This document shows, in pieces, positions 1 through 64,000 of a stretch of DNA of 64,000 nucleotides (positions are counted from its first letter, which is position 1; each line of letters opens with the position of its first letter). Made by a program: the position numbers and the translations under genes. The stretch is from assembly GCA_036011085.1 (NCBI GenBank), contig DASCMS010000003.1, positions 7,059 through 71,058 on the forward strand. The letters are read 5' to 3'. This DNA comes from Candidatus Latescibacterota bacterium. GTDB lineage: Bacteria > Latescibacterota > UBA2968 > UBA8231. The notes below the pieces were generated by a model. The model was not told the DNA's origin and made no database searches. It saw only the letters and a program-made list of their open reading frames with translations.

Positions 1-92
1 TTTTCCGGTTCGTTAAAGAACCGGGTATTCGACGTTTTATTACAGCCGAATCCTACAATTTCTGAATGGAACAACCAAAGGGAGTTAGCTCG

Positions 93-386
93 ATGGGCGA
101 TCGTCGTTGCAGGATCCGCTCCGGCGGGCGGCACATCACCTTCGCTGCCGCTCTCCTGGCCCTGGGGCTGACCGCAGCCTGTTCGTCTGGCCCGAACCAG
201 AAGGAGCTCGCCCTCCTCGAGGAACGGCGGCAGGCGATGGTAGCGGCCGAGGAGAAAGTCGCACAGAAGAAGGCGGAGGAGGCCCGGCTCCAGCGGAAGC
301 TCGCTGAGAAGAAGGCAGAGCAGAAGGCGGCAGAGCAGAAGAAAGCCGCTGCCGCAGACAACCTGGCTAACGTCCCCACGGAGTGA
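93..386 (+). CDS. Small coiled-coil lipoprotein
   Basis: ATG at 93 preceded by GGGAG; basic N-terminus, hydrophobic stretch and lipobox-like LTAA-C; E/K/A/Q-rich helical body. Confidence 0.8.
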   Translation: MGDRRCRIRSGGRHITFAAALLALGLTAACSSGPNQKELALLEERRQAMVAAEEKVAQKKAEEARLQRKLAEKKAEQKAAEQKKAAAADNLANVPTE

Positions 387-439
387 GCGAGTCTACTCGG
401 ACCCTCCGTGGTCCTTGCTCGCAGAGAAAGGGCATAGGA

Positions 440-1285
440 ATGCGCAGACTGTTTACAATGAGCGGGCCTGTTTTCACCCTCGTGACCGCCTGCATGGTTA
501 TGGCACTGGTCGGAGGTGTGTCCGCACAGGAAGTAAAGATGACGGGCGATGAGTACAAGGCGAAACTCGCCGAGTACACCGACCGGGAAGCCAAGGCTCA
601 AGACGACATCGTGACGCTGGATGCCAGCATCGCGTCGTTGAAGGAGCAGATCGCTGCCATACAGACCGCCATCGATGGTGTGAACCAGGAGATACTGGCT
701 CTCGTCGATGCGAGCGAAGCCGAGGTCAGGGCCTTTGGCCAGCGCCTCGATAGGCTGCTGCGTCAGTTGCAGGGATTGGCCGCCCTCGCCCCGGAAGAGT
801 TGCAGCGTCGCCGCGGCGAGTTGAAGGCCGCAGCCATGGATCTGGCCGATCTCAAGACGAGCAAGATCGCCGCCCTGCCCGAGATGCAGGACAAGATCGC
901 CAGGGCCGAAAAACTGCTCGGCGATCTGATGATGCGCGCTCCCGACCAGATCACGTACGAGGTCGAGAAGGGTGACCATCTCTGGGGTATCGCCTCCAAG
1001 CCCGAGACCTACGAGGATCCGTACATGTGGCCGCGGATCTACCGGGCCAATCGCGATCAGATCAACGATCCCGATCTGATTTATCCGCAGCAGACCTTGA
1101 CGGTACCCATCGCCGTCGGCGAGAACGAGTATCTCGTCACGTCCGGTGACTTCCTCTCGAAGATCGCCTCTGCCGTTTACAACGACCCGACCATGTGGCA
1201 CAAGATCTACAAGGCCAACGCCGCACAGATTGTAGATCCCAGCCTCGTGTTCCCGGCACAGGTTCTGGAGATTCCGGCGAACTAG
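440..1285 (+). CDS. Secreted coiled-coil protein with two C-terminal LysM peptidoglycan-binding domains
   Basis: Signal peptide ending VSA-QE; heptad region; LysM motifs YEVEKGDHLWGIA...WPRIYRAN...PDLIYPQQTL and YLVTSGDFLSKIA...WHKIYKAN...PSLVFPAQVLEIP; start moved to ATG 440. Confidence 0.9.
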   Translation: MRRLFTMSGPVFTLVTACMVMALVGGVSAQEVKMTGDEYKAKLAEYTDREAKAQDDIVTLDASIASLKEQIAAIQTAIDGVNQEILALVDASEAEVRAFGQRLDRLLRQLQGLAALAPEELQRRRGELKAAAMDLADLKTSKIAALPEMQDKIARAEKLLGDLMMRAPDQITYEVEKGDHLWGIASKPETYEDPYMWPRIYRANRDQINDPDLIYPQQTLTVPIAVGENEYLVTSGDFLSKIASAVYNDPTMWHKIYKANAAQIVDPSLVFPAQVLEIPAN

Positions 1286-1325
1286 CTGGCCTCTGGCACG
1301 CAATAACCGACAGAGTATCTGTCTC

Positions 1326-1384
1326 GCGAAAAGGGGTTTGAGGCCAGGCGACAGTCCGGTCCTCGAGCCCCTTTCGCCATTTTC
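1326..1384 (+). terminator. Terminator-like hairpin after the LysM gene
   Basis: GCGAAAAGGGGTTTGAGG (1326-1343) pairs with CCTCGAGCCCCTTTCGC (1361-1377) with G-U pairs and one bulge, followed by CATTTT. Confidence 0.55.
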
Positions 1385-1456
1385 TGTGGCCGGGGACCTC
1401 TCCGGCCTCCCTCCCCCGGACGCCTCCTCCTGAAACAGACAATCTCCATCGCCGAG

Positions 1457-2407
1457 GTGGATCCAGTGACCCTCTTCGGCCACAATGACCGCAACCTGGA
1501 ATCCCTCGAGAAGAGTTGTGGCGTCTCGCTGGTCGCCAGGGGTGACCGGCTGATGGTCGACGGCCCGGAGGAATCCATCCGCATGGCCAGCGACCTGCTG
1601 TCCACGGTCATCGAGAGCCTGCGTCGAGATCCTGATCTGAGCCACGAGGATGTGCAGGCCCTTCTGCGCCAGGATCTGCGGGCAGCCAGCCGGCCCGGCA
1701 ACGCCGCGGAGGGAGAAGGCGTCGGATCGCGCACTGTCCGCACCTACAAAACCACCGTTCGTGCCCGCAGTGGCGGCCAACTCGCCTATCTCGAATCGGT
1801 CTCACGCAACGACATCGTCTTCGTCATAGGTCCTGCCGGAACGGGCAAGACGTACCTCGCCGTCGCCGCCGCGGTCTCCGCTCTGAAGCAGAAGAAGGTC
1901 TCGCGAATCGTGCTGGCCCGGCCCGCCGTCGAAGCAGGAGAGAACCTGGGATTCCTTCCCGGTGCACTCGAAGACAAAGTGGACCCCTATCTGCGTCCTC
2001 TGTACGATGCCCTGCAGGAGCTGTTGGAGCCCGATCGACTCGTCCGTTTCCAGGGCATGAAGATCGTCGAGGTGGCACCGCTGGCCTTCATGCGAGGACG
2101 GACACTGAACGATGCCTTCATCATCCTCGACGAGGCGCAGAACACGACACCGGCGCAGATGAAGATGTTTCTCACGCGACTCGGGGCCGGATCCAAGGCG
2201 GTGGTCACCGGGGATATCACACAGACCGATCTGCCGCCCCACCAACCATCTGGGCTGATCGATGTGCGCAGCGTTCTGCGCGACGTGAGCGGTCTCGATT
2301 TCATTCATCTCACAGAGCGAGACGTTGTACGCAACCCCCTGGTGCAGCGCATCGTTCAGGCCTATGAAGGACACGACGACGCAACCAAGGCGGACAGTTC
2401 GACGTGA
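1457..2407 (+). CDS. phoH: PhoH-family ATPase (YbeZ-like)
   Basis: Walker A GPAGTGKTYLA, RPAVEAGENLGFLPG, PLAFMRGRTL, DEAQN, GDITQTDL; true start may be the in-frame CTG at 1430. Confidence 0.95.
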   Translation: MDPVTLFGHNDRNLESLEKSCGVSLVARGDRLMVDGPEESIRMASDLLSTVIESLRRDPDLSHEDVQALLRQDLRAASRPGNAAEGEGVGSRTVRTYKTTVRARSGGQLAYLESVSRNDIVFVIGPAGTGKTYLAVAAAVSALKQKKVSRIVLARPAVEAGENLGFLPGALEDKVDPYLRPLYDALQELLEPDRLVRFQGMKIVEVAPLAFMRGRTLNDAFIILDEAQNTTPAQMKMFLTRLGAGSKAVVTGDITQTDLPPHQPSGLIDVRSVLRDVSGLDFIHLTERDVVRNPLVQRIVQAYEGHDDATKADSST

Positions 2408-4692
2408 ACTCCACCGAGTGGAAACGTTGGTGGTCATCGCTGCGCGGCACGAGCCGCCGGTCTTCGGCCCGCGATGGTATCGGTCAGGCAGGCCTGCGGG
2501 TGTACCGACTCCTGCTGGCGCTGGCAGCCGTCGCCCTGCTCACCTATTTCTCTCCGTTGCAGCGCCCCTACAGCATCACTGACTTGCGCGTCGGCAGCGT
2601 CGCTCCCGAGCGGATCAACGCTCCGCTGCCCTTCTTCGTGCGCAAGACGAGTGACGAACTGGATCGTGAGCGGGTGGAGGCGGAACGCACGGTCCCCTCG
2701 CAGCTCATCCTGCACGAAGAGGTGAAGGACGCGCAGCTTGAACGATTGGACTCCGTGTTCTCCGTGCTGCTGACCAACATCCGCATGGAGATGGCGGACA
2801 CTCTCAAGCAACGGCGCCTGCAGCGGGAACTGCCCGACATCATCGGCTCGTTGTCCGAGGCGGCTCTGCAGGATCTGGTGTCCACCTTGTCCACTGCTCA
2901 CGCCGACACGGTGGCCAGCGTGCGCCGGGCGGGAATCCAGATGCTCGCCGACGCCTACAGCACCGGGATCATGCCATCCCGCGAGACGCCGCTGACGCGG
3001 CTCACCCGGCAAGCCCAGATCGATACCCGCCCCGTGTCCATCGATGCCCTGCACGATACACGGTCTCTGCGGGGTGGCGCCATGCTGACCTTGATCGAGG
3101 GCTACCCACCACTGGCGGGCAGCGGCGCCATCGAGGCCCTGCACGAACTGCTGGGACTGTTCGTCGCCCCCAATCTGACAATCGACGTACAGGCTACTGA
3201 ACGATTGCGCAACGAGGCGCGACGCAGTGTGGCCAGTATCAAGCAGCGCTACCTGCAGGACGAGATGATCGTCGACAAGAATGCCAAGGTCGAAACGCAG
3301 CACGTCGAAGCCCTGGAGGCTCTGGCAGCACATCTGGTGGAGGAAGAACTGAAGGATAGCACAACCCGCCTGATGCAGACCGCCGCTGCCGCCGTGATCG
3401 CGGCATTCATCCTGGTCGTACTCGGATTCTATCTGGCAACGCGTGAGCCCGCAGTCTACAACAGTCCCGGTCTGCTGCTCCTGCTCGCCATCATCGCCCT
3501 GGTGACGGCGGCGATCGCCTCCTACATCCGCACCGAGGACATCCAGACGTTCTTCGTGCCGGCGCCACTGGCTGCCATGCTTCTCACCATACTGCTGAGC
3601 CCACAACTGGCGCTGGTCGTCTCCTTCCTGCTGGCGCTGTTCATCGGCAGCCTCTTCGGTGACTTCTACGTTGCTATGATCTGTGCTCTGACATCCGCGG
3701 TGGCCGTGTTCTCAGTGCGCCATGTGCGCCACCGCAATCAGTTCTACCGCGCTATCATCCTCCTGCCGGCTTCCTACGCCGTGCTTATCGCCGCTGCCGA
3801 CCTGCTGCGCTTCGTCCAGCTGGATGAGATCTACAACCACGTTCTGCCCGGCATCTTCATCGGCGTGGCGGCGCCGATCGTCATCCAGGGCCTGCTGCCA
3901 ATCTTCGAAAGCCTGTTCACCGTGACCACGGATATCACGCTTCTCGAACTCTCCGATCTCAACCGTCCCCTGTTGCGCGAACTCGCGATCCGCGCCCCGG
4001 GCACCTATACGCATTCGCTGATCATGGCCAACCTTTCCGAAGCAGGCGCCCAGCGTATCGGCGCCAGCCCCCTCCTGGCGAGGGTCGGCTGTTACTATCA
4101 CGATGTCGGCAAGATGCTGAAGCCGGAGTATTTCACCGAAAACCAGGGCCTGCGCGGTGGCCGCAACCCGCACGATCATCTCACGCCGAGTATGAGTTTC
4201 CTCATCATCGACTCGCACGTGAAGGATGGCATCGAACTGGGCGAGGAGAACGGTCTGCCGAAGGCCATTGTCGATCTCATCCCACAGCATCACGGTACGA
4301 CCGTAATCGAATACTTCTACAATCGCGCCATCGAGCTGGGTGTGGAGAATGTCCGCCGCGACGATTTTCGGTATGATGGTCCCAAACCGCAGACGAAGGA
4401 GGCCGGGATACTCATGCTGGCCGATTCCGTAGAGTCGGCAGCGCGGACGCTTACCGAACGTACGCCCAACCGCGTCCGGCAGCTGGTGCGACGCATCGTT
4501 CAGCAGAAGTTCAGCGCCGGTGAACTCGATGAGTGCCCGCTGACGCTGCGCGACCTGCACGCCATTGAAGAGTCCTTCATACCTGTGCTGATGGGCACTC
4601 TGCACGGACGCCTCGAATACCCATGGCAGAAGGACGGCCGCAAGGGGAGCCGGACGGATGTTCCGTCTACACTGCAGTCCCGATCTGCCTGA
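2404..4692 (+). CDS. pgpH: 7TM-HD phosphohydrolase (PgpH/YqfF-like cyclic-di-AMP phosphodiesterase family)
   Basis: N-terminal TM, large extracytoplasmic region, 7-TM block, HD domain APGTYTHS...YYHDVGK...ENQ...QHHGTT...YDGPKPQTKE...MLADSVE; between phoH and ybeY. Confidence 0.88.
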   Translation: MNSTEWKRWWSSLRGTSRRSSARDGIGQAGLRVYRLLLALAAVALLTYFSPLQRPYSITDLRVGSVAPERINAPLPFFVRKTSDELDRERVEAERTVPSQLILHEEVKDAQLERLDSVFSVLLTNIRMEMADTLKQRRLQRELPDIIGSLSEAALQDLVSTLSTAHADTVASVRRAGIQMLADAYSTGIMPSRETPLTRLTRQAQIDTRPVSIDALHDTRSLRGGAMLTLIEGYPPLAGSGAIEALHELLGLFVAPNLTIDVQATERLRNEARRSVASIKQRYLQDEMIVDKNAKVETQHVEALEALAAHLVEEELKDSTTRLMQTAAAAVIAAFILVVLGFYLATREPAVYNSPGLLLLLAIIALVTAAIASYIRTEDIQTFFVPAPLAAMLLTILLSPQLALVVSFLLALFIGSLFGDFYVAMICALTSAVAVFSVRHVRHRNQFYRAIILLPASYAVLIAAADLLRFVQLDEIYNHVLPGIFIGVAAPIVIQGLLPIFESLFTVTTDITLLELSDLNRPLLRELAIRAPGTYTHSLIMANLSEAGAQRIGASPLLARVGCYYHDVGKMLKPEYFTENQGLRGGRNPHDHLTPSMSFLIIDSHVKDGIELGEENGLPKAIVDLIPQHHGTTVIEYFYNRAIELGVENVRRDDFRYDGPKPQTKEAGILMLADSVESAARTLTERTPNRVRQLVRRIVQQKFSAGELDECPLTLRDLHAIEESFIPVLMGTLHGRLEYPWQKDGRKGSRTDVPSTLQSRSA

Positions 4693-5161
4693 CGGACTCG
4701 ACCAGGCCAGCCTTGACGGGCTGGAGAAGGCGGCCCGCAGGACGCTGTCCCGTCATGCCGCGGGGGGACTCGTCGACATCATCCTTACTGGCGACGATGA
4801 AGTGCACAGGCTGAATCGGACGTTTCGGGGGCGCGACCAGCCCACCGATGTGTTGTCCTTCTCTTTCGTCGAGAATGGACAGCAGGCCATCACTGGCGAC
4901 GACGTCCTGATCGGCGAGGACGTGCCGGCGGGAGAGGTCTACATCTCTCTCGATCGAGCCCGGGTGCAGGCTGACGAACTCGGCACGCCGCGCGATCGAG
5001 AGTTGGCTCGGCTCCTCATCCACGGCCTGCTGCATCTGGCTGGCTTCGACCACCAGACCGACGTAGACTTGCGGGAGATGGAAAGCCTCACCGACGAACT
5101 GCTCGATACAGTCGCCCATGAAGACCCGTCCTGGCGGACGGATTCACCGAAAGGAGTCTGA
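4658..5161 (+). CDS. ybeY: rRNA maturation endoribonuclease YbeY
   Basis: LNRTFRGRDQPTDVLSF, GEVYIS, zinc motif IHGLLHLAGFDH. Confidence 0.95.
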   Translation: MFRLHCSPDLPDGLDQASLDGLEKAARRTLSRHAAGGLVDIILTGDDEVHRLNRTFRGRDQPTDVLSFSFVENGQQAITGDDVLIGEDVPAGEVYISLDRARVQADELGTPRDRELARLLIHGLLHLAGFDHQTDVDLREMESLTDELLDTVAHEDPSWRTDSPKGV

Positions 5162-5172
5162 GAGAACCACTT

Positions 5173-6519
5173 TTGGAACCCCCACAACTTTTCGAACTCC
5201 TGCTGACGCTGTTGTCTTCGGCAGCCCTGTTCATTCTCGCCAGCTACGAGGCGACTTTCAGTGTCCTGTCACGCTCCAACCTGGAGCGGATGAAAGAGAC
5301 TGGCACGCCCCGCGCCCTGCTCATGTGGCAGATCTACGAGCCTCGCCATCGCCTGCATCTGATGGCACGACTTGGGCAGGGATTCTGTGCTGCCGCCCTG
5401 GCGCTGGCCCTGTTCTTCCTGTTGCGCGCCTACGTCGACGCCCGGTATGCAACACTCGGCGTCACTGCTGCCGTTTCGCTTTGTGTCCTGTTTGCTACGG
5501 CCACGGCACGGCGTGTCCGCTTTGAGGACGAAGACGAGAACTGGTACGTGCCCAGAGCCGCCCTTCTCTTCGTGCCACTCTACGTTCTCCTGTTCCCCTT
5601 TACGGCACTCGCAGAGCGAGTGACAAACGGGGACTACTCCGACGAGGAGTTCAAGGCGGAGAAAGAGGAAGAGTTGCGCAGTCTCGTCGAATCGGAAGGC
5701 GAGACCGGGGTCCTTGAAGAAGGCGAACGGGACATGATCGAAGGCGTCTTCGGCTTTCATGACCGTGTCGTGCGCGAGGTAATGGTACCGCGTGTCGATG
5801 TCACAGCCGTTGAGCAGAGCGGCACGCTCAACGATCTGCTGACCACCATCCGCGACACCGGGCACTCGCGCGTCCCGATCTACCAGGAATCTCTCGATTC
5901 GATCCGCGGCATCGTCTTCGCCAAGGACCTGTTGCAGCTGATCGAGATTCGCGCAGACCTGAACGGTGACAGCCCACTGAGCCTGCTGGTGGATGGCATC
6001 CCCGCAGCAGATGGCGAGACCCTGCATCTGCTGCACGAACCATACTACGTTCCCGAGACGAAGAAGATCGACCAGCTGCTCAGAGATCTCAGTGTGGCCC
6101 GTACTCGCCTGGCCGTGGCCGTTGATGAATACGGCGGGACGGCAGGACTGGTTACCACCGAAGACCTGGTGGAGGAGATCGTCGGCGACCTGCAGGATGA
6201 GTTCGACGCCGAAGAAGCGCTCTACAACTGGCAGACCCCTGACGAAATCCTCATAGTCAATCCCCGGATCAGCATCGCTGAGTTGAACGACCTGCTTGGT
6301 TCGGACCTGCCAAGCGACGGCTTCGACACCCTCGGAGGCTTCATCTACAACCATGTGGGACACGTACCCGAAGGTGGACAGACCATCACTGTTCCCAACT
6401 TCGAAATCATCATTCTCGCCGTCGACGGACAGAGAATCCAGCAGGTGCAGATGAAGCGCATCGCGGCGGAGGACAACGGCAACGGGGAACCCGACGAGAC
6501 GAGTGACAGCGAGTCTTGA
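5173..6519 (+). CDS. CNNM/CBS-pair/CorC_HlyC membrane protein (CorC/YbeX/TlyC-like metal homeostasis family)
   Basis: N-terminal TM domain, VREVMVPR, GHSRVPIY, AVDEYGGTAGLVTTEDLVEEIVG, FDTLGGFI; TTG start. Confidence 0.9.
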   Translation: MEPPQLFELLLTLLSSAALFILASYEATFSVLSRSNLERMKETGTPRALLMWQIYEPRHRLHLMARLGQGFCAAALALALFFLLRAYVDARYATLGVTAAVSLCVLFATATARRVRFEDEDENWYVPRAALLFVPLYVLLFPFTALAERVTNGDYSDEEFKAEKEEELRSLVESEGETGVLEEGERDMIEGVFGFHDRVVREVMVPRVDVTAVEQSGTLNDLLTTIRDTGHSRVPIYQESLDSIRGIVFAKDLLQLIEIRADLNGDSPLSLLVDGIPAADGETLHLLHEPYYVPETKKIDQLLRDLSVARTRLAVAVDEYGGTAGLVTTEDLVEEIVGDLQDEFDAEEALYNWQTPDEILIVNPRISIAELNDLLGSDLPSDGFDTLGGFIYNHVGHVPEGGQTITVPNFEIIILAVDGQRIQQVQMKRIAAEDNGNGEPDETSDSES

Positions 6520-6536
6520 ACGAGGCTTCCACCGAC

Positions 6537-6564
6537 TTGCGTCGGAGCCCGCAGTCCTTACTTT
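6537..6564 (+). promoter_or_regulatory. Putative sigma-70 promoter of the tRNA
   Basis: TTGCGT-16 bp-TACTTT ending 12 bp upstream of the tRNA. Confidence 0.45.
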
Positions 6565-6576
6565 CTCTCTTCGTGT

Positions 6577-6653
<77 letters not shown>

Positions 6654-6662
6654 AATCCATAT

Positions 6663-6693
6663 CAGGGAGCCGGCTCCGGCTCCCTGTTTTTTT
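6663..6693 (+). terminator. Rho-independent terminator after tRNA
   Basis: CAGGGAGCCGG-CT-CCGGCTCCCTG followed by T7. Confidence 0.9.
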
Positions 6694-6713
6694 GTGCAGA
6701 ACTGAGAGTTCCC

Positions 6714-7040
6714 ATGCCCCGATTTGACCGCATCGCCGAGGACTCACCCACCGCCGGCCGCCAGGACCGGATCACGCTGGATGAGCGCTTCGTCGCGCTG
6801 TTCCTGCCGGAGACACCATTGGCTCGTGTCGAGAGTCAGGAGCTTCGGCAGATCGTCTTGCACGCTCTGGAAGAGTTGACTCCCCAGGAGCTCAAGGTTG
6901 TCGAAGGGCGCTATCAGCACAAGAGATCACCAGGCGCTGTCGCCTCCCATCTGCACATCCCCAGTGACGAAGTCCGGGCGCTCGAACGCAGCGCTCTGGA
7001 GAAGCTGCGCAAGCCACTGATCGAGTACATGGAGTCGTAA
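6714..7040 (+). CDS. Stand-alone sigma-70 region-4-like HTH protein
   Basis: ALEELTPQELKVVEGRY...SPGAVASHLHIPSDEVRALERSALEKLR follows the sigma region-4 pattern; no region 2; TAATG overlap with lnt. Confidence 0.75.
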   Translation: MPRFDRIAEDSPTAGRQDRITLDERFVALFLPETPLARVESQELRQIVLHALEELTPQELKVVEGRYQHKRSPGAVASHLHIPSDEVRALERSALEKLRKPLIEYMES

Positions 7041-9304
7041 TGTCGTCGCCGTCGGCGGAGCAGCGTGTTGTCTCCCTGTCCCCTCTGGCGGTTCCCATCG
7101 CGACCGGTGTCATCAGCGGCGTTCTCCACGGTCTGAGCCTGCCGGGATGGGGCTCAGGCTGGCTCGCCTGGGTCTGTCTCGTCCCCGTACTCTGTGTTGT
7201 TACTCGCCCACCGAACGGCGCCACCTGGACAACCCGAAGTGCTCTGCTCTGCGGTCTGGCGAGTGGTGGCGCAAGCGGCCTCTTCCGGGTCTACTGGATC
7301 GCCGAGACGCTGGGACGATACGGCGGGCTCGGGTTGGTGGAGGCCGTGGCGACGACGGCCCTTCTCGTCCTTTATCTGGCCGTCTATCCGATGCTGTTCT
7401 TCAGCATCTGTCGGCGTCTCCGTGACGCTGGCACGCCATCATCGTGGAACGCCGATCTCCTCATCCCCTGGCTGGTAGCTGCGGCGTGGGTGTTGCTGGA
7501 CTGGGTTCAGACGTGGCTGCTGTCCGGCTTTCCCTGGGTGGTTCTGGGCACCACCCAGTACGACGAACCCTTGATCGCTGCTTTCGCCGCCCTTGCTGGC
7601 GTCCACGGCCTCACTTTCTGCATCGTCCTGGTCAACATGGGTTTCGCCCAACTGCTCTGCTCTACCCGTGCCAGGCAACGGATCAGTGCCAGCTTCGCCG
7701 TCCTACTCCCGGGTATCGCCATTGTCGTCTGGGGCGTCGGCCAACTGAACGCTCTGGCGTCAGAGTCCAAAATCGAGCCGCTGCGCATCGGCATTATACA
7801 GGGAAACATCCGTCAGGATGTGAAGTGGGAGCCGGGGTGGAAACAATCCACGACGCAGAGATACGCGGACCTCACCAGGGCGCTTGCCGAGGATTCCGGT
7901 CGTCTCGACCTCATTCTCTGGCCCGAGACCGCTCTCCCCTATCGCTTCGACGACGATGCTCACCTGAGCTACCGGCACGCCGTCGCACAGTTGGCGATCG
8001 ACATCGACACACCGCTGCTCGTAGGCAGTCTCGGGACCAGATCACCCACCGGACGACCGGGGCTCTACAATCGTTCATTCCTCATCGACCGCCGGGGCGA
8101 TGTGGCCGGCTTCGGGGACAAGGTTCACCTGGTTCCCTTCGGCGAATACCTGCCATTCGCCTGGTTGTTCGGCTACATGCACGAACTCACCGCGCAGAGT
8201 GGCGCCTTCGATCCAGGTGAGAGGCACGCTATCATTCCTCTCGGCACCGCACCAGAGAACCATCTGGGATTGTTTGTCTGTTATGAGTCCATCTTCCCGG
8301 CGATCACTCGAGATCTTGCCGCCAGGGGAGCCGGGTTCCTCGTCAACACGACCAACGACGCCTGGTTCGGAACCACGGCAGCCCCCTACCAGCATTTCGC
8401 CATGGTCGTTCTGCGGGCCGTGGAGACGGGGCGGCCAGTCGTGAGGGCAGCCAACACGGGCATCTCGGGAGCCATCGGTCCGGATGGACGGATCCATCAC
8501 GCCACAGAGCTGTTCCAGACTGGCACCCTCGCCGTTGCGGTGCAGCCGCGCACCGAACTGACACCGTACGTCAGATACGGTGACGTCGTCTTCTTGCTTG
8601 GAGCCGGTCTCTGGGTCGGCTGGTTCTGCCTCGTCGGCCATCGCCGGCGAGCCACTGTCTTGCAGGATATGGCTGCGGCAGGGCTCGAACTCGACATCCT
8701 TGCAGCACAACCGACGCCGCTGCAACGCCCCGTGGTTCTGCTTCCCGGATACGATAGTTCCGCAGAGGCCTTCGTTACTCTGCGGGCGCATCTGGAACGT
8801 TGTTTCACGGGGACGTCAGGGCGCATCATCGACATCGACCTGCGACACAATCTACCGTTGCCGGACCTGGTCACCCACGCCGATGGCGCCCGTCCAGGTG
8901 AACCGTGCGACTACATCGGTCACAGTCTGGGTGGGCTGGTCGCCGCCGCCCTGTCCCGGGAGTCGGACGATGAGCCATGGGTTTTCGCCCTGGCCTCGCC
9001 CTTCGGCGGTACACGACTGGCAACGGTGGCTCGCTGGCTTCGATTCCCCTTTCCGGCCCTGCTCGCAGATCTTGCCGAGCAACGTCAGGGCAACGACGGG
9101 ATGGTGCGTCGACAGCGCGGCTTCCGTGCCCTTCACCTGCGCGGTGATCCCATCGCTTCGGGACTTCCTCCAGGCAGCGATACGGCCTTTGACGTGCCGC
9201 TGCTTCTGCCCCCATGGCAACGCCATCGGTCAGTACATGCCGATCCGCGTGTCCTGCTGCGCATTGTGCTCGCACTGCGACAAAGACCGGGGGCCACGTC
9301 GTGA
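7040..9304 (+). CDS. lnt: Apolipoprotein N-acyltransferase fused to a C-terminal lipase-like alpha/beta-hydrolase
   Basis: SGFPW, IQGNI, catalytic triad WPETA / DKVHLVPFGEY / VCYESIF, NDAWFG, RAANTGIS, TPYVRYGD; then PVVLLPGY, GHSLGG, ASPFGGT, GDPI, RHRSVH. Confidence 0.92.
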   Translation: MSSPSAEQRVVSLSPLAVPIATGVISGVLHGLSLPGWGSGWLAWVCLVPVLCVVTRPPNGATWTTRSALLCGLASGGASGLFRVYWIAETLGRYGGLGLVEAVATTALLVLYLAVYPMLFFSICRRLRDAGTPSSWNADLLIPWLVAAAWVLLDWVQTWLLSGFPWVVLGTTQYDEPLIAAFAALAGVHGLTFCIVLVNMGFAQLLCSTRARQRISASFAVLLPGIAIVVWGVGQLNALASESKIEPLRIGIIQGNIRQDVKWEPGWKQSTTQRYADLTRALAEDSGRLDLILWPETALPYRFDDDAHLSYRHAVAQLAIDIDTPLLVGSLGTRSPTGRPGLYNRSFLIDRRGDVAGFGDKVHLVPFGEYLPFAWLFGYMHELTAQSGAFDPGERHAIIPLGTAPENHLGLFVCYESIFPAITRDLAARGAGFLVNTTNDAWFGTTAAPYQHFAMVVLRAVETGRPVVRAANTGISGAIGPDGRIHHATELFQTGTLAVAVQPRTELTPYVRYGDVVFLLGAGLWVGWFCLVGHRRRATVLQDMAAAGLELDILAAQPTPLQRPVVLLPGYDSSAEAFVTLRAHLERCFTGTSGRIIDIDLRHNLPLPDLVTHADGARPGEPCDYIGHSLGGLVAAALSRESDDEPWVFALASPFGGTRLATVARWLRFPFPALLADLAEQRQGNDGMVRRQRGFRALHLRGDPIASGLPPGSDTAFDVPLLLPPWQRHRSVHADPRVLLRIVLALRQRPGATS

Positions 9305-9311
9305 CGGGCTG

Positions 9312-9434
9312 CTAGCGTGCGCAGAGGATAACAAAACTCGTAACCAGCAACGTTGCGATATACATCCCAAACCAGTCTCGCAAAGCTTCCGTGCGATCGG
9401 GATTGCCGTTGAGGGCTTTGGTCAGGTGGCTCAT
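9312..9434 (-). CDS. Candidate 40-aa small membrane peptide
   Basis: MSHLTKALNGNPDRTEALRDWFGMYIATLLVTSFVILCAR; single C-terminal hydrophobic helix; only a weak purine-rich RBS. Confidence 0.4.
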   Translation of the reverse strand: MSHLTKALNGNPDRTEALRDWFGMYIATLLVTSFVILCAR

Positions 9435-9473
9435 CCATCCATCTTCCGGGTCGTTGTCCGATCGATATTGATC

Positions 9474-9631
9474 GAGACGACACAGCAGAAGCAAGGCTTA
9501 TGCCAGTTCTCAGAAGGAAGAGTCCGTTATATCTGTAACCTACGTGTTTACAACATGTTCCCAGTTATCGTTGCAGATTCAGACTGCACCTTTCATACCC
9601 TTGCGACAGCAGAATCCCTTTGCCTCGTCTC
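9474..9631. ncRNA. Candidate structured RNA (long rod with internal loops); identity unknown
   Basis: Nested complementary blocks 9474-9480/9625-9631, 9491-9496/9599-9604, 9521-9524/9582-9585, 9531-9539/9570-9578, 9542-9548/9552-9558. Confidence 0.35.
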
Positions 9632-9671
9632 ACTGTTGACACGCCAGAGGGCATCACTCCGAGCGCGAGAC

Positions 9672-9703
9672 ATCAATTATGATATTTACGTATCGTAATT
9701 GAT
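9672..9703. promoter_or_regulatory. AT-rich 13-6-13 inverted repeat (candidate operator or recombinase site)
   Basis: ATCAATTATGATA-TTTACG-TATCGTAATTGAT, one mismatch between arms. Confidence 0.55.
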
Positions 9704-9766
9704 ACACCTGGACCGTGTCGACAACATTCACCTCGAGAACGGACGCCTGGTCACTCACCGTTCGCC

Positions 9767-10882
9767 TCATGCCCCGTCAGGAACTACTGGAACATCCACC
9801 CATCGGCGCTCCCGATCGGCGGTAACGACTGCTTCGGCCACCGCCTGGGCGCGCATGCCATGATAGAAGGAGGGCGTGCAGTCACGTTCCTGCCGAATGG
9901 CGCTGACGAACTCCCAGGCCTGGTCGTAGCGAAAAGTGCGACCCGGGTCACCCTCCCCCGGGTCACTAGGACTTCCCTGGCGTTTGAGAAACTGCTCCGG
10001 AACCGGCAGAACCCTGTACGGCTCACTCCGGCCTCGCCCGGCGAAGAGGATCTCGTGGGGGCTATGCAGGTGATACGCGGCGCTGGCCTCGGTACCATTC
10101 AGTTCGGCAAGATCGTGATCGCCACCAGGACCACGCCCCCTCGACAGCTTGCCCATCTCGAAGACGCAGCTCGCCCCGCTGTCGAACTCGGCGATCCAGG
10201 CCACCCAGTCCTCCACGTCCTGTGGCGGACACGCCTGACCCTCCCCTGTCTGCTGGCGCGGTACCAGTTGTTTCATGCTGGAGCACACTGAACGGATCGG
10301 CCCCATCAGATCCTCTGCATAGTCGATCCGATGGATCCCCATGTCACCCAGCTCTCCCAGTCCCGCCTGGGCCCGGTACTGGCGCCAGCCGATGGCGTTC
10401 TCACCCCAGTCCTGCAACCGCTGGATCCGGGCGTGTCGGATCGTGCCCAGTGCGCCGCTGTCGACGAGGTGCTTCAGGTACGCCATACCGGGAACGAAGC
10501 GGTAGGTGAAGGCCGTCATGTGGCGCCTTCCCGAGGACACGGCTGTCCGATAGATGGCGACCGTTTCGGCCAGATCCATACCGAGAGGCTTCTCGCACAT
10601 CACGTGACAACCAGCCTCCAGGGCTCGTTCGATCAGACCTCGATGCAGGTGATTTGGCGTAGCGATGACGACGGCATCGAGATCAGTCTTGAGAAACTCG
10701 TCCACATCGGCGGTCGTCCTCTCAACGCCCCACTCGACTCGCCGGCTCTCCAGCAGAGCGGCATCCGGATCGCAGAGGGCAGCGATCTCCACGCCCGGAA
10801 TCCGCGACAGTCCGGGAAAGTGCACGGCCGCGCAGACTCCCCCCACACCGATCAGCCCGACTTGCAGAGTAGCTTGGCTCAT
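9767..10882 (-). CDS. Gfo/Idh/MocA family oxidoreductase
   Basis: VGLIGVGG, ATPNHLH, HVMCEKP, GELGDMGIHRID. Confidence 0.92.
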   Translation of the reverse strand: MSQATLQVGLIGVGGVCAAVHFPGLSRIPGVEIAALCDPDAALLESRRVEWGVERTTADVDEFLKTDLDAVVIATPNHLHRGLIERALEAGCHVMCEKPLGMDLAETVAIYRTAVSSGRRHMTAFTYRFVPGMAYLKHLVDSGALGTIRHARIQRLQDWGENAIGWRQYRAQAGLGELGDMGIHRIDYAEDLMGPIRSVCSSMKQLVPRQQTGEGQACPPQDVEDWVAWIAEFDSGASCVFEMGKLSRGRGPGGDHDLAELNGTEASAAYHLHSPHEILFAGRGRSEPYRVLPVPEQFLKRQGSPSDPGEGDPGRTFRYDQAWEFVSAIRQERDCTPSFYHGMRAQAVAEAVVTADRERRWVDVPVVPDGA

Positions 10883-11817
10883 GCGACACCTCCAGCGGTC
10901 GTGGCCATCGGTGCACTCAGCAACCCCTCTTCGGCCAGCAGTGCGTCCATCATTTCGTGCACCCGCGGCAGGTCGGCGGCGGCCACATCTTCGGCGAAGG
11001 GTACCACGGGGCCACCCACAAGACCGGCGTAGTCCATGGCCGCATGCAGCAACGAAGCCGAATACCGGGCGCCATTCTCGGCGCGGAAGTCTTCGAAGGG
11101 CACCATCAGAGCCCGCAGCCGCTCCGCCTCGGCAAGATCACGACGACGGAAGGCGGACAGTAGGGAGAGGCTCATGCGCGGCAGGAAATTGGCCATTCCA
11201 GAGCTGAAGCCGACGGCCCCTGACTGCAGGTAGGTGATACTCGGATCCTCGGCCATGCCGCAGACCATGGCGCACGTCTGGCCGGCGCCGGCGACGATCT
11301 GCCGGAAGGAGTCCACGTCGTCAACGGCATATTTCAACCCGACGACGCTTTCCAGGGCACACAGTTCGACCACCGACTCCACGGGCATGATATCGAGGCG
11401 TCGTTGGTAGAGGACGATGGGCAGCCCCGCAAGATCGCTGATACGGCGCAGCCCCTCGTGGGAGCCCGGCGCTGAGGCCGGCCCGACGATGGGCATCACC
11501 ATGGCGCCGGCAACCCCGAGGCCGCGGGCGATACGAGCCATTTCTAGTGAGCGTCCGTACCCGGGACCGATCCCGGGCACGACCAGTGCCTCCCCCGCCG
11601 CATCGACAAAGGCGGCAGTCACCTGCTCGAACTCGGCCATCGTGGCGTCGTAGACGAGGCCGGTGCCACACATGGGCATGAGGAACCGGACGCCGTTGTT
11701 GACGAGGTGGGATACGTTCCGATGTACGCCATCCAGGTCGACGTCGCCGTTGGTGCGCCGTGGCGTGATAGCGACGACGAGGACGTCGGCACAGTCGGCG
11801 TGGGTCAGGGCTCTCAA
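10879..11817 (-). CDS. Dihydrodipicolinate synthase-family aldolase/dehydratase (5-dehydro-4-deoxyglucarate dehydratase-like)
   Basis: VAITP, MCGTG, PIVLYQR, Schiff-base VVGLKYA, GFSSGMANF. Confidence 0.85.
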   Translation of the reverse strand: MRALTHADCADVLVVAITPRRTNGDVDLDGVHRNVSHLVNNGVRFLMPMCGTGLVYDATMAEFEQVTAAFVDAAGEALVVPGIGPGYGRSLEMARIARGLGVAGAMVMPIVGPASAPGSHEGLRRISDLAGLPIVLYQRRLDIMPVESVVELCALESVVGLKYAVDDVDSFRQIVAGAGQTCAMVCGMAEDPSITYLQSGAVGFSSGMANFLPRMSLSLLSAFRRRDLAEAERLRALMVPFEDFRAENGARYSASLLHAAMDYAGLVGGPVVPFAEDVAAADLPRVHEMMDALLAEEGLLSAPMATTAGGVA

Positions 11818-11873
11818 GTGTGTTCGCTCCTCGGGTTCGGTGGATTTGCTGACGAGAATATCCAGTAGGAACG

Positions 11874-12248
11874 CTACGTCCAGCGAGTGTCTGCACTCGT
11901 CGAAACGTGCCGATTGTAGCGGTCGATGTAGTCATCCCGGGGTGGGCTGAAGATATCGAGAACCTTCACCACCTCATCCCCCTCGACGATTCCCCAGTGA
12001 ACGACGTCGCCGGGAATGATGAAGGCATCACCGGGACCAGCGACTCTCTCCTCTTCCCCGATCCGGAAACGCAAAGACCCCGACAGCACGAGCCCTGCCT
12101 GTTCATGGGGATGGCTGTGCTCGGGGATCTCGCAACCCGGAGCCAGATCGAGGAAGGAGAGCATCAGGTTATCCCCGTGAATGATGCCGCTGAGGGCTTT
12201 GGGAAAGAGCTCCAAGCGGGGCAGCTCATCGGCATTGACGAAGGGCAT
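11874..12248 (-). CDS. Cupin domain protein (KdgF-like)
   Basis: PEHSHPHEQ, IIPGDVVH, LDIFSPPRDDY. Confidence 0.88.
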   Translation of the reverse strand: MPFVNADELPRLELFPKALSGIIHGDNLMLSFLDLAPGCEIPEHSHPHEQAGLVLSGSLRFRIGEEERVAGPGDAFIIPGDVVHWGIVEGDEVVKVLDIFSPPRDDYIDRYNRHVSTSADTRWT

Positions 12249-12254
12249 ATGTCT

Positions 12255-13628
12255 TCAGCTCGCTTGAGAAAGGGTGTCCGGCTTGCGGACGAAGGTCCGC
12301 AGCCAGGTATCGGTGCGATAGCGCCGTCCCAACGGCAGGGCGCGCCCAATCATGAGCGCGGCATACGCCATCCACACCGAGAGCAGGCCACCGTCCAGCC
12401 ACACGACCAGAACGACAGCGGTGGGTACGAAGAAGATGAAGGCAGCCACTGCCATGGCCCGGAACATGTAGGCCATGTCGTTGGCGCCGATGAAAATCCC
12501 GTCGAAGACAAAGACCACCGCGTTGAGCGGCTGCATGACGGCCACGAGAATCGTCAGAGCGCCGACGGCGGCGGTGACCTCGTCATGGGTCGTCAGCAGT
12601 GCAGCCAGTGACTCGAGGCCGGAGGCATAGACCAGACCAAAGCATAGGCCGATGACGAGTCCCCAACAGAGAATGCGCCTGGCGTAGGCCCGGGCACGGT
12701 CATTGCGGCCGCTCCCGAGAGCGCCGCCGATCAACGCTTCGGCCGCATGGGCAAAGCCATCGACTCCGTAGCTGACCAGGGACCACAGCTGCCAGACGAC
12801 AGTGTGGGCCGCCAGGGGTACTTCCCCCATGCGTGCCACCAGTGCTACAAGGCTGAACTGTGCAAAGAGCAGACACAACGTGCGTCCGAGAAGGTTGATA
12901 TTCGTGTCGAAGAGGTGACGCAACCGTGCCGGGTCGAACAGTCGGCGCCACGAGGGCATGGTGAGGTAGGCGCGGTAGCGTGTCAGCAACAACAGGACCC
13001 CCACCGCCAGAGCCACCCCGTTGGCCGCTACCGACGCCCAGGCGGCGCCGACCACTCCGAGTTCCGGTGCGCCCCAGCGACCGAAGATCAGCGCATAGTC
13101 GGCCACGACGTTCACAGCGTTCGCTACCACGGTGACCAGAAGGGGTCCCACGGCGTACGCCGTACCCAGAAAGAACCCGTTCAGCGCCAGCGTGGCCAGC
13201 ACCAGGGGGACGCCGAGTACGCGGACATCAAAGTAGCGCTGTCCCCAGAACTGCACGCTCTCCGTACCGCCCACGAGGACGAATCCGTAGTGTGATAGCG
13301 GGCCGCGCAACAGCAGCACGACAACACCGAGTACGGCTGCCAGCAGCAGCGCTCGGTACAGCGCCGCCGTACAGTTCGTCCGGTCCTCGGCGCCATGATA
13401 GTGGGCGATGATCGAGGTGGTGCCCATACGCAGGAAGCCGGCACTCCAGAACAGGACGTCGAACAGGATACTCGCCGTGGCCACCGCGCCGAGGAAGGCG
13501 ACCTTGCTCAAGTGGCCGACCATGGCGGTATCGGCAAGCCCGATGAGGGGCACCGAAATCGATGCCAGCACACTGGGGACGGCGAGACGCAGGATGGTCC
13601 GGTCGAGAGAGAGATTTCTGTCAGCCAC
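12255..13628 (-). CDS. MATE family efflux transporter (DinF-like)
   Basis: ILRLAVP...PLIGLADTAMVGHL, FLRMGTT, GVVGAAWAS, about 12 TM; start set at the GTG overlapping the upstream stop. Confidence 0.9.
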   Translation of the reverse strand: MADRNLSLDRTILRLAVPSVLASISVPLIGLADTAMVGHLSKVAFLGAVATASILFDVLFWSAGFLRMGTTSIIAHYHGAEDRTNCTAALYRALLLAAVLGVVVLLLRGPLSHYGFVLVGGTESVQFWGQRYFDVRVLGVPLVLATLALNGFFLGTAYAVGPLLVTVVANAVNVVADYALIFGRWGAPELGVVGAAWASVAANGVALAVGVLLLLTRYRAYLTMPSWRRLFDPARLRHLFDTNINLLGRTLCLLFAQFSLVALVARMGEVPLAAHTVVWQLWSLVSYGVDGFAHAAEALIGGALGSGRNDRARAYARRILCWGLVIGLCFGLVYASGLESLAALLTTHDEVTAAVGALTILVAVMQPLNAVVFVFDGIFIGANDMAYMFRAMAVAAFIFFVPTAVVLVVWLDGGLLSVWMAYAALMIGRALPLGRRYRTDTWLRTFVRKPDTLSQAS

Positions 13629-13965
13629 CACCGGCACCCGGGTCGTCGTCCTGCCAGAGGAATCGACGCAGGTCAACGCGCCCGCCGACGAAGGTCACCC
13701 CCTCCGACTCCAGCAGGTCCTGTTGAAAATGGTGCATGCCGCTACGCGCCCGCGGCGAGACCTCGCCACGGGAATTGATGACGCGCTGCCAGGGGATGTC
13801 GGCACGGGATTCGGGCAGCGCCGCCAGGGCGTACCCCACCTGGCGTGCGTGCTGCGGGAAGCCGGCGATCCTGGCGACCTGGCCGTAGGTAGCGACACGA
13901 CCGCACGGAATCCGGGAGACGACTTCGTAGAACGTCAGCCAGCGCGAACCACTCGTGTCGGCCAA
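13621..13965 (-). CDS. Alkyltransferase-like protein (ATL, MGMT family)
   Basis: IPCGRVATYGQVA, ARQVG, PWQRVINSRG with Trp replacing the catalytic Cys of PCHRV. Confidence 0.9.
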   Translation of the reverse strand: MADTSGSRWLTFYEVVSRIPCGRVATYGQVARIAGFPQHARQVGYALAALPESRADIPWQRVINSRGEVSPRARSGMHHFQQDLLESEGVTFVGGRVDLRRFLWQDDDPGAGGG

Positions 13966-13970
13966 GCGCT

Positions 13971-14216
13971 TCAGCAGTTCGACTGGGGAGGGACACCCGA
14001 CGTCGTCGCCTCGTCTGTCCCTTCGAGCAGGTCGATGGCCTTGGCGTAGCTGCGTTTCTCAAGGCAGTGGAGCAACCCGGGCGGCGCGTCCTCGTTGAGT
14101 GTGTCTCGCAGACTGTCGAGTGTGGCCAGGTGCAACCGCAGGCCATCCCCATCACCGCTCTCGATGGCCTTCATAAGATCCTTGAGCGTCGAGCGCAGAG
14201 CCTCGGTTTGTGGCAT
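13971..14216 (-). CDS. Small helical hypothetical protein
   Basis: GGAG RBS, fills the gap in a co-directional run; amphipathic helices, LLHCLEKRSYAKA. Confidence 0.7.
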   Translation of the reverse strand: MPQTEALRSTLKDLMKAIESGDGDGLRLHLATLDSLRDTLNEDAPPGLLHCLEKRSYAKAIDLLEGTDEATTSGVPPQSNC

Positions 14217-14232
14217 CGGTCGATGGCTCCTC

Positions 14233-14961
14233 TCAGGCGGCCATAATCAGACTGGTCACCCAGTCCTCGGTGTCGTTGCGGATTCTGTAGCTTGTACCCG
14301 GTGGCAGGTGGATCATGTCACCCTCGGTGATGGCATGTTCGACGCCGTCCGACTCCAGCATTCCCCGGCCGTCGAGCACATAATAGACGAGTTCGAGTTC
14401 ACTCTCGGTACGCTCGGCGCTGGCATTCAGCGGTTGCACCGCTTCGTGATCGATGAAGGCCATGCCGCGCAGGACCGCTCCCTCGGTGCCTGCACCCTCG
14501 GGACACAGCTGTCGCCAGTGGACGGCGCCAGCCCCGTCGCCGATGGCAGGAACCTGCCGCCAGTGGCTGATCCGGAACTCGCCGCCATTGCCCTCGACGT
14601 TCTGCGAGATCACATGATGCTCCAGCCACTCATCGCTGTCCTCGTTGAACATTTGATGATGGATGCCCGAGGGCAGGTATACCGCGTCGCCGGCCTCGAC
14701 AGGATACCGTTCGCCGTCAAACAGTACTTCACCGGCACCGGACAGGATGTAGTACACCTGTTCGGTGTTCTCATGCTTGTGGTGATCAGACGTCTTGCGC
14801 CCCTGCAATGCGTGCCGGGCGAATCCTCCCAGCCGCTGCAGACGATCGCGCTCATCCTCGGAATCACGCTCGATGTCACGCAGGCCACCCCAGTGAACGG
14901 CGCTCAGATGGGCGATCTTCGGCTGGAAATCCCGCCAGTTCCTGAGAAAAATGTCGGTCAC
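14233..14961 (-). CDS. Bicupin protein
   Basis: Two cupin repeats (HHKHENTEQVYYILSG...PSGIHH; ELVYYVLDGRG...PPGTSY). Confidence 0.85.
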   Translation of the reverse strand: MTDIFLRNWRDFQPKIAHLSAVHWGGLRDIERDSEDERDRLQRLGGFARHALQGRKTSDHHKHENTEQVYYILSGAGEVLFDGERYPVEAGDAVYLPSGIHHQMFNEDSDEWLEHHVISQNVEGNGGEFRISHWRQVPAIGDGAGAVHWRQLCPEGAGTEGAVLRGMAFIDHEAVQPLNASAERTESELELVYYVLDGRGMLESDGVEHAITEGDMIHLPPGTSYRIRNDTEDWVTSLIMAA

Positions 14962-15752
14962 AGCGCCACGATCCGGCGCATGCGCTCGGCCATCTCGACC
15001 TGCTTGCCATGCTCTCCGCCGACTTCGTGAATCAGCGTGCCGTCGTAGCCGATGTTGCGCAACTCCGCCATCACCGTCGGCCAGTCCGTGTCACCGTCCA
15101 TCAGGTCGACCCAGCTGCTGCCGCGGCGCACGAAGTCCTTCAGGTGCACCTTCTTGATACGCTGGCCGAGATCTCGGATCCAGTGTTCGGGGAACCCGTA
15201 GGCCATCATATTGGCCGTATCCAGGTAGATTCCCACCCACTCGCTGCCGATTTCATCGACGAGCTGGCCGGCCTCGCGCGGGCTCAGGAGAAACTTGTTC
15301 CACACGTTCTCCACGGCGATGGCCGCCTGGTTCTGTGCCGCCACCGGAGCCAGATCGCGCAGGCCACCGACAAGGTCATCCCATGCTTGAGCGTACGTAC
15401 CTGCCGCGCTCAGCTGTCCCGGGTGCAGCAACACCGCCTCCGTCCCCAGGGTACCAGCGATCTCGAGAGCGCGGCCCAGACACCGGCAGCAGGCCTCTCG
15501 TTCGGCGCCATCACGACTCAGAAGATTGCCCCTCTCGGCATAGTGCCCGAGGATGGCGGCGATCGTTACCCCTGCCTCCCGACAACGGCCTGCCACTGAG
15601 GACAGCTCATCGACGCTCATGTCGATGTTGAGGTCCTTGCCCTCGGCGGTGAAGGTCAACTCCACCGCCTCATACCCGGCATCGGCACACAGCGCCAGGG
15701 TGTCGTCCAGGCTCATGTCGCCCAGGATGATCTGCGTTACACCGATCTTCAC
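14958..15752 (-). CDS. Sugar phosphate isomerase/epimerase (xylose isomerase-like TIM barrel)
   Basis: AVENVWNKFL, LDTAN, VHLKDF, LIHE metal ligands. Confidence 0.9.
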   Translation of the reverse strand: MKIGVTQIILGDMSLDDTLALCADAGYEAVELTFTAEGKDLNIDMSVDELSSVAGRCREAGVTIAAILGHYAERGNLLSRDGAEREACCRCLGRALEIAGTLGTEAVLLHPGQLSAAGTYAQAWDDLVGGLRDLAPVAAQNQAAIAVENVWNKFLLSPREAGQLVDEIGSEWVGIYLDTANMMAYGFPEHWIRDLGQRIKKVHLKDFVRRGSSWVDLMDGDTDWPTVMAELRNIGYDGTLIHEVGGEHGKQVEMAERMRRIVAL

Positions 15753-15839
15753 GATTCTTCGGCTTTCTCTTGGGAGGGACGTGTCGTGCAGGAAAATAAC
15801 CGCGCTGGCTGAGAGCGTCCAGAAGCCCTGGACGGGGTG

Positions 15840-16298
15840 TCAGAACGGCAGTGTGAACAGTCCCGTGCGATAGCCGAATTGCAGCCCCACCGAACTCAGG
15901 CCCAGCAGGATTCCCACAGCGGCGCGGAGGATGAAGACGCGGAACAGGCGCAACCCCAGCCAAGTCGCATTGCCACTGAACCAAAGGCCCGCCACGGACA
16001 GCACGAGAAGGAAGGGTGACAACCAGAAGAGGAGGCAGGCGAAGAAACTGAGGATCAGACCCAGCGTTGCATTCACACCGGTTCCCGTCTTCGTACGCTC
16101 GAGTTGATCAGCTTCCTCCTCCTCCGGCGTGGGCCCCTCGTCCTCTGCAGGCGGCACCTCGGTCGAGATCTCGCCGGGTGGCGAGAAGGGTTGCCGACCA
16201 CGAGAGGCCAGCAGCCGCGCTACCCAGACGAAGGTCCAGACGAGCACTCCGAAGGCAGCGGCGAGAATGAGGATCGACAGCAGCCAGAAGAAGGACAT
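15840..16298 (-). CDS. Hypothetical membrane protein
   Basis: N-terminal TM, acidic/Pro linker, 2-3 further TM; start moved to ATG 16298, 8 nt after a TATATT -10-like hexamer. Confidence 0.7.
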   Translation of the reverse strand: MSFFWLLSILILAAAFGVLVWTFVWVARLLASRGRQPFSPPGEISTEVPPAEDEGPTPEEEEADQLERTKTGTGVNATLGLILSFFACLLFWLSPFLLVLSVAGLWFSGNATWLGLRLFRVFILRAAVGILLGLSSVGLQFGYRTGLFTLPF

Positions 16299-16442
16299 GG
16301 TTCGGGAATATACCGTCGGTCTCCAGTGGCGGGCGAGCCCGCGAGAGCAAGGTGGACGTTGTGGCCCATCAAGGCCGAGGCTACTTTCTGCGCTTCGGAG
16401 AGAACACGCTGACGGATATTTCACATCCACAGGAGCTTACAC

Positions 16443-17399
16443 ATGCCTCGCGTACGCAAGGCCGACTACACTGTCGGTGTTGTCGGTGTCGGTCGTATGG
16501 GCGCCAACATCGCCCGTCATCTCAAGGACGATGGTTTCCCCGTTTCCGTCGTTTACGACACCCACAGACCCCTGGCGACGAAGTTGGCTCGCTCGCTCAA
16601 GGCGAAGGTGGGCAACAGCCTCGCTGACGTCACCGCCCAGGCCGACTACATCATCACCGTCGTCACCGATGACGCCTCCATGAAAGACATCTTCTCCACG
16701 CGTGGTGACAGCCTCCTCGTCAACGCCAGGGGCAAGACCTTCATCAACTGCGCCACCATCTCCCCTGAGACCCATGTCGAGGTGGAGAAACGAGCCGCCA
16801 AGGCAAAGGCGCGCACACTGGAGGGCTGCATGGCTTCCTCCATCACCCAGGCCCGGGACGGCACGCTATATCTCATGTGCGGCGGCAGGAAGCCCGTATT
16901 CGACCGCTGCCGGCCGCTCCTCGACAGCATGAGCGTCAGCTTGCGCTACATCGGCACATCCGGCAAGGCGGCGCAGGTGAAGGCCCTGGTGAACATGGTG
17001 ATGAACATCAACACCGCCGGCCTTGCCGAAGGGCTCGGCCTGGGCAAGGCACTCGGCCTCGATCTCAAGGTGTTGATGGAGGTCTTCTCCCAGACCGGTG
17101 CCAACTCCCGTGTACTGGAGACAGACGGCGAGGACATGGTAGCCCGCGATCACGAGTGCTACTTCTCCGCGGCTCACGCGGCCAAGGACTCGGGTATCGC
17201 GCTGAAGGTGGCGGCGTCAAAGAATCTCAGCCTGCCGTTGGCACGCGCCTCGAAGAGTCAGTTCGACAAGATGATCAAGATCGGCAAAGGCGAGCTGGAC
17301 AAGTCGGGGGTTGCCGAGTTGACCTTCCCCGGTCGGTCAGCAGGAGCGGGCAAGCCAGCTACCAGCAAGAAGGCGAAGGCTGCGGCGAAGCGTCGCTAG
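16443..17399 (+). CDS. 3-hydroxyisobutyrate/6-phosphogluconate dehydrogenase-family NAD(P) oxidoreductase
   Basis: AGGAG RBS; GVVGVGRMGANIA, GTLYLMCGG, catalytic VKALVN; Lys/Ala-rich tail. Confidence 0.9.
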   Translation: MPRVRKADYTVGVVGVGRMGANIARHLKDDGFPVSVVYDTHRPLATKLARSLKAKVGNSLADVTAQADYIITVVTDDASMKDIFSTRGDSLLVNARGKTFINCATISPETHVEVEKRAAKAKARTLEGCMASSITQARDGTLYLMCGGRKPVFDRCRPLLDSMSVSLRYIGTSGKAAQVKALVNMVMNINTAGLAEGLGLGKALGLDLKVLMEVFSQTGANSRVLETDGEDMVARDHECYFSAAHAAKDSGIALKVAASKNLSLPLARASKSQFDKMIKIGKGELDKSGVAELTFPGRSAGAGKPATSKKAKAAAKRR

Positions 17400-17423
17400 A
17401 ACACGCTCTGCTGACGCAGAGAA

Positions 17424-17456
17424 TCAGGGGAGGCGTCCGTCGGGCGCCTCCCCTGA
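17424..17456. terminator. 15-bp hairpin at a convergent gene junction
   Basis: TCAGGGGAGGCGTCC-GTC-GGGCGCCTCCCCTGA; no U-tract; lies inside the last codons of the minus-strand gene. Confidence 0.5.
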
Positions 17457-18461
17457 GGGCCGGCCGTGCCGGATGTCAACCATACGTGCGGTCAGTTCGT
17501 GCTGTAAGGGCTCATCTCGAAAGAACCGCACGAAGTCCTGTGCGGTGTAAGCGTAGTAGCGATGGAAGGCGTTCTGTGCGTGCCAGGCGATGTGGGGCGT
17601 GCAGAACACATTGGACAGGCTCCGCAGCACGTGACCGCTCGGCAGCGGCTCGGGATCGAAGACATCGAGACCGGCGATCAGCCGGCCTGCCTGCAGACGC
17701 GCCACGAGGGCGTCCTGGTCCATCACCTTCCCCCGCGAACAGTTGATCAGGATTTTCCCCTCTCCCAGTCGCTCCAGCTCGGCGGCTCCGATCAGTCCCT
17801 CCGTCTTCGGCGTGTGAGGCACCTGCACGACGAGGATGTCGGCGTGATCGAGCACGGCACCGAGGTCGTCCCGTGTGATCCCGAGTCGTGTGACCATGTC
17901 TTCGGATACGTACGGGTCACACACGCGCAGGTCGACACGGAAAGGGGCGAGCAACTCGATGAGCCTCTGGCCCACGTGGCCACAGCCGATGAGACCGACC
18001 CGACGACCGGTGAGCTCACCGTTGACGAAGTCGTCATTGCCCGCCGACGCCCAGGTATCGGTACCCGCCATCATCTGCCGATACACGGCCCCGGCGTTGC
18101 GCAGGCACAACAGAATCAACGCCAGATCCCATTCCGCCACCGGGTGTGCCGACGACAGATTGTCGGCGTCGACGACACGGACCTCACGGCGCGCCGCCGT
18201 TTCGAGATCGATCCCGTGACCGAAGCGATCCGAGCGCAGACCGACGATGCGCAGATCGTGGGCAGACTCCAGCACACGAGCACTCAGTCGCGGTAGCTGC
18301 GGTCCCAGCTTGATCAGGCCCGTACATCCGGACAGGGCTTGAATCAGACCATCCTCATCAAGCGTCTCCTCCACGGGGACCCGCTCGGCGATCTCCCCGA
18401 GTGACTTCTCTGCTGCCTCGTCCACCCAGCTTCCCGGATCGACCAGTACCCTCGGCTTCAT
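17424..18461 (-). CDS. D-isomer-specific 2-hydroxyacid dehydrogenase
   Basis: VGLIGCGHVG, INCSRG, GLDVFDPEP, TPHIA. Confidence 0.9.
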   Translation of the reverse strand: MKPRVLVDPGSWVDEAAEKSLGEIAERVPVEETLDEDGLIQALSGCTGLIKLGPQLPRLSARVLESAHDLRIVGLRSDRFGHGIDLETAARREVRVVDADNLSSAHPVAEWDLALILLCLRNAGAVYRQMMAGTDTWASAGNDDFVNGELTGRRVGLIGCGHVGQRLIELLAPFRVDLRVCDPYVSEDMVTRLGITRDDLGAVLDHADILVVQVPHTPKTEGLIGAAELERLGEGKILINCSRGKVMDQDALVARLQAGRLIAGLDVFDPEPLPSGHVLRSLSNVFCTPHIAWHAQNAFHRYYAYTAQDFVRFFRDEPLQHELTARMVDIRHGRPSGEAPDGRLP

Positions 18462-19714
18462 GGATCACTCTTTCTGTTGGGCGCCTCAATGGGACTGTCG
18501 GCGCCGGGCATGGCGAACCACGCCCAGGCTCCCACGGCGAGATAGAGCAGAGAAGTGGCAACGAAGACAGCGCGGAACCCGGCCTCGGCACCAAGGTAGC
18601 CTCCGGCCATCGGCCCCGCTGCCCAGCCGAGAGCGGCTGAGCTCGACATGACACCGAAGGCCTTGCCACGATCCGCTTCTGTAACGAAGCGAGTGATGAG
18701 CGAGTTTGCTACCGGACGGGTCGCGCCGGTGGCGATTCCACCCAGAACGATGAGCGTTGCCAGCATGGGCACCGATGTCGAGAACCCCTGGGCCAGGGCA
18801 AACACCGAAGCCCCGAGCAGCCCCCCCACAAGCATTCGACGAGGGCCGATATGATCGCTGAATCGCCCCATGATCGCCGCCGACAGCGCGCCTACGAGCC
18901 CACCGGCGGCAAACACGGCCCCCGCAAGAGAGAGGATGTCGCTGCGACCCGCCAGTTGCTGGAGAAACAGCGGCAGGACGGGCATGATGAAGCCGAAGGC
19001 GAAGGACATGGAGGTGACAGTCAGCACCAGGATGAGGAAGGGCCGTTCCGACAGGAGTCGGATCATGTCCTTCCCAGGCATGCGGTACTTCGCCGAGCTT
19101 TCGACGGAGCGGACACGGGAGAAGTCCTCGTGGACCCACAGCTGCACGGCCACGCCGGCGATGATGACGACGGCACCGGCCCAGAAGAAGCAGTCCGTAT
19201 AACCGTATCGGTCGATCAGTGGCCCGCCGATGAGGGGGCCCAGGGAAGATCCCAGCATGAAGGCGCCCTGCATGAGCCCGAGGGCGAACCCCAGGTGCTG
19301 TCGCGGAGTCGAGGTCGACACGAGTGTCAGACAGGCCGTGACGGTTCCTGCCAGTGCCCCCTGAATGATCCGGGTCACCAGCAGCTGCTCTACCGTTGTC
19401 ACGTAGGCCATCAGGATGACGGCGAGACCGCCTCCCAGCATGGAGCGTACCACCATCGGCTTGCGCCCGTAGCGGTCGGCGAGACTGCCCCAGATGGGTG
19501 AGGACACAGCCATGGCCAGTCCGGCAGCCGTACCCATCCGGCCGGCCCAGACCAGGGCCTCGGAGAGGTCGGCCACATCGAACTCCTGGATGTAGTACGG
19601 GAGAAAGGGCTGCACGGCGTGGAAGCCGATAATGGCCGAGACCTCGGCGATCCAGAGGGTATAGAAGTTCTTGCGCCAGTCCGGATACTCGCTCTGCGTA
19701 CGAGCCGAACTCAA
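18458..19714 (-). CDS. MFS transporter (DHA1/MdtG-like)
   Basis: WGSLADRYGRKPM and GRFSDHIGPRR motif A, 12 TM. Confidence 0.92.
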   Translation of the reverse strand: MSSARTQSEYPDWRKNFYTLWIAEVSAIIGFHAVQPFLPYYIQEFDVADLSEALVWAGRMGTAAGLAMAVSSPIWGSLADRYGRKPMVVRSMLGGGLAVILMAYVTTVEQLLVTRIIQGALAGTVTACLTLVSTSTPRQHLGFALGLMQGAFMLGSSLGPLIGGPLIDRYGYTDCFFWAGAVVIIAGVAVQLWVHEDFSRVRSVESSAKYRMPGKDMIRLLSERPFLILVLTVTSMSFAFGFIMPVLPLFLQQLAGRSDILSLAGAVFAAGGLVGALSAAIMGRFSDHIGPRRMLVGGLLGASVFALAQGFSTSVPMLATLIVLGGIATGATRPVANSLITRFVTEADRGKAFGVMSSSAALGWAAGPMAGGYLGAEAGFRAVFVATSLLYLAVGAWAWFAMPGADSPIEAPNRKSDP

Positions 19715-19733
19715 GACGACGCCCGGACGGAAA

Positions 19734-19760
19734 GGAGGGCGGCCCGATGGACCGCCCTCC
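19734..19760 (-). terminator. GC-rich hairpin downstream of kdgK
   Basis: GGAGGGCGG-N9-CCGCCCTCC with a short T run on the minus strand. Confidence 0.45.
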
Positions 19761-19802
19761 CGTCACTGCCGTGTACTGGCGCCGCCCGGGCGCAGGTGAG
19801 AT

Positions 19803-20936
19803 TCACCGGAGTGCTGAGACTCCCCCACCCTTGATGGCCCGTGCTACCTCTTTCTCAACATCGGACTGCTTCACCATCGACGTGTCCCCGATCGTCTCCT
19901 GCACGAGGATGCCGTGCGCCGCCCCCCACTGGACTGCGTCGGTTGCGGGCTTGCCGTTGAGCAAGGCGGCGATAACGCCGGCGGCAAAGGAGTCGCCGCC
20001 GCCGGTACGATCAGCGATCTCGATATTCTCGCGCACCGCCGCCTGGTGGATGGTATCGGTGCCTACCTCGTAGAGAACGGCCCCCCAGTCGATGCGATCG
20101 GCTGACAGGGCGCCGCGAAGCTGAGTCCCGATGTACTTGATGTTCGGGTAGTCTTTCGACACCTGGCGCAGCATCGCGGCGTAGACGGCGAGCCATTCGT
20201 CGAAGGAGGCCCCCTTCGGCACGGTCTCCGTCTCGTAGCCGAGAGCGTCATCGAAGTCGTCGTGGTTGCCCACGAGAAAGTCGACGTGGGGTACGATTCC
20301 CCGATTGATTTCGCGCGCCCGATCCTTGTTGGGTTCCACCTTGGAGCGGTAGTTGAGATCGAAGGAGCGACCGGCTCCATGCTCCTCAGCCTTTTTCATC
20401 CCCTCCAGGGCCAGATCCGCCGTCTTGGGGGACAGCAACGTGTAGATGCCCCCCGTGCTGAACCAGCGTGTCCCCATCGTACCGAACAGATGATCCCAGT
20501 CCACATCACCCGGGCCGACCTCACGCACGGGCGTGTGGGCCCGGTAGTACTCCGTCACTGACGGCAGCACACCTTTGCCTGCCCAGGTGAAGTTGACGCC
20601 ATTGTGCAGCGTGCCCTTGCCATCGGTGCTGAACTTGCCCTTGCCGGAATTGCTGAACCAGATGACGTGACTCGTGTCGATGCCGGCTTCGCGCAGCTGG
20701 TTTTCGATATTACGACCCGCGCCATCATCCACCAGGGCCGTGACCACCGCGGTGCGCAGTCCGAAGCAGTAGCTCAGCCCCTCGGTCACATTGGTCTCGC
20801 CGCCACCGTGCCAGATACGCGCCGTCCGCGCCCGAGCCGTCGGTACGGCGCCGGGATCGATGCGCAGCATCACCTCCCCGAGGGAGATAGCGTCGTAGCG
20901 CGTGTCGTCAGCCGACTTCAGCGTCAGCTCTGCCAT
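19803..20936 (-). CDS. kdgK: PfkB-family sugar kinase, 2-keto-3-deoxygluconate kinase-like
   Basis: SLGEVMLRIDPG, GGGETNV, SFDLNYR, DRTGGGDSFAAG. Confidence 0.85.
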   Translation of the reverse strand: MAELTLKSADDTRYDAISLGEVMLRIDPGAVPTARARTARIWHGGGETNVTEGLSYCFGLRTAVVTALVDDGAGRNIENQLREAGIDTSHVIWFSNSGKGKFSTDGKGTLHNGVNFTWAGKGVLPSVTEYYRAHTPVREVGPGDVDWDHLFGTMGTRWFSTGGIYTLLSPKTADLALEGMKKAEEHGAGRSFDLNYRSKVEPNKDRAREINRGIVPHVDFLVGNHDDFDDALGYETETVPKGASFDEWLAVYAAMLRQVSKDYPNIKYIGTQLRGALSADRIDWGAVLYEVGTDTIHQAAVRENIEIADRTGGGDSFAAGVIAALLNGKPATDAVQWGAAHGILVQETIGDTSMVKQSDVEKEVARAIKGGGVSALR

Positions 20937-20981
20937 ATTCTGTCCTGTCTCCTGTGCATTGGTTGTTGATCAGTCGATTCC

Positions 20982-22358
20982 TCATCCCGCCATCGTCGGC
21001 AGGCCCTCGAGGGCTTTCATGTTTTCGTCGAGCATCTTGCCGGTGAACTCATGGCCCTCCAGGTCCCCTGCAAAGTAGGCGGCGTAGGCGGCCATGTCGA
21101 AGTGGCCGTGGCCGCAGAGGTTGAAGGCGATCACTTCTTCGTCGCCCGTCTCCTTGCAGCGCAGCGCCTCGTCGATCGCTCCCTTGATGACGTGCGTGGC
21201 CTCCGGCGCCGCCGCGATCCCCTCGGTTCGGGCGAACTGCACGCCCGCCTCGAAGCACTCCAGCTGCTGGTAGGCCCTGGCCTGCATGTGTCCGCCCTGC
21301 AACACGTGGCTCACCAGCGGCGCCGCGCCATGGTAGCGCAATCCGCCGGAGTGCACGGGAGCCGGCACGAAGTTGTGGCCCAGGGTGTGCATCGGCATCA
21401 GCGGTGTCATGCCGGCGGTATCGCCGAAGTCGTATCGGTACTCCCCTTTCGTCAGCGTCGGACAGGACGCCGGCTCACAGGCGATGACACGAAGATCGTC
21501 CTTGTCATGATCGAACCGGTGGCGCATGAAAGGGAAGGCGAAGCCGGCGAAGTTGGATCCGCCACCGAAGCAGCCGACGACGACATCCGGCAGGGCCTCA
21601 CCGGCCTTCTGCAGCTGTGCCTCCGCCTCGAGACCGATGACGGTCTGGTGCAGCAGCACATGGTTGAGGACGGAACCGAGGGCGTAGTGTGTGTCCTCCC
21701 TGGATGCGGCGTCCTCCACCGCTTCCGAGATGGCGATCCCGAGAGACCCGGGAGAATCGGGGTCGGCGGCCAGAATCTGTCGTCCCGCCTCGGTCGCCTC
21801 GCTCGGGCTCGGCTGCACCTTGCCGCCGTAGAGCTCCATGATCGCCTTGCGATATGGCTTCTGATCGAAGCTGATGCGCACCATGTAGACCTGGCACTCG
21901 AGGCCGAAGAGACCGCAGGCGAAGGAGAGGGCGGTACCCCATTGACCGGCACCCGTCTCGGTGGCAATGCGGCTGATGCCCTCCTGCTGATTGTAGTATG
22001 CCTGGGCTACCGCCGTGTTCGGCTTGTGACTCCCGGTAGGGCTCACCCCCTCCCACTTGTAGTAGATCCGCGCCGGCGTACCGAGAGCCTTCTCCAGGCG
22101 GCGGGCCCGGTACAGAGGCGAGGGACGCCACAGAGCCAGCACCGAGCGCACCTCGTCCGGGATCTCGATCCAGCGCTCCTGAGACACCTCCTGCTGGATC
22201 AGGGCCATGGGAAACAGGGGGGCCAGGTCCTCGGGGCCTACCGGTTCCCGCGTGCCCGGGTGCAGTGGCGGCGGCATCGGTTCCGGCAGATCGGCCTGAA
22301 CATTATACCACGCCTTGGGGAGTTCGCTCTCGTCGAGGGTGATCTTCGTCGCATCCAT
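20982..22358 (-). CDS. trpB2: Tryptophan synthase beta chain type 2
   Basis: [14 protein letters not shown] (PLP lysine), [30 protein letters not shown]; start moved to ATG 22358. Confidence 0.93.
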
Positions 22359-22360
22359 CG

Positions 22361-23233
22361 TCAGATTCCTGCTCCTACCCGCGCCTGCGGATTCTTGACT
22401 GATTTCTCCAATGATTCGAGCACGGCCACGGGGCCGAGCATGGTCTGTTCGGTCTCGTCGGTCTTTCCCGTCTTGAACATGCGCGTAAAATCCCTCACTC
22501 CCGACAGGTAGGGGCTGGCGTCCATGGGAATCGCCATGTCTACGCGGCCTTTCTCGGCGATAACCGAGATATGAAACGCTGGCCGGGCGCCGGGGCCGAT
22601 CAGATTCATCGTTGCCACGACACCCGAGCGAAACAGGATGTGGGCGGCGTGATTCGGCCCCGATCCCTTGACGATCTGCACCCTCTGGAAGTCGTAGCCT
22701 ACCAATCTCAGAAGCATGTCCACCTGGTGGATGCCGTAGAAGAAGATGCCCCCCCACTTGGATCGGATATCGCAGGGCCCGGTGGACACCACCGTCTGGA
22801 TCGCCCCGAGCCTCCGGACCTGGCGCACCAGTTGCTGGAACGCATCCTGTTTTGGCAGTGTGGAGAAGGAGCAGACCGGCACGTCCAACTCCCGCGCCCG
22901 CGCCAGAAACCGTCTGCCTTCCGCCCGCCGGTAGCAGAACGGCTTGTCGATGAACATCGGCACCTTCGTCTCCAGAAACGGTCTGGCCGCCGGCAGATGC
23001 AGCTTCCCATGCCGATGGTCGACGACGATGGCATCAACTTCACCGATCATGTCCTCGGCGCGGCTGACGATGGTGGGAATCTGTCCCTTCTCCGCCGCCG
23101 CCCTGGCATACGCCCGGGTCTCACCCCAGACGTGAGTCGCCCGGACGCCACGGATCTTCTCATCGATGTTCAGCACCTTGGCGATCGCGGCAGTGTGACT
23201 GTTCTCCGCGCCCACCATCCCTACTCTCAACAT
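22361..23233 (-). CDS. Gfo/Idh/MocA family oxidoreductase
   Basis: [26 protein letters not shown]. Confidence 0.85.
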
Positions 23234-23252
23234 ATCCGTTCGCCTTTCGCGG

Positions 23253-24077
23253 CTATTGTTCGAAGGACCAGATCGACAGCGCCGTCTTCGCCAGAACCCA
23301 CTCCATGTCCTCAGCAGAAATGAACCTGCTGAACTCCTCCTGCACGACAGACAGCGTCTGCCCGTACTCCGCCTTGTCGAGACATACCGGCCAGTCCGTC
23401 CCCCACATGATGCGACGGCCGCCGAAAGCCTGGTACACCTCCTCCACCAGGCCGTGGGTGTCCGGCCAGGGATAGTCCTGCCCCGAGATCGACCACGTGT
23501 GGCTGATCTTCACTGTCACGCGAGGATACCGGGCCAGGTCGGTGAGCAGCCGACGACCGTCCACATCGTCAGGGGCACAGTCGGCCATGTGGTCGATGAC
23601 GAGATCCAGGTCGGGGTGGCGCTCCAGCAGGGGTATCAGGTCGCGCAGGCGCGGCGGCCGCGTCAGCAGCAGCAGCGGCACACCGAGCGACTCGGCGCGA
23701 GAGAAGATGGGATCCATCTTTGCCGCATCGGCGAACCAGTCCCCCCCCTCCCCTACGGCGGGGCTCAACCGCACACCGTGAATCCCCTTCTCGGTCCATT
23801 CGCTGAGGTGGTCGGCGGCAGCGGGGTCTTCGGGATTGACCCGACCCACCCCCATGAACTTGTCGGGATACCGGCCGATGACATCGACGACGTAGCTGTT
23901 GTCCCAGCGATAGTGAATGACCTGCACCAGGACGGTGCGCTCCACGCCGTGAGCCGACATCAACTCTAGCAGCATCTCGGCCGTGCGGTCCTCCGCGGGA
24001 GGGTTCGCGTTCTCTGCGGGCCAGGGAAACCGGGGGTCGTTCAGCCAGACGTGAGTATGGGGATCGATGATTTGCAT
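23253..24077 (-). CDS. Amidohydrolase-2 family protein (sugar lactonase-like)
   Basis: IDPHTHVW, VIDHMA, VTVKIS, MWGTDWPV. Confidence 0.9.
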   Translation of the reverse strand: MQIIDPHTHVWLNDPRFPWPAENANPPAEDRTAEMLLELMSAHGVERTVLVQVIHYRWDNSYVVDVIGRYPDKFMGVGRVNPEDPAAADHLSEWTEKGIHGVRLSPAVGEGGDWFADAAKMDPIFSRAESLGVPLLLLTRPPRLRDLIPLLERHPDLDLVIDHMADCAPDDVDGRRLLTDLARYPRVTVKISHTWSISGQDYPWPDTHGLVEEVYQAFGGRRIMWGTDWPVCLDKAEYGQTLSVVQEEFSRFISAEDMEWVLAKTALSIWSFEQ

Positions 24078-24175
24078 GAGATTCAACACGACCTTGTTGT
24101 GGAGTATGTTATAGGAAGCGGCAGCACCGGGTTGCTGTCAACGAAACGCCCGGAGCCGACAGGCACACAGAGAGA

Positions 24176-26089
24176 TCACCGGGGTGGACGGATATAGCGG
24201 GCCGCGTACGAGCGCACATGGCGACCGTTGAGGACGTGGAAGCGGCGCAGTCGATCCACCGTGTCGGCCGAAAATCTGCGTAGAGGCAGGTAGACGAACT
24301 GCCGTCCGAAACCACGGGCCAGGCGACGCCAGCGCGGCGACGGGGCTTTGGGTGAAACCACGACGACACGCCGCTCCTGCGAATGAAAACAGGCGGCTGC
24401 CAGCAGTCTCTCCTCGAGGCTCTCGTACCCCTCGAGACGAGGATCGGTCCACACGTCAGGGATCGGCCGCGGCGGAAAGATGAACATGCAGCCCCCATAG
24501 AGCGACTGGCCGATGCCGGGACCGATGATGCCGTCTTCGTGCGGCGTGGCGAAGAAGCAGAGCGTCGACTCCTCCTCGTGCTCGGCGTACCAGGTGCTGC
24601 GCCAGCCGTATTGCGCCGGATCGGCCGGGACGTCGAAGAGCATGACCACCACCTCGATACCGCCCTTGCTCGGTGGCAGCTCCTTGACGTAGAGATCACC
24701 GGTGTGCCAGTTGCGCAGCGTCTCGCGAAGATCGAGGCCGTCCTTCAGAGAGGCGGAGAACTTCTCCACCTTCGGCAGATCGAGTCCCAGCAGCGTGCGG
24801 GCCTGCTCCCGCACGTGCTGCTGGAAGTTCTCGATACGGGTGTCTTCCGGCGGATAGGAGCACTGACCGAAAGGGTCCCACTCCATCCGCCACTGCTCCC
24901 GCAGCGGCGCCGGCGGTGTGGGTCGCAGGTGCAGATTGCGCCACGTCCGCGGCACTCCCTCCAGGCGGTTGCGGGTGTCGCGGAGACTGCCGCTATCGGT
25001 GTCGCCAGCCAGATCGCGGAAGTCCAGATGCAGGCCCGCTCCGCGCTCCGGTCCGATTCTCTGGGGTGGGTACTGCCGCGCCGTCTCGATCAGGGAGAGA
25101 GCGTAGTCATCACCGATGACCTGCTGAGAGGCCAGCGCCAGATCGTAGAGCTGTGGGGTCATACGCCCGTCCATCAGCGTCAGATTGCGTACGTACTGGA
25201 GCAAGGTCCGCAGACGATTCGGCGTCAGGGATGAGTCCTGCTGCAGGGCCCGGCAGGCAGCCGACCGCTCCGCCCGCAGGGCACTGTCCCTGGCCTCTAT
25301 TAGCAGCGTCTTGACGCCATCGATGGTCTCCTCTGACCCGCTTCGCCCGGCGACCTCCTCGGCCCGCCGATGCTCGTAGAGGAAGGTGAGGTAGGGCAGC
25401 TCACCCAGCAGGAAGTAGAGGCTGTCCTCCGCGAGATGGCTGAGGGTTGGCATGTGCGGACGGCCGAAGGGCACCGGGTACCGAGCGCGACTGCGATACG
25501 CCTCACGCACCCAGGGCCAGTCGGCGAGAGAACAGACATGGACGACGCACTCGTGCTCGACTTCGAGCACGTGCAGTTGATGCGCCGTGTGACGGATGCG
25601 CTCTTCACGCTGACTGCCTGGAATCGGCGCCGGCAGCACGGGCAGGCAGGCGGCGGCGAAGGCCTCCCATCCCGTCTCCGGCAGCGGGTACGGATCGGGC
25701 AGCGCCACGTGCTCTGGTGACTCCCAGACCGCAACCTCCAGGTCGACCCAGGCACGGGCGACGCTCGCTGTCTGCGCGACCCGGATGGCCTCGATGACCG
25801 GCTGGCAGGGGTCGACGGGAACGTAGCTGCTGCCCCCCCGGCCGTCATCGCTGCCGGGATGCTCCTCCTCCTGGAAGGCCACCGAGACCCGGGGCAGACG
25901 TTCGACGCCGTCCTCGACGGCCGCGGCGAAGGAAGGTGGCAGTGGAATGGCCAGACAGTCCCAGCCGCGGGTAGTTGCCTGCCGCAGACGCTGCCGGACC
26001 TCCCGGGCGAAGAAGGCGGATCCATGGACGACGGGCAGAATCGTAAGCCGGCAGGACACGTCGAAGACGGGGTTTTCGAGACGGCTCAA
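24176..26089 (-). CDS. Large hypothetical protein, partner of the adjacent AAA+ ATPase
   Basis: Long ORF 9 bp downstream of the AAA gene; ILPVVHGS, YFLLGELPY, DGLDLRETLRNW, STWYAEH. Confidence 0.8.
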   Translation of the reverse strand: MSRLENPVFDVSCRLTILPVVHGSAFFAREVRQRLRQATTRGWDCLAIPLPPSFAAAVEDGVERLPRVSVAFQEEEHPGSDDGRGGSSYVPVDPCQPVIEAIRVAQTASVARAWVDLEVAVWESPEHVALPDPYPLPETGWEAFAAACLPVLPAPIPGSQREERIRHTAHQLHVLEVEHECVVHVCSLADWPWVREAYRSRARYPVPFGRPHMPTLSHLAEDSLYFLLGELPYLTFLYEHRRAEEVAGRSGSEETIDGVKTLLIEARDSALRAERSAACRALQQDSSLTPNRLRTLLQYVRNLTLMDGRMTPQLYDLALASQQVIGDDYALSLIETARQYPPQRIGPERGAGLHLDFRDLAGDTDSGSLRDTRNRLEGVPRTWRNLHLRPTPPAPLREQWRMEWDPFGQCSYPPEDTRIENFQQHVREQARTLLGLDLPKVEKFSASLKDGLDLRETLRNWHTGDLYVKELPPSKGGIEVVVMLFDVPADPAQYGWRSTWYAEHEEESTLCFFATPHEDGIIGPGIGQSLYGGCMFIFPPRPIPDVWTDPRLEGYESLEERLLAAACFHSQERRVVVVSPKAPSPRWRRLARGFGRQFVYLPLRRFSADTVDRLRRFHVLNGRHVRSYAARYIRPPR

Positions 26090-26098
26090 GGAGCGCTC

Positions 26099-27091
26099 TC
26101 AGTTCTCGTCGATGTCTGGCGGACCACCATCGGGGGGTCCGTCACCTTCCTGTGCCTGGTCACCGAAGAACAGATCCTCGAGACTCAAACCGCCGCCGGT
26201 GGCCGACGACTGCAGAGCCCGCTGGCGCTCGGCGGCGACGCGATCAAGATCCGTCGCATCCTCCCCGAGAACCCCCTGCACCGCCTCGTGCCAGGCGGCG
26301 TCCGCCGACAGCGGATGCGGCCCGGACTCAGCCTGCGCCAGGCGCTTGAGGGCGTAGCGGATGATGTGGATACCGTCTCGGGGCGAATGCTCCAGATCGA
26401 GTGAGTGGGCCCGCTGCAGGAAATCCACGGTGAGCAGCAGCAGTTCATCGCGGGCAAAAGGCAGGTGGTAGCGGAGGATCTCCATCTCGTCGGAACGATC
26501 GGGGAAACCGAGCTCCAGCGTCGGCTGCAGGCGCGACAGGATATACTCGGGCACCTCGTACGTGGACTCGTCGTCGTTCATCGTCACCACACAACGGAAG
26601 TCGGCGTGGGCGTGGATGGTGACGCCGGCGATGACAGACTCCACATACCGTCGGTGATCGAGCAGGGGCGCCAGCGAGGCCCAGCTCTTCTCGCTCATGC
26701 GGTTGCCTTCATCCAGAACACAGACTCCCCCGCGGACCATGGCGGTGACGAGGGCGGACGCGTGGTAGGAGATCTTCCCCGACTCGGCCAGCACCGGCGT
26801 GACGAGCAGATCCTCCGGCCGTGTATCGCTCGTGCACTGATAGATGTAGAGATCCTGGCCCCGGCTGGCGGCTGCGGCGGACGCCAGTGTTGTCTTGCCG
26901 ATACCCGGCGGTCCGATCAACCTGGGCGCCAACGGCAGGTCCTGCTCGGCCACGACCAGCCAGCAGGCCAGCAGGCTGCGCAGAGATTCGGCCTGGCCCA
27001 CCCACTGGTGCTCGGTGGTCACCGGTCGTCCGAGATGCAGGGTGACGTCGTCGATGCTGACACTGCTGGAGCTGCTCATATCGTGGCTCAT
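26099..27091 (-). CDS. MoxR/CbbQ-like AAA+ ATPase
   Basis: [23 protein letters not shown] sensor 1, ILSRL Arg finger; GAGGAG RBS before ATG 27091. Confidence 0.9.
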
Positions 27092-27255
27092 TTCTCCTCG
27101 CAAGGGCTGGTTGCTGCCGTCTCCGACCGTCGATATCTTCCCCCCGATTTGCTCATGAAACGGGCCGGCCTCCTGTGCCAACAGGACGTGGCCGGCCTTT
27201 CCACGTACGCTGTTGATGCAGGAGGCGGTCGCCCAAACTGGGCGGTGGAGGAACG

Positions 27256-28701
27256 ATGGGCCACCAGAGTCGGTTCGATGTGACAACTCGCGGCGGCGTC
27301 ACGGCGGGGCAGGAGTGGATCTGCGACGGCGATGAGCCGATCGCCCGGCTCGAACACGTCGTGGTCGAGCAACCGGAGCAAAACCTACGCTACTTCAACC
27401 GCAATCTCAAACCGGTCGTCCTGCGTGATCTCAAGCTGGCCCCGGGTGGTCGTCCCCTCGTGGCCGGGGTGCAGATGTTCTGGAATCTGCAGGTGCCGGG
27501 AGGGGCTCATGTCATCACATCACAGCTGCTCGATGTCACCGTGGAAGGCCGGGGCACAGACCGTCTCACCCTTACCGTGACCACCGCCGATCCGGGACGC
27601 GTGGCGGTCTCTCGTCGGGTCCTTTGTCTCTATTGGGACGAGGCGACGGCTTCCTACGTGTACGAGTTTACCTGCCACCTGGACCTGCAGGCTCCCGAGA
27701 CCTTCGACCGCCCCGACTGCGGCCCCATTCACTTCGAGATCAGTGATCCCTGGTACTGCGACGTGCCGGCGCCGACGGTCGCCTTCGATGGCGGCTGGTC
27801 GGCGCACGGTTTCACGCGGCTGCTGGCAGAGCCGGTGGATGCCGCCGACGGCGTCTGGCAGATGCCGCTCAATCATCTGGCGACCGGCATCCCCACGCCA
27901 CAGTCCTTCCCCGAGGGTGGCCGGCTCGTGCTGACCGACTGTCCGGGAAACAACCCCGCCTTCGAGTTCGTAGGCGATTCTGCCGCGCGCACCGGGATCG
28001 GCGTCTGCAACTGGGGCTACGACATCCACCTGAGCGCCGCCTACGCCCGCGACGAGCTCTACGCGCCTATCTGTGAGACCTTCCGTGTGCGACTCTGTCC
28101 GGACGATCAGGTTGCCGATCTGCTGCGACGGGTGGGCCCGGTCCCCCCTGTGGACTACGCCGGCCATGTCGAGCTGCCCCGCTACGAGCGACACTCGAGC
28201 TTCGACCGTCCCCTGCGGCTCGACGAGCCCGCCGGCGATCCCGACCCCTGGCCCTGGCTGCCAGCTGGTGACGGTGCCGGCTGGTGCAGGGATGCAGGTC
28301 GAAGCGATGACCACTCGCTGCAGATCACCCGCACCGACGACGGTGTCAGCGAATGGCGGATGGACCGCGAGGGCGAGGGCGCCTGGACTCAACGCTGGCG
28401 CCGCACCACCGGCTTCCGGGTGTCTGTCTGGGTACGCACCGACGACGTCACCGGCCGCGGGGCCAGCTTGGGCTTGCGCTGGATCCTCTACAATCAACCG
28501 GAACGCCATGCGCTGAGTCGCTCGACTCGCGTGCAGGGTACCACCGACTGGACCCGGTTGACGGCCGAAATCCACGGTCCTGTCCCCGACGCCGTCAGCG
28601 CCGTGGAGATTGTGCTGCGTCTCGATGGCGCCGGCTCTGTGTGGTTCGACGACATCGACGTGGAGATTCTCGAATTGGAGAGCGAATGTTTGACCTCGTA
28701 A
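27256..28701 (+). CDS. Hypothetical protein with C-terminal carbohydrate-binding-like jelly-roll domain
   Basis: GGAGG RBS; Trp-rich; FRVSVWVRT...GTTDWTRL...[10 protein letters not shown] typical of CBM4/9-like modules. Confidence 0.7.
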
Positions 28702-30254
28702 TCACCGGTGGTACCGTCATCGACGGGACGGGCGCACCCCGCAAACGGTCCGACGTAGGCGTCACCGCTGACCGCATCACAGCGGTGGCGGACGATCTGT
28801 CCACTGTCGAGGCTGGCAATCGCATCGACGCCACCGGGAAGATCGTAGCACCGGGGTTCGTCGACGTGCACAACCACTCCGACGCCTGGCTGCGCAAGAT
28901 CCCTCACCTCGTGCCCAAGACTGCTCAGGGCTTCACCACAGAGGTGATCATGGCGGATGGAATCTCCTACGCCCCCGTCGACGAGGACACCGCACCGGAG
29001 TGGATCTACTACCTGCGCTCGCTCAACGCCCTGCAGTTCGAGGAATACAGCGGCTGGCGTTCCCTCGCCGACTACATGGCCGGCCTCGACCGGCGCATGG
29101 CACAGAATGCGATCACTCACCTGCCATATGCCAACGTCAAGGCCATGGCCGCCGGCTGGGGTCGGGGCGTACCCGACGACTTCCAGATGACGATCATGCA
29201 GGCTGACATCGAACGGGGCATGGCCGAGGGTGCCGTGGGCGTGTCTTTCGGCATCGACTACATCGCCCAGTGTTTCTCCACGACACGCGAGATGGTGGAG
29301 GCCTGCGCCCCCATGTCCCCCCATGGACTCTACGTCACCCATGTGCGCTACAAGAAGGGAACCCTGGAAGGCGTGCGGGAAGCTGTCGACATCGGCCGCA
29401 GGGCCAACGTCCCCGTCCACATATCCCATCTGAAGGGCACGACTCCGGAACAGATCGACGAGCTGCTGAGCTACATCGACAACACCGCACGCAATGAGGT
29501 GAGTTTCTCATTCGACGTCTACCCCTACCTGCCGGGCTCGACGATGCTCAATTTCCTGCTGCCGTACGACGTCTGGGAAGACGGCCCCCTGCAGGTTCTG
29601 CCGAAGCTCCGCGATCGCCGTGTCCGGCGGGAATTCGCCCGGGGCCTGGTGGCATCGAAGACGAATCTCGAAGATGTGCACATCGCCTGGTTGCCCGGCC
29701 GCGAAAACACCCGACACATCGGCAAACTGCTGTCCGAGTACGTGACCGAGGTCGGCAAAGCGCCGGAGGACGCGCTCTGCGATCTGCTCATCGAGGAGAA
29801 CCTGGCTGTCCTGCTCGTCTTCCATCATGGCGACGACGGCCTCATCGGTGACTTCCTCGCCCACGAGTGTTACCTGATGGGGACCGACGGGATCTACTTC
29901 CCGGACGGCCGCGTGCACCCTCGCATGTATGGTTCGGCGCCACGAGTCCTCGGGCCCTGCGTGCGTGACGCCGGGCTGTTCAGCCTGGAAGTGGCCGTGG
30001 CCAAGCTGAGCGATCGCCCGGCGCGACGTTTCGGCTGCGCTGAGAGGGGGCAGGTGCGGGAGGGCTGGTCTGCCGATCTCGTCGTCTTCGACGAGGAGAC
30101 GGTGGCCGACACGGCCACTTATGCCGATCCCCACCAGCTCCCCATCGGCATCGACCATGTCGTCGTCAACGGCACACCTGTCATCGCCGGGGGTGTCGCC
30201 GTCGATGACCTGACCGACCCGCTGCCGGGACGCTCGCTCACGTTTCAACCATGA
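28686..30254 (+). CDS. N-acyl-D-amino-acid deacylase (D-aminoacylase) family amidohydrolase
   Basis: [46 protein letters not shown]; start moved to ATG 28686. Confidence 0.9.
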   Translation: MFDLVITGGTVIDGTGAPRKRSDVGVTADRITAVADDLSTVEAGNRIDATGKIVAPGFVDVHNHSDAWLRKIPHLVPKTAQGFTTEVIMADGISYAPVDEDTAPEWIYYLRSLNALQFEEYSGWRSLADYMAGLDRRMAQNAITHLPYANVKAMAAGWGRGVPDDFQMTIMQADIERGMAEGAVGVSFGIDYIAQCFSTTREMVEACAPMSPHGLYVTHVRYKKGTLEGVREAVDIGRRANVPVHISHLKGTTPEQIDELLSYIDNTARNEVSFSFDVYPYLPGSTMLNFLLPYDVWEDGPLQVLPKLRDRRVRREFARGLVASKTNLEDVHIAWLPGRENTRHIGKLLSEYVTEVGKAPEDALCDLLIEENLAVLLVFHHGDDGLIGDFLAHECYLMGTDGIYFPDGRVHPRMYGSAPRVLGPCVRDAGLFSLEVAVAKLSDRPARRFGCAERGQVREGWSADLVVFDEETVADTATYADPHQLPIGIDHVVVNGTPVIAGGVAVDDLTDPLPGRSLTFQP

Positions 30255-31246
30255 ACCGCCCCCCCGAGGAATTCGTCCGCGTCGACCCCGAATCACTGCG
30301 CCTGTTCTGCACCGGTTGCCTGCACGCAGCGGGCATGACGACGGCCCATGCCGAGCAGCTGGCCGGGTTGCTCGTCAACTCCGATCTGCGTGGCGTACGG
30401 TCCCACGGGACACGCAGTCTCGGCGGTTATGCGGGAGCCATCCGCAGCCGCAAGGTGAACCCAAACCCGGACATACGGATCCTGAGCGAAACCGACACCT
30501 CGATCCACATCGATGGCGACGGCAGCCTGGGGTATGCGCCCACCATGCTGGCCACCCAGATGTGCATCGAAAAGGCCAAGGCCAGGGGTACGGCAGTCGG
30601 CGCTGTTCTGGGCATCGGGCACTACGGTTCAGCGGGCCACTACGTGCGCCGCGCCATGGAGGAGGGACTGGTGGGTTTCTCGGTGCAGAGCGCCTCTCCT
30701 CAGTACTACCGCAGCAACGAGGGCAACCGCGCCGCCCACTACGGCAATCCTCCCATGTGCTGGGGACTGCCGAGCGAAGACGAGGCCCCCGTCGTCCTCG
30801 ACGGGGCTACGTGCATCCTGGCCGACTATCAGCGGGGCGAGGAGTTCGAGGAGCTGGAGGAGAAGATTCCGGCGGCCTTCTTCAAGTCGATGGGCTACAC
30901 CGCCATCGGCACTGCCATGGGCGGCGCCTTCGCCGGCCAGGCAACCGAGCGCGCCCGGGAGATCGGCCAGACCTGGCCGGCAGCCCGCATGGGCGGCATG
31001 ATCTGGCTCGTCAACGCCTCGCTGTTTGTCCCCGAGGGCATGTTCCAGGGCGCCGTGGACGACATGGTGCGTCTGGCACGGGAGGAGCTGACGCCCCTGC
31101 GCGGTTATCCGGAGGCGACACTGCCAGGCGCTGTCGAGCACCGCCTTGAGGCCGAGTACAGCGCCGAGGGCATCAAGATGGGGCCGCAGGAAAAGGAACG
31201 CCTGACCGAGGTCGGTCGCGACTTCGGCGTGGAAACTCCCTGGTAG
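30251..31246 (+). CDS. Ldh_2 family oxidoreductase (AllD/ComC-like)
   Basis: SDLRGVRSHG, IDGDGSLG, GHYGSAG, YGNPP. Confidence 0.88.
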   Translation: MNRPPEEFVRVDPESLRLFCTGCLHAAGMTTAHAEQLAGLLVNSDLRGVRSHGTRSLGGYAGAIRSRKVNPNPDIRILSETDTSIHIDGDGSLGYAPTMLATQMCIEKAKARGTAVGAVLGIGHYGSAGHYVRRAMEEGLVGFSVQSASPQYYRSNEGNRAAHYGNPPMCWGLPSEDEAPVVLDGATCILADYQRGEEFEELEEKIPAAFFKSMGYTAIGTAMGGAFAGQATERAREIGQTWPAARMGGMIWLVNASLFVPEGMFQGAVDDMVRLAREELTPLRGYPEATLPGAVEHRLEAEYSAEGIKMGPQEKERLTEVGRDFGVETPW

Positions 31247-31265
31247 TCGACTCGGCGGAAGGAGG

Positions 31266-32165
31266 TCACTCTGCGGCGTTCAGCACGGTGTGTGCGAGAT
31301 GCCAGTCCTCGATGTGGTTGAGGATGGTGGCCTCTGCCGGCAGGCTGCCGTCGTCGGTGCGACCCAGGCTGTTGTGGATGTCAGCACGTTTTTCCGCCTG
31401 GTGTTTTCGATTCCGCACGTAGGTGTTCCATTCCGTCACCGCTGTTGACACGTCGCGGCCTTCGAGACGTCCGATGATCCACGCCTCGAACTGCAGGTAC
31501 GAGGGCCGTTCGCTGCTGAGATGATCGTTCACCTCGTCCCGGTCCAGACCCAGCACTTCGACGATGACACGTCTGTCGAGCCCGCCGCCCAATCCAGGGT
31601 ACTCGGCGTGCAGCAGTCCGGAGGACTCGAGCACCACCTTGTGCCACGTCCGGGGTAACTGGCACACCCCCAGCGGACCGAAATCCAGCGAGCTGACCAA
31701 CGGCACGACACGGCCTCGCCAGGCCGCCAGTTCCGCCCCCGACAGATCCCGTTCGAACCAGAAGTGCCAGTCTTCCAGGAAATTGAGCACGACCGCGCTC
31801 GTCACGCCGGAGTTGGCCGGGAAACGTAGCGTGCCGTAGATGTCGTCGAGTTTCGACTGTTTGTGCACACGGTCGGCGATGAGTCCGTTCCACTCACTGC
31901 GGACGCCGTCGTCAGGCACGCCGACCTGAGAGACCACCCAGGCCTCGAAGGTCAGATAGTCGGGCCGTGTTTCGTGGAGATAGGTGAGGACGGCGAACTT
32001 GTCCAGACCCAGTCGCTCGAGCACCAAGCTGTCGAGGCCACCCGTGGCTTCCGGGTAGTCGTCGGCGAGATGGCCGGCGGCGTTGAGTGAAACCTTCCAC
32101 CACGTGCGTGGCAGCTGGCAGACCCCCAGGGGGCCGTAACAGAGACTGCTGACGAGTGGGATCAT
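31266..32165 (-). CDS. Protein of two tandem DUF5069-like domains
   Basis: Internal duplication: PLVSSL..GPLGVCQLPRTW.KV...GGLD..V...LGLD...YL.FEAW...LN..EDWH occurs twice. Confidence 0.75.
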   Translation of the reverse strand: MIPLVSSLCYGPLGVCQLPRTWWKVSLNAAGHLADDYPEATGGLDSLVLERLGLDKFAVLTYLHETRPDYLTFEAWVVSQVGVPDDGVRSEWNGLIADRVHKQSKLDDIYGTLRFPANSGVTSAVVLNFLEDWHFWFERDLSGAELAAWRGRVVPLVSSLDFGPLGVCQLPRTWHKVVLESSGLLHAEYPGLGGGLDRRVIVEVLGLDRDEVNDHLSSERPSYLQFEAWIIGRLEGRDVSTAVTEWNTYVRNRKHQAEKRADIHNSLGRTDDGSLPAEATILNHIEDWHLAHTVLNAAE

Positions 32166-32185
32166 AGGGACCGTCTTTCCTTGTT

Positions 32186-33409
32186 TCAGATGACGCCGTC
32201 GGCACGCAGGTGTCGCAGATCGGCCGTCCCCAGACCAAGCCAGCCGCTGAGGATGTCATCTGTGTGCTCGCCGAGCTCTGGCGCAGCAGACACCAGGCGC
32301 GTCTCCGTCGTCGAGAATCGCAAAGGTGGCCCCGGCACGGCCACCTCCCCGCCCGCAAAGGGCTGCCGCTGCAGGATACCCCGGTGGCGTACGTGCGGAT
32401 CAGCGACAACCCGGGCCACGTCGTTTACAGGGCCGCAGGGCACGCCGGCTGTCTCCAGATCTGCGAGCCAGTCGTCGACGGCACGCGTGCGGAAGACGGC
32501 GGCCAACTCGGTTTCGAGATCACCGTGGTTCTCGGTGCGCGATCGGTTGTCGGCGAAACGAGGATCCCCCACCAGGTGCGGGCTGCCGAGGACCTCGCAC
32601 AGTTTGCCGAACAGCCTGTCATTGCCGGCTGCAACAACGACGTACCCATCGTCGGCCGCAAAGAACTGGAAAGGGGTGATCGTCGGATGCCGCGAGCCAA
32701 GGGGCCCCGGCGCCACGCCGGTGACGTCGTAGCGGGCGATGGCGTTCTCCAGCAGCGAGATCTGGCAGTCAAGCATCGACACGTCCACGTGCTGTCCCTG
32801 CCCCGAGGACCGTGCCCGGGTCAGGGCCGCCAGCACGCCGACGGCGCAGAACAGGGCGGCACTGAGATCCGATGTCGACGAGCCCACCCGCACCGGTGGC
32901 TGCCCCGGCAGCCCCGTGATCGAAGCCAGGCCGCTCATGGCCTGCACGATGACGTCGTACGCCGGTCGTGTGGAATAAGGGCCGCTCTGGCCGAACCCGG
33001 AGACCGAGGCGTAGACGATCTTCCGATTCCGCGCTGCCACCGTGTCGTAGTCCAGGCCGAACCGCGCCATGCTGCCCGGGCGGAAGTTCTCCACAAGGAC
33101 ATCACAGCGGACGGCCAGATCCAGTGCCAGCTGGCGACCGCGGTCCGTCCGCAGATCGATGGTAACCGACTTCTTGCCCCGGTTGACGCTGAGAAAGTAG
33201 GCACTCGCCGAGGTCTCACCTTCGTCCCCACCGCCGACGAAGGGACCGAAACCACGCGCCTCATCGCCACTGCCGGGCAGTTCGACTTTGATGACTTCGG
33301 CGCCGAGGTCGGCCAGAACCATGGTGGCGAAGGGTCCCGCCAGCACCCGGGTGAAGTCGAGGATCCGGACGTCTTCGAGCAGGGCCTGCTGTGAAGCATC
33401 GCCGCTCAT
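32186..33409 (-). CDS. CoA-transferase family III (CaiB/BaiF)
   Basis: ILDFTRVLAGP, ADLGAEVIKVE, NRGKKS, ENFRPG, AYDVIVQA, PELGEHT; ATGA overlap fixes start. Confidence 0.93.
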   Translation of the reverse strand: MSGDASQQALLEDVRILDFTRVLAGPFATMVLADLGAEVIKVELPGSGDEARGFGPFVGGGDEGETSASAYFLSVNRGKKSVTIDLRTDRGRQLALDLAVRCDVLVENFRPGSMARFGLDYDTVAARNRKIVYASVSGFGQSGPYSTRPAYDVIVQAMSGLASITGLPGQPPVRVGSSTSDLSAALFCAVGVLAALTRARSSGQGQHVDVSMLDCQISLLENAIARYDVTGVAPGPLGSRHPTITPFQFFAADDGYVVVAAGNDRLFGKLCEVLGSPHLVGDPRFADNRSRTENHGDLETELAAVFRTRAVDDWLADLETAGVPCGPVNDVARVVADPHVRHRGILQRQPFAGGEVAVPGPPLRFSTTETRLVSAAPELGEHTDDILSGWLGLGTADLRHLRADGVI

Positions 33410-35145
33410 GACGGAGCCGGCATGAGGGACGCGCCAGCCCCCGGGGTGGCCACGCCGGCATCCAGATCGAAGGCCGGCAATCCGAGATCGTCCCGCACGA
33501 GCCGCTCGAGGGCGTCGCGCTCTTCTCCGTGGAGGAACCGACGGGAGATCAGGCCACCGACGTTGCCTCCCCAACCGGCGCCGAGGCGCTGCACGGCCCC
33601 CGCTTCGGCGCCGTAACCGAGCAGGAAGTCGTTCAGGGCGGTCACCACGCGGTCGTAGGCCTCCGTCATGCGACCGTAGCCCCCAGGAACGAAGGCCAGG
33701 CGGGCACGCGGATCGTCGGGGGGGCGTGAGGAAAGGTTGGCCAGCTCCTCGGGGCTGACTTCCTTGTCGTAGTCGCCCGCGTGTGAGATCCGCACCAGCT
33801 CGAAGGCGGTAGTGATATCGCCGGCGGCGAGGAAGTCCACCATGGCCGCCACCCGATCCTGTTCAGCCAGACCGAAGGTGAATCGGCGGCGCAGGCGTAC
33901 CGGGAAGTCGGGCGAGATCCGGGGAAACTTGTTGCCGATGTCACGCTCGTGCATGGCGGCGTACGAGGCCCCCACGCCAGCTGCCGCCGCCATGGCCTCG
34001 ACCTCGGACAGCGTCGTCGTCGAGGGCACACAGGCCAGCAGCTCACACAGCTGCGGTGTCGTGATCCCAAGACGTTCAGGGGTGATGTCGCGGATCAGCT
34101 CGATACGTTGACGATAATCCGAGGCCAGGCTCCCCCACCCTGGGGCCCCCGCTTTGGCGGGCAGCAGGAGTTCACGCACGAACCAGGTGCCCAGCGGGTA
34201 GGCGAGCACGGTCTCTTCCTTGCCCGCCTCGTCGTAGACCCGGGGAACACCGCTGTCGAGGATAACGGCGACGTAGTCGGGAGGCAGTGGCGCCGAGCCG
34301 CAGTCCTGCGCCGGGAACACACCCACACTGACCAGAGCCCCCGCCTTGCCGAGAACCATGCCGCCGTGATCGGCCGTTCCCCCGCGGGTGCCGCGGATCC
34401 ATTCGGACGTGCCGACACCGTCGATCGCGTCCTCCCAGCTCATATCGTCGCCGGGCGCGATGTCATGCAGCCTCAGGTAAGCCCAAGCGGTGGAGATCAC
34501 CAGAGCCGAGGAGGAGGACATGCCACCACTTGGTGACACATTGCTGACGATGAGAGCGTCCATGCCCTGCGGTCGTTTCCCCGCCAGACGCAGCCAGCTG
34601 TCAAGATAGACGAGGCCGCCCTGCGGCAGGATGCTCCAGCTGTCGTCGAAGGTCGTACCTGTCGCCCGTTCCCGTTCGGCACAGACGTGTCCGGCGTAGT
34701 CGAGCAACCCCTGGCGGGATTCGATCGGTTCCGTCGCCGCCAGGTCTGACAGGTGAAATTCTGCCGGCTCGAAGCGGCAACCTTCACCGTTGTCATCCAC
34801 GTAGAGGCTACGGAGTCGAATACAATCATCATCGCGGGCCGCCGCGAGGGTGACGGTGTCGTGCCCGCGGACGGCCAGGTGCAGGCTCGGCATGCCACCA
34901 TAGTCGATATGCATCCCGGCGATATTCATCTGCCCCGGGCACCGGGAGATTGCCAGGGACCGGCTCTCGTCCTGATCCGGGAATGCCGTGTCGAAGGCAT
35001 CGAGGGCCTCCAGGAGCCGACCCCGCCAGGCAGGGGCAGCGTCAGCGTACAGAGCCAGCAGGTATTGCCAGAGGTCGCCGGACTCCGCTGCGAGGGCCCG
35101 ACGCCAGATCGCCACTGAAGCGGCGGACAGATTCTTCTCCCCCAC
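33406..35145 (-). CDS. Divergent galactokinase-like GHMP sugar kinase
   Basis: CPGQMNIAGMHIDY, PSGGMSSSSAL, GGTADH, LGAGWGG, PGAGA. Confidence 0.8.
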   Translation of the reverse strand: MGEKNLSAASVAIWRRALAAESGDLWQYLLALYADAAPAWRGRLLEALDAFDTAFPDQDESRSLAISRCPGQMNIAGMHIDYGGMPSLHLAVRGHDTVTLAAARDDDCIRLRSLYVDDNGEGCRFEPAEFHLSDLAATEPIESRQGLLDYAGHVCAERERATGTTFDDSWSILPQGGLVYLDSWLRLAGKRPQGMDALIVSNVSPSGGMSSSSALVISTAWAYLRLHDIAPGDDMSWEDAIDGVGTSEWIRGTRGGTADHGGMVLGKAGALVSVGVFPAQDCGSAPLPPDYVAVILDSGVPRVYDEAGKEETVLAYPLGTWFVRELLLPAKAGAPGWGSLASDYRQRIELIRDITPERLGITTPQLCELLACVPSTTTLSEVEAMAAAAGVGASYAAMHERDIGNKFPRISPDFPVRLRRRFTFGLAEQDRVAAMVDFLAAGDITTAFELVRISHAGDYDKEVSPEELANLSSRPPDDPRARLAFVPGGYGRMTEAYDRVVTALNDFLLGYGAEAGAVQRLGAGWGGNVGGLISRRFLHGEERDALERLVRDDLGLPAFDLDAGVATPGAGASLMPAPS

Positions 35146-35148
35146 GCC

Positions 35149-35646
35149 TTACTCCAGGGCCGCCACGTCGATCACCTCACCATCGACGGTGACGGTACCA
35201 CCATAGGTGATGGGGTCGGTCGATGCGTCGATGGTCATGTCCACCACGATGGGCCCTTCCCCTTCCTCATTCTCGAAAGTCAGATCTCCTTTCACCGTGA
35301 TCGGCGAGGCCAGCAGGTCCATGGCCAGAGCACCGGCCAGTATGAAGACGCCATCCGGCGAGTAGTCCTCGAAACGAAAGGTGCTGCCCTCGACGACGAT
35401 CTGCCCGCCCCCGGCACCGGGCACCGTACCGCCACCGACGAAGAGCAGCCCGATGGCCTGCTCCACCGCCGCATTCATCTGTTCCAGCACCTGATCGTCG
35501 AGTGTGACGCCTCCCGTATCGGGCCCGATGACGTTGTCGGCACCGTCATCGGCACCGCCATCGTCGTCGTCGTTGCAGGCGAGCAGCAGCACGCAAGCCA
35601 GAGCACAGGTCAGACCCCTTACGCCGTGAGTCAGTATTCGTGTCAT
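35149..35646 (-). CDS. Acidic lipoprotein of unknown function
   Basis: Lipobox LLA-C followed by Asp/Gly linker and beta-rich domain. Confidence 0.75.
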   Translation of the reverse strand: MTRILTHGVRGLTCALACVLLLACNDDDDGGADDGADNVIGPDTGGVTLDDQVLEQMNAAVEQAIGLLFVGGGTVPGAGGGQIVVEGSTFRFEDYSPDGVFILAGALAMDLLASPITVKGDLTFENEEGEGPIVVDMTIDASTDPITYGGTVTVDGEVIDVAALE

Positions 35647-35670
35647 TTCAGTCTCTCCGGCGTCACGGCG

Positions 35671-36471
35671 TCACGCCGTCGGCGCCTGGAGCAACTGCTG
35701 CAGCCGCTCCGGCAGATTGGTGAGAATGCCATCGACACCGCAGCCGATCAACCGCAGCATCTCCTCTGTTTCGTCAGCGAAGAACGGGTTGACCTCCATA
35801 CCCCGGGCGTGGGCGTCGTCCACAAGGGCCTTTGTCGTCATCCCATGTCCCGGTTGCAGGATACGGCACCCGATGCGCTCGCTGCGGGCCACGTAATCGT
35901 CTGCCGGTGTTACGGAAAGGTTGCAGACCTCCAGCGACGGCTCCCTCTGTCGTGCACAGACGAGAGTCGCCTCGTCTGCAGCCATGAAGGCGTTGTCCAA
36001 CCGACCGGCCGCCGCGAGAACGTCGACGACCTCCGGCGCCACCAGTTGTCGATCATGATCGTACGCCTTCACATGCACATTCAAGCGCACGGCATCCGGG
36101 ATCAGGTCGAGGGCCTCTTCGAAGACGAGAAACCGTTCACCGGAGAAGGTGGCGTCGAACCAGCTGCCGGCGTCCAGGGCAAGGATTTCTGCTGTTGTCA
36201 GTCCCGCCACACGGCCGCTGCCGTCGCTGGTTCGGTCCACCGTGCCGTCGTGGATCAGGAGCAACCCGCCATCGGCACTGCGGTGCACGTCGAGCTCGAT
36301 GCTCTCCACGCCAAGACGAACGGCCTCGGCGAAGGCGACCGCGGTGTTCTCCGGATGGGTGCCGGAGGCGCCTCTGTGCGCGACGACCGCGAGCGGTCGT
36401 TTATGAGTTTCCGGGCAAACTGCGCCCGGAAGCTCTGACGACTGATCCGGGGATGCGCCGGCCTGACTCAC
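35671..36471 (-). CDS. Glycerophosphodiester phosphodiesterase family protein
   Basis: AHRGASGTHPENT, ELDVH, IHDGTVDRT, GVDGILTN; GTGA overlap start at 36471. Confidence 0.9.
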   Translation of the reverse strand: MSQAGASPDQSSELPGAVCPETHKRPLAVVAHRGASGTHPENTAVAFAEAVRLGVESIELDVHRSADGGLLLIHDGTVDRTSDGSGRVAGLTTAEILALDAGSWFDATFSGERFLVFEEALDLIPDAVRLNVHVKAYDHDRQLVAPEVVDVLAAAGRLDNAFMAADEATLVCARQREPSLEVCNLSVTPADDYVARSERIGCRILQPGHGMTTKALVDDAHARGMEVNPFFADETEEMLRLIGCGVDGILTNLPERLQQLLQAPTA

Positions 36472-37595
36472 TTGTGGATCTCTTCGTGGGCCTGGGCGTA
36501 TCTGGACAGGGCGCTCAGATCCAGGTCGCAGCCCAGTCCTGGTTTCTCCGGAGTGGCCACATAGCCGTCGACGAACTCGATGGGCTCGGTGATGAGGTCG
36601 TCTTCGCGGGTCCAACTGCCGACGAAGTCGGAGGCCATCGTGCAGTTCGGTGCCAGAGCCGCCGCGTGGATGTAGGAGGTGTCCATGATGCCCAGGTCGT
36701 TGCCGGACCCGTGCCAGCAGGGCATGTCGGCGGCGGCGGCGATGTGGGCCAGATCGGGCATGCTCACCGGCCCGGAGCCAAGATTGAAGCAGTCGACGCA
36801 TCCGGCCTGCAGCGCTTCCAGCATCTTGGCTCCGGATCCCAGGTGCATGGCGATGGGTGCTTCCACCTCTTCGTGGATACGGACCCAGCCTTCGATATCG
36901 GATTTTGGAATCGGATCCTCGAAGACCTCGACATTACCGAGAGCCACGAGCCGGTGGGCCAACTCGATGGCCTGCTCCGCTGTGTGGAACCGTTCGTTCG
37001 GATCGACGGTCACCTTGAACTCGACACCGCCCACATCGCGCATGGCACGCAGTCGATCCTCCATCGGCTCATCCAGTTTGCACTTGATCTTAACCCCGTG
37101 GAAACCGTGTTCAAGCGCTCGTGCCACACTCCGCCTGCCATCTTCCGGCGTCTGATGTCCCATCCAGTAATCGGCGCGAACACGCGACCGGACAGCACCG
37201 CCGAGCAACGCGTGGATCGGTTGCCATCGAGCCCGCCCCACCAGGTCAAGCACGGCCATCTCGAACGCCTGATACGCCGGACCACCGCCAACACCTGCCG
37301 GTACTCCCAGCTCCGTACCGTCCAGCACACGCCCGTCACCGACAGCATAGACATCACGCAGGCACAGGACCTCAGGGTCGCACCCCAGCAACACTCGAGC
37401 CCCTTCCTGCACCTGCTCAAGGGGCACGCCACGCCCGGTCTCGCCAATGCCATGCAGTTCCGTATCCGTATTCAGCCTGAGGATGTGTTTCGGCACCTGA
37501 TCCCAGCCCGTCTCGGGAACCCACTCGGGGCTGTGCACCCGCCCTGGAATCGTCGCCACGACAACGGTCCATACATCGACACTGGTGATCTTCAC
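36468..37595 (-). CDS. Mandelate racemase/muconate lactonizing enzyme family (enolase superfamily)
   Basis: KITSVDV, GIGET, KIKCK, VDPNE, FEDPI; GTGA overlap start with GGAGG RBS. Confidence 0.88.
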   Translation of the reverse strand: MKITSVDVWTVVVATIPGRVHSPEWVPETGWDQVPKHILRLNTDTELHGIGETGRGVPLEQVQEGARVLLGCDPEVLCLRDVYAVGDGRVLDGTELGVPAGVGGGPAYQAFEMAVLDLVGRARWQPIHALLGGAVRSRVRADYWMGHQTPEDGRRSVARALEHGFHGVKIKCKLDEPMEDRLRAMRDVGGVEFKVTVDPNERFHTAEQAIELAHRLVALGNVEVFEDPIPKSDIEGWVRIHEEVEAPIAMHLGSGAKMLEALQAGCVDCFNLGSGPVSMPDLAHIAAAADMPCWHGSGNDLGIMDTSYIHAAALAPNCTMASDFVGSWTREDDLITEPIEFVDGYVATPEKPGLGCDLDLSALSRYAQAHEEIHK

Positions 37596-39064
37596 GTGGT
37601 TGCCTCCCGGTTCATTGTGGCCGGCGCCCATCTCGTTCCGATGGCACAGACGACGAAGTTCAACCCGAGGCCGACGACGCCGGCGTGGAATCCGTACACC
37701 TTCGTCATCCCGGCAGCCGTGCACCCGAGAGCCACCGCCAGACCGGCCAGCATGCCGCCCAGGGCCACCCCGGCCCCCAGTCTCTTCCAGTAGAGCCCGA
37801 GGAAGAAGCATGGTACGATCTGAATCAGAACTTCAAACTTCAGTTCCAGCAGGCGTACAAGGGTCTTGTCGGTACCGATGGCGATGACGACGAGGGCGGC
37901 GACGACGACCCACGAGACCACCTTACCCACCATCGTGAGTTCGGCCTCGGTGCTGTCCGGGCGAAAATGTACCTGATAGATATCTCTGGTGAACATCGAA
38001 GAAATACTCAGCAGTGCCGAGTCCGCCGTCGACATCAGGGCGGCCAGCGCCGCGGCGAAGATGACGACGACCAGCCAGTACCCGGCCACCGACTGCTGCA
38101 TGATCAGGGCACACAGCCGGGCCAGAACCTGATCGGTGCCAACACCTTCGATTCCCGGCAGCACAACGCGCCCGGTGACGCCGCAGATCATGGCGATAAG
38201 GGTTGTCGTCAACGGCAGGAAGGCCATCACCGCCAGGGACCGCTTCAGCGATCGCACATTCTTGCTGGCGTACAACCGCTGGATGGCCTGCGGATAGATG
38301 GCGGCGCCGCAGCCCAGCAGCAGGATGAAACTGATCCACGTGTTGCACGTCTCCAGGGATGGCACTGTCACCATGGCTGGTTCACTGAGGCTCAATGTCT
38401 CGACGACGCGTGTCAGCCCGCCTCCGAGTCCGGGGACGACGAAGAGCAGGATGGAGAATCCCGTCAACAGTACCACGCCCTGAATCACATCCGTCCAGGC
38501 CACCGAGCGCATGCCGCCCAGGGTCTCATAGATGACCATGATGACGGCCAGGGCGATGATCCCGTACGCCGATGGCATCTGGCCGTCCGTGATGCCCTCG
38601 ACGGCAGCTCCCATCGCCTTCAGCTGAGCCAGGGTGTAGTTGCCGAGAGCGTAGATCATCAGGATCGTCGCCAGCAGCGTCAGCACCGGTGAGCCGAAGC
38701 GATGCCGGATGTAGTCCCCCGGCGTGATGAAGTCGGCTTTGCGCGCCACGGCGACGAGGCGGGGCGCAAACAGCAGATAACCGACGATGATGGAGAACAT
38801 GAACAGCACCGACACCGTCCACTCGAAGCCGATGCGGTACGACTTGCCCGTGTAGCCGAACATGGTGTTGCCACTGTATTGCGTCGCGTAGAGTGTCAGC
38901 AGCAGCACGGCGAATCCCATGGACCGCCCGGCCAGGTAGAAGTCGACCATGCTGTCGCTCTGACGCCGCATACGTCCCAGCCAGCCGACGCCGATCATCG
39001 ACACCAGGTACAGGGCGATGACGGCCAGGGCTCCCGGGCCGAATCCGAGTCCCGTCACATCCAT
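37592..39064 (-). CDS. Sodium:solute symporter (SSS)
   Basis: FYLAGRSMG, GGMRSVAWTDVIQG, AALMSTADS, about 13 TM. Confidence 0.93.
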   Translation of the reverse strand: MDVTGLGFGPGALAVIALYLVSMIGVGWLGRMRRQSDSMVDFYLAGRSMGFAVLLLTLYATQYSGNTMFGYTGKSYRIGFEWTVSVLFMFSIIVGYLLFAPRLVAVARKADFITPGDYIRHRFGSPVLTLLATILMIYALGNYTLAQLKAMGAAVEGITDGQMPSAYGIIALAVIMVIYETLGGMRSVAWTDVIQGVVLLTGFSILLFVVPGLGGGLTRVVETLSLSEPAMVTVPSLETCNTWISFILLLGCGAAIYPQAIQRLYASKNVRSLKRSLAVMAFLPLTTTLIAMICGVTGRVVLPGIEGVGTDQVLARLCALIMQQSVAGYWLVVVIFAAALAALMSTADSALLSISSMFTRDIYQVHFRPDSTEAELTMVGKVVSWVVVAALVVIAIGTDKTLVRLLELKFEVLIQIVPCFFLGLYWKRLGAGVALGGMLAGLAVALGCTAAGMTKVYGFHAGVVGLGLNFVVCAIGTRWAPATMNREATT

Positions 39065-39318
39065 CAGTCCTGGCCCCCGTCCCAGTACCGGTGGATGACG
39101 TACGCCGTCCACAGCGCCAGTGCCAGGGTTGCGCCGAGACTGACAGCCGCCCACGTGGGCAGGCCGAAGATCAGTGCACCGCGGTAGCCCTCGGGCCAGT
39201 ACCACGGGATGGCCACAACGTACAGCAGCGCATAGACGACCCAGACGATGCCATGGCGGCGCGGCTCGTCGGCGGGAGAATCGATGTCATCAGGGGGTGC
39301 GACGGACTCTGTCGTCAT
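39064..39318 (-). CDS. Small 2-TM protein preceding the SSS gene (DUF3311/DUF997-like)
   Basis: AIPWYWP...IFGLPTW; TGATG overlap with the SSS start. Confidence 0.75.
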   Translation of the reverse strand: MTTESVAPPDDIDSPADEPRRHGIVWVVYALLYVVAIPWYWPEGYRGALIFGLPTWAAVSLGATLALALWTAYVIHRYWDGGQD

Positions 39319-39394
39319 CTTTCCCGTCGGGACGCTCCACATGTTAGGTTACCAATCACCCTCGAACACTCACCGGAACCGTCAGGACGCAGGA

Positions 39395-41275
39395 ATGACA
39401 GAACTACGTGCGGGTGGGCTCGTACTCTACAGGCGCCGTCCCGCTCGCGTCAAGGACATCCATGCCGGCACGGGCCGTATCGAGCTGGAGACCGAAGGGG
39501 GTGAAGCCCTGAAGGTCCGCCCGAAAGACGTCCTGCTCCTGCACGCCGGGCCGGTGACTCTGTCAGACCTGCGGGCGCCGGCGAGCATGGAGGACATCGA
39601 CAGCGTCCGCGAGCTGCTGAGTGCGGAAACCGAGGGCGTCGATCTGGCGACGCTGGCCGACTGGCTGTTCGGTACAGCCACGCCGGCGGCGACGTGGGCG
39701 GCCTGGGAGATCACCACCGAGGGACTGCATTTCGAGGGGACGGTGGACTGTATCCGGGCCCGCACATCGGAGCAGGTGGTGGCCGAGCAGGAGCGGCGGC
39801 AGCAGGCGGCGGACGAGGCGGCCGCCTGGGAGTCGTTCCTCACCAGGATCAGCTCCGGGACCTGCGACCCGGCCGACGCCGACCACCTCCGCGACGTGGA
39901 AGGCCTGGCCGAAGGACGACGCCAGGACTGTCGCCTGCTCAAGGCCCTGGGCCGTGCCGAAAACCCGGAGAACGCCCATGCCCTGCTGCTCAACATCGGC
40001 TGGTGGACGGTGACACGGGTCCCCTACCCCGCACGCAGCGGCATATCATCGGGTGTGCCGGCGATCCGCCTCGACACTCCCTCGCTGGAGGGCCGCACCG
40101 ACCTGACCCACCTGACGGCCTTCGCCATCGATGATGAGGGCAACCGCGACCCCGACGACGCCGTCTCCATCGACGACGACGGATGTCTCTGGGTTCATGT
40201 CGCCGACGTGGCTTGCCTGATCCCGCCAGACTCGGAGGCCGACGTCGAGGCGCGCGCCCGGGGGGCCACCCTGTACCTGCCGGATGGCCCGATCCCCATG
40301 TTGCCCCCCGAGCTGGTTCCGCGACTTGGTCTGGGACTGGCCGAGGACGGCGTGGGTCCCGCCCTCTCCTTCCGCCTGGAACTCTCCCCGGAAGAAACGG
40401 TCCTCCGTGCCGACGTCATCCCTTCCATCGTCCGGGTACAGCGCCTGACATATGAAGAGGCCGAGCCGCTGTTGCAGACCGACCAACACCTGCGTCGCAT
40501 CGACGCTCTCACCAGGCAGTCCGGTGCGCGGAGACTGGCGGCGGGCGCCATCGAACTCGACTGGCCGGAGGCTCGTATCCGTGTCGACACGAGTGGCGAT
40601 GACCCGGACATCGACATCCGCCGATTGGCCCCCCTGCGCAGCCGTCAGCTCGTGGCCGAGTCGATGATCCTGGCCGGCTCAGGCGCAGCCTGGTTCGCCC
40701 GGGAGGGAGACATCCCCTTCCCGTACTCGGTGCAGGACTCAGCCGCCGAGGACGAATCGGAAGCCGCCGCTCCCCTGCCGGCTGGGCTGCCCGGAGCCTA
40801 CGCCCTGCGGCGGCGTCAGCTGCCGGCCCGGGTCAGCGGCACGCCGGCTCCCCATCGTGGCCTGGGATTGGATGCGTACGGTCGAACCACCAGTCCCATG
40901 CGCCGCTACGTCGATCTGCTGGTTCATCAACAGCTGCGGGCGGCAGCCACCGGAGCCGCGCCGCCCCTTGATGAGACAGCGTTGATGGAGCGTGCCGCCC
41001 AGGCCGAATCAGCTGCCAGGAACGTGCGCGCCGTCGAGCGCCAGGCCAATCGTCACTGGACCCTCGTGTGGCTGTCGCAGAGATCCTGGCAAGGACGGGG
41101 TATCCTCGTCGATACGCGAGGACGTCGTGGGCTTCTGGTGTGTCCGGAGATCGCCCTCGAGACCTGGGTTAACGTTGGCGAAGGACCTGCCGCGGGTACG
41201 GAATACGATGTGAACGTGAAGAGTGTCGATCTGCCACGTCTCGATCTGCACCTGGAACTGACGGCGGTCGATTAG
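39395..41275 (+). CDS. RNB-domain exoribonuclease (RNase II/R family)
   Basis: FAIDDEGNRDPDDAVS, VHVADV, ARGATLYLP, TSPMRRYVDLLVHQQL; AGGA RBS before ATG 39395. Confidence 0.92.
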   Translation: MTELRAGGLVLYRRRPARVKDIHAGTGRIELETEGGEALKVRPKDVLLLHAGPVTLSDLRAPASMEDIDSVRELLSAETEGVDLATLADWLFGTATPAATWAAWEITTEGLHFEGTVDCIRARTSEQVVAEQERRQQAADEAAAWESFLTRISSGTCDPADADHLRDVEGLAEGRRQDCRLLKALGRAENPENAHALLLNIGWWTVTRVPYPARSGISSGVPAIRLDTPSLEGRTDLTHLTAFAIDDEGNRDPDDAVSIDDDGCLWVHVADVACLIPPDSEADVEARARGATLYLPDGPIPMLPPELVPRLGLGLAEDGVGPALSFRLELSPEETVLRADVIPSIVRVQRLTYEEAEPLLQTDQHLRRIDALTRQSGARRLAAGAIELDWPEARIRVDTSGDDPDIDIRRLAPLRSRQLVAESMILAGSGAAWFAREGDIPFPYSVQDSAAEDESEAAAPLPAGLPGAYALRRRQLPARVSGTPAPHRGLGLDAYGRTTSPMRRYVDLLVHQQLRAAATGAAPPLDETALMERAAQAESAARNVRAVERQANRHWTLVWLSQRSWQGRGILVDTRGRRGLLVCPEIALETWVNVGEGPAAGTEYDVNVKSVDLPRLDLHLELTAVD

Positions 41276-41292
41276 AGCCGCACGGCTCTTGA

Positions 41293-42120
41293 TCAGTCGG
41301 GGTTTGCGGCGAGCCATTCGTCGAGGGCGTCGGCCTGTTCCTGTTTCATCTTCCAGCGATGCTCGGGCGCGGGAAACTGGCGCTGCCGCACTTGATGCAC
41401 ATACAGAGCCACCCCAGCGGCGGCCTGCGGGCCGATCTCGGCAAAGCGCTTCACGTGTCGTGAGCCGAAGTCGTGCACGCCAAGGGCATCGGTGACGACG
41501 AGAACCTGCCCGTCGGTGTAGCGGCCGGCGGCAATACCGATGGTGGGAATTGAAAGGCGCTCGCTGATGATACGCCCCACCCGTTCCGGGATCGCTTCCA
41601 GTACGATGAACTGAGCTCCTGCGACCTCCAGTTCAGCGCACTCGCGCAGCAGACGGATGGCGTCCTCCGCCGTGCGCGCCTGGACCTTCTTCTCCGCATG
41701 GATCTGCGGATTGAGTCCCAGATGGCAGCACACGTCGATGCCCCGCTTACGGAGCAGACGCACCGTGTCGGGCTTGAAGCCTTCAAACTTCACACCGTCG
41801 GCACCGATGGCGCGAAATCGCAGGCTGTTGCCAAGGGCCTTCTCCGGCGTATCACACGATCCATAGGGTAGATCGGCGAGAAGATAGGAGCCCTTGCCGC
41901 TCAAGCCCCGTCGGACGGCCTTGAGGTGGTGGATCATGTCGTCCATCGTCACCTCGCGCTCGTCCTGGTACCCTAGCAGGTTCGTACCCAGGCTGTCGGC
42001 GCAGAAGACGATGTCCACACCGGCCGCCTCCTGCCACAGCGCCGACGGATAGTCCGAACAGGTCAACACGACCAGGGGTTCTCTCCGGGCCTTCTTGGCC
42101 TGCAGTTCCACGGCATTCAC
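41293..42120 (-). CDS. panB: 3-methyl-2-oxobutanoate hydroxymethyltransferase
   Basis: DSLG, VTMDDMIHHLKAVRRG, ADLPYGS, VKFEG, HLGLNPQ, IPTIGI, DGQVLV. Confidence 0.9.
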   Translation of the reverse strand: MNAVELQAKKARREPLVVLTCSDYPSALWQEAAGVDIVFCADSLGTNLLGYQDEREVTMDDMIHHLKAVRRGLSGKGSYLLADLPYGSCDTPEKALGNSLRFRAIGADGVKFEGFKPDTVRLLRKRGIDVCCHLGLNPQIHAEKKVQARTAEDAIRLLRECAELEVAGAQFIVLEAIPERVGRIISERLSIPTIGIAAGRYTDGQVLVVTDALGVHDFGSRHVKRFAEIGPQAAAGVALYVHQVRQRQFPAPEHRWKMKQEQADALDEWLAANPD

Positions 42121-42944
42121 CGGACAGTCTCCGCCGTCGGGGTCACCGGGACCGGCCGCAGATCCACGCGCGTCGTGGTCAGGGCGCCGTCCAGTCGCAG
42201 CTCGTGCAACAGAACCGGGTGGGGTGCCTGGCAGAATGCCGGGGCCACATGGAACCGGGTGCCGGAGTCGACATCACCCTCGAGAAACGAATCGACACCT
42301 GGGTGGTAGTGTCCGGAAAGAACGAGACGCACACGTTCATCAGTCACCAGGGCATCCCGCAACAACTCACCGTCGCAGTAGGTGTGCGGCCAACCTTCAT
42401 CGAGACGCGGCGTGATGACGTAGTGCTGCAGGTGGACCTGGAGGCGCGAATCGTCATCACCCAGAACCGAATCGAACCGGTCCCTTTCGTCGCCCTCCCG
42501 TCGCGGCACGTTCTCCGGGACATCATCCGGGTTGTCGGACTCATGCAGGCATCTGTCCCAGTCGTGGAACGCGACCACGCGGAATCCACTCACGTCCAGC
42601 TCTCGTGGTCTGTCGCCGAAGACATGCTCGAACAGTTCGTCGTGATCGTGGTTTCCGGGAAGGACGAACCATGGGCACGCCAGCGCCGACAGCGCCTCGG
42701 CGATCAACTCGAGATCGGCTACCCCCTGTCGCAGGCTCTGCTCACTGTCGGCAGCGTCGAGCGGATGATCCACCAGATCCCCGGTGACAGCGACGACGTC
42801 GACATGGGCCGCCTGCAGTGCCGTCAGCGCCTCGTCGAGCAGGTCGGGTATGTCACGACTACGGCGGTCGGGCACAGCGGATGTACCGGGCAGGTGATGG
42901 CGCAGATGCAGATCGGAAAGCTGGCCGATGGTAAGAGTGTCCAT
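42117..42944 (-). CDS. Calcineurin-like metallophosphoesterase (CpdA/Icc-like)
   Basis: SDLH, TGDLVD, PGNHD, QHY, SGHYH; start 42944 or 42956. Confidence 0.9.
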   Translation of the reverse strand: MDTLTIGQLSDLHLRHHLPGTSAVPDRRSRDIPDLLDEALTALQAAHVDVVAVTGDLVDHPLDAADSEQSLRQGVADLELIAEALSALACPWFVLPGNHDHDELFEHVFGDRPRELDVSGFRVVAFHDWDRCLHESDNPDDVPENVPRREGDERDRFDSVLGDDDSRLQVHLQHYVITPRLDEGWPHTYCDGELLRDALVTDERVRLVLSGHYHPGVDSFLEGDVDSGTRFHVAPAFCQAPHPVLLHELRLDGALTTTRVDLRPVPVTPTAETVR

Positions 42945-42985
42945 ACTGCGGAACATACGTAACCGACCGACCGTACGCGCCCTCC

Positions 42986-44080
42986 TCACGGACGGGGCCA
43001 CAGGCTGGCCCGGCCGCAGTCGAGACGCGGCGCCACACGGTCTCCGGGGCGCCATTGCCGCGTCTTGTCCACCAGCAGGTGCAGCTGCAGGCCCGCCCAG
43101 TCCACGACGAGGATGCTGGCCGGCCCCGTGTCTTCCACCAGGCGCACCCGCCCCTCGTGTCCGCCACCGGTGACGTCCACGGCTTCGGGCCGGATACCAA
43201 ACCAGAGACGGTCGCCATCGGGCGCTGAGGATGGTACATCCACCCTCACGACCTGCGCCTCACTCGCGCGCGCGACGTCCATGCCCCCGGCATCGTCCAT
43301 GTCCCCGGCTTCATCCACCAGCCAGCTGTCATCGACCCGTTTCAGGGGAATCATGTTGATCGCGGGTTGCCCGAGTTGCCGTGCCACCTCGGGGGTGAGT
43401 GGGTCGGCGTAGATCTCCTGCGCCGAGGCCATCTGCAACACCCGGCCTGCCGACAGAACCGCGACACGATCTCCCATGGACAGGGCTTCCGACTGATCGT
43501 GAGTTACGTACAGCATGGGGATGCCGAGCTCCCGCCGCAGCACGACCAGTTCCACGCGCAACTGCTCCCGCAGCTTGGCGTCGAGATTCGTCAGGGGTTC
43601 GTCCATGAGAAACAGTCGGGGTCGCCGGACGATGGCGCGTCCGATCGCAACGCGCTGCATCTCGCCGCCGGAGAGGCGTTCGGCGGGCCGATCCAGCAGC
43701 CCTTCGATCCGCAGCAGCCGCGCCGCCCATTCCACACGTCCTGCCACGTCGACCTGCTGGCGACCCGGCGCCTGCAGCGGGAAGGCCAGGTTCCGTCGCA
43801 CCGTCCACCCCGGGTACAGCGAGAAGTTCTGGAACACGAAAGCCACGTCGCGACGCGCTGGCGACCAGGCCGTCACGTCTTCTCCGTGCAGCCGGATGCG
43901 TCCTGCTCGCGGCGTCTCCAGGCCGGCCACAGTTCGCAGCAAGGTCGTCTTGCCGGCTCCGGAGGGCCCCAGAACGACGACGAGCTCGTCTTCATGAACG
44001 TCGAAGGACACATCCTGGAGAGACAGGGTGGATCCGTACTGATGGCAGAGGCCGGTCAGGCGCAACGCCGGAGGGGTCAT
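42986..44080 (-). CDS. Sugar ABC transporter ATP-binding subunit
   Basis: GPSGAGKT, LSGGEMQR, MDEPL, VTHDQ, TOBE-like tail. Confidence 0.95.
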   Translation of the reverse strand: MTPPALRLTGLCHQYGSTLSLQDVSFDVHEDELVVVLGPSGAGKTTLLRTVAGLETPRAGRIRLHGEDVTAWSPARRDVAFVFQNFSLYPGWTVRRNLAFPLQAPGRQQVDVAGRVEWAARLLRIEGLLDRPAERLSGGEMQRVAIGRAIVRRPRLFLMDEPLTNLDAKLREQLRVELVVLRRELGIPMLYVTHDQSEALSMGDRVAVLSAGRVLQMASAQEIYADPLTPEVARQLGQPAINMIPLKRVDDSWLVDEAGDMDDAGGMDVARASEAQVVRVDVPSSAPDGDRLWFGIRPEAVDVTGGGHEGRVRLVEDTGPASILVVDWAGLQLHLLVDKTRQWRPGDRVAPRLDCGRASLWPRP

Positions 44081-45138
44081 CGGAGTCGTTCTCCCGATTC
44101 GGTGTCGAACAGCCGCACCTGATCCGGAGCCAGAGCCAGACGCAACTTGGTACCGGCAGCATATGTCTCCGTCGTCGGCCGCCGCATGATGAAGCGGCCT
44201 GCCGGTGTGTCGAGGTGGACCATGCGGTGGGCCCCCAGCAGCTCGTCGAGTACGACCGTTCCAGTCAGGGGGCCACCGCTGTCCGGCAGCACCGACTCGG
44301 GTCGTGCCCCAAGAGTCAGGGCCCGGGTGCGGGATGTGCCCGAGGGCAGTGGCAGGAAGACGCCTCCCGGGGCCCTCAGGACATCCCCGTCCATGGACTC
44401 ACCGGCAACAAAATTCATCCCCGGTGAGCCAACGAAATCGGCGACGAAAAGATCCTCGGGGTCACCGTACACCTGCGCCGGCGCCCCGGCCTGCCGGATC
44501 CGACCCCCTTGCATGACGACGATGCGATCGGCCAGACTCATCGCCTCTTCCTGGTCGTGGGTGACGTAGATCGTCGTGATGCCGAGCTCGATCTGTTTCG
44601 TGCGGATCAGCTCCCGCATCTCCAGCCGGAGCTCCCCATCGAGGGTCCCCAGAGGCTCGTCCATCAACCACAGCCGCGGCGAACGGACCAGCGCCCTGGC
44701 CAGAGCCACCCGTTGATGATCGCCGCCGCTGAGCTGTGATGGTCGCCGTCGCACCAGATCCTGTAACCCGAGACTCTCCACCATCTCCTGTACACGTCGA
44801 CGGACCTGCTCGGGGGTGTTGCCCGTGCTCTGGAGGGGGAAGGCAATGTTGTCGAAGACGGAGAGATGTGGGTACAGGGCATAGAACTGAAAGACGAAGC
44901 CGACGTCTCTCGACTGTGGCGGCGACTGCGAGATGTCCTCCGATGACAGTCGTATCGAGCCCGATGTGGGCACCTCGAGACCGGCCACCATCCTCAGGGT
45001 CGTCGTCTTGCCGCACCCGGAAGGGCCAAGCAGGACGATGAACTCGCCATCGTCGCAGGCCAGATCGATACCGCCTACCGCCTCGGTGCCATCGGAGAAC
45101 ACTTTGCGCAGGGCGGACAGCTGCAGAAAGGGGCTCAT
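44077..45138 (-). CDS. Sugar ABC transporter ATP-binding subunit
   Basis: GPSGCGKT, LSGGDHQR, MDEPL, VTHDQ, FVGSPGMN; ATGA overlap start at 45138. Confidence 0.95.
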   Translation of the reverse strand: MSPFLQLSALRKVFSDGTEAVGGIDLACDDGEFIVLLGPSGCGKTTTLRMVAGLEVPTSGSIRLSSEDISQSPPQSRDVGFVFQFYALYPHLSVFDNIAFPLQSTGNTPEQVRRRVQEMVESLGLQDLVRRRPSQLSGGDHQRVALARALVRSPRLWLMDEPLGTLDGELRLEMRELIRTKQIELGITTIYVTHDQEEAMSLADRIVVMQGGRIRQAGAPAQVYGDPEDLFVADFVGSPGMNFVAGESMDGDVLRAPGGVFLPLPSGTSRTRALTLGARPESVLPDSGGPLTGTVVLDELLGAHRMVHLDTPAGRFIMRRPTTETYAAGTKLRLALAPDQVRLFDTESGERLR

Positions 45139-45314
45139 GCCTCGGTCGTCCCCGAATCGACGTCGACCAGATGGCTCGTGACGATGTGCAGAAGGGTGAA
45201 GGCAATGGTGACGAAGAAGCCGTAGCGAAAGCCATCCGCCCACCAGGGCTGCAGCAGCAGGGCGACACCGGTGGCGAGACCGAAACGGGCGACGCGATCG
45301 AGACCGTCGATCAC
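45135..45314 (-). CDS. 59-aa two-TM small membrane protein inside the ABC operon (absent from ORF track)
   Basis: MIDGLDRVARFGLATGVALLLQPWWADGFRYGFFVTIAFTLLHIVTSHLVDVDSGTTEA; GTGA and ATGA overlaps with both neighbours. Confidence 0.85.
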   Translation of the reverse strand: MIDGLDRVARFGLATGVALLLQPWWADGFRYGFFVTIAFTLLHIVTSHLVDVDSGTTEA

Positions 45315-46177
45315 TGCTTGATCGTTCCGAAGGTCACACCCCGCAGCAGGTGCTTCCTGACGAGGACCGTGAAGAGGACGATGGGAGAGACGAAGAGCAG
45401 CACACCGGCCCCGACCTGGGACCAGGGCATGCCCTGCACATTGCCCTGCAGTCCGGCGAAATACACGGGTACCGTCACGGCGCCACGGTTGTTCAGCGTC
45501 ATGGCGAAGCCATACTCGTTCCAGGCCGAGATCAGGCAGAACACGGCGGTCACCGCCATGCCCGGCAGCGCCCGGGGCAGCACGACGCGAACAAAGGCCT
45601 GCCAGCGCGTGTAGCCGTCGACAAGGGCCGCCTCCTCATAAGCTGCGGGAATGTCGTCGATGAACCCCTTCATCAACCACACAGCCAGCGACAGGTTGAA
45701 GGCGGTGTAGAGAATGATCAACCCCAGGTGTGTGTTGGGCAGACCGAGGCTGCGGTACATCATCAGAATCGGAATGACGACGGCCAGCGGCGGCAGGAAG
45801 CGTGTCGACAGGATGAAGAACAGCCAGTCCCGTGCTCCCGGAATCCGAAAGCGGCTGAAACCGTAGGCGCACGACGTTCCCAGCAGGACGGCGGCCACAG
45901 TGCTGCACGAACCGATAACGAGGGTGTTCATCAGATAGTGGTAGTACGGGTGTGCCGCCCCGGCGTATACGTCTCCCAGCGCCCGAAAGCCCTCCAGTGT
46001 TGCTTCGAAACGGATACTCCCGGGTCCGATGCCGGTGCCATCTGCAACGGGCACGAACCTAGCCGTCGTGGCGATGCTGTCGACGCGCGACTTGATGGCC
46101 GTCATCGCCAGCCAGAGCAGGGGCAGTGTGGCCAGGGATCCGTAGAGTGTGAGAACACTCCACCGCAACACCGCCAT
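45311..46177 (-). CDS. Carbohydrate ABC permease (MalG-like)
   Basis: EAA loop YEEAALVDG, AWNEY, 6 TM. Confidence 0.95.
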   Translation of the reverse strand: MAVLRWSVLTLYGSLATLPLLWLAMTAIKSRVDSIATTARFVPVADGTGIGPGSIRFEATLEGFRALGDVYAGAAHPYYHYLMNTLVIGSCSTVAAVLLGTSCAYGFSRFRIPGARDWLFFILSTRFLPPLAVVIPILMMYRSLGLPNTHLGLIILYTAFNLSLAVWLMKGFIDDIPAAYEEAALVDGYTRWQAFVRVVLPRALPGMAVTAVFCLISAWNEYGFAMTLNNRGAVTVPVYFAGLQGNVQGMPWSQVGAGVLLFVSPIVLFTVLVRKHLLRGVTFGTIKQ

Positions 46178-47064
46178 TACCGGCCTCCCGCCTGCCGTTG
46201 CAGCCGGTTGAGATATCGCAGAAAGACGCTCGCCAGGGCGATGACGACGACGAGGACGACGTACGAATAGGCCGACGCCATACCGACCTTGCCATCGCGG
46301 AACATCACTTGGTACAGCAGTGCACTCAGGGTCTGCGTGGCGCCGTCATTCGGACCGGTGACAGCCATGACCAGATCGAACTGCTTCAGCGCATCCGTGG
46401 CCCGCAGCAGTACGGCCAGGCCCACGAGGGGGGCCGACATGGGCAGGGTGATGCGGCAGAACACCCGCCAGCGACTGGCCCGGTCGATGGCGGCCGCCTC
46501 GTAGATGTAGGAGGGGATCGCATTCAGACTCGCCAGGCAGATGAGCAGCATGAAGGGCGTCCACATCCACACGTCGACGATGAGCAGAGACAGCAGCTTG
46601 AGGTCTGGATCCGTCGTCCACTGGGGCTGCCCGAGGCCGAGGAAGGACAGCAGATGGTTGAAGACACCGTAGCTGCCATCCAGGATCAGCTTCCAGTACA
46701 CCCCCATCACGGCGGGAGGCATCATCATCGGCACCAGCAGCAGCGTCAGCAGCACCGCCTTGCCACGGAACCGATCGCGCAGACACAGAGCCAGCCCGTA
46801 GCCGAAGACGAGTTGGGCCGACACGGCGCCGACGACGAAGAGCGCCGTCGTACGCAGCGCCTCGGCATAACGAGGGTCGAAGAAGAGAAAGCTGTAGTTG
46901 AGGACGCCCACGGAGACCGCCGAGCCGCTGTCGATGAGGTCGGCGTTGGTGAAGCTCAGCCAGATGCTGTAGAGCAGAGGGAAGATGTTGACACACAACA
47001 GCAACAGCAGTGCCGGTGTGACGAAGCCGACCTTCAGCCAGCGATCACCATCTGCCTCCCCCAT
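46177..47064 (-). CDS. Carbohydrate ABC permease (MalF-like)
   Basis: VDVWMWTPF, IYEAAAIDRAS, ITLP. Confidence 0.95.
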   Translation of the reverse strand: MGEADGDRWLKVGFVTPALLLLLCVNIFPLLYSIWLSFTNADLIDSGSAVSVGVLNYSFLFFDPRYAEALRTTALFVVGAVSAQLVFGYGLALCLRDRFRGKAVLLTLLLVPMMMPPAVMGVYWKLILDGSYGVFNHLLSFLGLGQPQWTTDPDLKLLSLLIVDVWMWTPFMLLICLASLNAIPSYIYEAAAIDRASRWRVFCRITLPMSAPLVGLAVLLRATDALKQFDLVMAVTGPNDGATQTLSALLYQVMFRDGKVGMASAYSYVVLVVVIALASVFLRYLNRLQRQAGGR

Positions 47065-47082
47065 GTCGCCGTGCCGCCCCGC

Positions 47083-48405
47083 CTACTGGCCCAACCCGGC
47101 TCCGCGGAAGATCATCTCGTGCTCCATAGCCAGCCGCTCCAGGGCCGCCTGCGGTGTCCTTGCCCCGTCGAGGGCTTCGCCGAGGACCCGGGCGTTGGCT
47201 GCGAGCAGCTCGTTGTAGACCGGAACGTTCCAGAAATCACGCAGATGGTCCAGCGAACTGGCGAAGGTGGCGTTGAAGGGGTACCCCGAGCGGAACTCGT
47301 CGCTACTCAGCAGTTGCCTGTTGGCCGTGAAGGAACCCGGATAGGTGATCCACTTCTGTTGTACTTCCGTCTGTTGAAACCAGGCGATGAAACGCTTCGC
47401 CAACGCCTGCTGCGATTCGGAGACCTTCGTCGAAATACTGAAGCCCTGCCCGCCGAGTGAAATCGCGCGGGTCCCTTCATGCCCGGGAACGACGAAAAAA
47501 CCGACCTGGTCGCCCATGGCCGCGACGATACCAGGGTAGAATGGGAAGTAGTTCAGCGCCATCGCCGTCGAGCCGTTGGTGAAGGCATCGAGCACGCCGA
47601 AGTAGTCGGAGTTGGTGCCCCCCGGCGGCGAGAACTTCAGCAGGTCGATCAGAAACTGCAGTCCCTCAGCTGCCTCCGGCGTGTCGAGATGCCCCTTCAC
47701 GGCGAAACTCTCTCGATCTCCCCAGCTGCCTCCGAAGGCCCAGAGGAAGGGCTGGAAACCCATCGTGATCGAGTCGTACCCCCGGCCGGACAGCAGGGCG
47801 GCACCGTAGCGTTTGCTGTCGGGACGGTTGAAGAACTCCGCCACATCGCGAAACTGCTCCCACGTGTCAGGCGTCGCCAGATCTCTTCCGTAGTTGGCGC
47901 GGAACGCCGTCTGCTCCTCGGGGTCATCGAACCAATCCTTGCGATAGACAAAACCCAGGGCGTCAGTTTCGCAGGGCGCCGCCCAGACCGTGCCGCTCCC
48001 CGTGGGGTATTCCATGAGGTAGCGTTTGGCCAGAGGGTGGATCCCGTCCAGATCGACTGCTTCGCCGATCCAGTCGGTCAGCTCGAGGTAGAGTCCCTTG
48101 GTGGCGCCACGGCCGATCCATTGACTGTCGCCGATGACGATGTCGAAGGCGGTCGTCTCGTTGCCGTATTCGAGGAACACCTGATCCTGGTACGAAGGCC
48201 AGGGGATCTGGTGCACCTGGACCTTGATCCCGGTCTCGGCGGCGAATTCCTGGCTCAGTTCCTGCAGTCCGGCCGCGGGATCCCACTGGGCCCACCAGAT
48301 CGTCAGGGACTCGTCCTGGGCGTCGGCTGCGCCGGAAATCGACAGGGTGACCGCCCCCACGGCGAGAAGCAGGGCAATGGCGGAATGTCGGGATAGGCGC
48401 TTCAT
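47083..48405 (-). CDS. Sugar ABC transporter substrate-binding protein
   Basis: Signal peptide, FAAETGIKV, YRKDWF, PDTWEQF, LGGQGF. Confidence 0.93.
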   Translation of the reverse strand: MKRLSRHSAIALLLAVGAVTLSISGAADAQDESLTIWWAQWDPAAGLQELSQEFAAETGIKVQVHQIPWPSYQDQVFLEYGNETTAFDIVIGDSQWIGRGATKGLYLELTDWIGEAVDLDGIHPLAKRYLMEYPTGSGTVWAAPCETDALGFVYRKDWFDDPEEQTAFRANYGRDLATPDTWEQFRDVAEFFNRPDSKRYGAALLSGRGYDSITMGFQPFLWAFGGSWGDRESFAVKGHLDTPEAAEGLQFLIDLLKFSPPGGTNSDYFGVLDAFTNGSTAMALNYFPFYPGIVAAMGDQVGFFVVPGHEGTRAISLGGQGFSISTKVSESQQALAKRFIAWFQQTEVQQKWITYPGSFTANRQLLSSDEFRSGYPFNATFASSLDHLRDFWNVPVYNELLAANARVLGEALDGARTPQAALERLAMEHEMIFRGAGLGQ

Positions 48406-49583
48406 GCTGTTTCTCCGGCGGTTCGCACAGCGGCGACCATCTGCCGCATACGTGCCGCGTCATAATCGGGGTGGGTCCCCACCAGAACGGTACGGGCGAG
48501 GAGTCTGAGTGAATCGGCACACATGTCCGACCTGTACTTCACCTTGCATTTGGCATTCGCCGGGATCTTGAATGGATCCAGCGCCGCATGGTGGGCGCCC
48601 TGCTCGCGCATGATGGGCTCCCAGCGTGTGTACACGTGGCGGCCCGTGTCCATCGGCAGAAAGTTGCCGACGCCACGGGACTTCAGACCATTCGAGAACG
48701 ACCGGGCCGTGGATTCGTCTTCAAAGAGAAAGCCGGCGTGCGTACCGCACTCGTGATCGGGACTGTTGTTCGTGATCGACTGCAGCCCCGCCTTCTCGCC
48801 GGCCGCCAGCAGCCGCTTCTTCTGGGAGCGCATCTTCTTCAGCATGGGTTCGAGGCGCGACAACTGGGCGTTGAGAATGGCCCCCTCGAATTCGGACGCG
48901 CGGAAGTTGTTGCCGGCAAACTGCAACTCTTCCCGCCTCTCTTCCGGCTTATCATCCCAGTAGAAGGAGCAGCAGTCAACGGCGACCGAGCCGCGGTCGT
49001 AGACCGCCTTCGACTTCGTCACGAAGGCGCCCCCCTCGCCGCAGGTGATGTTCTTGAAGAAGTTGAAACTGAAAGCGCCGGCGTGGCCGATGGCGCCGAG
49101 CTTCTTGCCACGGTAGCCACCGCCCACTGCCTGACAGGCATCTTCCAGCACCATCAGCTTGTGTTTGTGCGCTACCTTCATGATGCCCGCCATGTCGCAG
49201 GGCAGCCCCACCATGTGCACTGGGATCACCGCACGCGTGTGTTTCGTCAGGCGGCGCTCCAGGTCCTTCGCCGACAGCGTCAACGACTCGTCCACGTCGG
49301 CGATGACGGGGATGGCGCCGGCAGCCAGCACGGCGAGGGCTGTCGCCATGTACGTGTAGGCGGGGACGACGACCTGGTCACCCGGACCGATGCCGAGACC
49401 GACGAGGGCCGTGTAGAGTGCGGACGTACCCGAACGGGACATGCGCGTGTACTTCACGCCGATGTGGGCCGACCAGTCTGCTTCGAACTTGTCACACTCA
49501 CCGCCTGAACCATAGCGGAAGATTTTCCCCGACTCGATGAGACGGCGGATCCGCTTGACCTCGGCCTCCCCTATCCTGTACAC
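48402..49583 (-). CDS. DegT/DnrJ/EryC1/StrS PLP aminotransferase
   Basis: SGTSAL, GIGPGDQV, VHMVG, EDACQA, FSFNFFKNITCGEGG. Confidence 0.93.
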   Translation of the reverse strand: MYRIGEAEVKRIRRLIESGKIFRYGSGGECDKFEADWSAHIGVKYTRMSRSGTSALYTALVGLGIGPGDQVVVPAYTYMATALAVLAAGAIPVIADVDESLTLSAKDLERRLTKHTRAVIPVHMVGLPCDMAGIMKVAHKHKLMVLEDACQAVGGGYRGKKLGAIGHAGAFSFNFFKNITCGEGGAFVTKSKAVYDRGSVAVDCCSFYWDDKPEERREELQFAGNNFRASEFEGAILNAQLSRLEPMLKKMRSQKKRLLAAGEKAGLQSITNNSPDHECGTHAGFLFEDESTARSFSNGLKSRGVGNFLPMDTGRHVYTRWEPIMREQGAHHAALDPFKIPANAKCKVKYRSDMCADSLRLLARTVLVGTHPDYDAARMRQMVAAVRTAGETA

Positions 49584-51457
49584 GATTCACGCTCCTCCAT
49601 TGACTCGTTTGCTTCGATCTTCGCATGCCCCGGGTCGAGACGGACCCAACGGCGCAGGGAATTGATCATGTAGACGGCATCGGCCCCGGCCAGATCGTCC
49701 TGGTGCACGATGGCCTCCTCGATCTGTCCCGACTCGAGCAGCTCCTCGCGAAACGTACCTGGCAGCAGGCCGCTGCCTACCGGTGGCGTCAGTCGCCGGC
49801 CCGCCACCTCGAGGACGATGTTACCGATCGTACACTCCGTCAACTCGCCTCGATCGTTGTATAGAATCACCTCATCCGGCGGATCGACCTCATCAGTTCC
49901 ACGCCCTGCCAGGGCCGACTCGTAGACAGCGCGGCGTGTTGTCTTGTGATACAGAAAGACATCCTCTGTGTCGATGGGGTGAGCTGCCAGCACAGCCGAC
50001 ATGGCGGCCGGAGCGGGCGACATGTCAGCCGCTGCCACCCTGACCGATCCGTCCGCTGACAGACTCAGGCGCACGCGAGAGGTCTGCTCCAGTCTGGTGG
50101 CCACCGAGTCCAGCCGATGGCGCCACACTTCCTCGTCACAGACAAACCCGAAATAGCGTGCCGAGCCCGCCATCCGCAGCAGATGCCGTTGGACAAGATA
50201 GTACCCGGACTCTGGCTCGAACAGAAGCGTCTCGAAGAGATCGAATTCAGGATCGGATGCCAGATTCTGCGAGCTGGAGCCACGCAGAAACTGCGCCTTG
50301 TCCAGACACTCGGCATATTCGGCCGCAGGCTCCGAGTCCCAGGTGATGCCGCCGCCGACGCCGGCTGTAGCCGTCCCGGTCTCGCGCTCCACGATCACGG
50401 TGCGGATAGCGACGTTGAAGGTGGCCTCCATACCTGAAAGGCGTCGGTCTCCCCGGGCCGTTGATGGCGACACGAAGCCGATGCAGCCCGTGTACGCCCC
50501 ACGAGGAACCGGTTCCATCTCTCTGATCACCTGCGTGGCTCGCACTTTGGGCGCCCCGGTGACGGAGCCGCACGGAAACAGGGCGCAGAACAGATCGTGG
50601 AGCCCCGCGTCCCGGCGGGCTCGAGCGGTGATGGTGGATGTCATCTGCCACACGGTGTCATAGCGCTCCACATCCCACAGAGACTCGACCTTCACCGAGC
50701 CCGGCTCGGACACGCGCCCCAAATCGTTCCGCAGCAGATCGACGATCATGAGATTCTCGGACCTGTCCTTTTCCGAAGCTCTGAGCGCCTCCCGCATCAC
50801 CTCGTCCTGCACCGACCAGAGACCTCGTCTGCGTGTGCCTTTCATCGGGCGGGTGCGCACGCGTCCCTCCCCGTCCAGCGAAAAAAACAGTTCAGGCGAC
50901 GCCGACAGGATGGCGCGGTCACCGAAGTCGGCATAGGCACAGAAACCGGCATTGCCCTGTCTCCTGCACATCATATGATAGAGCGCCGCAGGATCACCCT
51001 CGAAGTCAGCCGCCATGGGGAAGGTCATGTTCACCTGATACACGTCGCCGGCGCCCAGGTAGTCGCGGATGACACGAACAGCGTCAGCGTGGGAATGACT
51101 GTCCAGATGTGATTCCCATCCGCCCAGCGTGAAACGCCCTTCGTCCCGGGCCGTCTCGCCAGGCGTTATCTCGTGCCGTTCCGCATACAGACCGAACCAC
51201 GCCAGGCAGTCGAGCGAGCCGTTTCCCGCGGCCGTGTGGACGGCGAGGGCACGATCGAAGGCGGACGCGGCTTCGTACGGGATGATGGCCACCGCATGAG
51301 TTCCGCCCGAGACGGCAGCTTCGACACGCTGAAACGCCAGCTGCATGTCGGCTGGATGTCGCACCACGACCTCGTCAACGGGCTGGCCGAAGCGGAAAGA
51401 TCGGCCCTCCGTTCCCGGGCGGTAGGACTCGAGCAGGATCTGGTCGGGGACGGTCAG
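49571..51457 (-). CDS. pabB: Aminodeoxychorismate synthase component I fused to class-IV aminotransferase-type ADC lyase (PabB-PabC)
   Basis: GDVYQVN, SPELFF, PMKGT, ENLMIVDLLRNDL, FPCGSVTGAPK; then LFETL, HKTTRR, ECTIGN, GLLPGTFR, NSLR; start uncertain (candidate CTG 51457). Confidence 0.9.
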   Translation of the reverse strand: MTVPDQILLESYRPGTEGRSFRFGQPVDEVVVRHPADMQLAFQRVEAAVSGGTHAVAIIPYEAASAFDRALAVHTAAGNGSLDCLAWFGLYAERHEITPGETARDEGRFTLGGWESHLDSHSHADAVRVIRDYLGAGDVYQVNMTFPMAADFEGDPAALYHMMCRRQGNAGFCAYADFGDRAILSASPELFFSLDGEGRVRTRPMKGTRRRGLWSVQDEVMREALRASEKDRSENLMIVDLLRNDLGRVSEPGSVKVESLWDVERYDTVWQMTSTITARARRDAGLHDLFCALFPCGSVTGAPKVRATQVIREMEPVPRGAYTGCIGFVSPSTARGDRRLSGMEATFNVAIRTVIVERETGTATAGVGGGITWDSEPAAEYAECLDKAQFLRGSSSQNLASDPEFDLFETLLFEPESGYYLVQRHLLRMAGSARYFGFVCDEEVWRHRLDSVATRLEQTSRVRLSLSADGSVRVAAADMSPAPAAMSAVLAAHPIDTEDVFLYHKTTRRAVYESALAGRGTDEVDPPDEVILYNDRGELTECTIGNIVLEVAGRRLTPPVGSGLLPGTFREELLESGQIEEAIVHQDDLAGADAVYMINSLRRWVRLDPGHAKIEANESMEERESCTG

Positions 51458-52701
51458 TAGATGAGCCCCCGGAATCGGCGCACAGTGTGCAACGTGATGA
51501 GATTGCCGTCGTGGGCGCTGTGCGCCCGGTGGTCGCCGGAACGCGACAGCACGAGTAGATCGTCCCCGTCGACGACCATGCTGGCGTAGTGCCGCGCCTG
51601 GCCGGCATCCGCTCCCTGGGCCACGATCCCGGCAGGACACCAGTCAACGCAGTTGGAGCTGAAATGAAGCGCCAGAATATGCCGTTCGTTGTTCGGTAGT
51701 CCATAGCGGTTGGCCGGCAACCGGTCGGGCCGTCGCATCGAATCGGTGGCCATCGTCGACAGCAGCCAGTATTTCTCCGATGGCTTGTCGAAGAGGATGT
51801 GGAACCGCATCTGCCCACCGGGACAGGGTACGTAGCGCATGGGCTCACCGGAAGGCGCTGTGACGGCCTCCGTACGCCAGGAGCCGTCCGCCGCCTCGGT
51901 CACCCGGGCGATGGCGGCCAGCCCCGTGCTGCCCGTGTGGGCGCGCATCCAGAGATAGAGAGTACGTCCCGTCGGGTCGTGCCACAGATGATCGGGGTCG
52001 GTGAACTCGACGACATTCGTCTCCAGCCAACCCGGCGGGTGCATGGCCCGACCCTCGCCTCCGCCGACAGAACCCTCATTCCAGAACGGCACACCCACAT
52101 TGCGGGGCACGCAGTCAAGATCGCGGTAGGCCAACTGGCTGGCCAGCGTCCAATTCTCACGCTGCGTGAGGTCGGCCGATTCATCAGCCACCATCAGCAC
52201 GGGTGCAAGCTCCGACACGGGCCAGCCCTTCACTTCGAAGTGCACGCGGCGTTCCATCACCAGCTGCACGCGCCCCCTGGCGCGATGAACGTTGCAGGCC
52301 GACTGATGCCAGTGCTCGCCTTCGGTAAGTGCCACCGGATCACCCCATGTCTCCCCGTCGTCGTCGCTCGCCATGACCGTGAGGTCGGCGTCATGCCCGA
52401 GGATGTAGACACGCCCCCCGGCGGCGAAGGGCCTGGCATGCATGAAGGGAAACAACGCCCGCTCCTGCCACGAGGCACCGTGGTCATCGCTCGTCCACAC
52501 CCGGCCCTGCCAGGCGTTCCTGCCCTCGCCACGGTCGCCCTTGGGACCGCGAAGGCCGGCGACACCGGGCCCGCCCTGGTCCATGGTTGCCACGAGCCGA
52601 CCGGACGGCAGACGTTCCAGCCCGGGCGTGTAGGCATAGATCCGTTCAGGGTCAGGTGATTCGTAGAGAGTGGTGTAGCTCTCGCCGGCCAGCAGCTTCA
52701 A
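51454..52701 (-). CDS. BNR/Asp-box beta-propeller protein (sialidase-like)
   Basis: Asp-boxes TSDDHGASW and ASDDDGETW, RHYAS near the C-terminus; no signal peptide. Confidence 0.8.
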   Translation of the reverse strand: MKLLAGESYTTLYESPDPERIYAYTPGLERLPSGRLVATMDQGGPGVAGLRGPKGDRGEGRNAWQGRVWTSDDHGASWQERALFPFMHARPFAAGGRVYILGHDADLTVMASDDDGETWGDPVALTEGEHWHQSACNVHRARGRVQLVMERRVHFEVKGWPVSELAPVLMVADESADLTQRENWTLASQLAYRDLDCVPRNVGVPFWNEGSVGGGEGRAMHPPGWLETNVVEFTDPDHLWHDPTGRTLYLWMRAHTGSTGLAAIARVTEAADGSWRTEAVTAPSGEPMRYVPCPGGQMRFHILFDKPSEKYWLLSTMATDSMRRPDRLPANRYGLPNNERHILALHFSSNCVDWCPAGIVAQGADAGQARHYASMVVDGDDLLVLSRSGDHRAHSAHDGNLITLHTVRRFRGLIY

Positions 52702-53669
52702 GCATACCCCCCCGGAAGTACTACCTTCGACGCCTCATCCAGTGCCGCCATATCCTCGGCCGTCAACTCCCATCCCAACGCCCCGAACGTCTCGTCCACG
52801 TGTTCGGGCAGGTCCGGGCCGATCATCGGCGCTGTCACCTCCGGGTGTGCGAGCAGCCACGCCACGGCGACCTGCGCCGGTGTCTTGTTATGTTTCTTGC
52901 CGATATCGATCAGGCATTGCACGACACCATCATTCTGCTCGGACATGGCAGAATCAAAGTTCATCCTCCCCTTCGCCCAGGGGGAGTCTGCCGGCGGCGT
53001 CTGCCCCCGCCGGAACCGCCCCGACAGCAAGCCGATGGCCAACGGGCTGTACGTCATCAGGCCGATCCCGTGGCGCCTGGCCAGGGGCAGCAACTCGGCT
53101 TCGATTTCCACGCGTTTCAGCAGGTTGTACTGGTTCTGCAGACAGGCCCAGGGCGTCAGGCCCATGCGGTCCGCCGTCCACATGGCCTCTACCACCTGGG
53201 TGGCGGAAAAGTTGCAGGCGCCGGTATAGATCACCTTGCCCTGGCGCACGAGATCATCCATGGCGCGCAGCGATTCATCCAGCGGCGTCTCAGGATCCCA
53301 GTTGTGCAGCAGGTAGAGATCGATGCGGTCGGTTCCCAGCCGCTTCAGGCTGCGCTCCACCTCTCGCATGATATGGAAGCGTGAAAGACCGGCGTCGTTG
53401 GTCCCCGGACCGATGCGACTCCACACCTTGGTGGTGATGAACAGATCGTCGCGTTTGCCACGCATGGCCCGCGCCAGGACCTGCTCGGACCGCCCGCGAC
53501 CGTAGAAGTTGGCACAGTCGATGAAGTTGCATCCCAGGTCGATGGCGCGATCGATGACACGCACGGCCACGGCGTCATCGTCCTGACCACGGAAGGCGAC
53601 ACCGAGGCATATGCGGCTGACGCGGACACCGAGACGACCCAGCTGAACGTATTCCATTTCTGCTGCCAT
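52698..53669 (-). CDS. Aldo/keto reductase
   Basis: VSRICLG, FIDCANFYG, ITTK, SLKRLGTDRIDLYLLH, YSPLAIGLL; TAATG overlap. Confidence 0.93.
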   Translation of the reverse strand: MAAEMEYVQLGRLGVRVSRICLGVAFRGQDDDAVAVRVIDRAIDLGCNFIDCANFYGRGRSEQVLARAMRGKRDDLFITTKVWSRIGPGTNDAGLSRFHIMREVERSLKRLGTDRIDLYLLHNWDPETPLDESLRAMDDLVRQGKVIYTGACNFSATQVVEAMWTADRMGLTPWACLQNQYNLLKRVEIEAELLPLARRHGIGLMTYSPLAIGLLSGRFRRGQTPPADSPWAKGRMNFDSAMSEQNDGVVQCLIDIGKKHNKTPAQVAVAWLLAHPEVTAPMIGPDLPEHVDETFGALGWELTAEDMAALDEASKVVLPGGYA

Positions 53670-54424
53670 TATCCCGTCGCTCCCTTCACGCTCCACACGG
53701 AGCCGGTTGTATAGGTGTTGCGCTCCGACAACAGCATTTCAGCCACCTCGGCCACCTCTTCCGGATCGGAATAGCGCCCCAGCGGGTTGCCGGGGTCGGC
53801 GATATGTTCCGGTGAAAACCTCGGCACCACCATGTCGGTGAGGGCCCGGCCCGGTTCGACACCGTTGACGAACACACCCTCACCCGAATAAGCGTTACCG
53901 AGGGACTTGATGAGGCTCAGAACGGCTCCCTTCGACACCGCATAGGGAACCTGGTTCGGCGATCCGTTGCGCGCCCCCGAGGTGATGGTCACACATCGTC
54001 CCCAACCGCCTTCCCGCATGTGCGGAATCGCGGCCTGGTGGGCGTGGTAGACGCCGTTCACGTTGATGGCCATCACCTTGGCAAACTGCTGTGTCGACTG
54101 CTCGTGAAACGGCGCCTCCAGGCCGAGGACCCCGGCGGCGCAGGCGAGGATATCGAGCCTCTTGAAAGCGTTCATCGCCATCTCGACGGCGTCCCTGACC
54201 TCGGACTCGATCGTGACATCGGTGAAGGCGAAGACGGCACGCTGGCCGAGGGCGACGATCTCTTTGGCAGTCTGCCGGCCCTGGTCCTCGAGGATGTCGG
54301 CGATGACGATGTCACGCCCCTCTTCGGCCAGACGTATGGCGATGGCACGGCCCAGGCCGCGGGCGCCGCCGGTGACGAGGGCGGCGCGACGTTCCTTGGG
54401 CGCCGCAAAGCGCAGATCGGGCAA
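53669..54424 (-). CDS. Short-chain dehydrogenase/reductase
   Basis: TGGARGLG, AAGV, YAVSKG, VEPG. Confidence 0.92.
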   Translation of the reverse strand: MPDLRFAAPKERRAALVTGGARGLGRAIAIRLAEEGRDIVIADILEDQGRQTAKEIVALGQRAVFAFTDVTIESEVRDAVEMAMNAFKRLDILACAAGVLGLEAPFHEQSTQQFAKVMAINVNGVYHAHQAAIPHMREGGWGRCVTITSGARNGSPNQVPYAVSKGAVLSLIKSLGNAYSGEGVFVNGVEPGRALTDMVVPRFSPEHIADPGNPLGRYSDPEEVAEVAEMLLSERNTYTTGSVWSVKGATG

Positions 54425-54512
54425 GGGATCACTCTCTTCTGGTTGGCGTGCTGGCGCGATGAAGCAGGAGCGCAGTAATATAACCGCACACTTTTATCAA
54501 TGGAATCCGATC

Positions 54513-55634
54513 ATGAAAATCGACCGCATCGAATCCTTCCTCATCGGTGGCGGCTACGTCGTCCGCCTGACCACCGACACCGGACTCACCGGCATCGGCC
54601 AGACCGCCTGCTGGGGATACCCCGAGGCGGTAGCCAGCATTGTCAGCGCCTTCGAACGGTACCTCATCGGCCAGGATCCGCTGCGCATCGAGCATCACTG
54701 GCAGCACCTCTACCGCATGTCCCCCTTCCGCGGCACGGCACTGTCCGGCGCCGTCAGCGCCATCGACATCGCGCTCTGGGACATCAAGGGAAAACAGTAC
54801 CAGGCACCGGTGTGGGACCTGCTCGGCGGCCGCTGCCGCGACAAGATCCGTCTGCATCTTCTCGGCGGCGCCGGCACCCCCGATGCCATGGTTACCGCCG
54901 CGCGTGAGACTGTCGAGGAAGGTTTCACAGCGCTGAAGTTCGACCCCGTCCGCCACATCGACACCGGCATCGACCGCATGGTGAAGACCGCCGTCGATCT
55001 CGTCGCCGCTGCCCGCGAAGGTGGCGGCCCCGACCTCGACATCATCATCGAGGTGCACCGCAAGCTGACGCCGATGACAGCGCTGACCCTGGCGGAGGCC
55101 CTGGCCCCCTTCAACCTCTATTTCTTCGAGGATCCCATCCAGATCGACAGCATCCAGACGCAGAGTGAGGTGTCACGGCGCTCGAACGTACCCATGGGCA
55201 ACGGCGAACGACTGACGACGATCTGGGAGTTCCGGGAGCTGCTCGAGAGCGGCGGTCCACAGTATGTACGACCCGATGTCGGCCTTGCCGGGGGCCTGAG
55301 CCACTGCCGAAAGATCGCCGCCATCGCCGAGTCCTATCACTGCGCCGTGGTGACGCACAATTTCCTCGGCCCCCTGCTGACGGCAGCCTCGGTTCATCTG
55401 GATGCCACGATCCCCAACTTCATCACGCAGGAGTACACCAAGGGCGACGAGAGTGAAGCCAATGCTGTCTACAAGTGCGCCCACCGCCGCGAGGGCGGTT
55501 ACATCCCCCTGCCGGAGGTACCCGGACTTGGCGTGGAGCTGGTAGACGACCTTATCCCTGAACGCCCGTTCCAGCCGATGAACAGCGGTTCCACGCCGCT
55601 GCGAGAAGACGGCTCCGTGGCCTACGCCGTCTGA
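54513..55634 (+). CDS. Galactonate dehydratase-like enolase-superfamily enzyme
   Basis: SAIDIALWDIKGK, ALKFD, EVH, FFEDPI, GER, THN; start moved to ATG 54513. Confidence 0.88.
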   Translation: MKIDRIESFLIGGGYVVRLTTDTGLTGIGQTACWGYPEAVASIVSAFERYLIGQDPLRIEHHWQHLYRMSPFRGTALSGAVSAIDIALWDIKGKQYQAPVWDLLGGRCRDKIRLHLLGGAGTPDAMVTAARETVEEGFTALKFDPVRHIDTGIDRMVKTAVDLVAAAREGGGPDLDIIIEVHRKLTPMTALTLAEALAPFNLYFFEDPIQIDSIQTQSEVSRRSNVPMGNGERLTTIWEFRELLESGGPQYVRPDVGLAGGLSHCRKIAAIAESYHCAVVTHNFLGPLLTAASVHLDATIPNFITQEYTKGDESEANAVYKCAHRREGGYIPLPEVPGLGVELVDDLIPERPFQPMNSGSTPLREDGSVAYAV

Positions 55635-55644
55635 CCCCCCTCGG

Positions 55645-57348
55645 TCAGGCCTGGAACCTGCCCGCCTCGATGTGCAGGGTGTGATCCACCGGCGACATGA
55701 GGGGGATCAGCATCCGGAAGGCGTCCGGGGCGTCGGGACTGTTGTGCATCTTCCACATGGTGTGGGCACAACTGCCGGGACCGATGGTGATCAGGTCATC
55801 AGCCACCCGATAGACGGCCTGGCCACTCTTGAGAATGAGGGTTGTGCCAGCCTGCGCTTCGAGGATGGCCCCCTCCACCTCGACGGTTCCTCCCGGCTCG
55901 AAGAGAAGCTCGAGCTGGCACGGCACACCCTCGACGCCTCCGGCAGTGGTCACGCGCAGCTCGAAGGCCGTGTTGTCGCTGCCATCACTCGCCTCGCTGA
56001 CCGCGAGCTCGATCGACATGGGCGGCAACTCGTAGGTCTGCCGCCGGGCCCGGACTTGTTGCCAGTTGCCGGCATCCACTTTCGTGCCATCGTCGACTGG
56101 CAGCCAGTAGATGGGCCGGTCATACGCCTTCTCGGGATAGATGGGATTCACCCCGGCGTGATGCAGCCGTCCGCCACGGTCGCCGTCGATGGGAGTCATG
56201 TCGAGACCGACGAACCGGCCGGTAGCGAAATACGTGGACGAGATGCGCACTGCCGACAACTCAGCCTCGCCCTGGCGCAGGCTGAAAGGTGTGTCCAGCC
56301 CCTCGGCCAGGGTGGCGCTGGCGCGATCTCTTCGAACCCTCCACAGACGGGCCGCCGGGTAGTACTTCCGGTAGGAGGTCGTCAGTGCCTCTCGGGGAAC
56401 GTCGCCGTCGTCCCGCCATTGCGGATGGGTAAGAAAGGGTTCCAGTTCCCACGTGCCCCCAGGTCCCCCCTTCTCCAGCAACCAGTCGGCGACGGCAGCA
56501 AAACGCCCGTTGCCGTCGTGTCGGGCCAGCGTGTAGTAACTGTCGGCGAGCCCCGAAGGCACGACACGGGCGCCGCGGTCCTGCCGGCTCGAGACACTGG
56601 TAACCACCGTGGCATCGGCGTGCATCAGGTGGTAGGACATCTCCAGGTTTGCGCGCACGGGGTCGAGCAGTTCGGCCCGCCCGAGTGACTCGGCCGCCAA
56701 ACGCAGGGAGCGATCCACGACGGGATTATATACCGATGTGGAACGTTCGATGAACTCCCCGTCAGCATTGACGTCGATCGTTTCGGCGAGGTAGGCTTCG
56801 ACGGTGGGCATGACCTCATCGGCCAGATCGGGGAAGAGCTCACAAGCCATGGATAGCGCCGAGACGAGGACCCATCTATGGTTCGGGGTGTGGAAACCGC
56901 CCGATACCATGCCCGGCGCCGCCGTACGGATGAGCTCCCCGAGAGATTCCGCAATCCTCTCGGCGCCGTTGTCTCCGGCGCCGGCTGCCTGGCGCGCCGC
57001 CCGCACCACCGGCGCCAGACCCTGTACGGTGAAACCCGTGTCCGGAGAGGAATCGAAGTTCGTGACCAGCAGATCGAAGCGGCCCGCCGGTGTACGACGA
57101 CGGCGCCCCCACGCGGCGGCGCGTTCGATACGATCCACCAGAGCGGTGTCCCCGTGATGGCGCGACTCGGGCAGGAGGTAGGCGTAACCGAAGGTGGCGG
57201 CGGAGCTGACCTGATTCGGTCCGGCCAGGCCATCCGGGCCGACAAAGCCGCCTTCGTCGGGATGCCCGGTGGTGTCGATCTGATGCGCCGCCAGCGCCGT
57301 GACCCGCTCATCGACGGCGGCCACCAGCCGCCGGTAGTCGTATGACAT
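55645..57348 (-). CDS. Hypothetical protein, possible polysaccharide lyase-like helical toroid plus beta-sandwich
   Basis: AGGAGG RBS before ATG 57348; SSPDTGF, GGFHTPNHRWV, DGEFIERS..YN. Confidence 0.7.
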   Translation of the reverse strand: MSYDYRRLVAAVDERVTALAAHQIDTTGHPDEGGFVGPDGLAGPNQVSSAATFGYAYLLPESRHHGDTALVDRIERAAAWGRRRRTPAGRFDLLVTNFDSSPDTGFTVQGLAPVVRAARQAAGAGDNGAERIAESLGELIRTAAPGMVSGGFHTPNHRWVLVSALSMACELFPDLADEVMPTVEAYLAETIDVNADGEFIERSTSVYNPVVDRSLRLAAESLGRAELLDPVRANLEMSYHLMHADATVVTSVSSRQDRGARVVPSGLADSYYTLARHDGNGRFAAVADWLLEKGGPGGTWELEPFLTHPQWRDDGDVPREALTTSYRKYYPAARLWRVRRDRASATLAEGLDTPFSLRQGEAELSAVRISSTYFATGRFVGLDMTPIDGDRGGRLHHAGVNPIYPEKAYDRPIYWLPVDDGTKVDAGNWQQVRARRQTYELPPMSIELAVSEASDGSDNTAFELRVTTAGGVEGVPCQLELLFEPGGTVEVEGAILEAQAGTTLILKSGQAVYRVADDLITIGPGSCAHTMWKMHNSPDAPDAFRMLIPLMSPVDHTLHIEAGRFQA

Positions 57349-57385
57349 CGTACCTCCTGTCGAACCTGATTCGGTTGAGTGCGAG

Positions 57386-59395
57386 ATGACCACTGACGAT
57401 ACGGACAGCACGGCAAACGCGCACGCCGCCCTGCCGGGGGCCGGGCCGATCGCCTGGACACCGGATCCCGAGCGCATGGCCGGGTCCAACCTGCAGGCCT
57501 TCCTCGATCGCTGGGACCTGTCCGGCTTCGACGAGCTCATGCAACGCTCGACGGCTGACGTCGAGTGGTTCACCAGCGCCGTGCTCGAGTTTCTGGGGAT
57601 TCGTTTCGCCGTGCCCCCTGAGCAAGCCGTCGATCTGTCCCCGGGGATCCAGAGACCGGTCTGGTGTCCCGGCGGCCGGCTGAACATCACCACCAGCTGT
57701 CTGGACCGCTGGCTGGAGTCGGAACGGACCGCGTCCCGTCCGGCACTGATCGCCGAGCTCGAGAACGGCTCGCACCGGAGCCTGACCTACGCCCAACTGG
57801 CAGACGAGGTGGGGCGGTGCTCGAACGCCCTGCGCGGCCTCGGACTGGGACCGGGTGACCGCATCGGTCTCTTCATGCCCATGACGGTGGAGATCGTCGT
57901 CGCCCTGCTGGCCCTGGTCCGCATCGGCGCGGTGGTTCTGCCCCTTTTCTCCGGTTTCGGCGCCGGCGCCGTCGCCCAGCGCCTGGCGGACGCCGACGCC
58001 GTGGGCCTGATCACCGCCGATGGCTTCTCGCGAAAAGGGGCGACGGTGCCGCTGAAACCCGTGGCCGATGAGGCTCTGGCCAAGGTGGCGTCGGTGGACA
58101 CGGTCCTGGTCCTGCGCCATGCGGGCATCGATGTCGACATGCGTTCCGGTCGCGACCACTGGTGGCACGAAGTGGTCGCCCAGGCCCTCTCGGATGCCCC
58201 GGCAGCCGACACCGCTGCAGAGGACCCATTGATGGTCATCTACACCTCCGGGACCACCGGCAAACCAAAAGGTGCCGTGCACACCCACTGTGGTTTTCCG
58301 GTGAAGGGCGCTCAGGACATGTGTTTCGGTACCGATGTGCATGCCGGGGACCGGGTGCACTGGGTCACCGACATGGGCTGGATGATGGGGCCCTGGCTCG
58401 TATTTGGCGCCACGCTGCTGGGCGCCACGGCCTTCGTCTTCGAGGGTGCGCCTGACTGGCCGGGGCCAGATCGGCTCTGGCAGATGGTTGAGCGACACCG
58501 CCTCAACCAGGTCGGGCTCTCCCCGACGCTGGTTCGATCCCTTACATCATTCGGGGACAACCCATTAGCCGATACAGACCTGTCCAGTCTGCGCTGTTTT
58601 GCCTCTACGGGCGAGCCATGGAACCCCGAGCCCTGGCATTGGCTGTTTGACCGGGTAGGAAGCGGAAGGATCCCTATCGTCAACTACTCGGGAGGCACCG
58701 AGATCAGCGGTGGTATCCTCATGGACAATCCCCTCCGACCGGCCAAGCCGGCAGCCTTTGCCGCTCCCTGCCCCGGTCTGGCCGTCGACGTCGTCGACGC
58801 GGACGGCAATCCGGTGCGTAACGGTGTGGGCGAGTTGGTGATACGGACACCCTGGATCGGCATGACGAGAGGCTTCTGGAACGATCCTGAGGGGGTGAGG
58901 TACACAGAGACCTACTGGTCACGCTGGCCGGCGATGTGGGTACACGGTGATCTGGCCATGGTGGATGACGAGGGCTACTGGTGGATTCTGGGGCGATCCG
59001 ACGACACCATCAATGTGGCCGGCAAACGGGTGGGACCGGCAGAATTCGAGTCCATCCTCGTCTGCCACCCGGACGTCGTGGAGGCCGGGGCCGTGGGAGT
59101 ACCCCATGCGGTCAAGGGGTCGGAGGTGGTTTGCTTCTGCGTCCTCACCCACACAACCCCACGCTCGGAACGAACTGCCCAGCTCGCCACCGCCCTGAGT
59201 GACTCCGTGGCCGGCGAACTCGGCCGCCCCCTGCGGCCGGGCAGGATCCTGTTCGTCGACGACCTGCCGCGAACCCGAAGTGCCAAGGTCATGCGACGGA
59301 TCCTGCGGGCAGCCTATCTCGGAGAAGATCCCGGTGACACCACGAGCCTGGTGAATCCGGAGGCCATCGACGCCGTACGACGGGTCGCCGGGTGA
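57386..59395 (+). CDS. AMP-forming acetyl/acyl-CoA synthetase
   Basis: YTSGTTGKPKG, DMGWMMG, STGEPW, YSGGTE, HGD, GRSDD, LPRTRSAKVMRR. Confidence 0.92.
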   Translation: MTTDDTDSTANAHAALPGAGPIAWTPDPERMAGSNLQAFLDRWDLSGFDELMQRSTADVEWFTSAVLEFLGIRFAVPPEQAVDLSPGIQRPVWCPGGRLNITTSCLDRWLESERTASRPALIAELENGSHRSLTYAQLADEVGRCSNALRGLGLGPGDRIGLFMPMTVEIVVALLALVRIGAVVLPLFSGFGAGAVAQRLADADAVGLITADGFSRKGATVPLKPVADEALAKVASVDTVLVLRHAGIDVDMRSGRDHWWHEVVAQALSDAPAADTAAEDPLMVIYTSGTTGKPKGAVHTHCGFPVKGAQDMCFGTDVHAGDRVHWVTDMGWMMGPWLVFGATLLGATAFVFEGAPDWPGPDRLWQMVERHRLNQVGLSPTLVRSLTSFGDNPLADTDLSSLRCFASTGEPWNPEPWHWLFDRVGSGRIPIVNYSGGTEISGGILMDNPLRPAKPAAFAAPCPGLAVDVVDADGNPVRNGVGELVIRTPWIGMTRGFWNDPEGVRYTETYWSRWPAMWVHGDLAMVDDEGYWWILGRSDDTINVAGKRVGPAEFESILVCHPDVVEAGAVGVPHAVKGSEVVCFCVLTHTTPRSERTAQLATALSDSVAGELGRPLRPGRILFVDDLPRTRSAKVMRRILRAAYLGEDPGDTTSLVNPEAIDAVRRVAG

Positions 59396-59450
59396 GTCTA
59401 TTTTCAAGTCTGTAAGCGGGCGATCTGCGGACGATCAGCGCTGACTGGGA

Positions 59451-60272
59451 TCAGGGGTCCAGAAGCGGAAAGAGTGGAGCCACTGCGCCGAACATCCCCG
59501 GGAATCTGAAAAGCGGGTCATCAGCCCCACGGATGCGGCTGATGACAGCGGGAGTCAACATGGCCCTGGCGTCATCGAACAGGGCCGGCAGCCCCCCGGC
59601 TTCGTAGCTTCCGGCGGTCGCCGCAAGGTCCTGAGCTCTGGCGACCTCCGGACTGTCACCGACAACGCTGGCCATCTCGCTGAAGAGCCCGTCGAGCCGC
59701 GACCGGGCACCGGTCAGATCCCGGCACAGCGACTCAAAAGCTGCCGTCGTGCACGCCAGACGGGGTCCAGGATCTGCCGGCACGTCCTGACCGGCCAACG
59801 TCAGCGGCGCCGCGTGGCCTGCCAGGGGTGATCGATCCTCCGTCTGGAAGGAGACGAGCACCCGGCCACCGGGTCTGGGCCGTCCGCGGAACCGGACGAT
59901 GCTCCCCGGCTCGACGAGAATCGTCTCCCCTTCAGCCACCTCTCTGGTACTGGGACCGTCAAGGCTCAGTGTATCGACCCAGGCCTGCTCAGCATGATGA
60001 ACCCGCACATGCTCCAGAGGACGGCCGGATAGTCCACAACGGCCAAACGGCACTGAGATGCCGACCTCTCCCGACACCGAGATTCCTGGCTCAACAGATT
60101 GTCCCACATGCAGTTCCAGCTCCCTGGCCAGAGCCTCTGCTGCCGCGGTCTCGGTCACATGCACCGGCTCATACGCGGCCGATGATACCTCGCGGGCGCG
60201 AAATAGTACCGCGTAACCGAACAGGCGCGTTCGCAGGATGGCGCGTCGCCCGTCGGCATCGAGGCTGGCCAT
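59451..60272 (-). CDS. Hypothetical protein with possible cupin-like beta-barrel
   Basis: TGATG overlap with upstream aminotransferase; EGETILVEPGSIVRF. Confidence 0.6.
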   Translation of the reverse strand: MASLDADGRRAILRTRLFGYAVLFRAREVSSAAYEPVHVTETAAAEALARELELHVGQSVEPGISVSGEVGISVPFGRCGLSGRPLEHVRVHHAEQAWVDTLSLDGPSTREVAEGETILVEPGSIVRFRGRPRPGGRVLVSFQTEDRSPLAGHAAPLTLAGQDVPADPGPRLACTTAAFESLCRDLTGARSRLDGLFSEMASVVGDSPEVARAQDLAATAGSYEAGGLPALFDDARAMLTPAVISRIRGADDPLFRFPGMFGAVAPLFPLLDP

Positions 60273-61561
60273 CAGCGCAACTGGTCGGCGTTCTCCGACA
60301 CCTTGCGGAAGGCGGCGACGAACTGGTCGATGACGGCTGGCCGGTGATGCTTGAACCACGGGATCGAGTAACACCGTCCCGGCAGCGTCTCGGTCACGGG
60401 CAGGCTCCCGGCGGGCTGCCGTAAATCCCTGTCGGAGAATGCAATACGGGTTGGCTTTCCATCGCCGAAGACATCGAACTCGTTCAGCATGGGGTGTTCA
60501 TGCATCAATATATTCGCCCCGGGGGTGATCCTGCACCCCGAACCTTCGATCTCGGCGTTGACGCCCTCGCAGAATCTGGCCACGGGGAGGCCATCGAGCT
60601 CCTCGGCGACGTACAGCCCTTTGGCGGCATACCAGCCCCCCATGGTGCTGCCGGATTCCTGCGGCGGTCGGTGCGGCCTGATCCCCTGCACCCCTTCGAG
60701 CTGATCCCAGAAGTAGTTCATCGCCTGCTGAATTTCGGCCACACGCTCGTCGTAGTAACGGAGCTGGACCCTGCCCACAGCAGAGGACAGCTGGTGCATG
60801 CGGTGTTTGTAGCCGCCGATCGGCATACCTTTCAACCGGCTCAGATCGGGATTCTCCAGGCCGGGGATCCGTTCGTAATGACCGAAGGCGGCGGCACGCT
60901 CATAGATGCCGTCGTCATCGGTGACGAGGAAGCCCCCTTCGCCGCAGGCCAGAGACTTTCCGGACATGATCGACATGGCCCCCACATCCCCGATCGTCCC
61001 AAGAAGCCGCCCCTTGTAGAGACCGCCCTGGGCGTGGGATACATCTTCCACGACCTTGAGGTCGTGCCTGCGGGCGATTTCCATCACGGGGTCCATGTCC
61101 GTAGGATATCCCGAGTAGTGCACAGGCACGATCGCCTTCGTCCGGTCCGTGATATGGCGTTCGATGTCGGCGGGGTCCAGGCAGAGGCTCTGGGGTTCCA
61201 TCTCGGCAAAGACGACCGTTGCCCCCAGAGAGAAGACCTGCAGCGAGGTCCCCCAGTAGGTCATGCTCTGGGCGATGACCTCGTCTCCCCGGCGCACGCC
61301 GCAGGCCCAGAGGGCCGCCTGAATGGCCGCTGTGCCAGTATTGTGACACAGAGCGTGCTTCTTGTCGAAGTATACGGCCAGATCTGCCTCGAACTTCTGC
61401 GTTACATCGGTGGCCGACATGGCGCCTCGCCGCAGCACTTCCAGCACCGCCTGTTCGTCCTCGCTGGTAACGATGGGCCAGGTGAACAGGTCGCCCATAT
61501 CCGTCGTCACCGCCTTCCTCCCGCCTTGAGCCGCCAGCTTCACGTCGCCTGCAACCGTCAT
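60272..61561 (-). CDS. DegT/DnrJ/EryC1/StrS PLP aminotransferase
   Basis: GAGG RBS; NTGTAAI, GDEVI, VHYSG, EDVSHAQG, SGKSLACGEGG. Confidence 0.93.
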   Translation of the reverse strand: MTVAGDVKLAAQGGRKAVTTDMGDLFTWPIVTSEDEQAVLEVLRRGAMSATDVTQKFEADLAVYFDKKHALCHNTGTAAIQAALWACGVRRGDEVIAQSMTYWGTSLQVFSLGATVVFAEMEPQSLCLDPADIERHITDRTKAIVPVHYSGYPTDMDPVMEIARRHDLKVVEDVSHAQGGLYKGRLLGTIGDVGAMSIMSGKSLACGEGGFLVTDDDGIYERAAAFGHYERIPGLENPDLSRLKGMPIGGYKHRMHQLSSAVGRVQLRYYDERVAEIQQAMNYFWDQLEGVQGIRPHRPPQESGSTMGGWYAAKGLYVAEELDGLPVARFCEGVNAEIEGSGCRITPGANILMHEHPMLNEFDVFGDGKPTRIAFSDRDLRQPAGSLPVTETLPGRCYSIPWFKHHRPAVIDQFVAAFRKVSENADQLR

Positions 61562-61575
61562 TTCCTCTACCTCCT

Positions 61576-62556
61576 CTACATCGTGGTCGCCGAGCCACCA
61601 CCCAGCTTCTTGAGCTGGAGGGTGGACGGCATCTGATCATGCTCCCAGACCCGTTCGATCACACCATCCTTGATATACGCCAGGCGGGGATACCCATGCC
61701 GCCAGGTGAGTCTCATGAAATCGGAGCTGGAAACCGAAGCAATCGTATAGCGGGGGCGCATCTGCTGCACGAAGCCGGCCAGATAGGGTGAATCGGGGGG
61801 AAATTCATTCAGGGCAACGATCCGAGGGACACCGGGGGTATCGGCCCAGTCGTTCAGCTTGGGCACGGTGCTCTTGCATCGGCCACAGCGAGGACTGAAC
61901 AGCTCCAGCAGGTAGGCTCCCTGACTCAGATCGACCCCCTCCACGCCCTTGAGCTCAAGACCCGTCAGCCGCACGCCGGCCGTCAGGTCTGAGTTGGCCA
62001 CGCGGTCGGATTCGGGTGCGAACCGCAGAACGAGCAGTCCGAGAGCGAGTACGCCGGCGCCGATCACGAGGCGCGACGCCTGCGGCCAGGAGGCCGCCGT
62101 CCAGCGATCCCTGCCCCAGCGCCAGGCCACCAGCAGCAGCGCCAGCATGACCACGTCCTCCACCAAGGCCTCACCCGGCGTTCTCTCGGTCAGAGCCCCG
62201 AAGCAACCACAGTCGATGTGGGCCTCTTTCTGCCAGGCCATGGCGGTGATGCCGATGAAGAGCACCATCATTCCCGTAGCGGCGGGCAAGGTGATCTTCG
62301 GACGCCAGCAGGTGATGAGGGCGGCACCGACGAAGACTTCAAGAGGCGCCAGCACCAGCGCGAGCCGTCCCAACTGCGGCCAGGCCTCGCGACCGGCTTC
62401 GAGCAGTTCGACGTAAGAGATCGCCTCCCAGTAGAACACGACGGGATCGAAGGACTTGGCCACGCCGGCCACGACGAAGACGAACCCCATCAGGATGCGC
62501 GCTACAGCGCCCGCCGTTGCCAGCCCCGTGGATCGTGCCGCGGGTGTTTCAGTCAT
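61576..62556 (-). CDS. MauE/DoxX-like membrane domain fused to a thioredoxin-like domain
   Basis: AGVAK, DCGCFG, TM helices; C-terminal FSPRCGRC and YP cis-Pro-like motif. Confidence 0.8.
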   Translation of the reverse strand: MTETPAARSTGLATAGAVARILMGFVFVVAGVAKSFDPVVFYWEAISYVELLEAGREAWPQLGRLALVLAPLEVFVGAALITCWRPKITLPAATGMMVLFIGITAMAWQKEAHIDCGCFGALTERTPGEALVEDVVMLALLLVAWRWGRDRWTAASWPQASRLVIGAGVLALGLLVLRFAPESDRVANSDLTAGVRLTGLELKGVEGVDLSQGAYLLELFSPRCGRCKSTVPKLNDWADTPGVPRIVALNEFPPDSPYLAGFVQQMRPRYTIASVSSSDFMRLTWRHGYPRLAYIKDGVIERVWEHDQMPSTLQLKKLGGGSATTM

Positions 62557-62657
62557 GGGTACTTCTCCCTTCAGCTGCGGTGAATCTGCTCATTGTCGCC
62601 CCCCGCCACAATGGCATCGTCATGGCGCCATACCGCAATGGTAGCCATCTTTGAGCC

Positions 62658-63851
62658 ATGCGCATCCACATGGTCACCGGTGATGACCTGACTCAGTTCC
62701 GCGGTGGCACCATTCACCTGATGGAACAGGCTGAACACCTGCTGGCCCTGGGCCACGATGTCACGCTCTTCGCCCAGGATCGCGGCCCGTTGCCCCAGCC
62801 GACGCCGGTGCCCATCCGCTACCTGCCGGCCGTCGGTGGCGGCATGGTACGCCTTCTCAGTTACAATCTGTGTCTCTTCGTCGTCCTGATCTGGTCCGGG
62901 CTCCGGTGGCGACCGGACATCATGCATACGCGGCAGATGGGGTACTCGGCGACCCCGTTGGTTGCCGCATGGTTATTGCGGGTCCCCCACGTGCTCGAAG
63001 TCAACGGTGTCCTGCGTGACGAACTGGCCGGGCAGGCACCGCCCGGATGGCGGTTGAGGCTGATCGATCTTTTCGCCCGGCTCAACCTGCACCGCTCGGC
63101 GGCCTTTACCACCACAACAACCGAGTACCGCGATCGCTTGCGGACGCTTTACGATATCGATCCCCGTCGCTGGACGCAGATGCCCTGTGGCGTCAACGAG
63201 GAGCGTTTTCGCCCTGGAAATCGGGACGCCGCCCGCGAGCGTCTCGAGTTGCCGACGGCGAGTTTCGCCCTGCTTCACGTGGGCTCGCTCTACGACTGGC
63301 GCGCCCTCGACACACTCATCGAGGCACTTGCCAGGCTCGACACCGCACGTGTACCCGACTGCCAGCTCTGGCTCGTCGGCGATGGCGTCGAACGCCCTCG
63401 CCTGCAGGCTCTGAGCCGTGAACTGGGAATCGCGGAACGGGTGCGTTTCGTCGGCCAGGTCCCCTATGCACAGGTTCCGGAATGGCTCGTCGCCGCCGAC
63501 GTCGGTGTCGTGCTCTACAAACCGACGCGCCCCGTACCCGGCGATCCGATGAAGATCTACGAGTACATGGCGTGCGGCCTGCCGGTGCTGGCGGGTGACT
63601 ACCCTCACTATGGCGGCATCGTCGACGAGGCAGAGGCCGGTATCGTCGCCGATGACAGCGATCCTGGCGCCCTCGAGGACGCGATCTACCGGCTCTACGA
63701 AGATCCTGAGGCTCGCGGCGGCTTCGGTGAGCGCGGCGCCCGGGTCTCGGCGCGCGACCACACGTGGCGACGCCGGGCCGAACAGTTGGCGGCGTTGCTG
63801 GAGAAGGTGAGAACGGTCGAAGCGAAACCACGGTCTGAGGCCAGCGCATGA
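62658..63851 (+). CDS. Glycosyltransferase family 4
   Basis: GGTIH, EVNG, PCGVN, VGDG, PMKIYEYMACGLPV. Confidence 0.93.
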   Translation: MRIHMVTGDDLTQFRGGTIHLMEQAEHLLALGHDVTLFAQDRGPLPQPTPVPIRYLPAVGGGMVRLLSYNLCLFVVLIWSGLRWRPDIMHTRQMGYSATPLVAAWLLRVPHVLEVNGVLRDELAGQAPPGWRLRLIDLFARLNLHRSAAFTTTTTEYRDRLRTLYDIDPRRWTQMPCGVNEERFRPGNRDAARERLELPTASFALLHVGSLYDWRALDTLIEALARLDTARVPDCQLWLVGDGVERPRLQALSRELGIAERVRFVGQVPYAQVPEWLVAADVGVVLYKPTRPVPGDPMKIYEYMACGLPVLAGDYPHYGGIVDEAEAGIVADDSDPGALEDAIYRLYEDPEARGGFGERGARVSARDHTWRRRAEQLAALLEKVRTVEAKPRSEASA

Positions 63852-64000
63852 GTGAAGTACGTGCCAGCCTCATCATTCCATCCTTTGGCCGTCAGGAGTT
63901 TCTGCGCCAGACCGTGGACCGCTTTCTCGCATTTCCCTTTGCAGGCTGGGAACTCATCGTCGTCGACCAGACCCCCGCCGCATCCGCCGGCCTGCGCCAG
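63848..64000 (+). CDS. Glycosyltransferase family 2 (partial, runs off the window)
   Basis: ATGA overlap; MSEVRASLIIPSFGRQEFLRQTV...WELIVVDQ. Confidence 0.8.
   Translation, partial: MSEVRASLIIPSFGRQEFLRQTVDRFLAFPFAGWELIVVDQTPAASAGLRQ

Follow-up and report, generated by a model that had tools for sequence, protein, structure and literature searches.

A conserved fusion of apolipoprotein N-acyltransferase with a predicted cytoplasmic alpha/beta-hydrolase in one family of Latescibacterota

Introduction

Many Gram-negative bacteria cannot live without apolipoprotein N-acyltransferase (Lnt), and the enzyme is under study as a drug target. To our knowledge, the handling of lysophospholipid after the Lnt reaction is poorly known outside Proteobacteria. 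In the window, that is, the whole 64,000-nucleotide stretch of a Candidatus Latescibacterota contig (DASCMS010000003.1) that was analysed, a lnt gene continues in frame past its last transmembrane (TM) helix into some 220 further residues with lipase-like motifs. Is this joint real, on which side of the membrane does the added domain lie, and what might it do next to Lnt? An earlier note, made from the letters of this DNA, had suggested that the domain hydrolyses or re-acylates the lyso product, supplies acyl chains or edits lipoprotein acylation.

Results

A complete Lnt in a conserved operon

The features of the locus are collected in Table 1. By their sequence, residues 1-534 make up a full Lnt, for which N-acylation of lipoproteins is predicted. 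Pfam LNT_N (E 2.6e-30) and CN_hydrolase (E 1.5e-28) both matched, NCBIfam TIGR00546 (lnt) scored 306 bits over residues 83-485 against a cut-off of 132.9, and E296, K361 and C414 were invariant in 22 of 22 fused proteins, in keeping with the complete Lnt and Glu-Lys-Cys triad read earlier from the sequence. The end of the last TM helix had been placed at about 8640, which proved right, since nothing hydrophobic lies past residues 513-534 (nt 8576-8641). Profile comparison with solved Lnt structures gave E ~1e-75, and the full-length model superposed on 21 Lnt entries (5N6M, 5VRG and 8B0L among them) with target-normalised TM scores of 0.80-0.87 and rmsd of 3.2-4.6 over about 525 columns. The Lnt proteins of E. 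coli and P. aeruginosa (5N6H, 5VRG, 5XHQ, 5N6M, 8B0L) share with the fused Lnt the LNT_N domain and nitrilase fold, the Glu-Lys-Cys set, eight TM helices and an operon context with ybeY and corC. Solved or typical Lnt proteins, however, stop about 5-20 residues past TM8, whereas the fused Lnt adds 220 residues that would form a second catalytic domain.

The fused locus is fully syntenic (phoH-HD-ybeY-corC-sig4-lnt). The small sigma-70 region 4 ORF, whose TAA stop shares bases with the lnt ATG (TAATG), also lies directly 5' of lnt in relatives. Rfam and terminator scans (6400-9900 and 9200-9850) returned a tRNA-Met as their sole match and no terminator. Contigs from RNA libraries cover 8820-9083 and 9129-9279, which is not proof of transcription.

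Table 1. Coordinates of the fused gene and its parts in the window.
Feature	Position (nt)	Strand	Basis
Sigma-70 region 4 ORF, small, 108 aa	6714..7040	+	
Whole fused gene lnt-abh, a single uninterrupted reading frame, 754 aa plus stop	7040..9304	+	ORF, Pfam, NCBIfam
Lnt membrane domain, LNT_N, residues 26-200	7115..7639	+	Pfam, hydropathy, modelled helices
Periplasmic nitrilase-fold domain, CN_hydrolase, residues 250-505	7787..8554	+	Pfam
Lnt catalytic codons	E296 7925-7927; K361 8120-8122; C414 8279-8281	+	
TM8, last transmembrane helix, residues 513-534, then HRRR	8576..8641	+	hydropathy, model
First helix of the extra domain, residues 535-555	8642..8704	+	model: prolongs TM8
Predicted alpha/beta-hydrolase core, residues 556-747	8705..9280	+	motifs, model, structural matches
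PVVLLPGY, residues 564-571	8729-8752	+	
Predicted hydrolase triad codons	Ser629 8924-8926; Asp703 9146-9148; His729 9224-9226	+	
Small helical cap, residues 659-689	9014..9106	+	model, lower confidence here

The fusion is genuine and conserved

The fusion is confirmed as genuine and conserved, and not the product of a lost stop or a misassembly. Contigs from three other studies (8019-8869, 8191-9400 and 8271-8782) matched the window with 0 differences and 0 gaps, and all three bridge nt 8600-8750, where the earlier note had seen room for such an error. The same in-frame joint recurred in 20 or more other protein clusters and in the genomes of 8 further species (one cluster search gave 12 further fused clusters, another about 9 fused representatives), and it is kept despite divergence to 30-38% identity. 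Each module is intact and conserved, the two are inherited together, and purifying selection acts on both: dN/dS was 0.15-0.40 for the extra domain and 0.17-0.21 for Lnt, and the pairwise identities of the two halves were correlated (Pearson 0.94 over 231 pairs, which are not independent).

Two separate genes in relatives, or an architecture already common, had been named as grounds for giving up the fusion. We found that relatives carry either the fusion or nothing, with no split version (a separate C-terminal domain) in 41 relatives or in 168 genomes of the phylum searched with a domain-only profile, and that the architecture is rare, with 39 matches at E<=1e-3 among 1.84 billion representatives.

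Strong domain matches occurred in 9 of the 168 genomes, all from one family (9 of its 76 genomes), as long fused frames (G009, G018, G121-123, G167) or as fragments at contig ends (G013, G166). Apart from the fused frames, the matches in these 168 genomes were all weak (E 4e-9 to 2e-6), standalone and confined to another family. Lnt terminates right after TM8 in sister genomes, and unfused orthologues leave 70-110 nt from the lnt stop to the next gene. The domain is shown to be an accessory that Lnt can carry or not, with a clean loss in sister lineages. It is dispensable for Lnt function, because most relatives lack it and the same locus encodes a plain Lnt in five genomes of the same genus.

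Throughout the public data searched, the close family of the domain (E<=1e-10) was found only on Lnt or as fragments of such proteins. Five candidates for standalone hydrolases (P0016, P0017, P0018, P0027 and P0028) were rejected, all being fragments; P0016 and P0017 retain part of the Lnt C-terminus, and the gene call behind P0027 looks chimeric. The matches listed by a wider contig search were distant standalone hydrolases, mostly from Streptomyces, and among these matches 0 of 80 loci had an Lnt within 4 kb; they gave no help with placing the fusion taxonomically.

The extra domain has the fold and residues of a serine hydrolase

Residues 535-754 are predicted, from sequence and model, to be an alpha/beta-hydrolase with an intact Ser-Asp-His set. 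The AlphaFold2 model of this part (pLDDT 91.7, pTM 0.90) is a compact alpha/beta-hydrolase in which serine, aspartate and histidine follow strands 92-96, 163-168 and 182-185 in canonical order: GHSLG forms a G-x-S-x-G elbow after strand 5, and the acid and the histidine come after strands 7 and 8. The motifs picked out earlier, PVVLLPGY, IGHSLGG (Ser629 codon at 8924), ALASPFGGT, RGDPI and RHRSVHADPRV, are all present. The last of them holds as the histidine motif for H729, which is invariant, but not for H733 (VHAD), which is V, L, C or Y in relatives. All 22 fused proteins keep Ser629-Asp703-His729, as do all 36 sequences when standalone relatives are included; the residues invariant among the 22 are G570, Y571, G627, H628, S629, G631, A652, P654, G657, D703, R728 and H729. 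The first helix, also present in the standalone relatives inspected, has A547 and L551 invariant, and the cap bears a conserved aromatic and basic stretch (RWLRFPFPALLADL).

Which kind of hydrolase this may be is less sharply defined. Foldseek on the domain model returned lipases, thioesterases, BioH and monoacylglycerol lipases at E 1e-6 to 1e-4. VIA-align gave Z of 15.8-14.8 for its best 50 entries (152-187 aligned residues, rmsd 2.5-3.7), with lipases, esterases and thioesterases at Z of about 15, and Z>=8 for 987 of 1000 chains. This list of structural matches is flat, so that lipases fit no better than enzymes of the BioH or thioesterase type. The domain stays under every Pfam threshold, those of the lipase and lysophospholipase families included. 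The best Pfam match, Hydrolase_4 (PF12146), scored 20.5 bits on the domain and 17.6 on the whole protein (threshold 27) and aligned over profile positions 65-134 of 239, about 70 residues round the serine. PGAP1 (PF07819) scored 11.9 bits against a threshold of 24.3, which was passed by 8 of 16 standalone relatives scanned (P0030, P0034, P0038, P0039, P0042, P0046, P0053 and P0056), and the ESM look-alike clusters of the domain carry PGAP1 or DUF676. The label "lipase-type" given by the earlier note therefore stands at the level of fold, but not at that of Pfam families.

In its minimal fold the domain resembles small lipases and the PGAP1/DUF676 type (1ISP, Bacillus LipA; 5H6B, Streptomyces lipase; 7X2P, Legionella RavL; 6ZTI, PlaB). 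It also shares with them a small cap, an elbow of the GHSxGG type and, following strand 6, an A-x-P-x-x-G motif. Identity to solved structures is only 13-19%, and unlike these enzymes the extra domain has an added N-terminal helix continuous with a TM helix. The best solved relative by sequence is 7X2P (E 2.9e-7), whose Ser, Asp and His align with those of the domain; the parts of the literature returned by a search on RavL gave no function for it. PldB (lysophospholipase L2) and monoacylglycerol lipases are serine hydrolases that deacylate single-chain glycerolipids at the membrane surface. The Hydrolase_4 match and the monoacylglycerol lipases among the structural matches point to a likeness with them, but their cap is much larger than that of the extra domain.

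The hydrolase domain is predicted to lie in the cytoplasm

Hydropathy shows an 8-TM pattern, and the Lnt part can be aligned over its full length with 8-TM Lnt, the C-terminus of which is cytoplasmic in E. coli. In the full-length model (pLDDT 83.2, pTM 0.82), residues 516-555 form one unbroken helix. The eight TM helices, the HRRR that follows TM8 and the passage of TM8 straight into the first helix of the domain put the hydrolase, as predicted from sequence and model, in the cytoplasm, opposite the Lnt active site.

Discussion

A possible two-sided enzyme

We propose that a single polypeptide bears one catalytic module on each face of the inner membrane. The first, module 1 (residues 1-534), would be the housekeeping Lnt encoded in the conserved phoH-HD-ybeY-corC-lnt operon; at its periplasmic Glu-Lys-Cys site it would take the sn-1 acyl chain of a phospholipid, N-acylate lipoproteins and release 2-acyl lysophospholipid. 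TM8 would re-enter the cytoplasm and pass unbroken into the helix with which module 2 (residues 535-754) begins. Module 2 would be a minimal alpha/beta-hydrolase with a small aromatic and basic cap that may be held at the cytoplasmic membrane surface and act there as a serine esterase, or acyl-transferring enzyme, on an inner-leaflet lipid ester. Its likeliest substrate would be the lysophospholipid released by Lnt and other envelope acyltransferases, once at the inner leaflet, which module 2 would either deacylate in the manner of a lysophospholipase or re-acylate. Clearance of a by-product would so be tied to the enzyme that makes it, in genomes where LplT-Aas was not found.

These steps are not equally secure. 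It seems to us rather probable that module 2 works as a serine hydrolase in the cytoplasm and has a functional link to Lnt. Lysophospholipid as its specific substrate is a tentative best guess, and just as tentative is the picture of a self-contained "make and mend" enzyme, whose cytoplasmic site, kept close to the inner leaflet by TM8, would remove or re-acylate the lysophospholipid made by Lnt. For module 2 to handle it, the Lnt product must first flip to the inner leaflet; no LplT-type flippase was found within the LplT-Aas query.

Other readings of the extra domain

Module 2 might instead be a cytoplasmic esterase or thioesterase unlinked to the Lnt by-product (an acyl-ACP or acyl-CoA thioesterase, or a BioH-like carboxylesterase), tethered for membrane localisation or co-expression. 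BioH (E 2e-6) and the TesA and RedJ thioesterases do rank alongside lipases, JGI labels fragments and one standalone relative "pimeloyl-ACP methyl ester carboxylesterase", and sister genomes dispense with the domain. This reading sits less well, however, with a close family confined to Lnt and its fragments in the public data searched, and with the exact joint being kept down to 30-38% identity; the conserved stretch of the cap may also resemble those of interfacial enzymes. We hold it to be somewhat unlikely.

Patchiness raises the further thought of a silent or regulatory appendage (a lipid sensor or docking platform) or of a neutral passenger being lost: the Lnt tree calls for at least two losses or gains of the domain, its Pfam scores are under threshold and the Lnt C-terminus takes other fusions in this lineage. 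A decaying passenger is disfavoured, however, because the triad, the GxSxG elbow and the oxyanion-region glycine are invariant in 36 of 36 proteins and dN/dS of the domain is low, and we consider this reading improbable.

Editing of lipoprotein acylation, which the earlier note suggested, fares worse, whether the domain as a deacylase or proof-reader were to act on lipoproteins or on the Lnt acyl-enzyme. PGAP1 (GPI inositol deacylase) and palmitoyl-protein thioesterase, both among the look-alike families, strip acyl chains from lipid-anchored proteins, and the standalone relative P0029 carries a signal sequence resembling that of a lipoprotein. Such editing, however, needs the periplasmic side, and the predicted cytoplasmic placement therefore argues against it: a positive cluster follows TM8 immediately with no hydrophobic segment after it, and TM8 passes directly into the domain, so that we regard editing as very unlikely. 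The chance that a sequencing or assembly error, or a recently lost stop, joined two genes is negligible, no support for it having been found and the bridging contigs, the recurrent joint and the lack of adjacent separate lnt and abh genes in any relative all speaking against it.

Relation to LplT-Aas

The proposed role of module 2 in lysophospholipid handling invites comparison with LplT and Aas. In the part of the published account available to us, Lnt yields 2-acyl lysophospholipid, which LplT/Aas recycle at the inner leaflet (PMC13170283). LplT-Aas would thus share the proposed role without homology to module 2: Aas joins a PlsC-type acyltransferase to an acyl-ACP synthetase and is served by a flippase of its own, whereas module 2 would be a Ser-Asp-His hydrolase without a transporter. 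A PF01553 search of genome G000 returned only a PlsC-size gene and a giant with FAR, AMP-binding and acyltransferase parts, and no LplT-Aas. Of the 76 genomes of the family, 5 encode LplT-Aas, and none of these 5 is among the 9 fused genomes, an absence with a chance of about 0.5 by hand calculation. Complementarity between LplT-Aas and the fusion was rejected as uninformative, because LplT-Aas is also missing from most unfused genomes (about 62 of 67). A PlsC-type acyltransferase of about 410 aa occurs in unfused genomes of the same genus and not in G000 or G009, a pattern confounded with phylogeny, and the relative G010 has a tri-domain form (MFS, acyltransferase and AMP-binding).

If the proposed reading is true, the fusion would represent an alpha/beta-hydrolase-based alternative to the LplT-Aas repair system and the first physical coupling of the lipoprotein pathway to membrane lipid homeostasis. 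The joining of Lnt to a predicted cytoplasmic serine hydrolase offers a concrete, testable link from lipoprotein maturation to lipid turnover. There are practical limits: the organisms are uncultured marine bacteria, and close relatives do without the domain.

Other Lnt fusions

The earlier note knew of no described Lnt-lipase fusion, and the sources reached by literature searches, as far as available, likewise contained no description of Lnt joined to an alpha/beta-hydrolase. Mycobacterial Lnt-Ppm (Rv2051c / BCG_2070c) also combines Lnt with a second enzyme in one ORF. There, however, the partner is a polyprenol-phosphate-mannose synthase, a glycosyltransferase from another lineage; the C-terminal domain studied here gave no glycosyltransferase match in Pfam or by structure comparison. 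According to the accessible part of PMC3850990, Lnt and Ppm are separate neighbouring genes in C. glutamicum and M. smegmatis; Lnt-Ppm thus has split counterparts, whereas none was found for Lnt-abh.

This lineage also has a second Lnt paralogue, for which fusion to TatC is widespread. Together, Lnt-abh and Lnt-TatC mark the cytoplasmic C-terminus of Lnt as a place where partner enzymes are naturally attached. Public records name the fused proteins plain "apolipoprotein N-acyltransferase", an annotation that hides both architectures.

Identification of a genuine Lnt-hydrolase fusion

The fused gene is a single open frame whose ATG overlaps the TAA of the preceding ORF (TAATG). Its upstream genes reproduce the ybeZ-ybeY-ybeX-lnt arrangement, a classical E. 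coli operon, and thus this gene is the housekeeping lnt of the genome. Convergent genes for a Gfo/Idh/MocA oxidoreductase, a DHDPS-family protein and a cupin lie downstream.

Features of the lnt neighbourhood and of related loci. Bare positions refer to the window; G000 is the window's own genome, L numbers are loci of related genomes or of G000.
Feature	Position	Strand	Remark
phoH	1457-2407		upstream of lnt
7TM-HD protein	2404-4692		upstream of lnt
ybeY	4658-5161		upstream of lnt
CorC/CNNM gene	5173-6519		upstream of lnt
tRNA-Met	6577-6653		upstream of lnt
108-aa ORF	6714-7040	+	sigma-70 region 4 domain; directly upstream, overlaps lnt
lnt-hydrolase fusion	7040-9304	+	754 codons
intergenic region	9305-9766		460 nt, convergent, 3' of the fused gene
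lnt2	G000:C130, L123:2185-3774	-	window's own genome
tatC	G000:C130, L123:1260-2192	-	window's own genome
Lnt-TatC locus	L026:1285-3747	+	
Lnt-TatC locus	L121:1441-4212	-	
Lnt-TatC locus	L122:1556-4420	-	
1394-aa protein	G000:C163, L126:1169-5353	+	window's own genome
LplT-Aas	G010:C108, L128:1438-4887	+	relative; 1149 aa

The 108-aa ORF, with sigma-70 region 4 as its sole domain, is translationally coupled to lnt. A comparison of 14 loci, fused and unfused, showed it at the same position in every one, with 47-89% identity. The intergenic region has a G+C content of ~50%, against ~63% around it, and measures just ~70-110 nt in unfused relatives; Rfam and terminator scans of it gave no match and no terminator-like site.

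The earlier note had claimed that Lnt is fused to a lipase-type alpha/beta-hydrolase, and the fusion is real. Three other studies have contigs that span 8019-8869, 8191-9400 and 8271-8782 around the junction with 0 differences and 0 gaps. In addition, fourteen runs belonging to about nine studies (marine, seawater or hydrothermal-vent) contain at least 87% of the words of the stretch. A search with the C-terminal 220 residues retrieved 13 clusters of 676-777 aa (one being the window's own), all with LNT_N and CN_hydrolase and with 38-68% identity across the extra domain. Moreover, when 1.84 billion representatives were searched exhaustively, 39 proteins reached E<=1e-3: the best matches were fused proteins (521-761 aa), fragments came next, and standalone hydrolases (241-291 aa) did not appear before E 2e-9 and upward. 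Four short "standalone" matches proved on reading to be pieces of fused genes or gene-call chimeras. In the same pairs, dN/dS was 0.15-0.40 for the extra domain vs 0.17-0.21 for the Lnt part, and, pair by pair, identity in the Lnt half rises with identity in the hydrolase half (Pearson 0.94, Spearman 0.48, for 231 non-independent pairs).

The known Lnt fusion is the mycobacterial two-domain Lnt-Ppm (PMC3850990), whose partner domain is a glycosyltransferase, whereas here it is an alpha/beta-hydrolase. A full-text literature search, with most subscription journals outside its reach, found no report of a hydrolase, lipase or esterase domain attached to Lnt. The fused sequences are already public under the plain Lnt name: in MAGs of Candidatus Latescibacterota or Gemmatimonadota, submitters labelled them "apolipoprotein N-acyltransferase".

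A complete Lnt followed by a serine hydrolase domain

Residues 1-534 form an ordinary Lnt, with LNT_N at 26-200 and CN_hydrolase at 250-505 (Pfam) and a TIGR00546 (NCBIfam) score of 306 bits vs a cut-off of 132.9. The fused-family profile matched solved Lnt chains over their whole length (E ~1e-75), the full-length AF2 model superposed on 21 Lnt entries with target-normalised TM of 0.80-0.87, and the triad E296, K361, C414 is invariant in all 22 fused proteins. Hydropathy follows the Lnt pattern up to the last transmembrane helix (TM8, 513-534, then HRRR), with no hydrophobic segment detected C-terminal of it.

For residues 535-754, Pfam and NCBIfam scans gave no family at threshold, the best being Hydrolase_4 (20.5 bits vs 27). 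The AF2 model of the domain, built from an alignment of 36 relatives (pLDDT 91.7, pTM 0.90), begins with a helix, after which helices alternate with six strands; a small helical insertion separates the fourth of these strands from the fifth. Foldseek matched alpha/beta-hydrolases (Streptomyces lipase 5H6B at E 1.4e-6; also the RedJ and TesA thioesterases, BioH, monoacylglycerol lipases, RavL and Bacillus LipA), and VIA-align returned a flat list (Z 15.8-14.8, 152-187 aligned residues, rmsd 2.5-3.7). The fold is thus certain and the sub-family is not. Language-model atlas clusters were Abhydrolase_6, PGAP1, DUF676 and palmitoyl-thioesterase. The nearest solved sequence to the domain-only profile was RavL (7X2P, "putative lipase", E 2.9e-7), whose Ser, Asp and His line up with those of the domain.

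In the model, Ser629 directly follows strand 5 (GHSLGG), Asp703 strand 7 and His729 strand 8. These three residues, together with G570, G631, P654 and G657, are invariant in 36/36 sequences, and Y571, G627, H628, A652 and R728 additionally so among the 22 fused ones. Ser629 corresponds to the Ser codon that the earlier note placed at 8924, correctly; the RHRSVHAD motif named there for the His holds two, of which H729 alone is conserved among relatives. The cap carries a conserved RWLRFPF...LADL stretch, which would fit an interfacial enzyme.

The hydrolase domain is predicted to lie beneath Lnt

E. coli Lnt has both termini in the cytoplasm and its nitrilase domain in the periplasm. As far as the end of TM8 the fused proteins can be aligned with ordinary Lnt, and they have no additional TM helix. 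In the full-length model (pLDDT 83.2, pTM 0.82) TM8 and the first helix of the domain form one continuous helix, 516-555 (pLDDT 90-97). Together these observations would place the hydrolase at the cytoplasmic surface directly under Lnt, and the two active sites would face opposite sides of the membrane, that of Lnt periplasmic and that of the hydrolase cytoplasmic. A547 and L551 are invariant in this helix, and the standalone relatives read also have it: the first helix belongs to the domain itself and is no flexible linker. It stops about eight residues before the first strand and packs on the core, and that strand begins at the "bottom" of the sheet. Reasoning from this secondary-structure order, we infer that the catalytic and cap face is oriented towards the membrane.

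An old fusion, probably lost repeatedly

Lnt is present in 41/41 relatives, the extra domain in 4. Across the phylum, a domain-only profile had strong matches in 9 of 168 genomes, all within the window's family (9/76 genomes, five genera). Synteny, determined by tblastn of the window's neighbours, is identical at 6 fused and 8 unfused loci. The earlier note had considered that relatives might carry two separate genes; at syntenic loci the domain is instead either present or absent between TM8 and the convergent oxidoreductase. In an alignment, 16 of 19 orthologues (excluding L012 and L017, loci cut by contig ends) stop at most about 20 residues past TM8.

A maximum-likelihood tree of the Lnt part (27 rows, leaving out the truncated copies of genomes G004, G012, G013 and G166 and one outgroup locus) requires three state changes, and well-supported branches force at least two of these. 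The window's genome and G009, both fused, are sister to five unfused genomes of the same genus; since G167 and G018, the next two to branch off, likewise have the fusion, loss is the simplest reading in those five. The most economical history is that the fusion is old, was passed on together with lnt and disappeared at least twice. The domain is thus accessory, no requirement of Lnt.

Possible role of the hydrolase domain

The domain is probably catalytically active as a cytoplasmic serine hydrolase and tied to Lnt. The favoured role is that of a lipid esterase or transacylase at the membrane surface with lysophospholipid as its substrate, although this particular substrate is tentative and less likely than not. 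Lnt yields a 2-acyl lysophospholipid, which in E. coli is flipped by LplT and re-acylated by Aas at the inner leaflet (PMC13170283). Lysophospholipid is favoured as substrate because Lnt releases it and LplT-Aas was not found in any of the fused genomes, the window's own among them. A PlsC-family search of the window's genome (92.7% complete) returned just a gene of PlsC size and a protein of 1394 aa with reductase, AMP-binding and acyltransferase domains. True LplT-Aas, a three-domain protein (MFS, acyltransferase and AMP-binding), is present in relative G010 but in no more than 5/76 family genomes, none of the five fused; this complementarity lacks significance, as the majority of unfused genomes also do without LplT-Aas. 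The structural match list fits a thioesterase equally well. Editing of lipoprotein acylation, raised in the earlier note, is disfavoured by the cytoplasmic topology.

The 1394-aa protein combines a fatty-acyl reductase (NAD_binding_4 and Sterile) with AMP-binding and PlsC-type acyltransferase domains and is reminiscent of the myxobacterial ether-lipid enzyme ElbD; several genomes of the same genus have similar frames of 1399-1424 aa. Among full-length standalone relatives of the hydrolase domain, the nearest is the database protein P0029 (255 aa). It has an N-terminal lipoprotein-like signal (…LFASVGC), so members of the wider family may work outside the cytoplasm.

A second Lnt paralogue fused to TatC

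A second Lnt paralogue of this lineage shares 34% identity with the window's Lnt, and many genomes carry it as an in-frame fusion with TatC. In G000, lnt2 and tatC are separate genes with an 8-nt overlap. At 3/3 loci checked, LNT_N, CN_hydrolase and TatC lie together in an ORF or open frame (821-954 aa), and in genus g17 the second Lnt has open frames of 764-821 aa in 12/12 genomes. Among the 120 matches listed for the TatC part, 105 had LNT_N, CN_hydrolase and TatC, 5 CN_hydrolase and TatC, and 10 TatC and PF19838. Some of these matches lie on 4-8 Mb contigs, and all are named plain Lnt. A literature search found no description of an Lnt-TatC fusion. Such a fusion suggests a coupling of Tat export with lipoprotein N-acylation. 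The TatC-PF19838 proteins (P0186-P0195) are ~725-1185 aa long, some from Gemmatimonadales-labelled MAGs.
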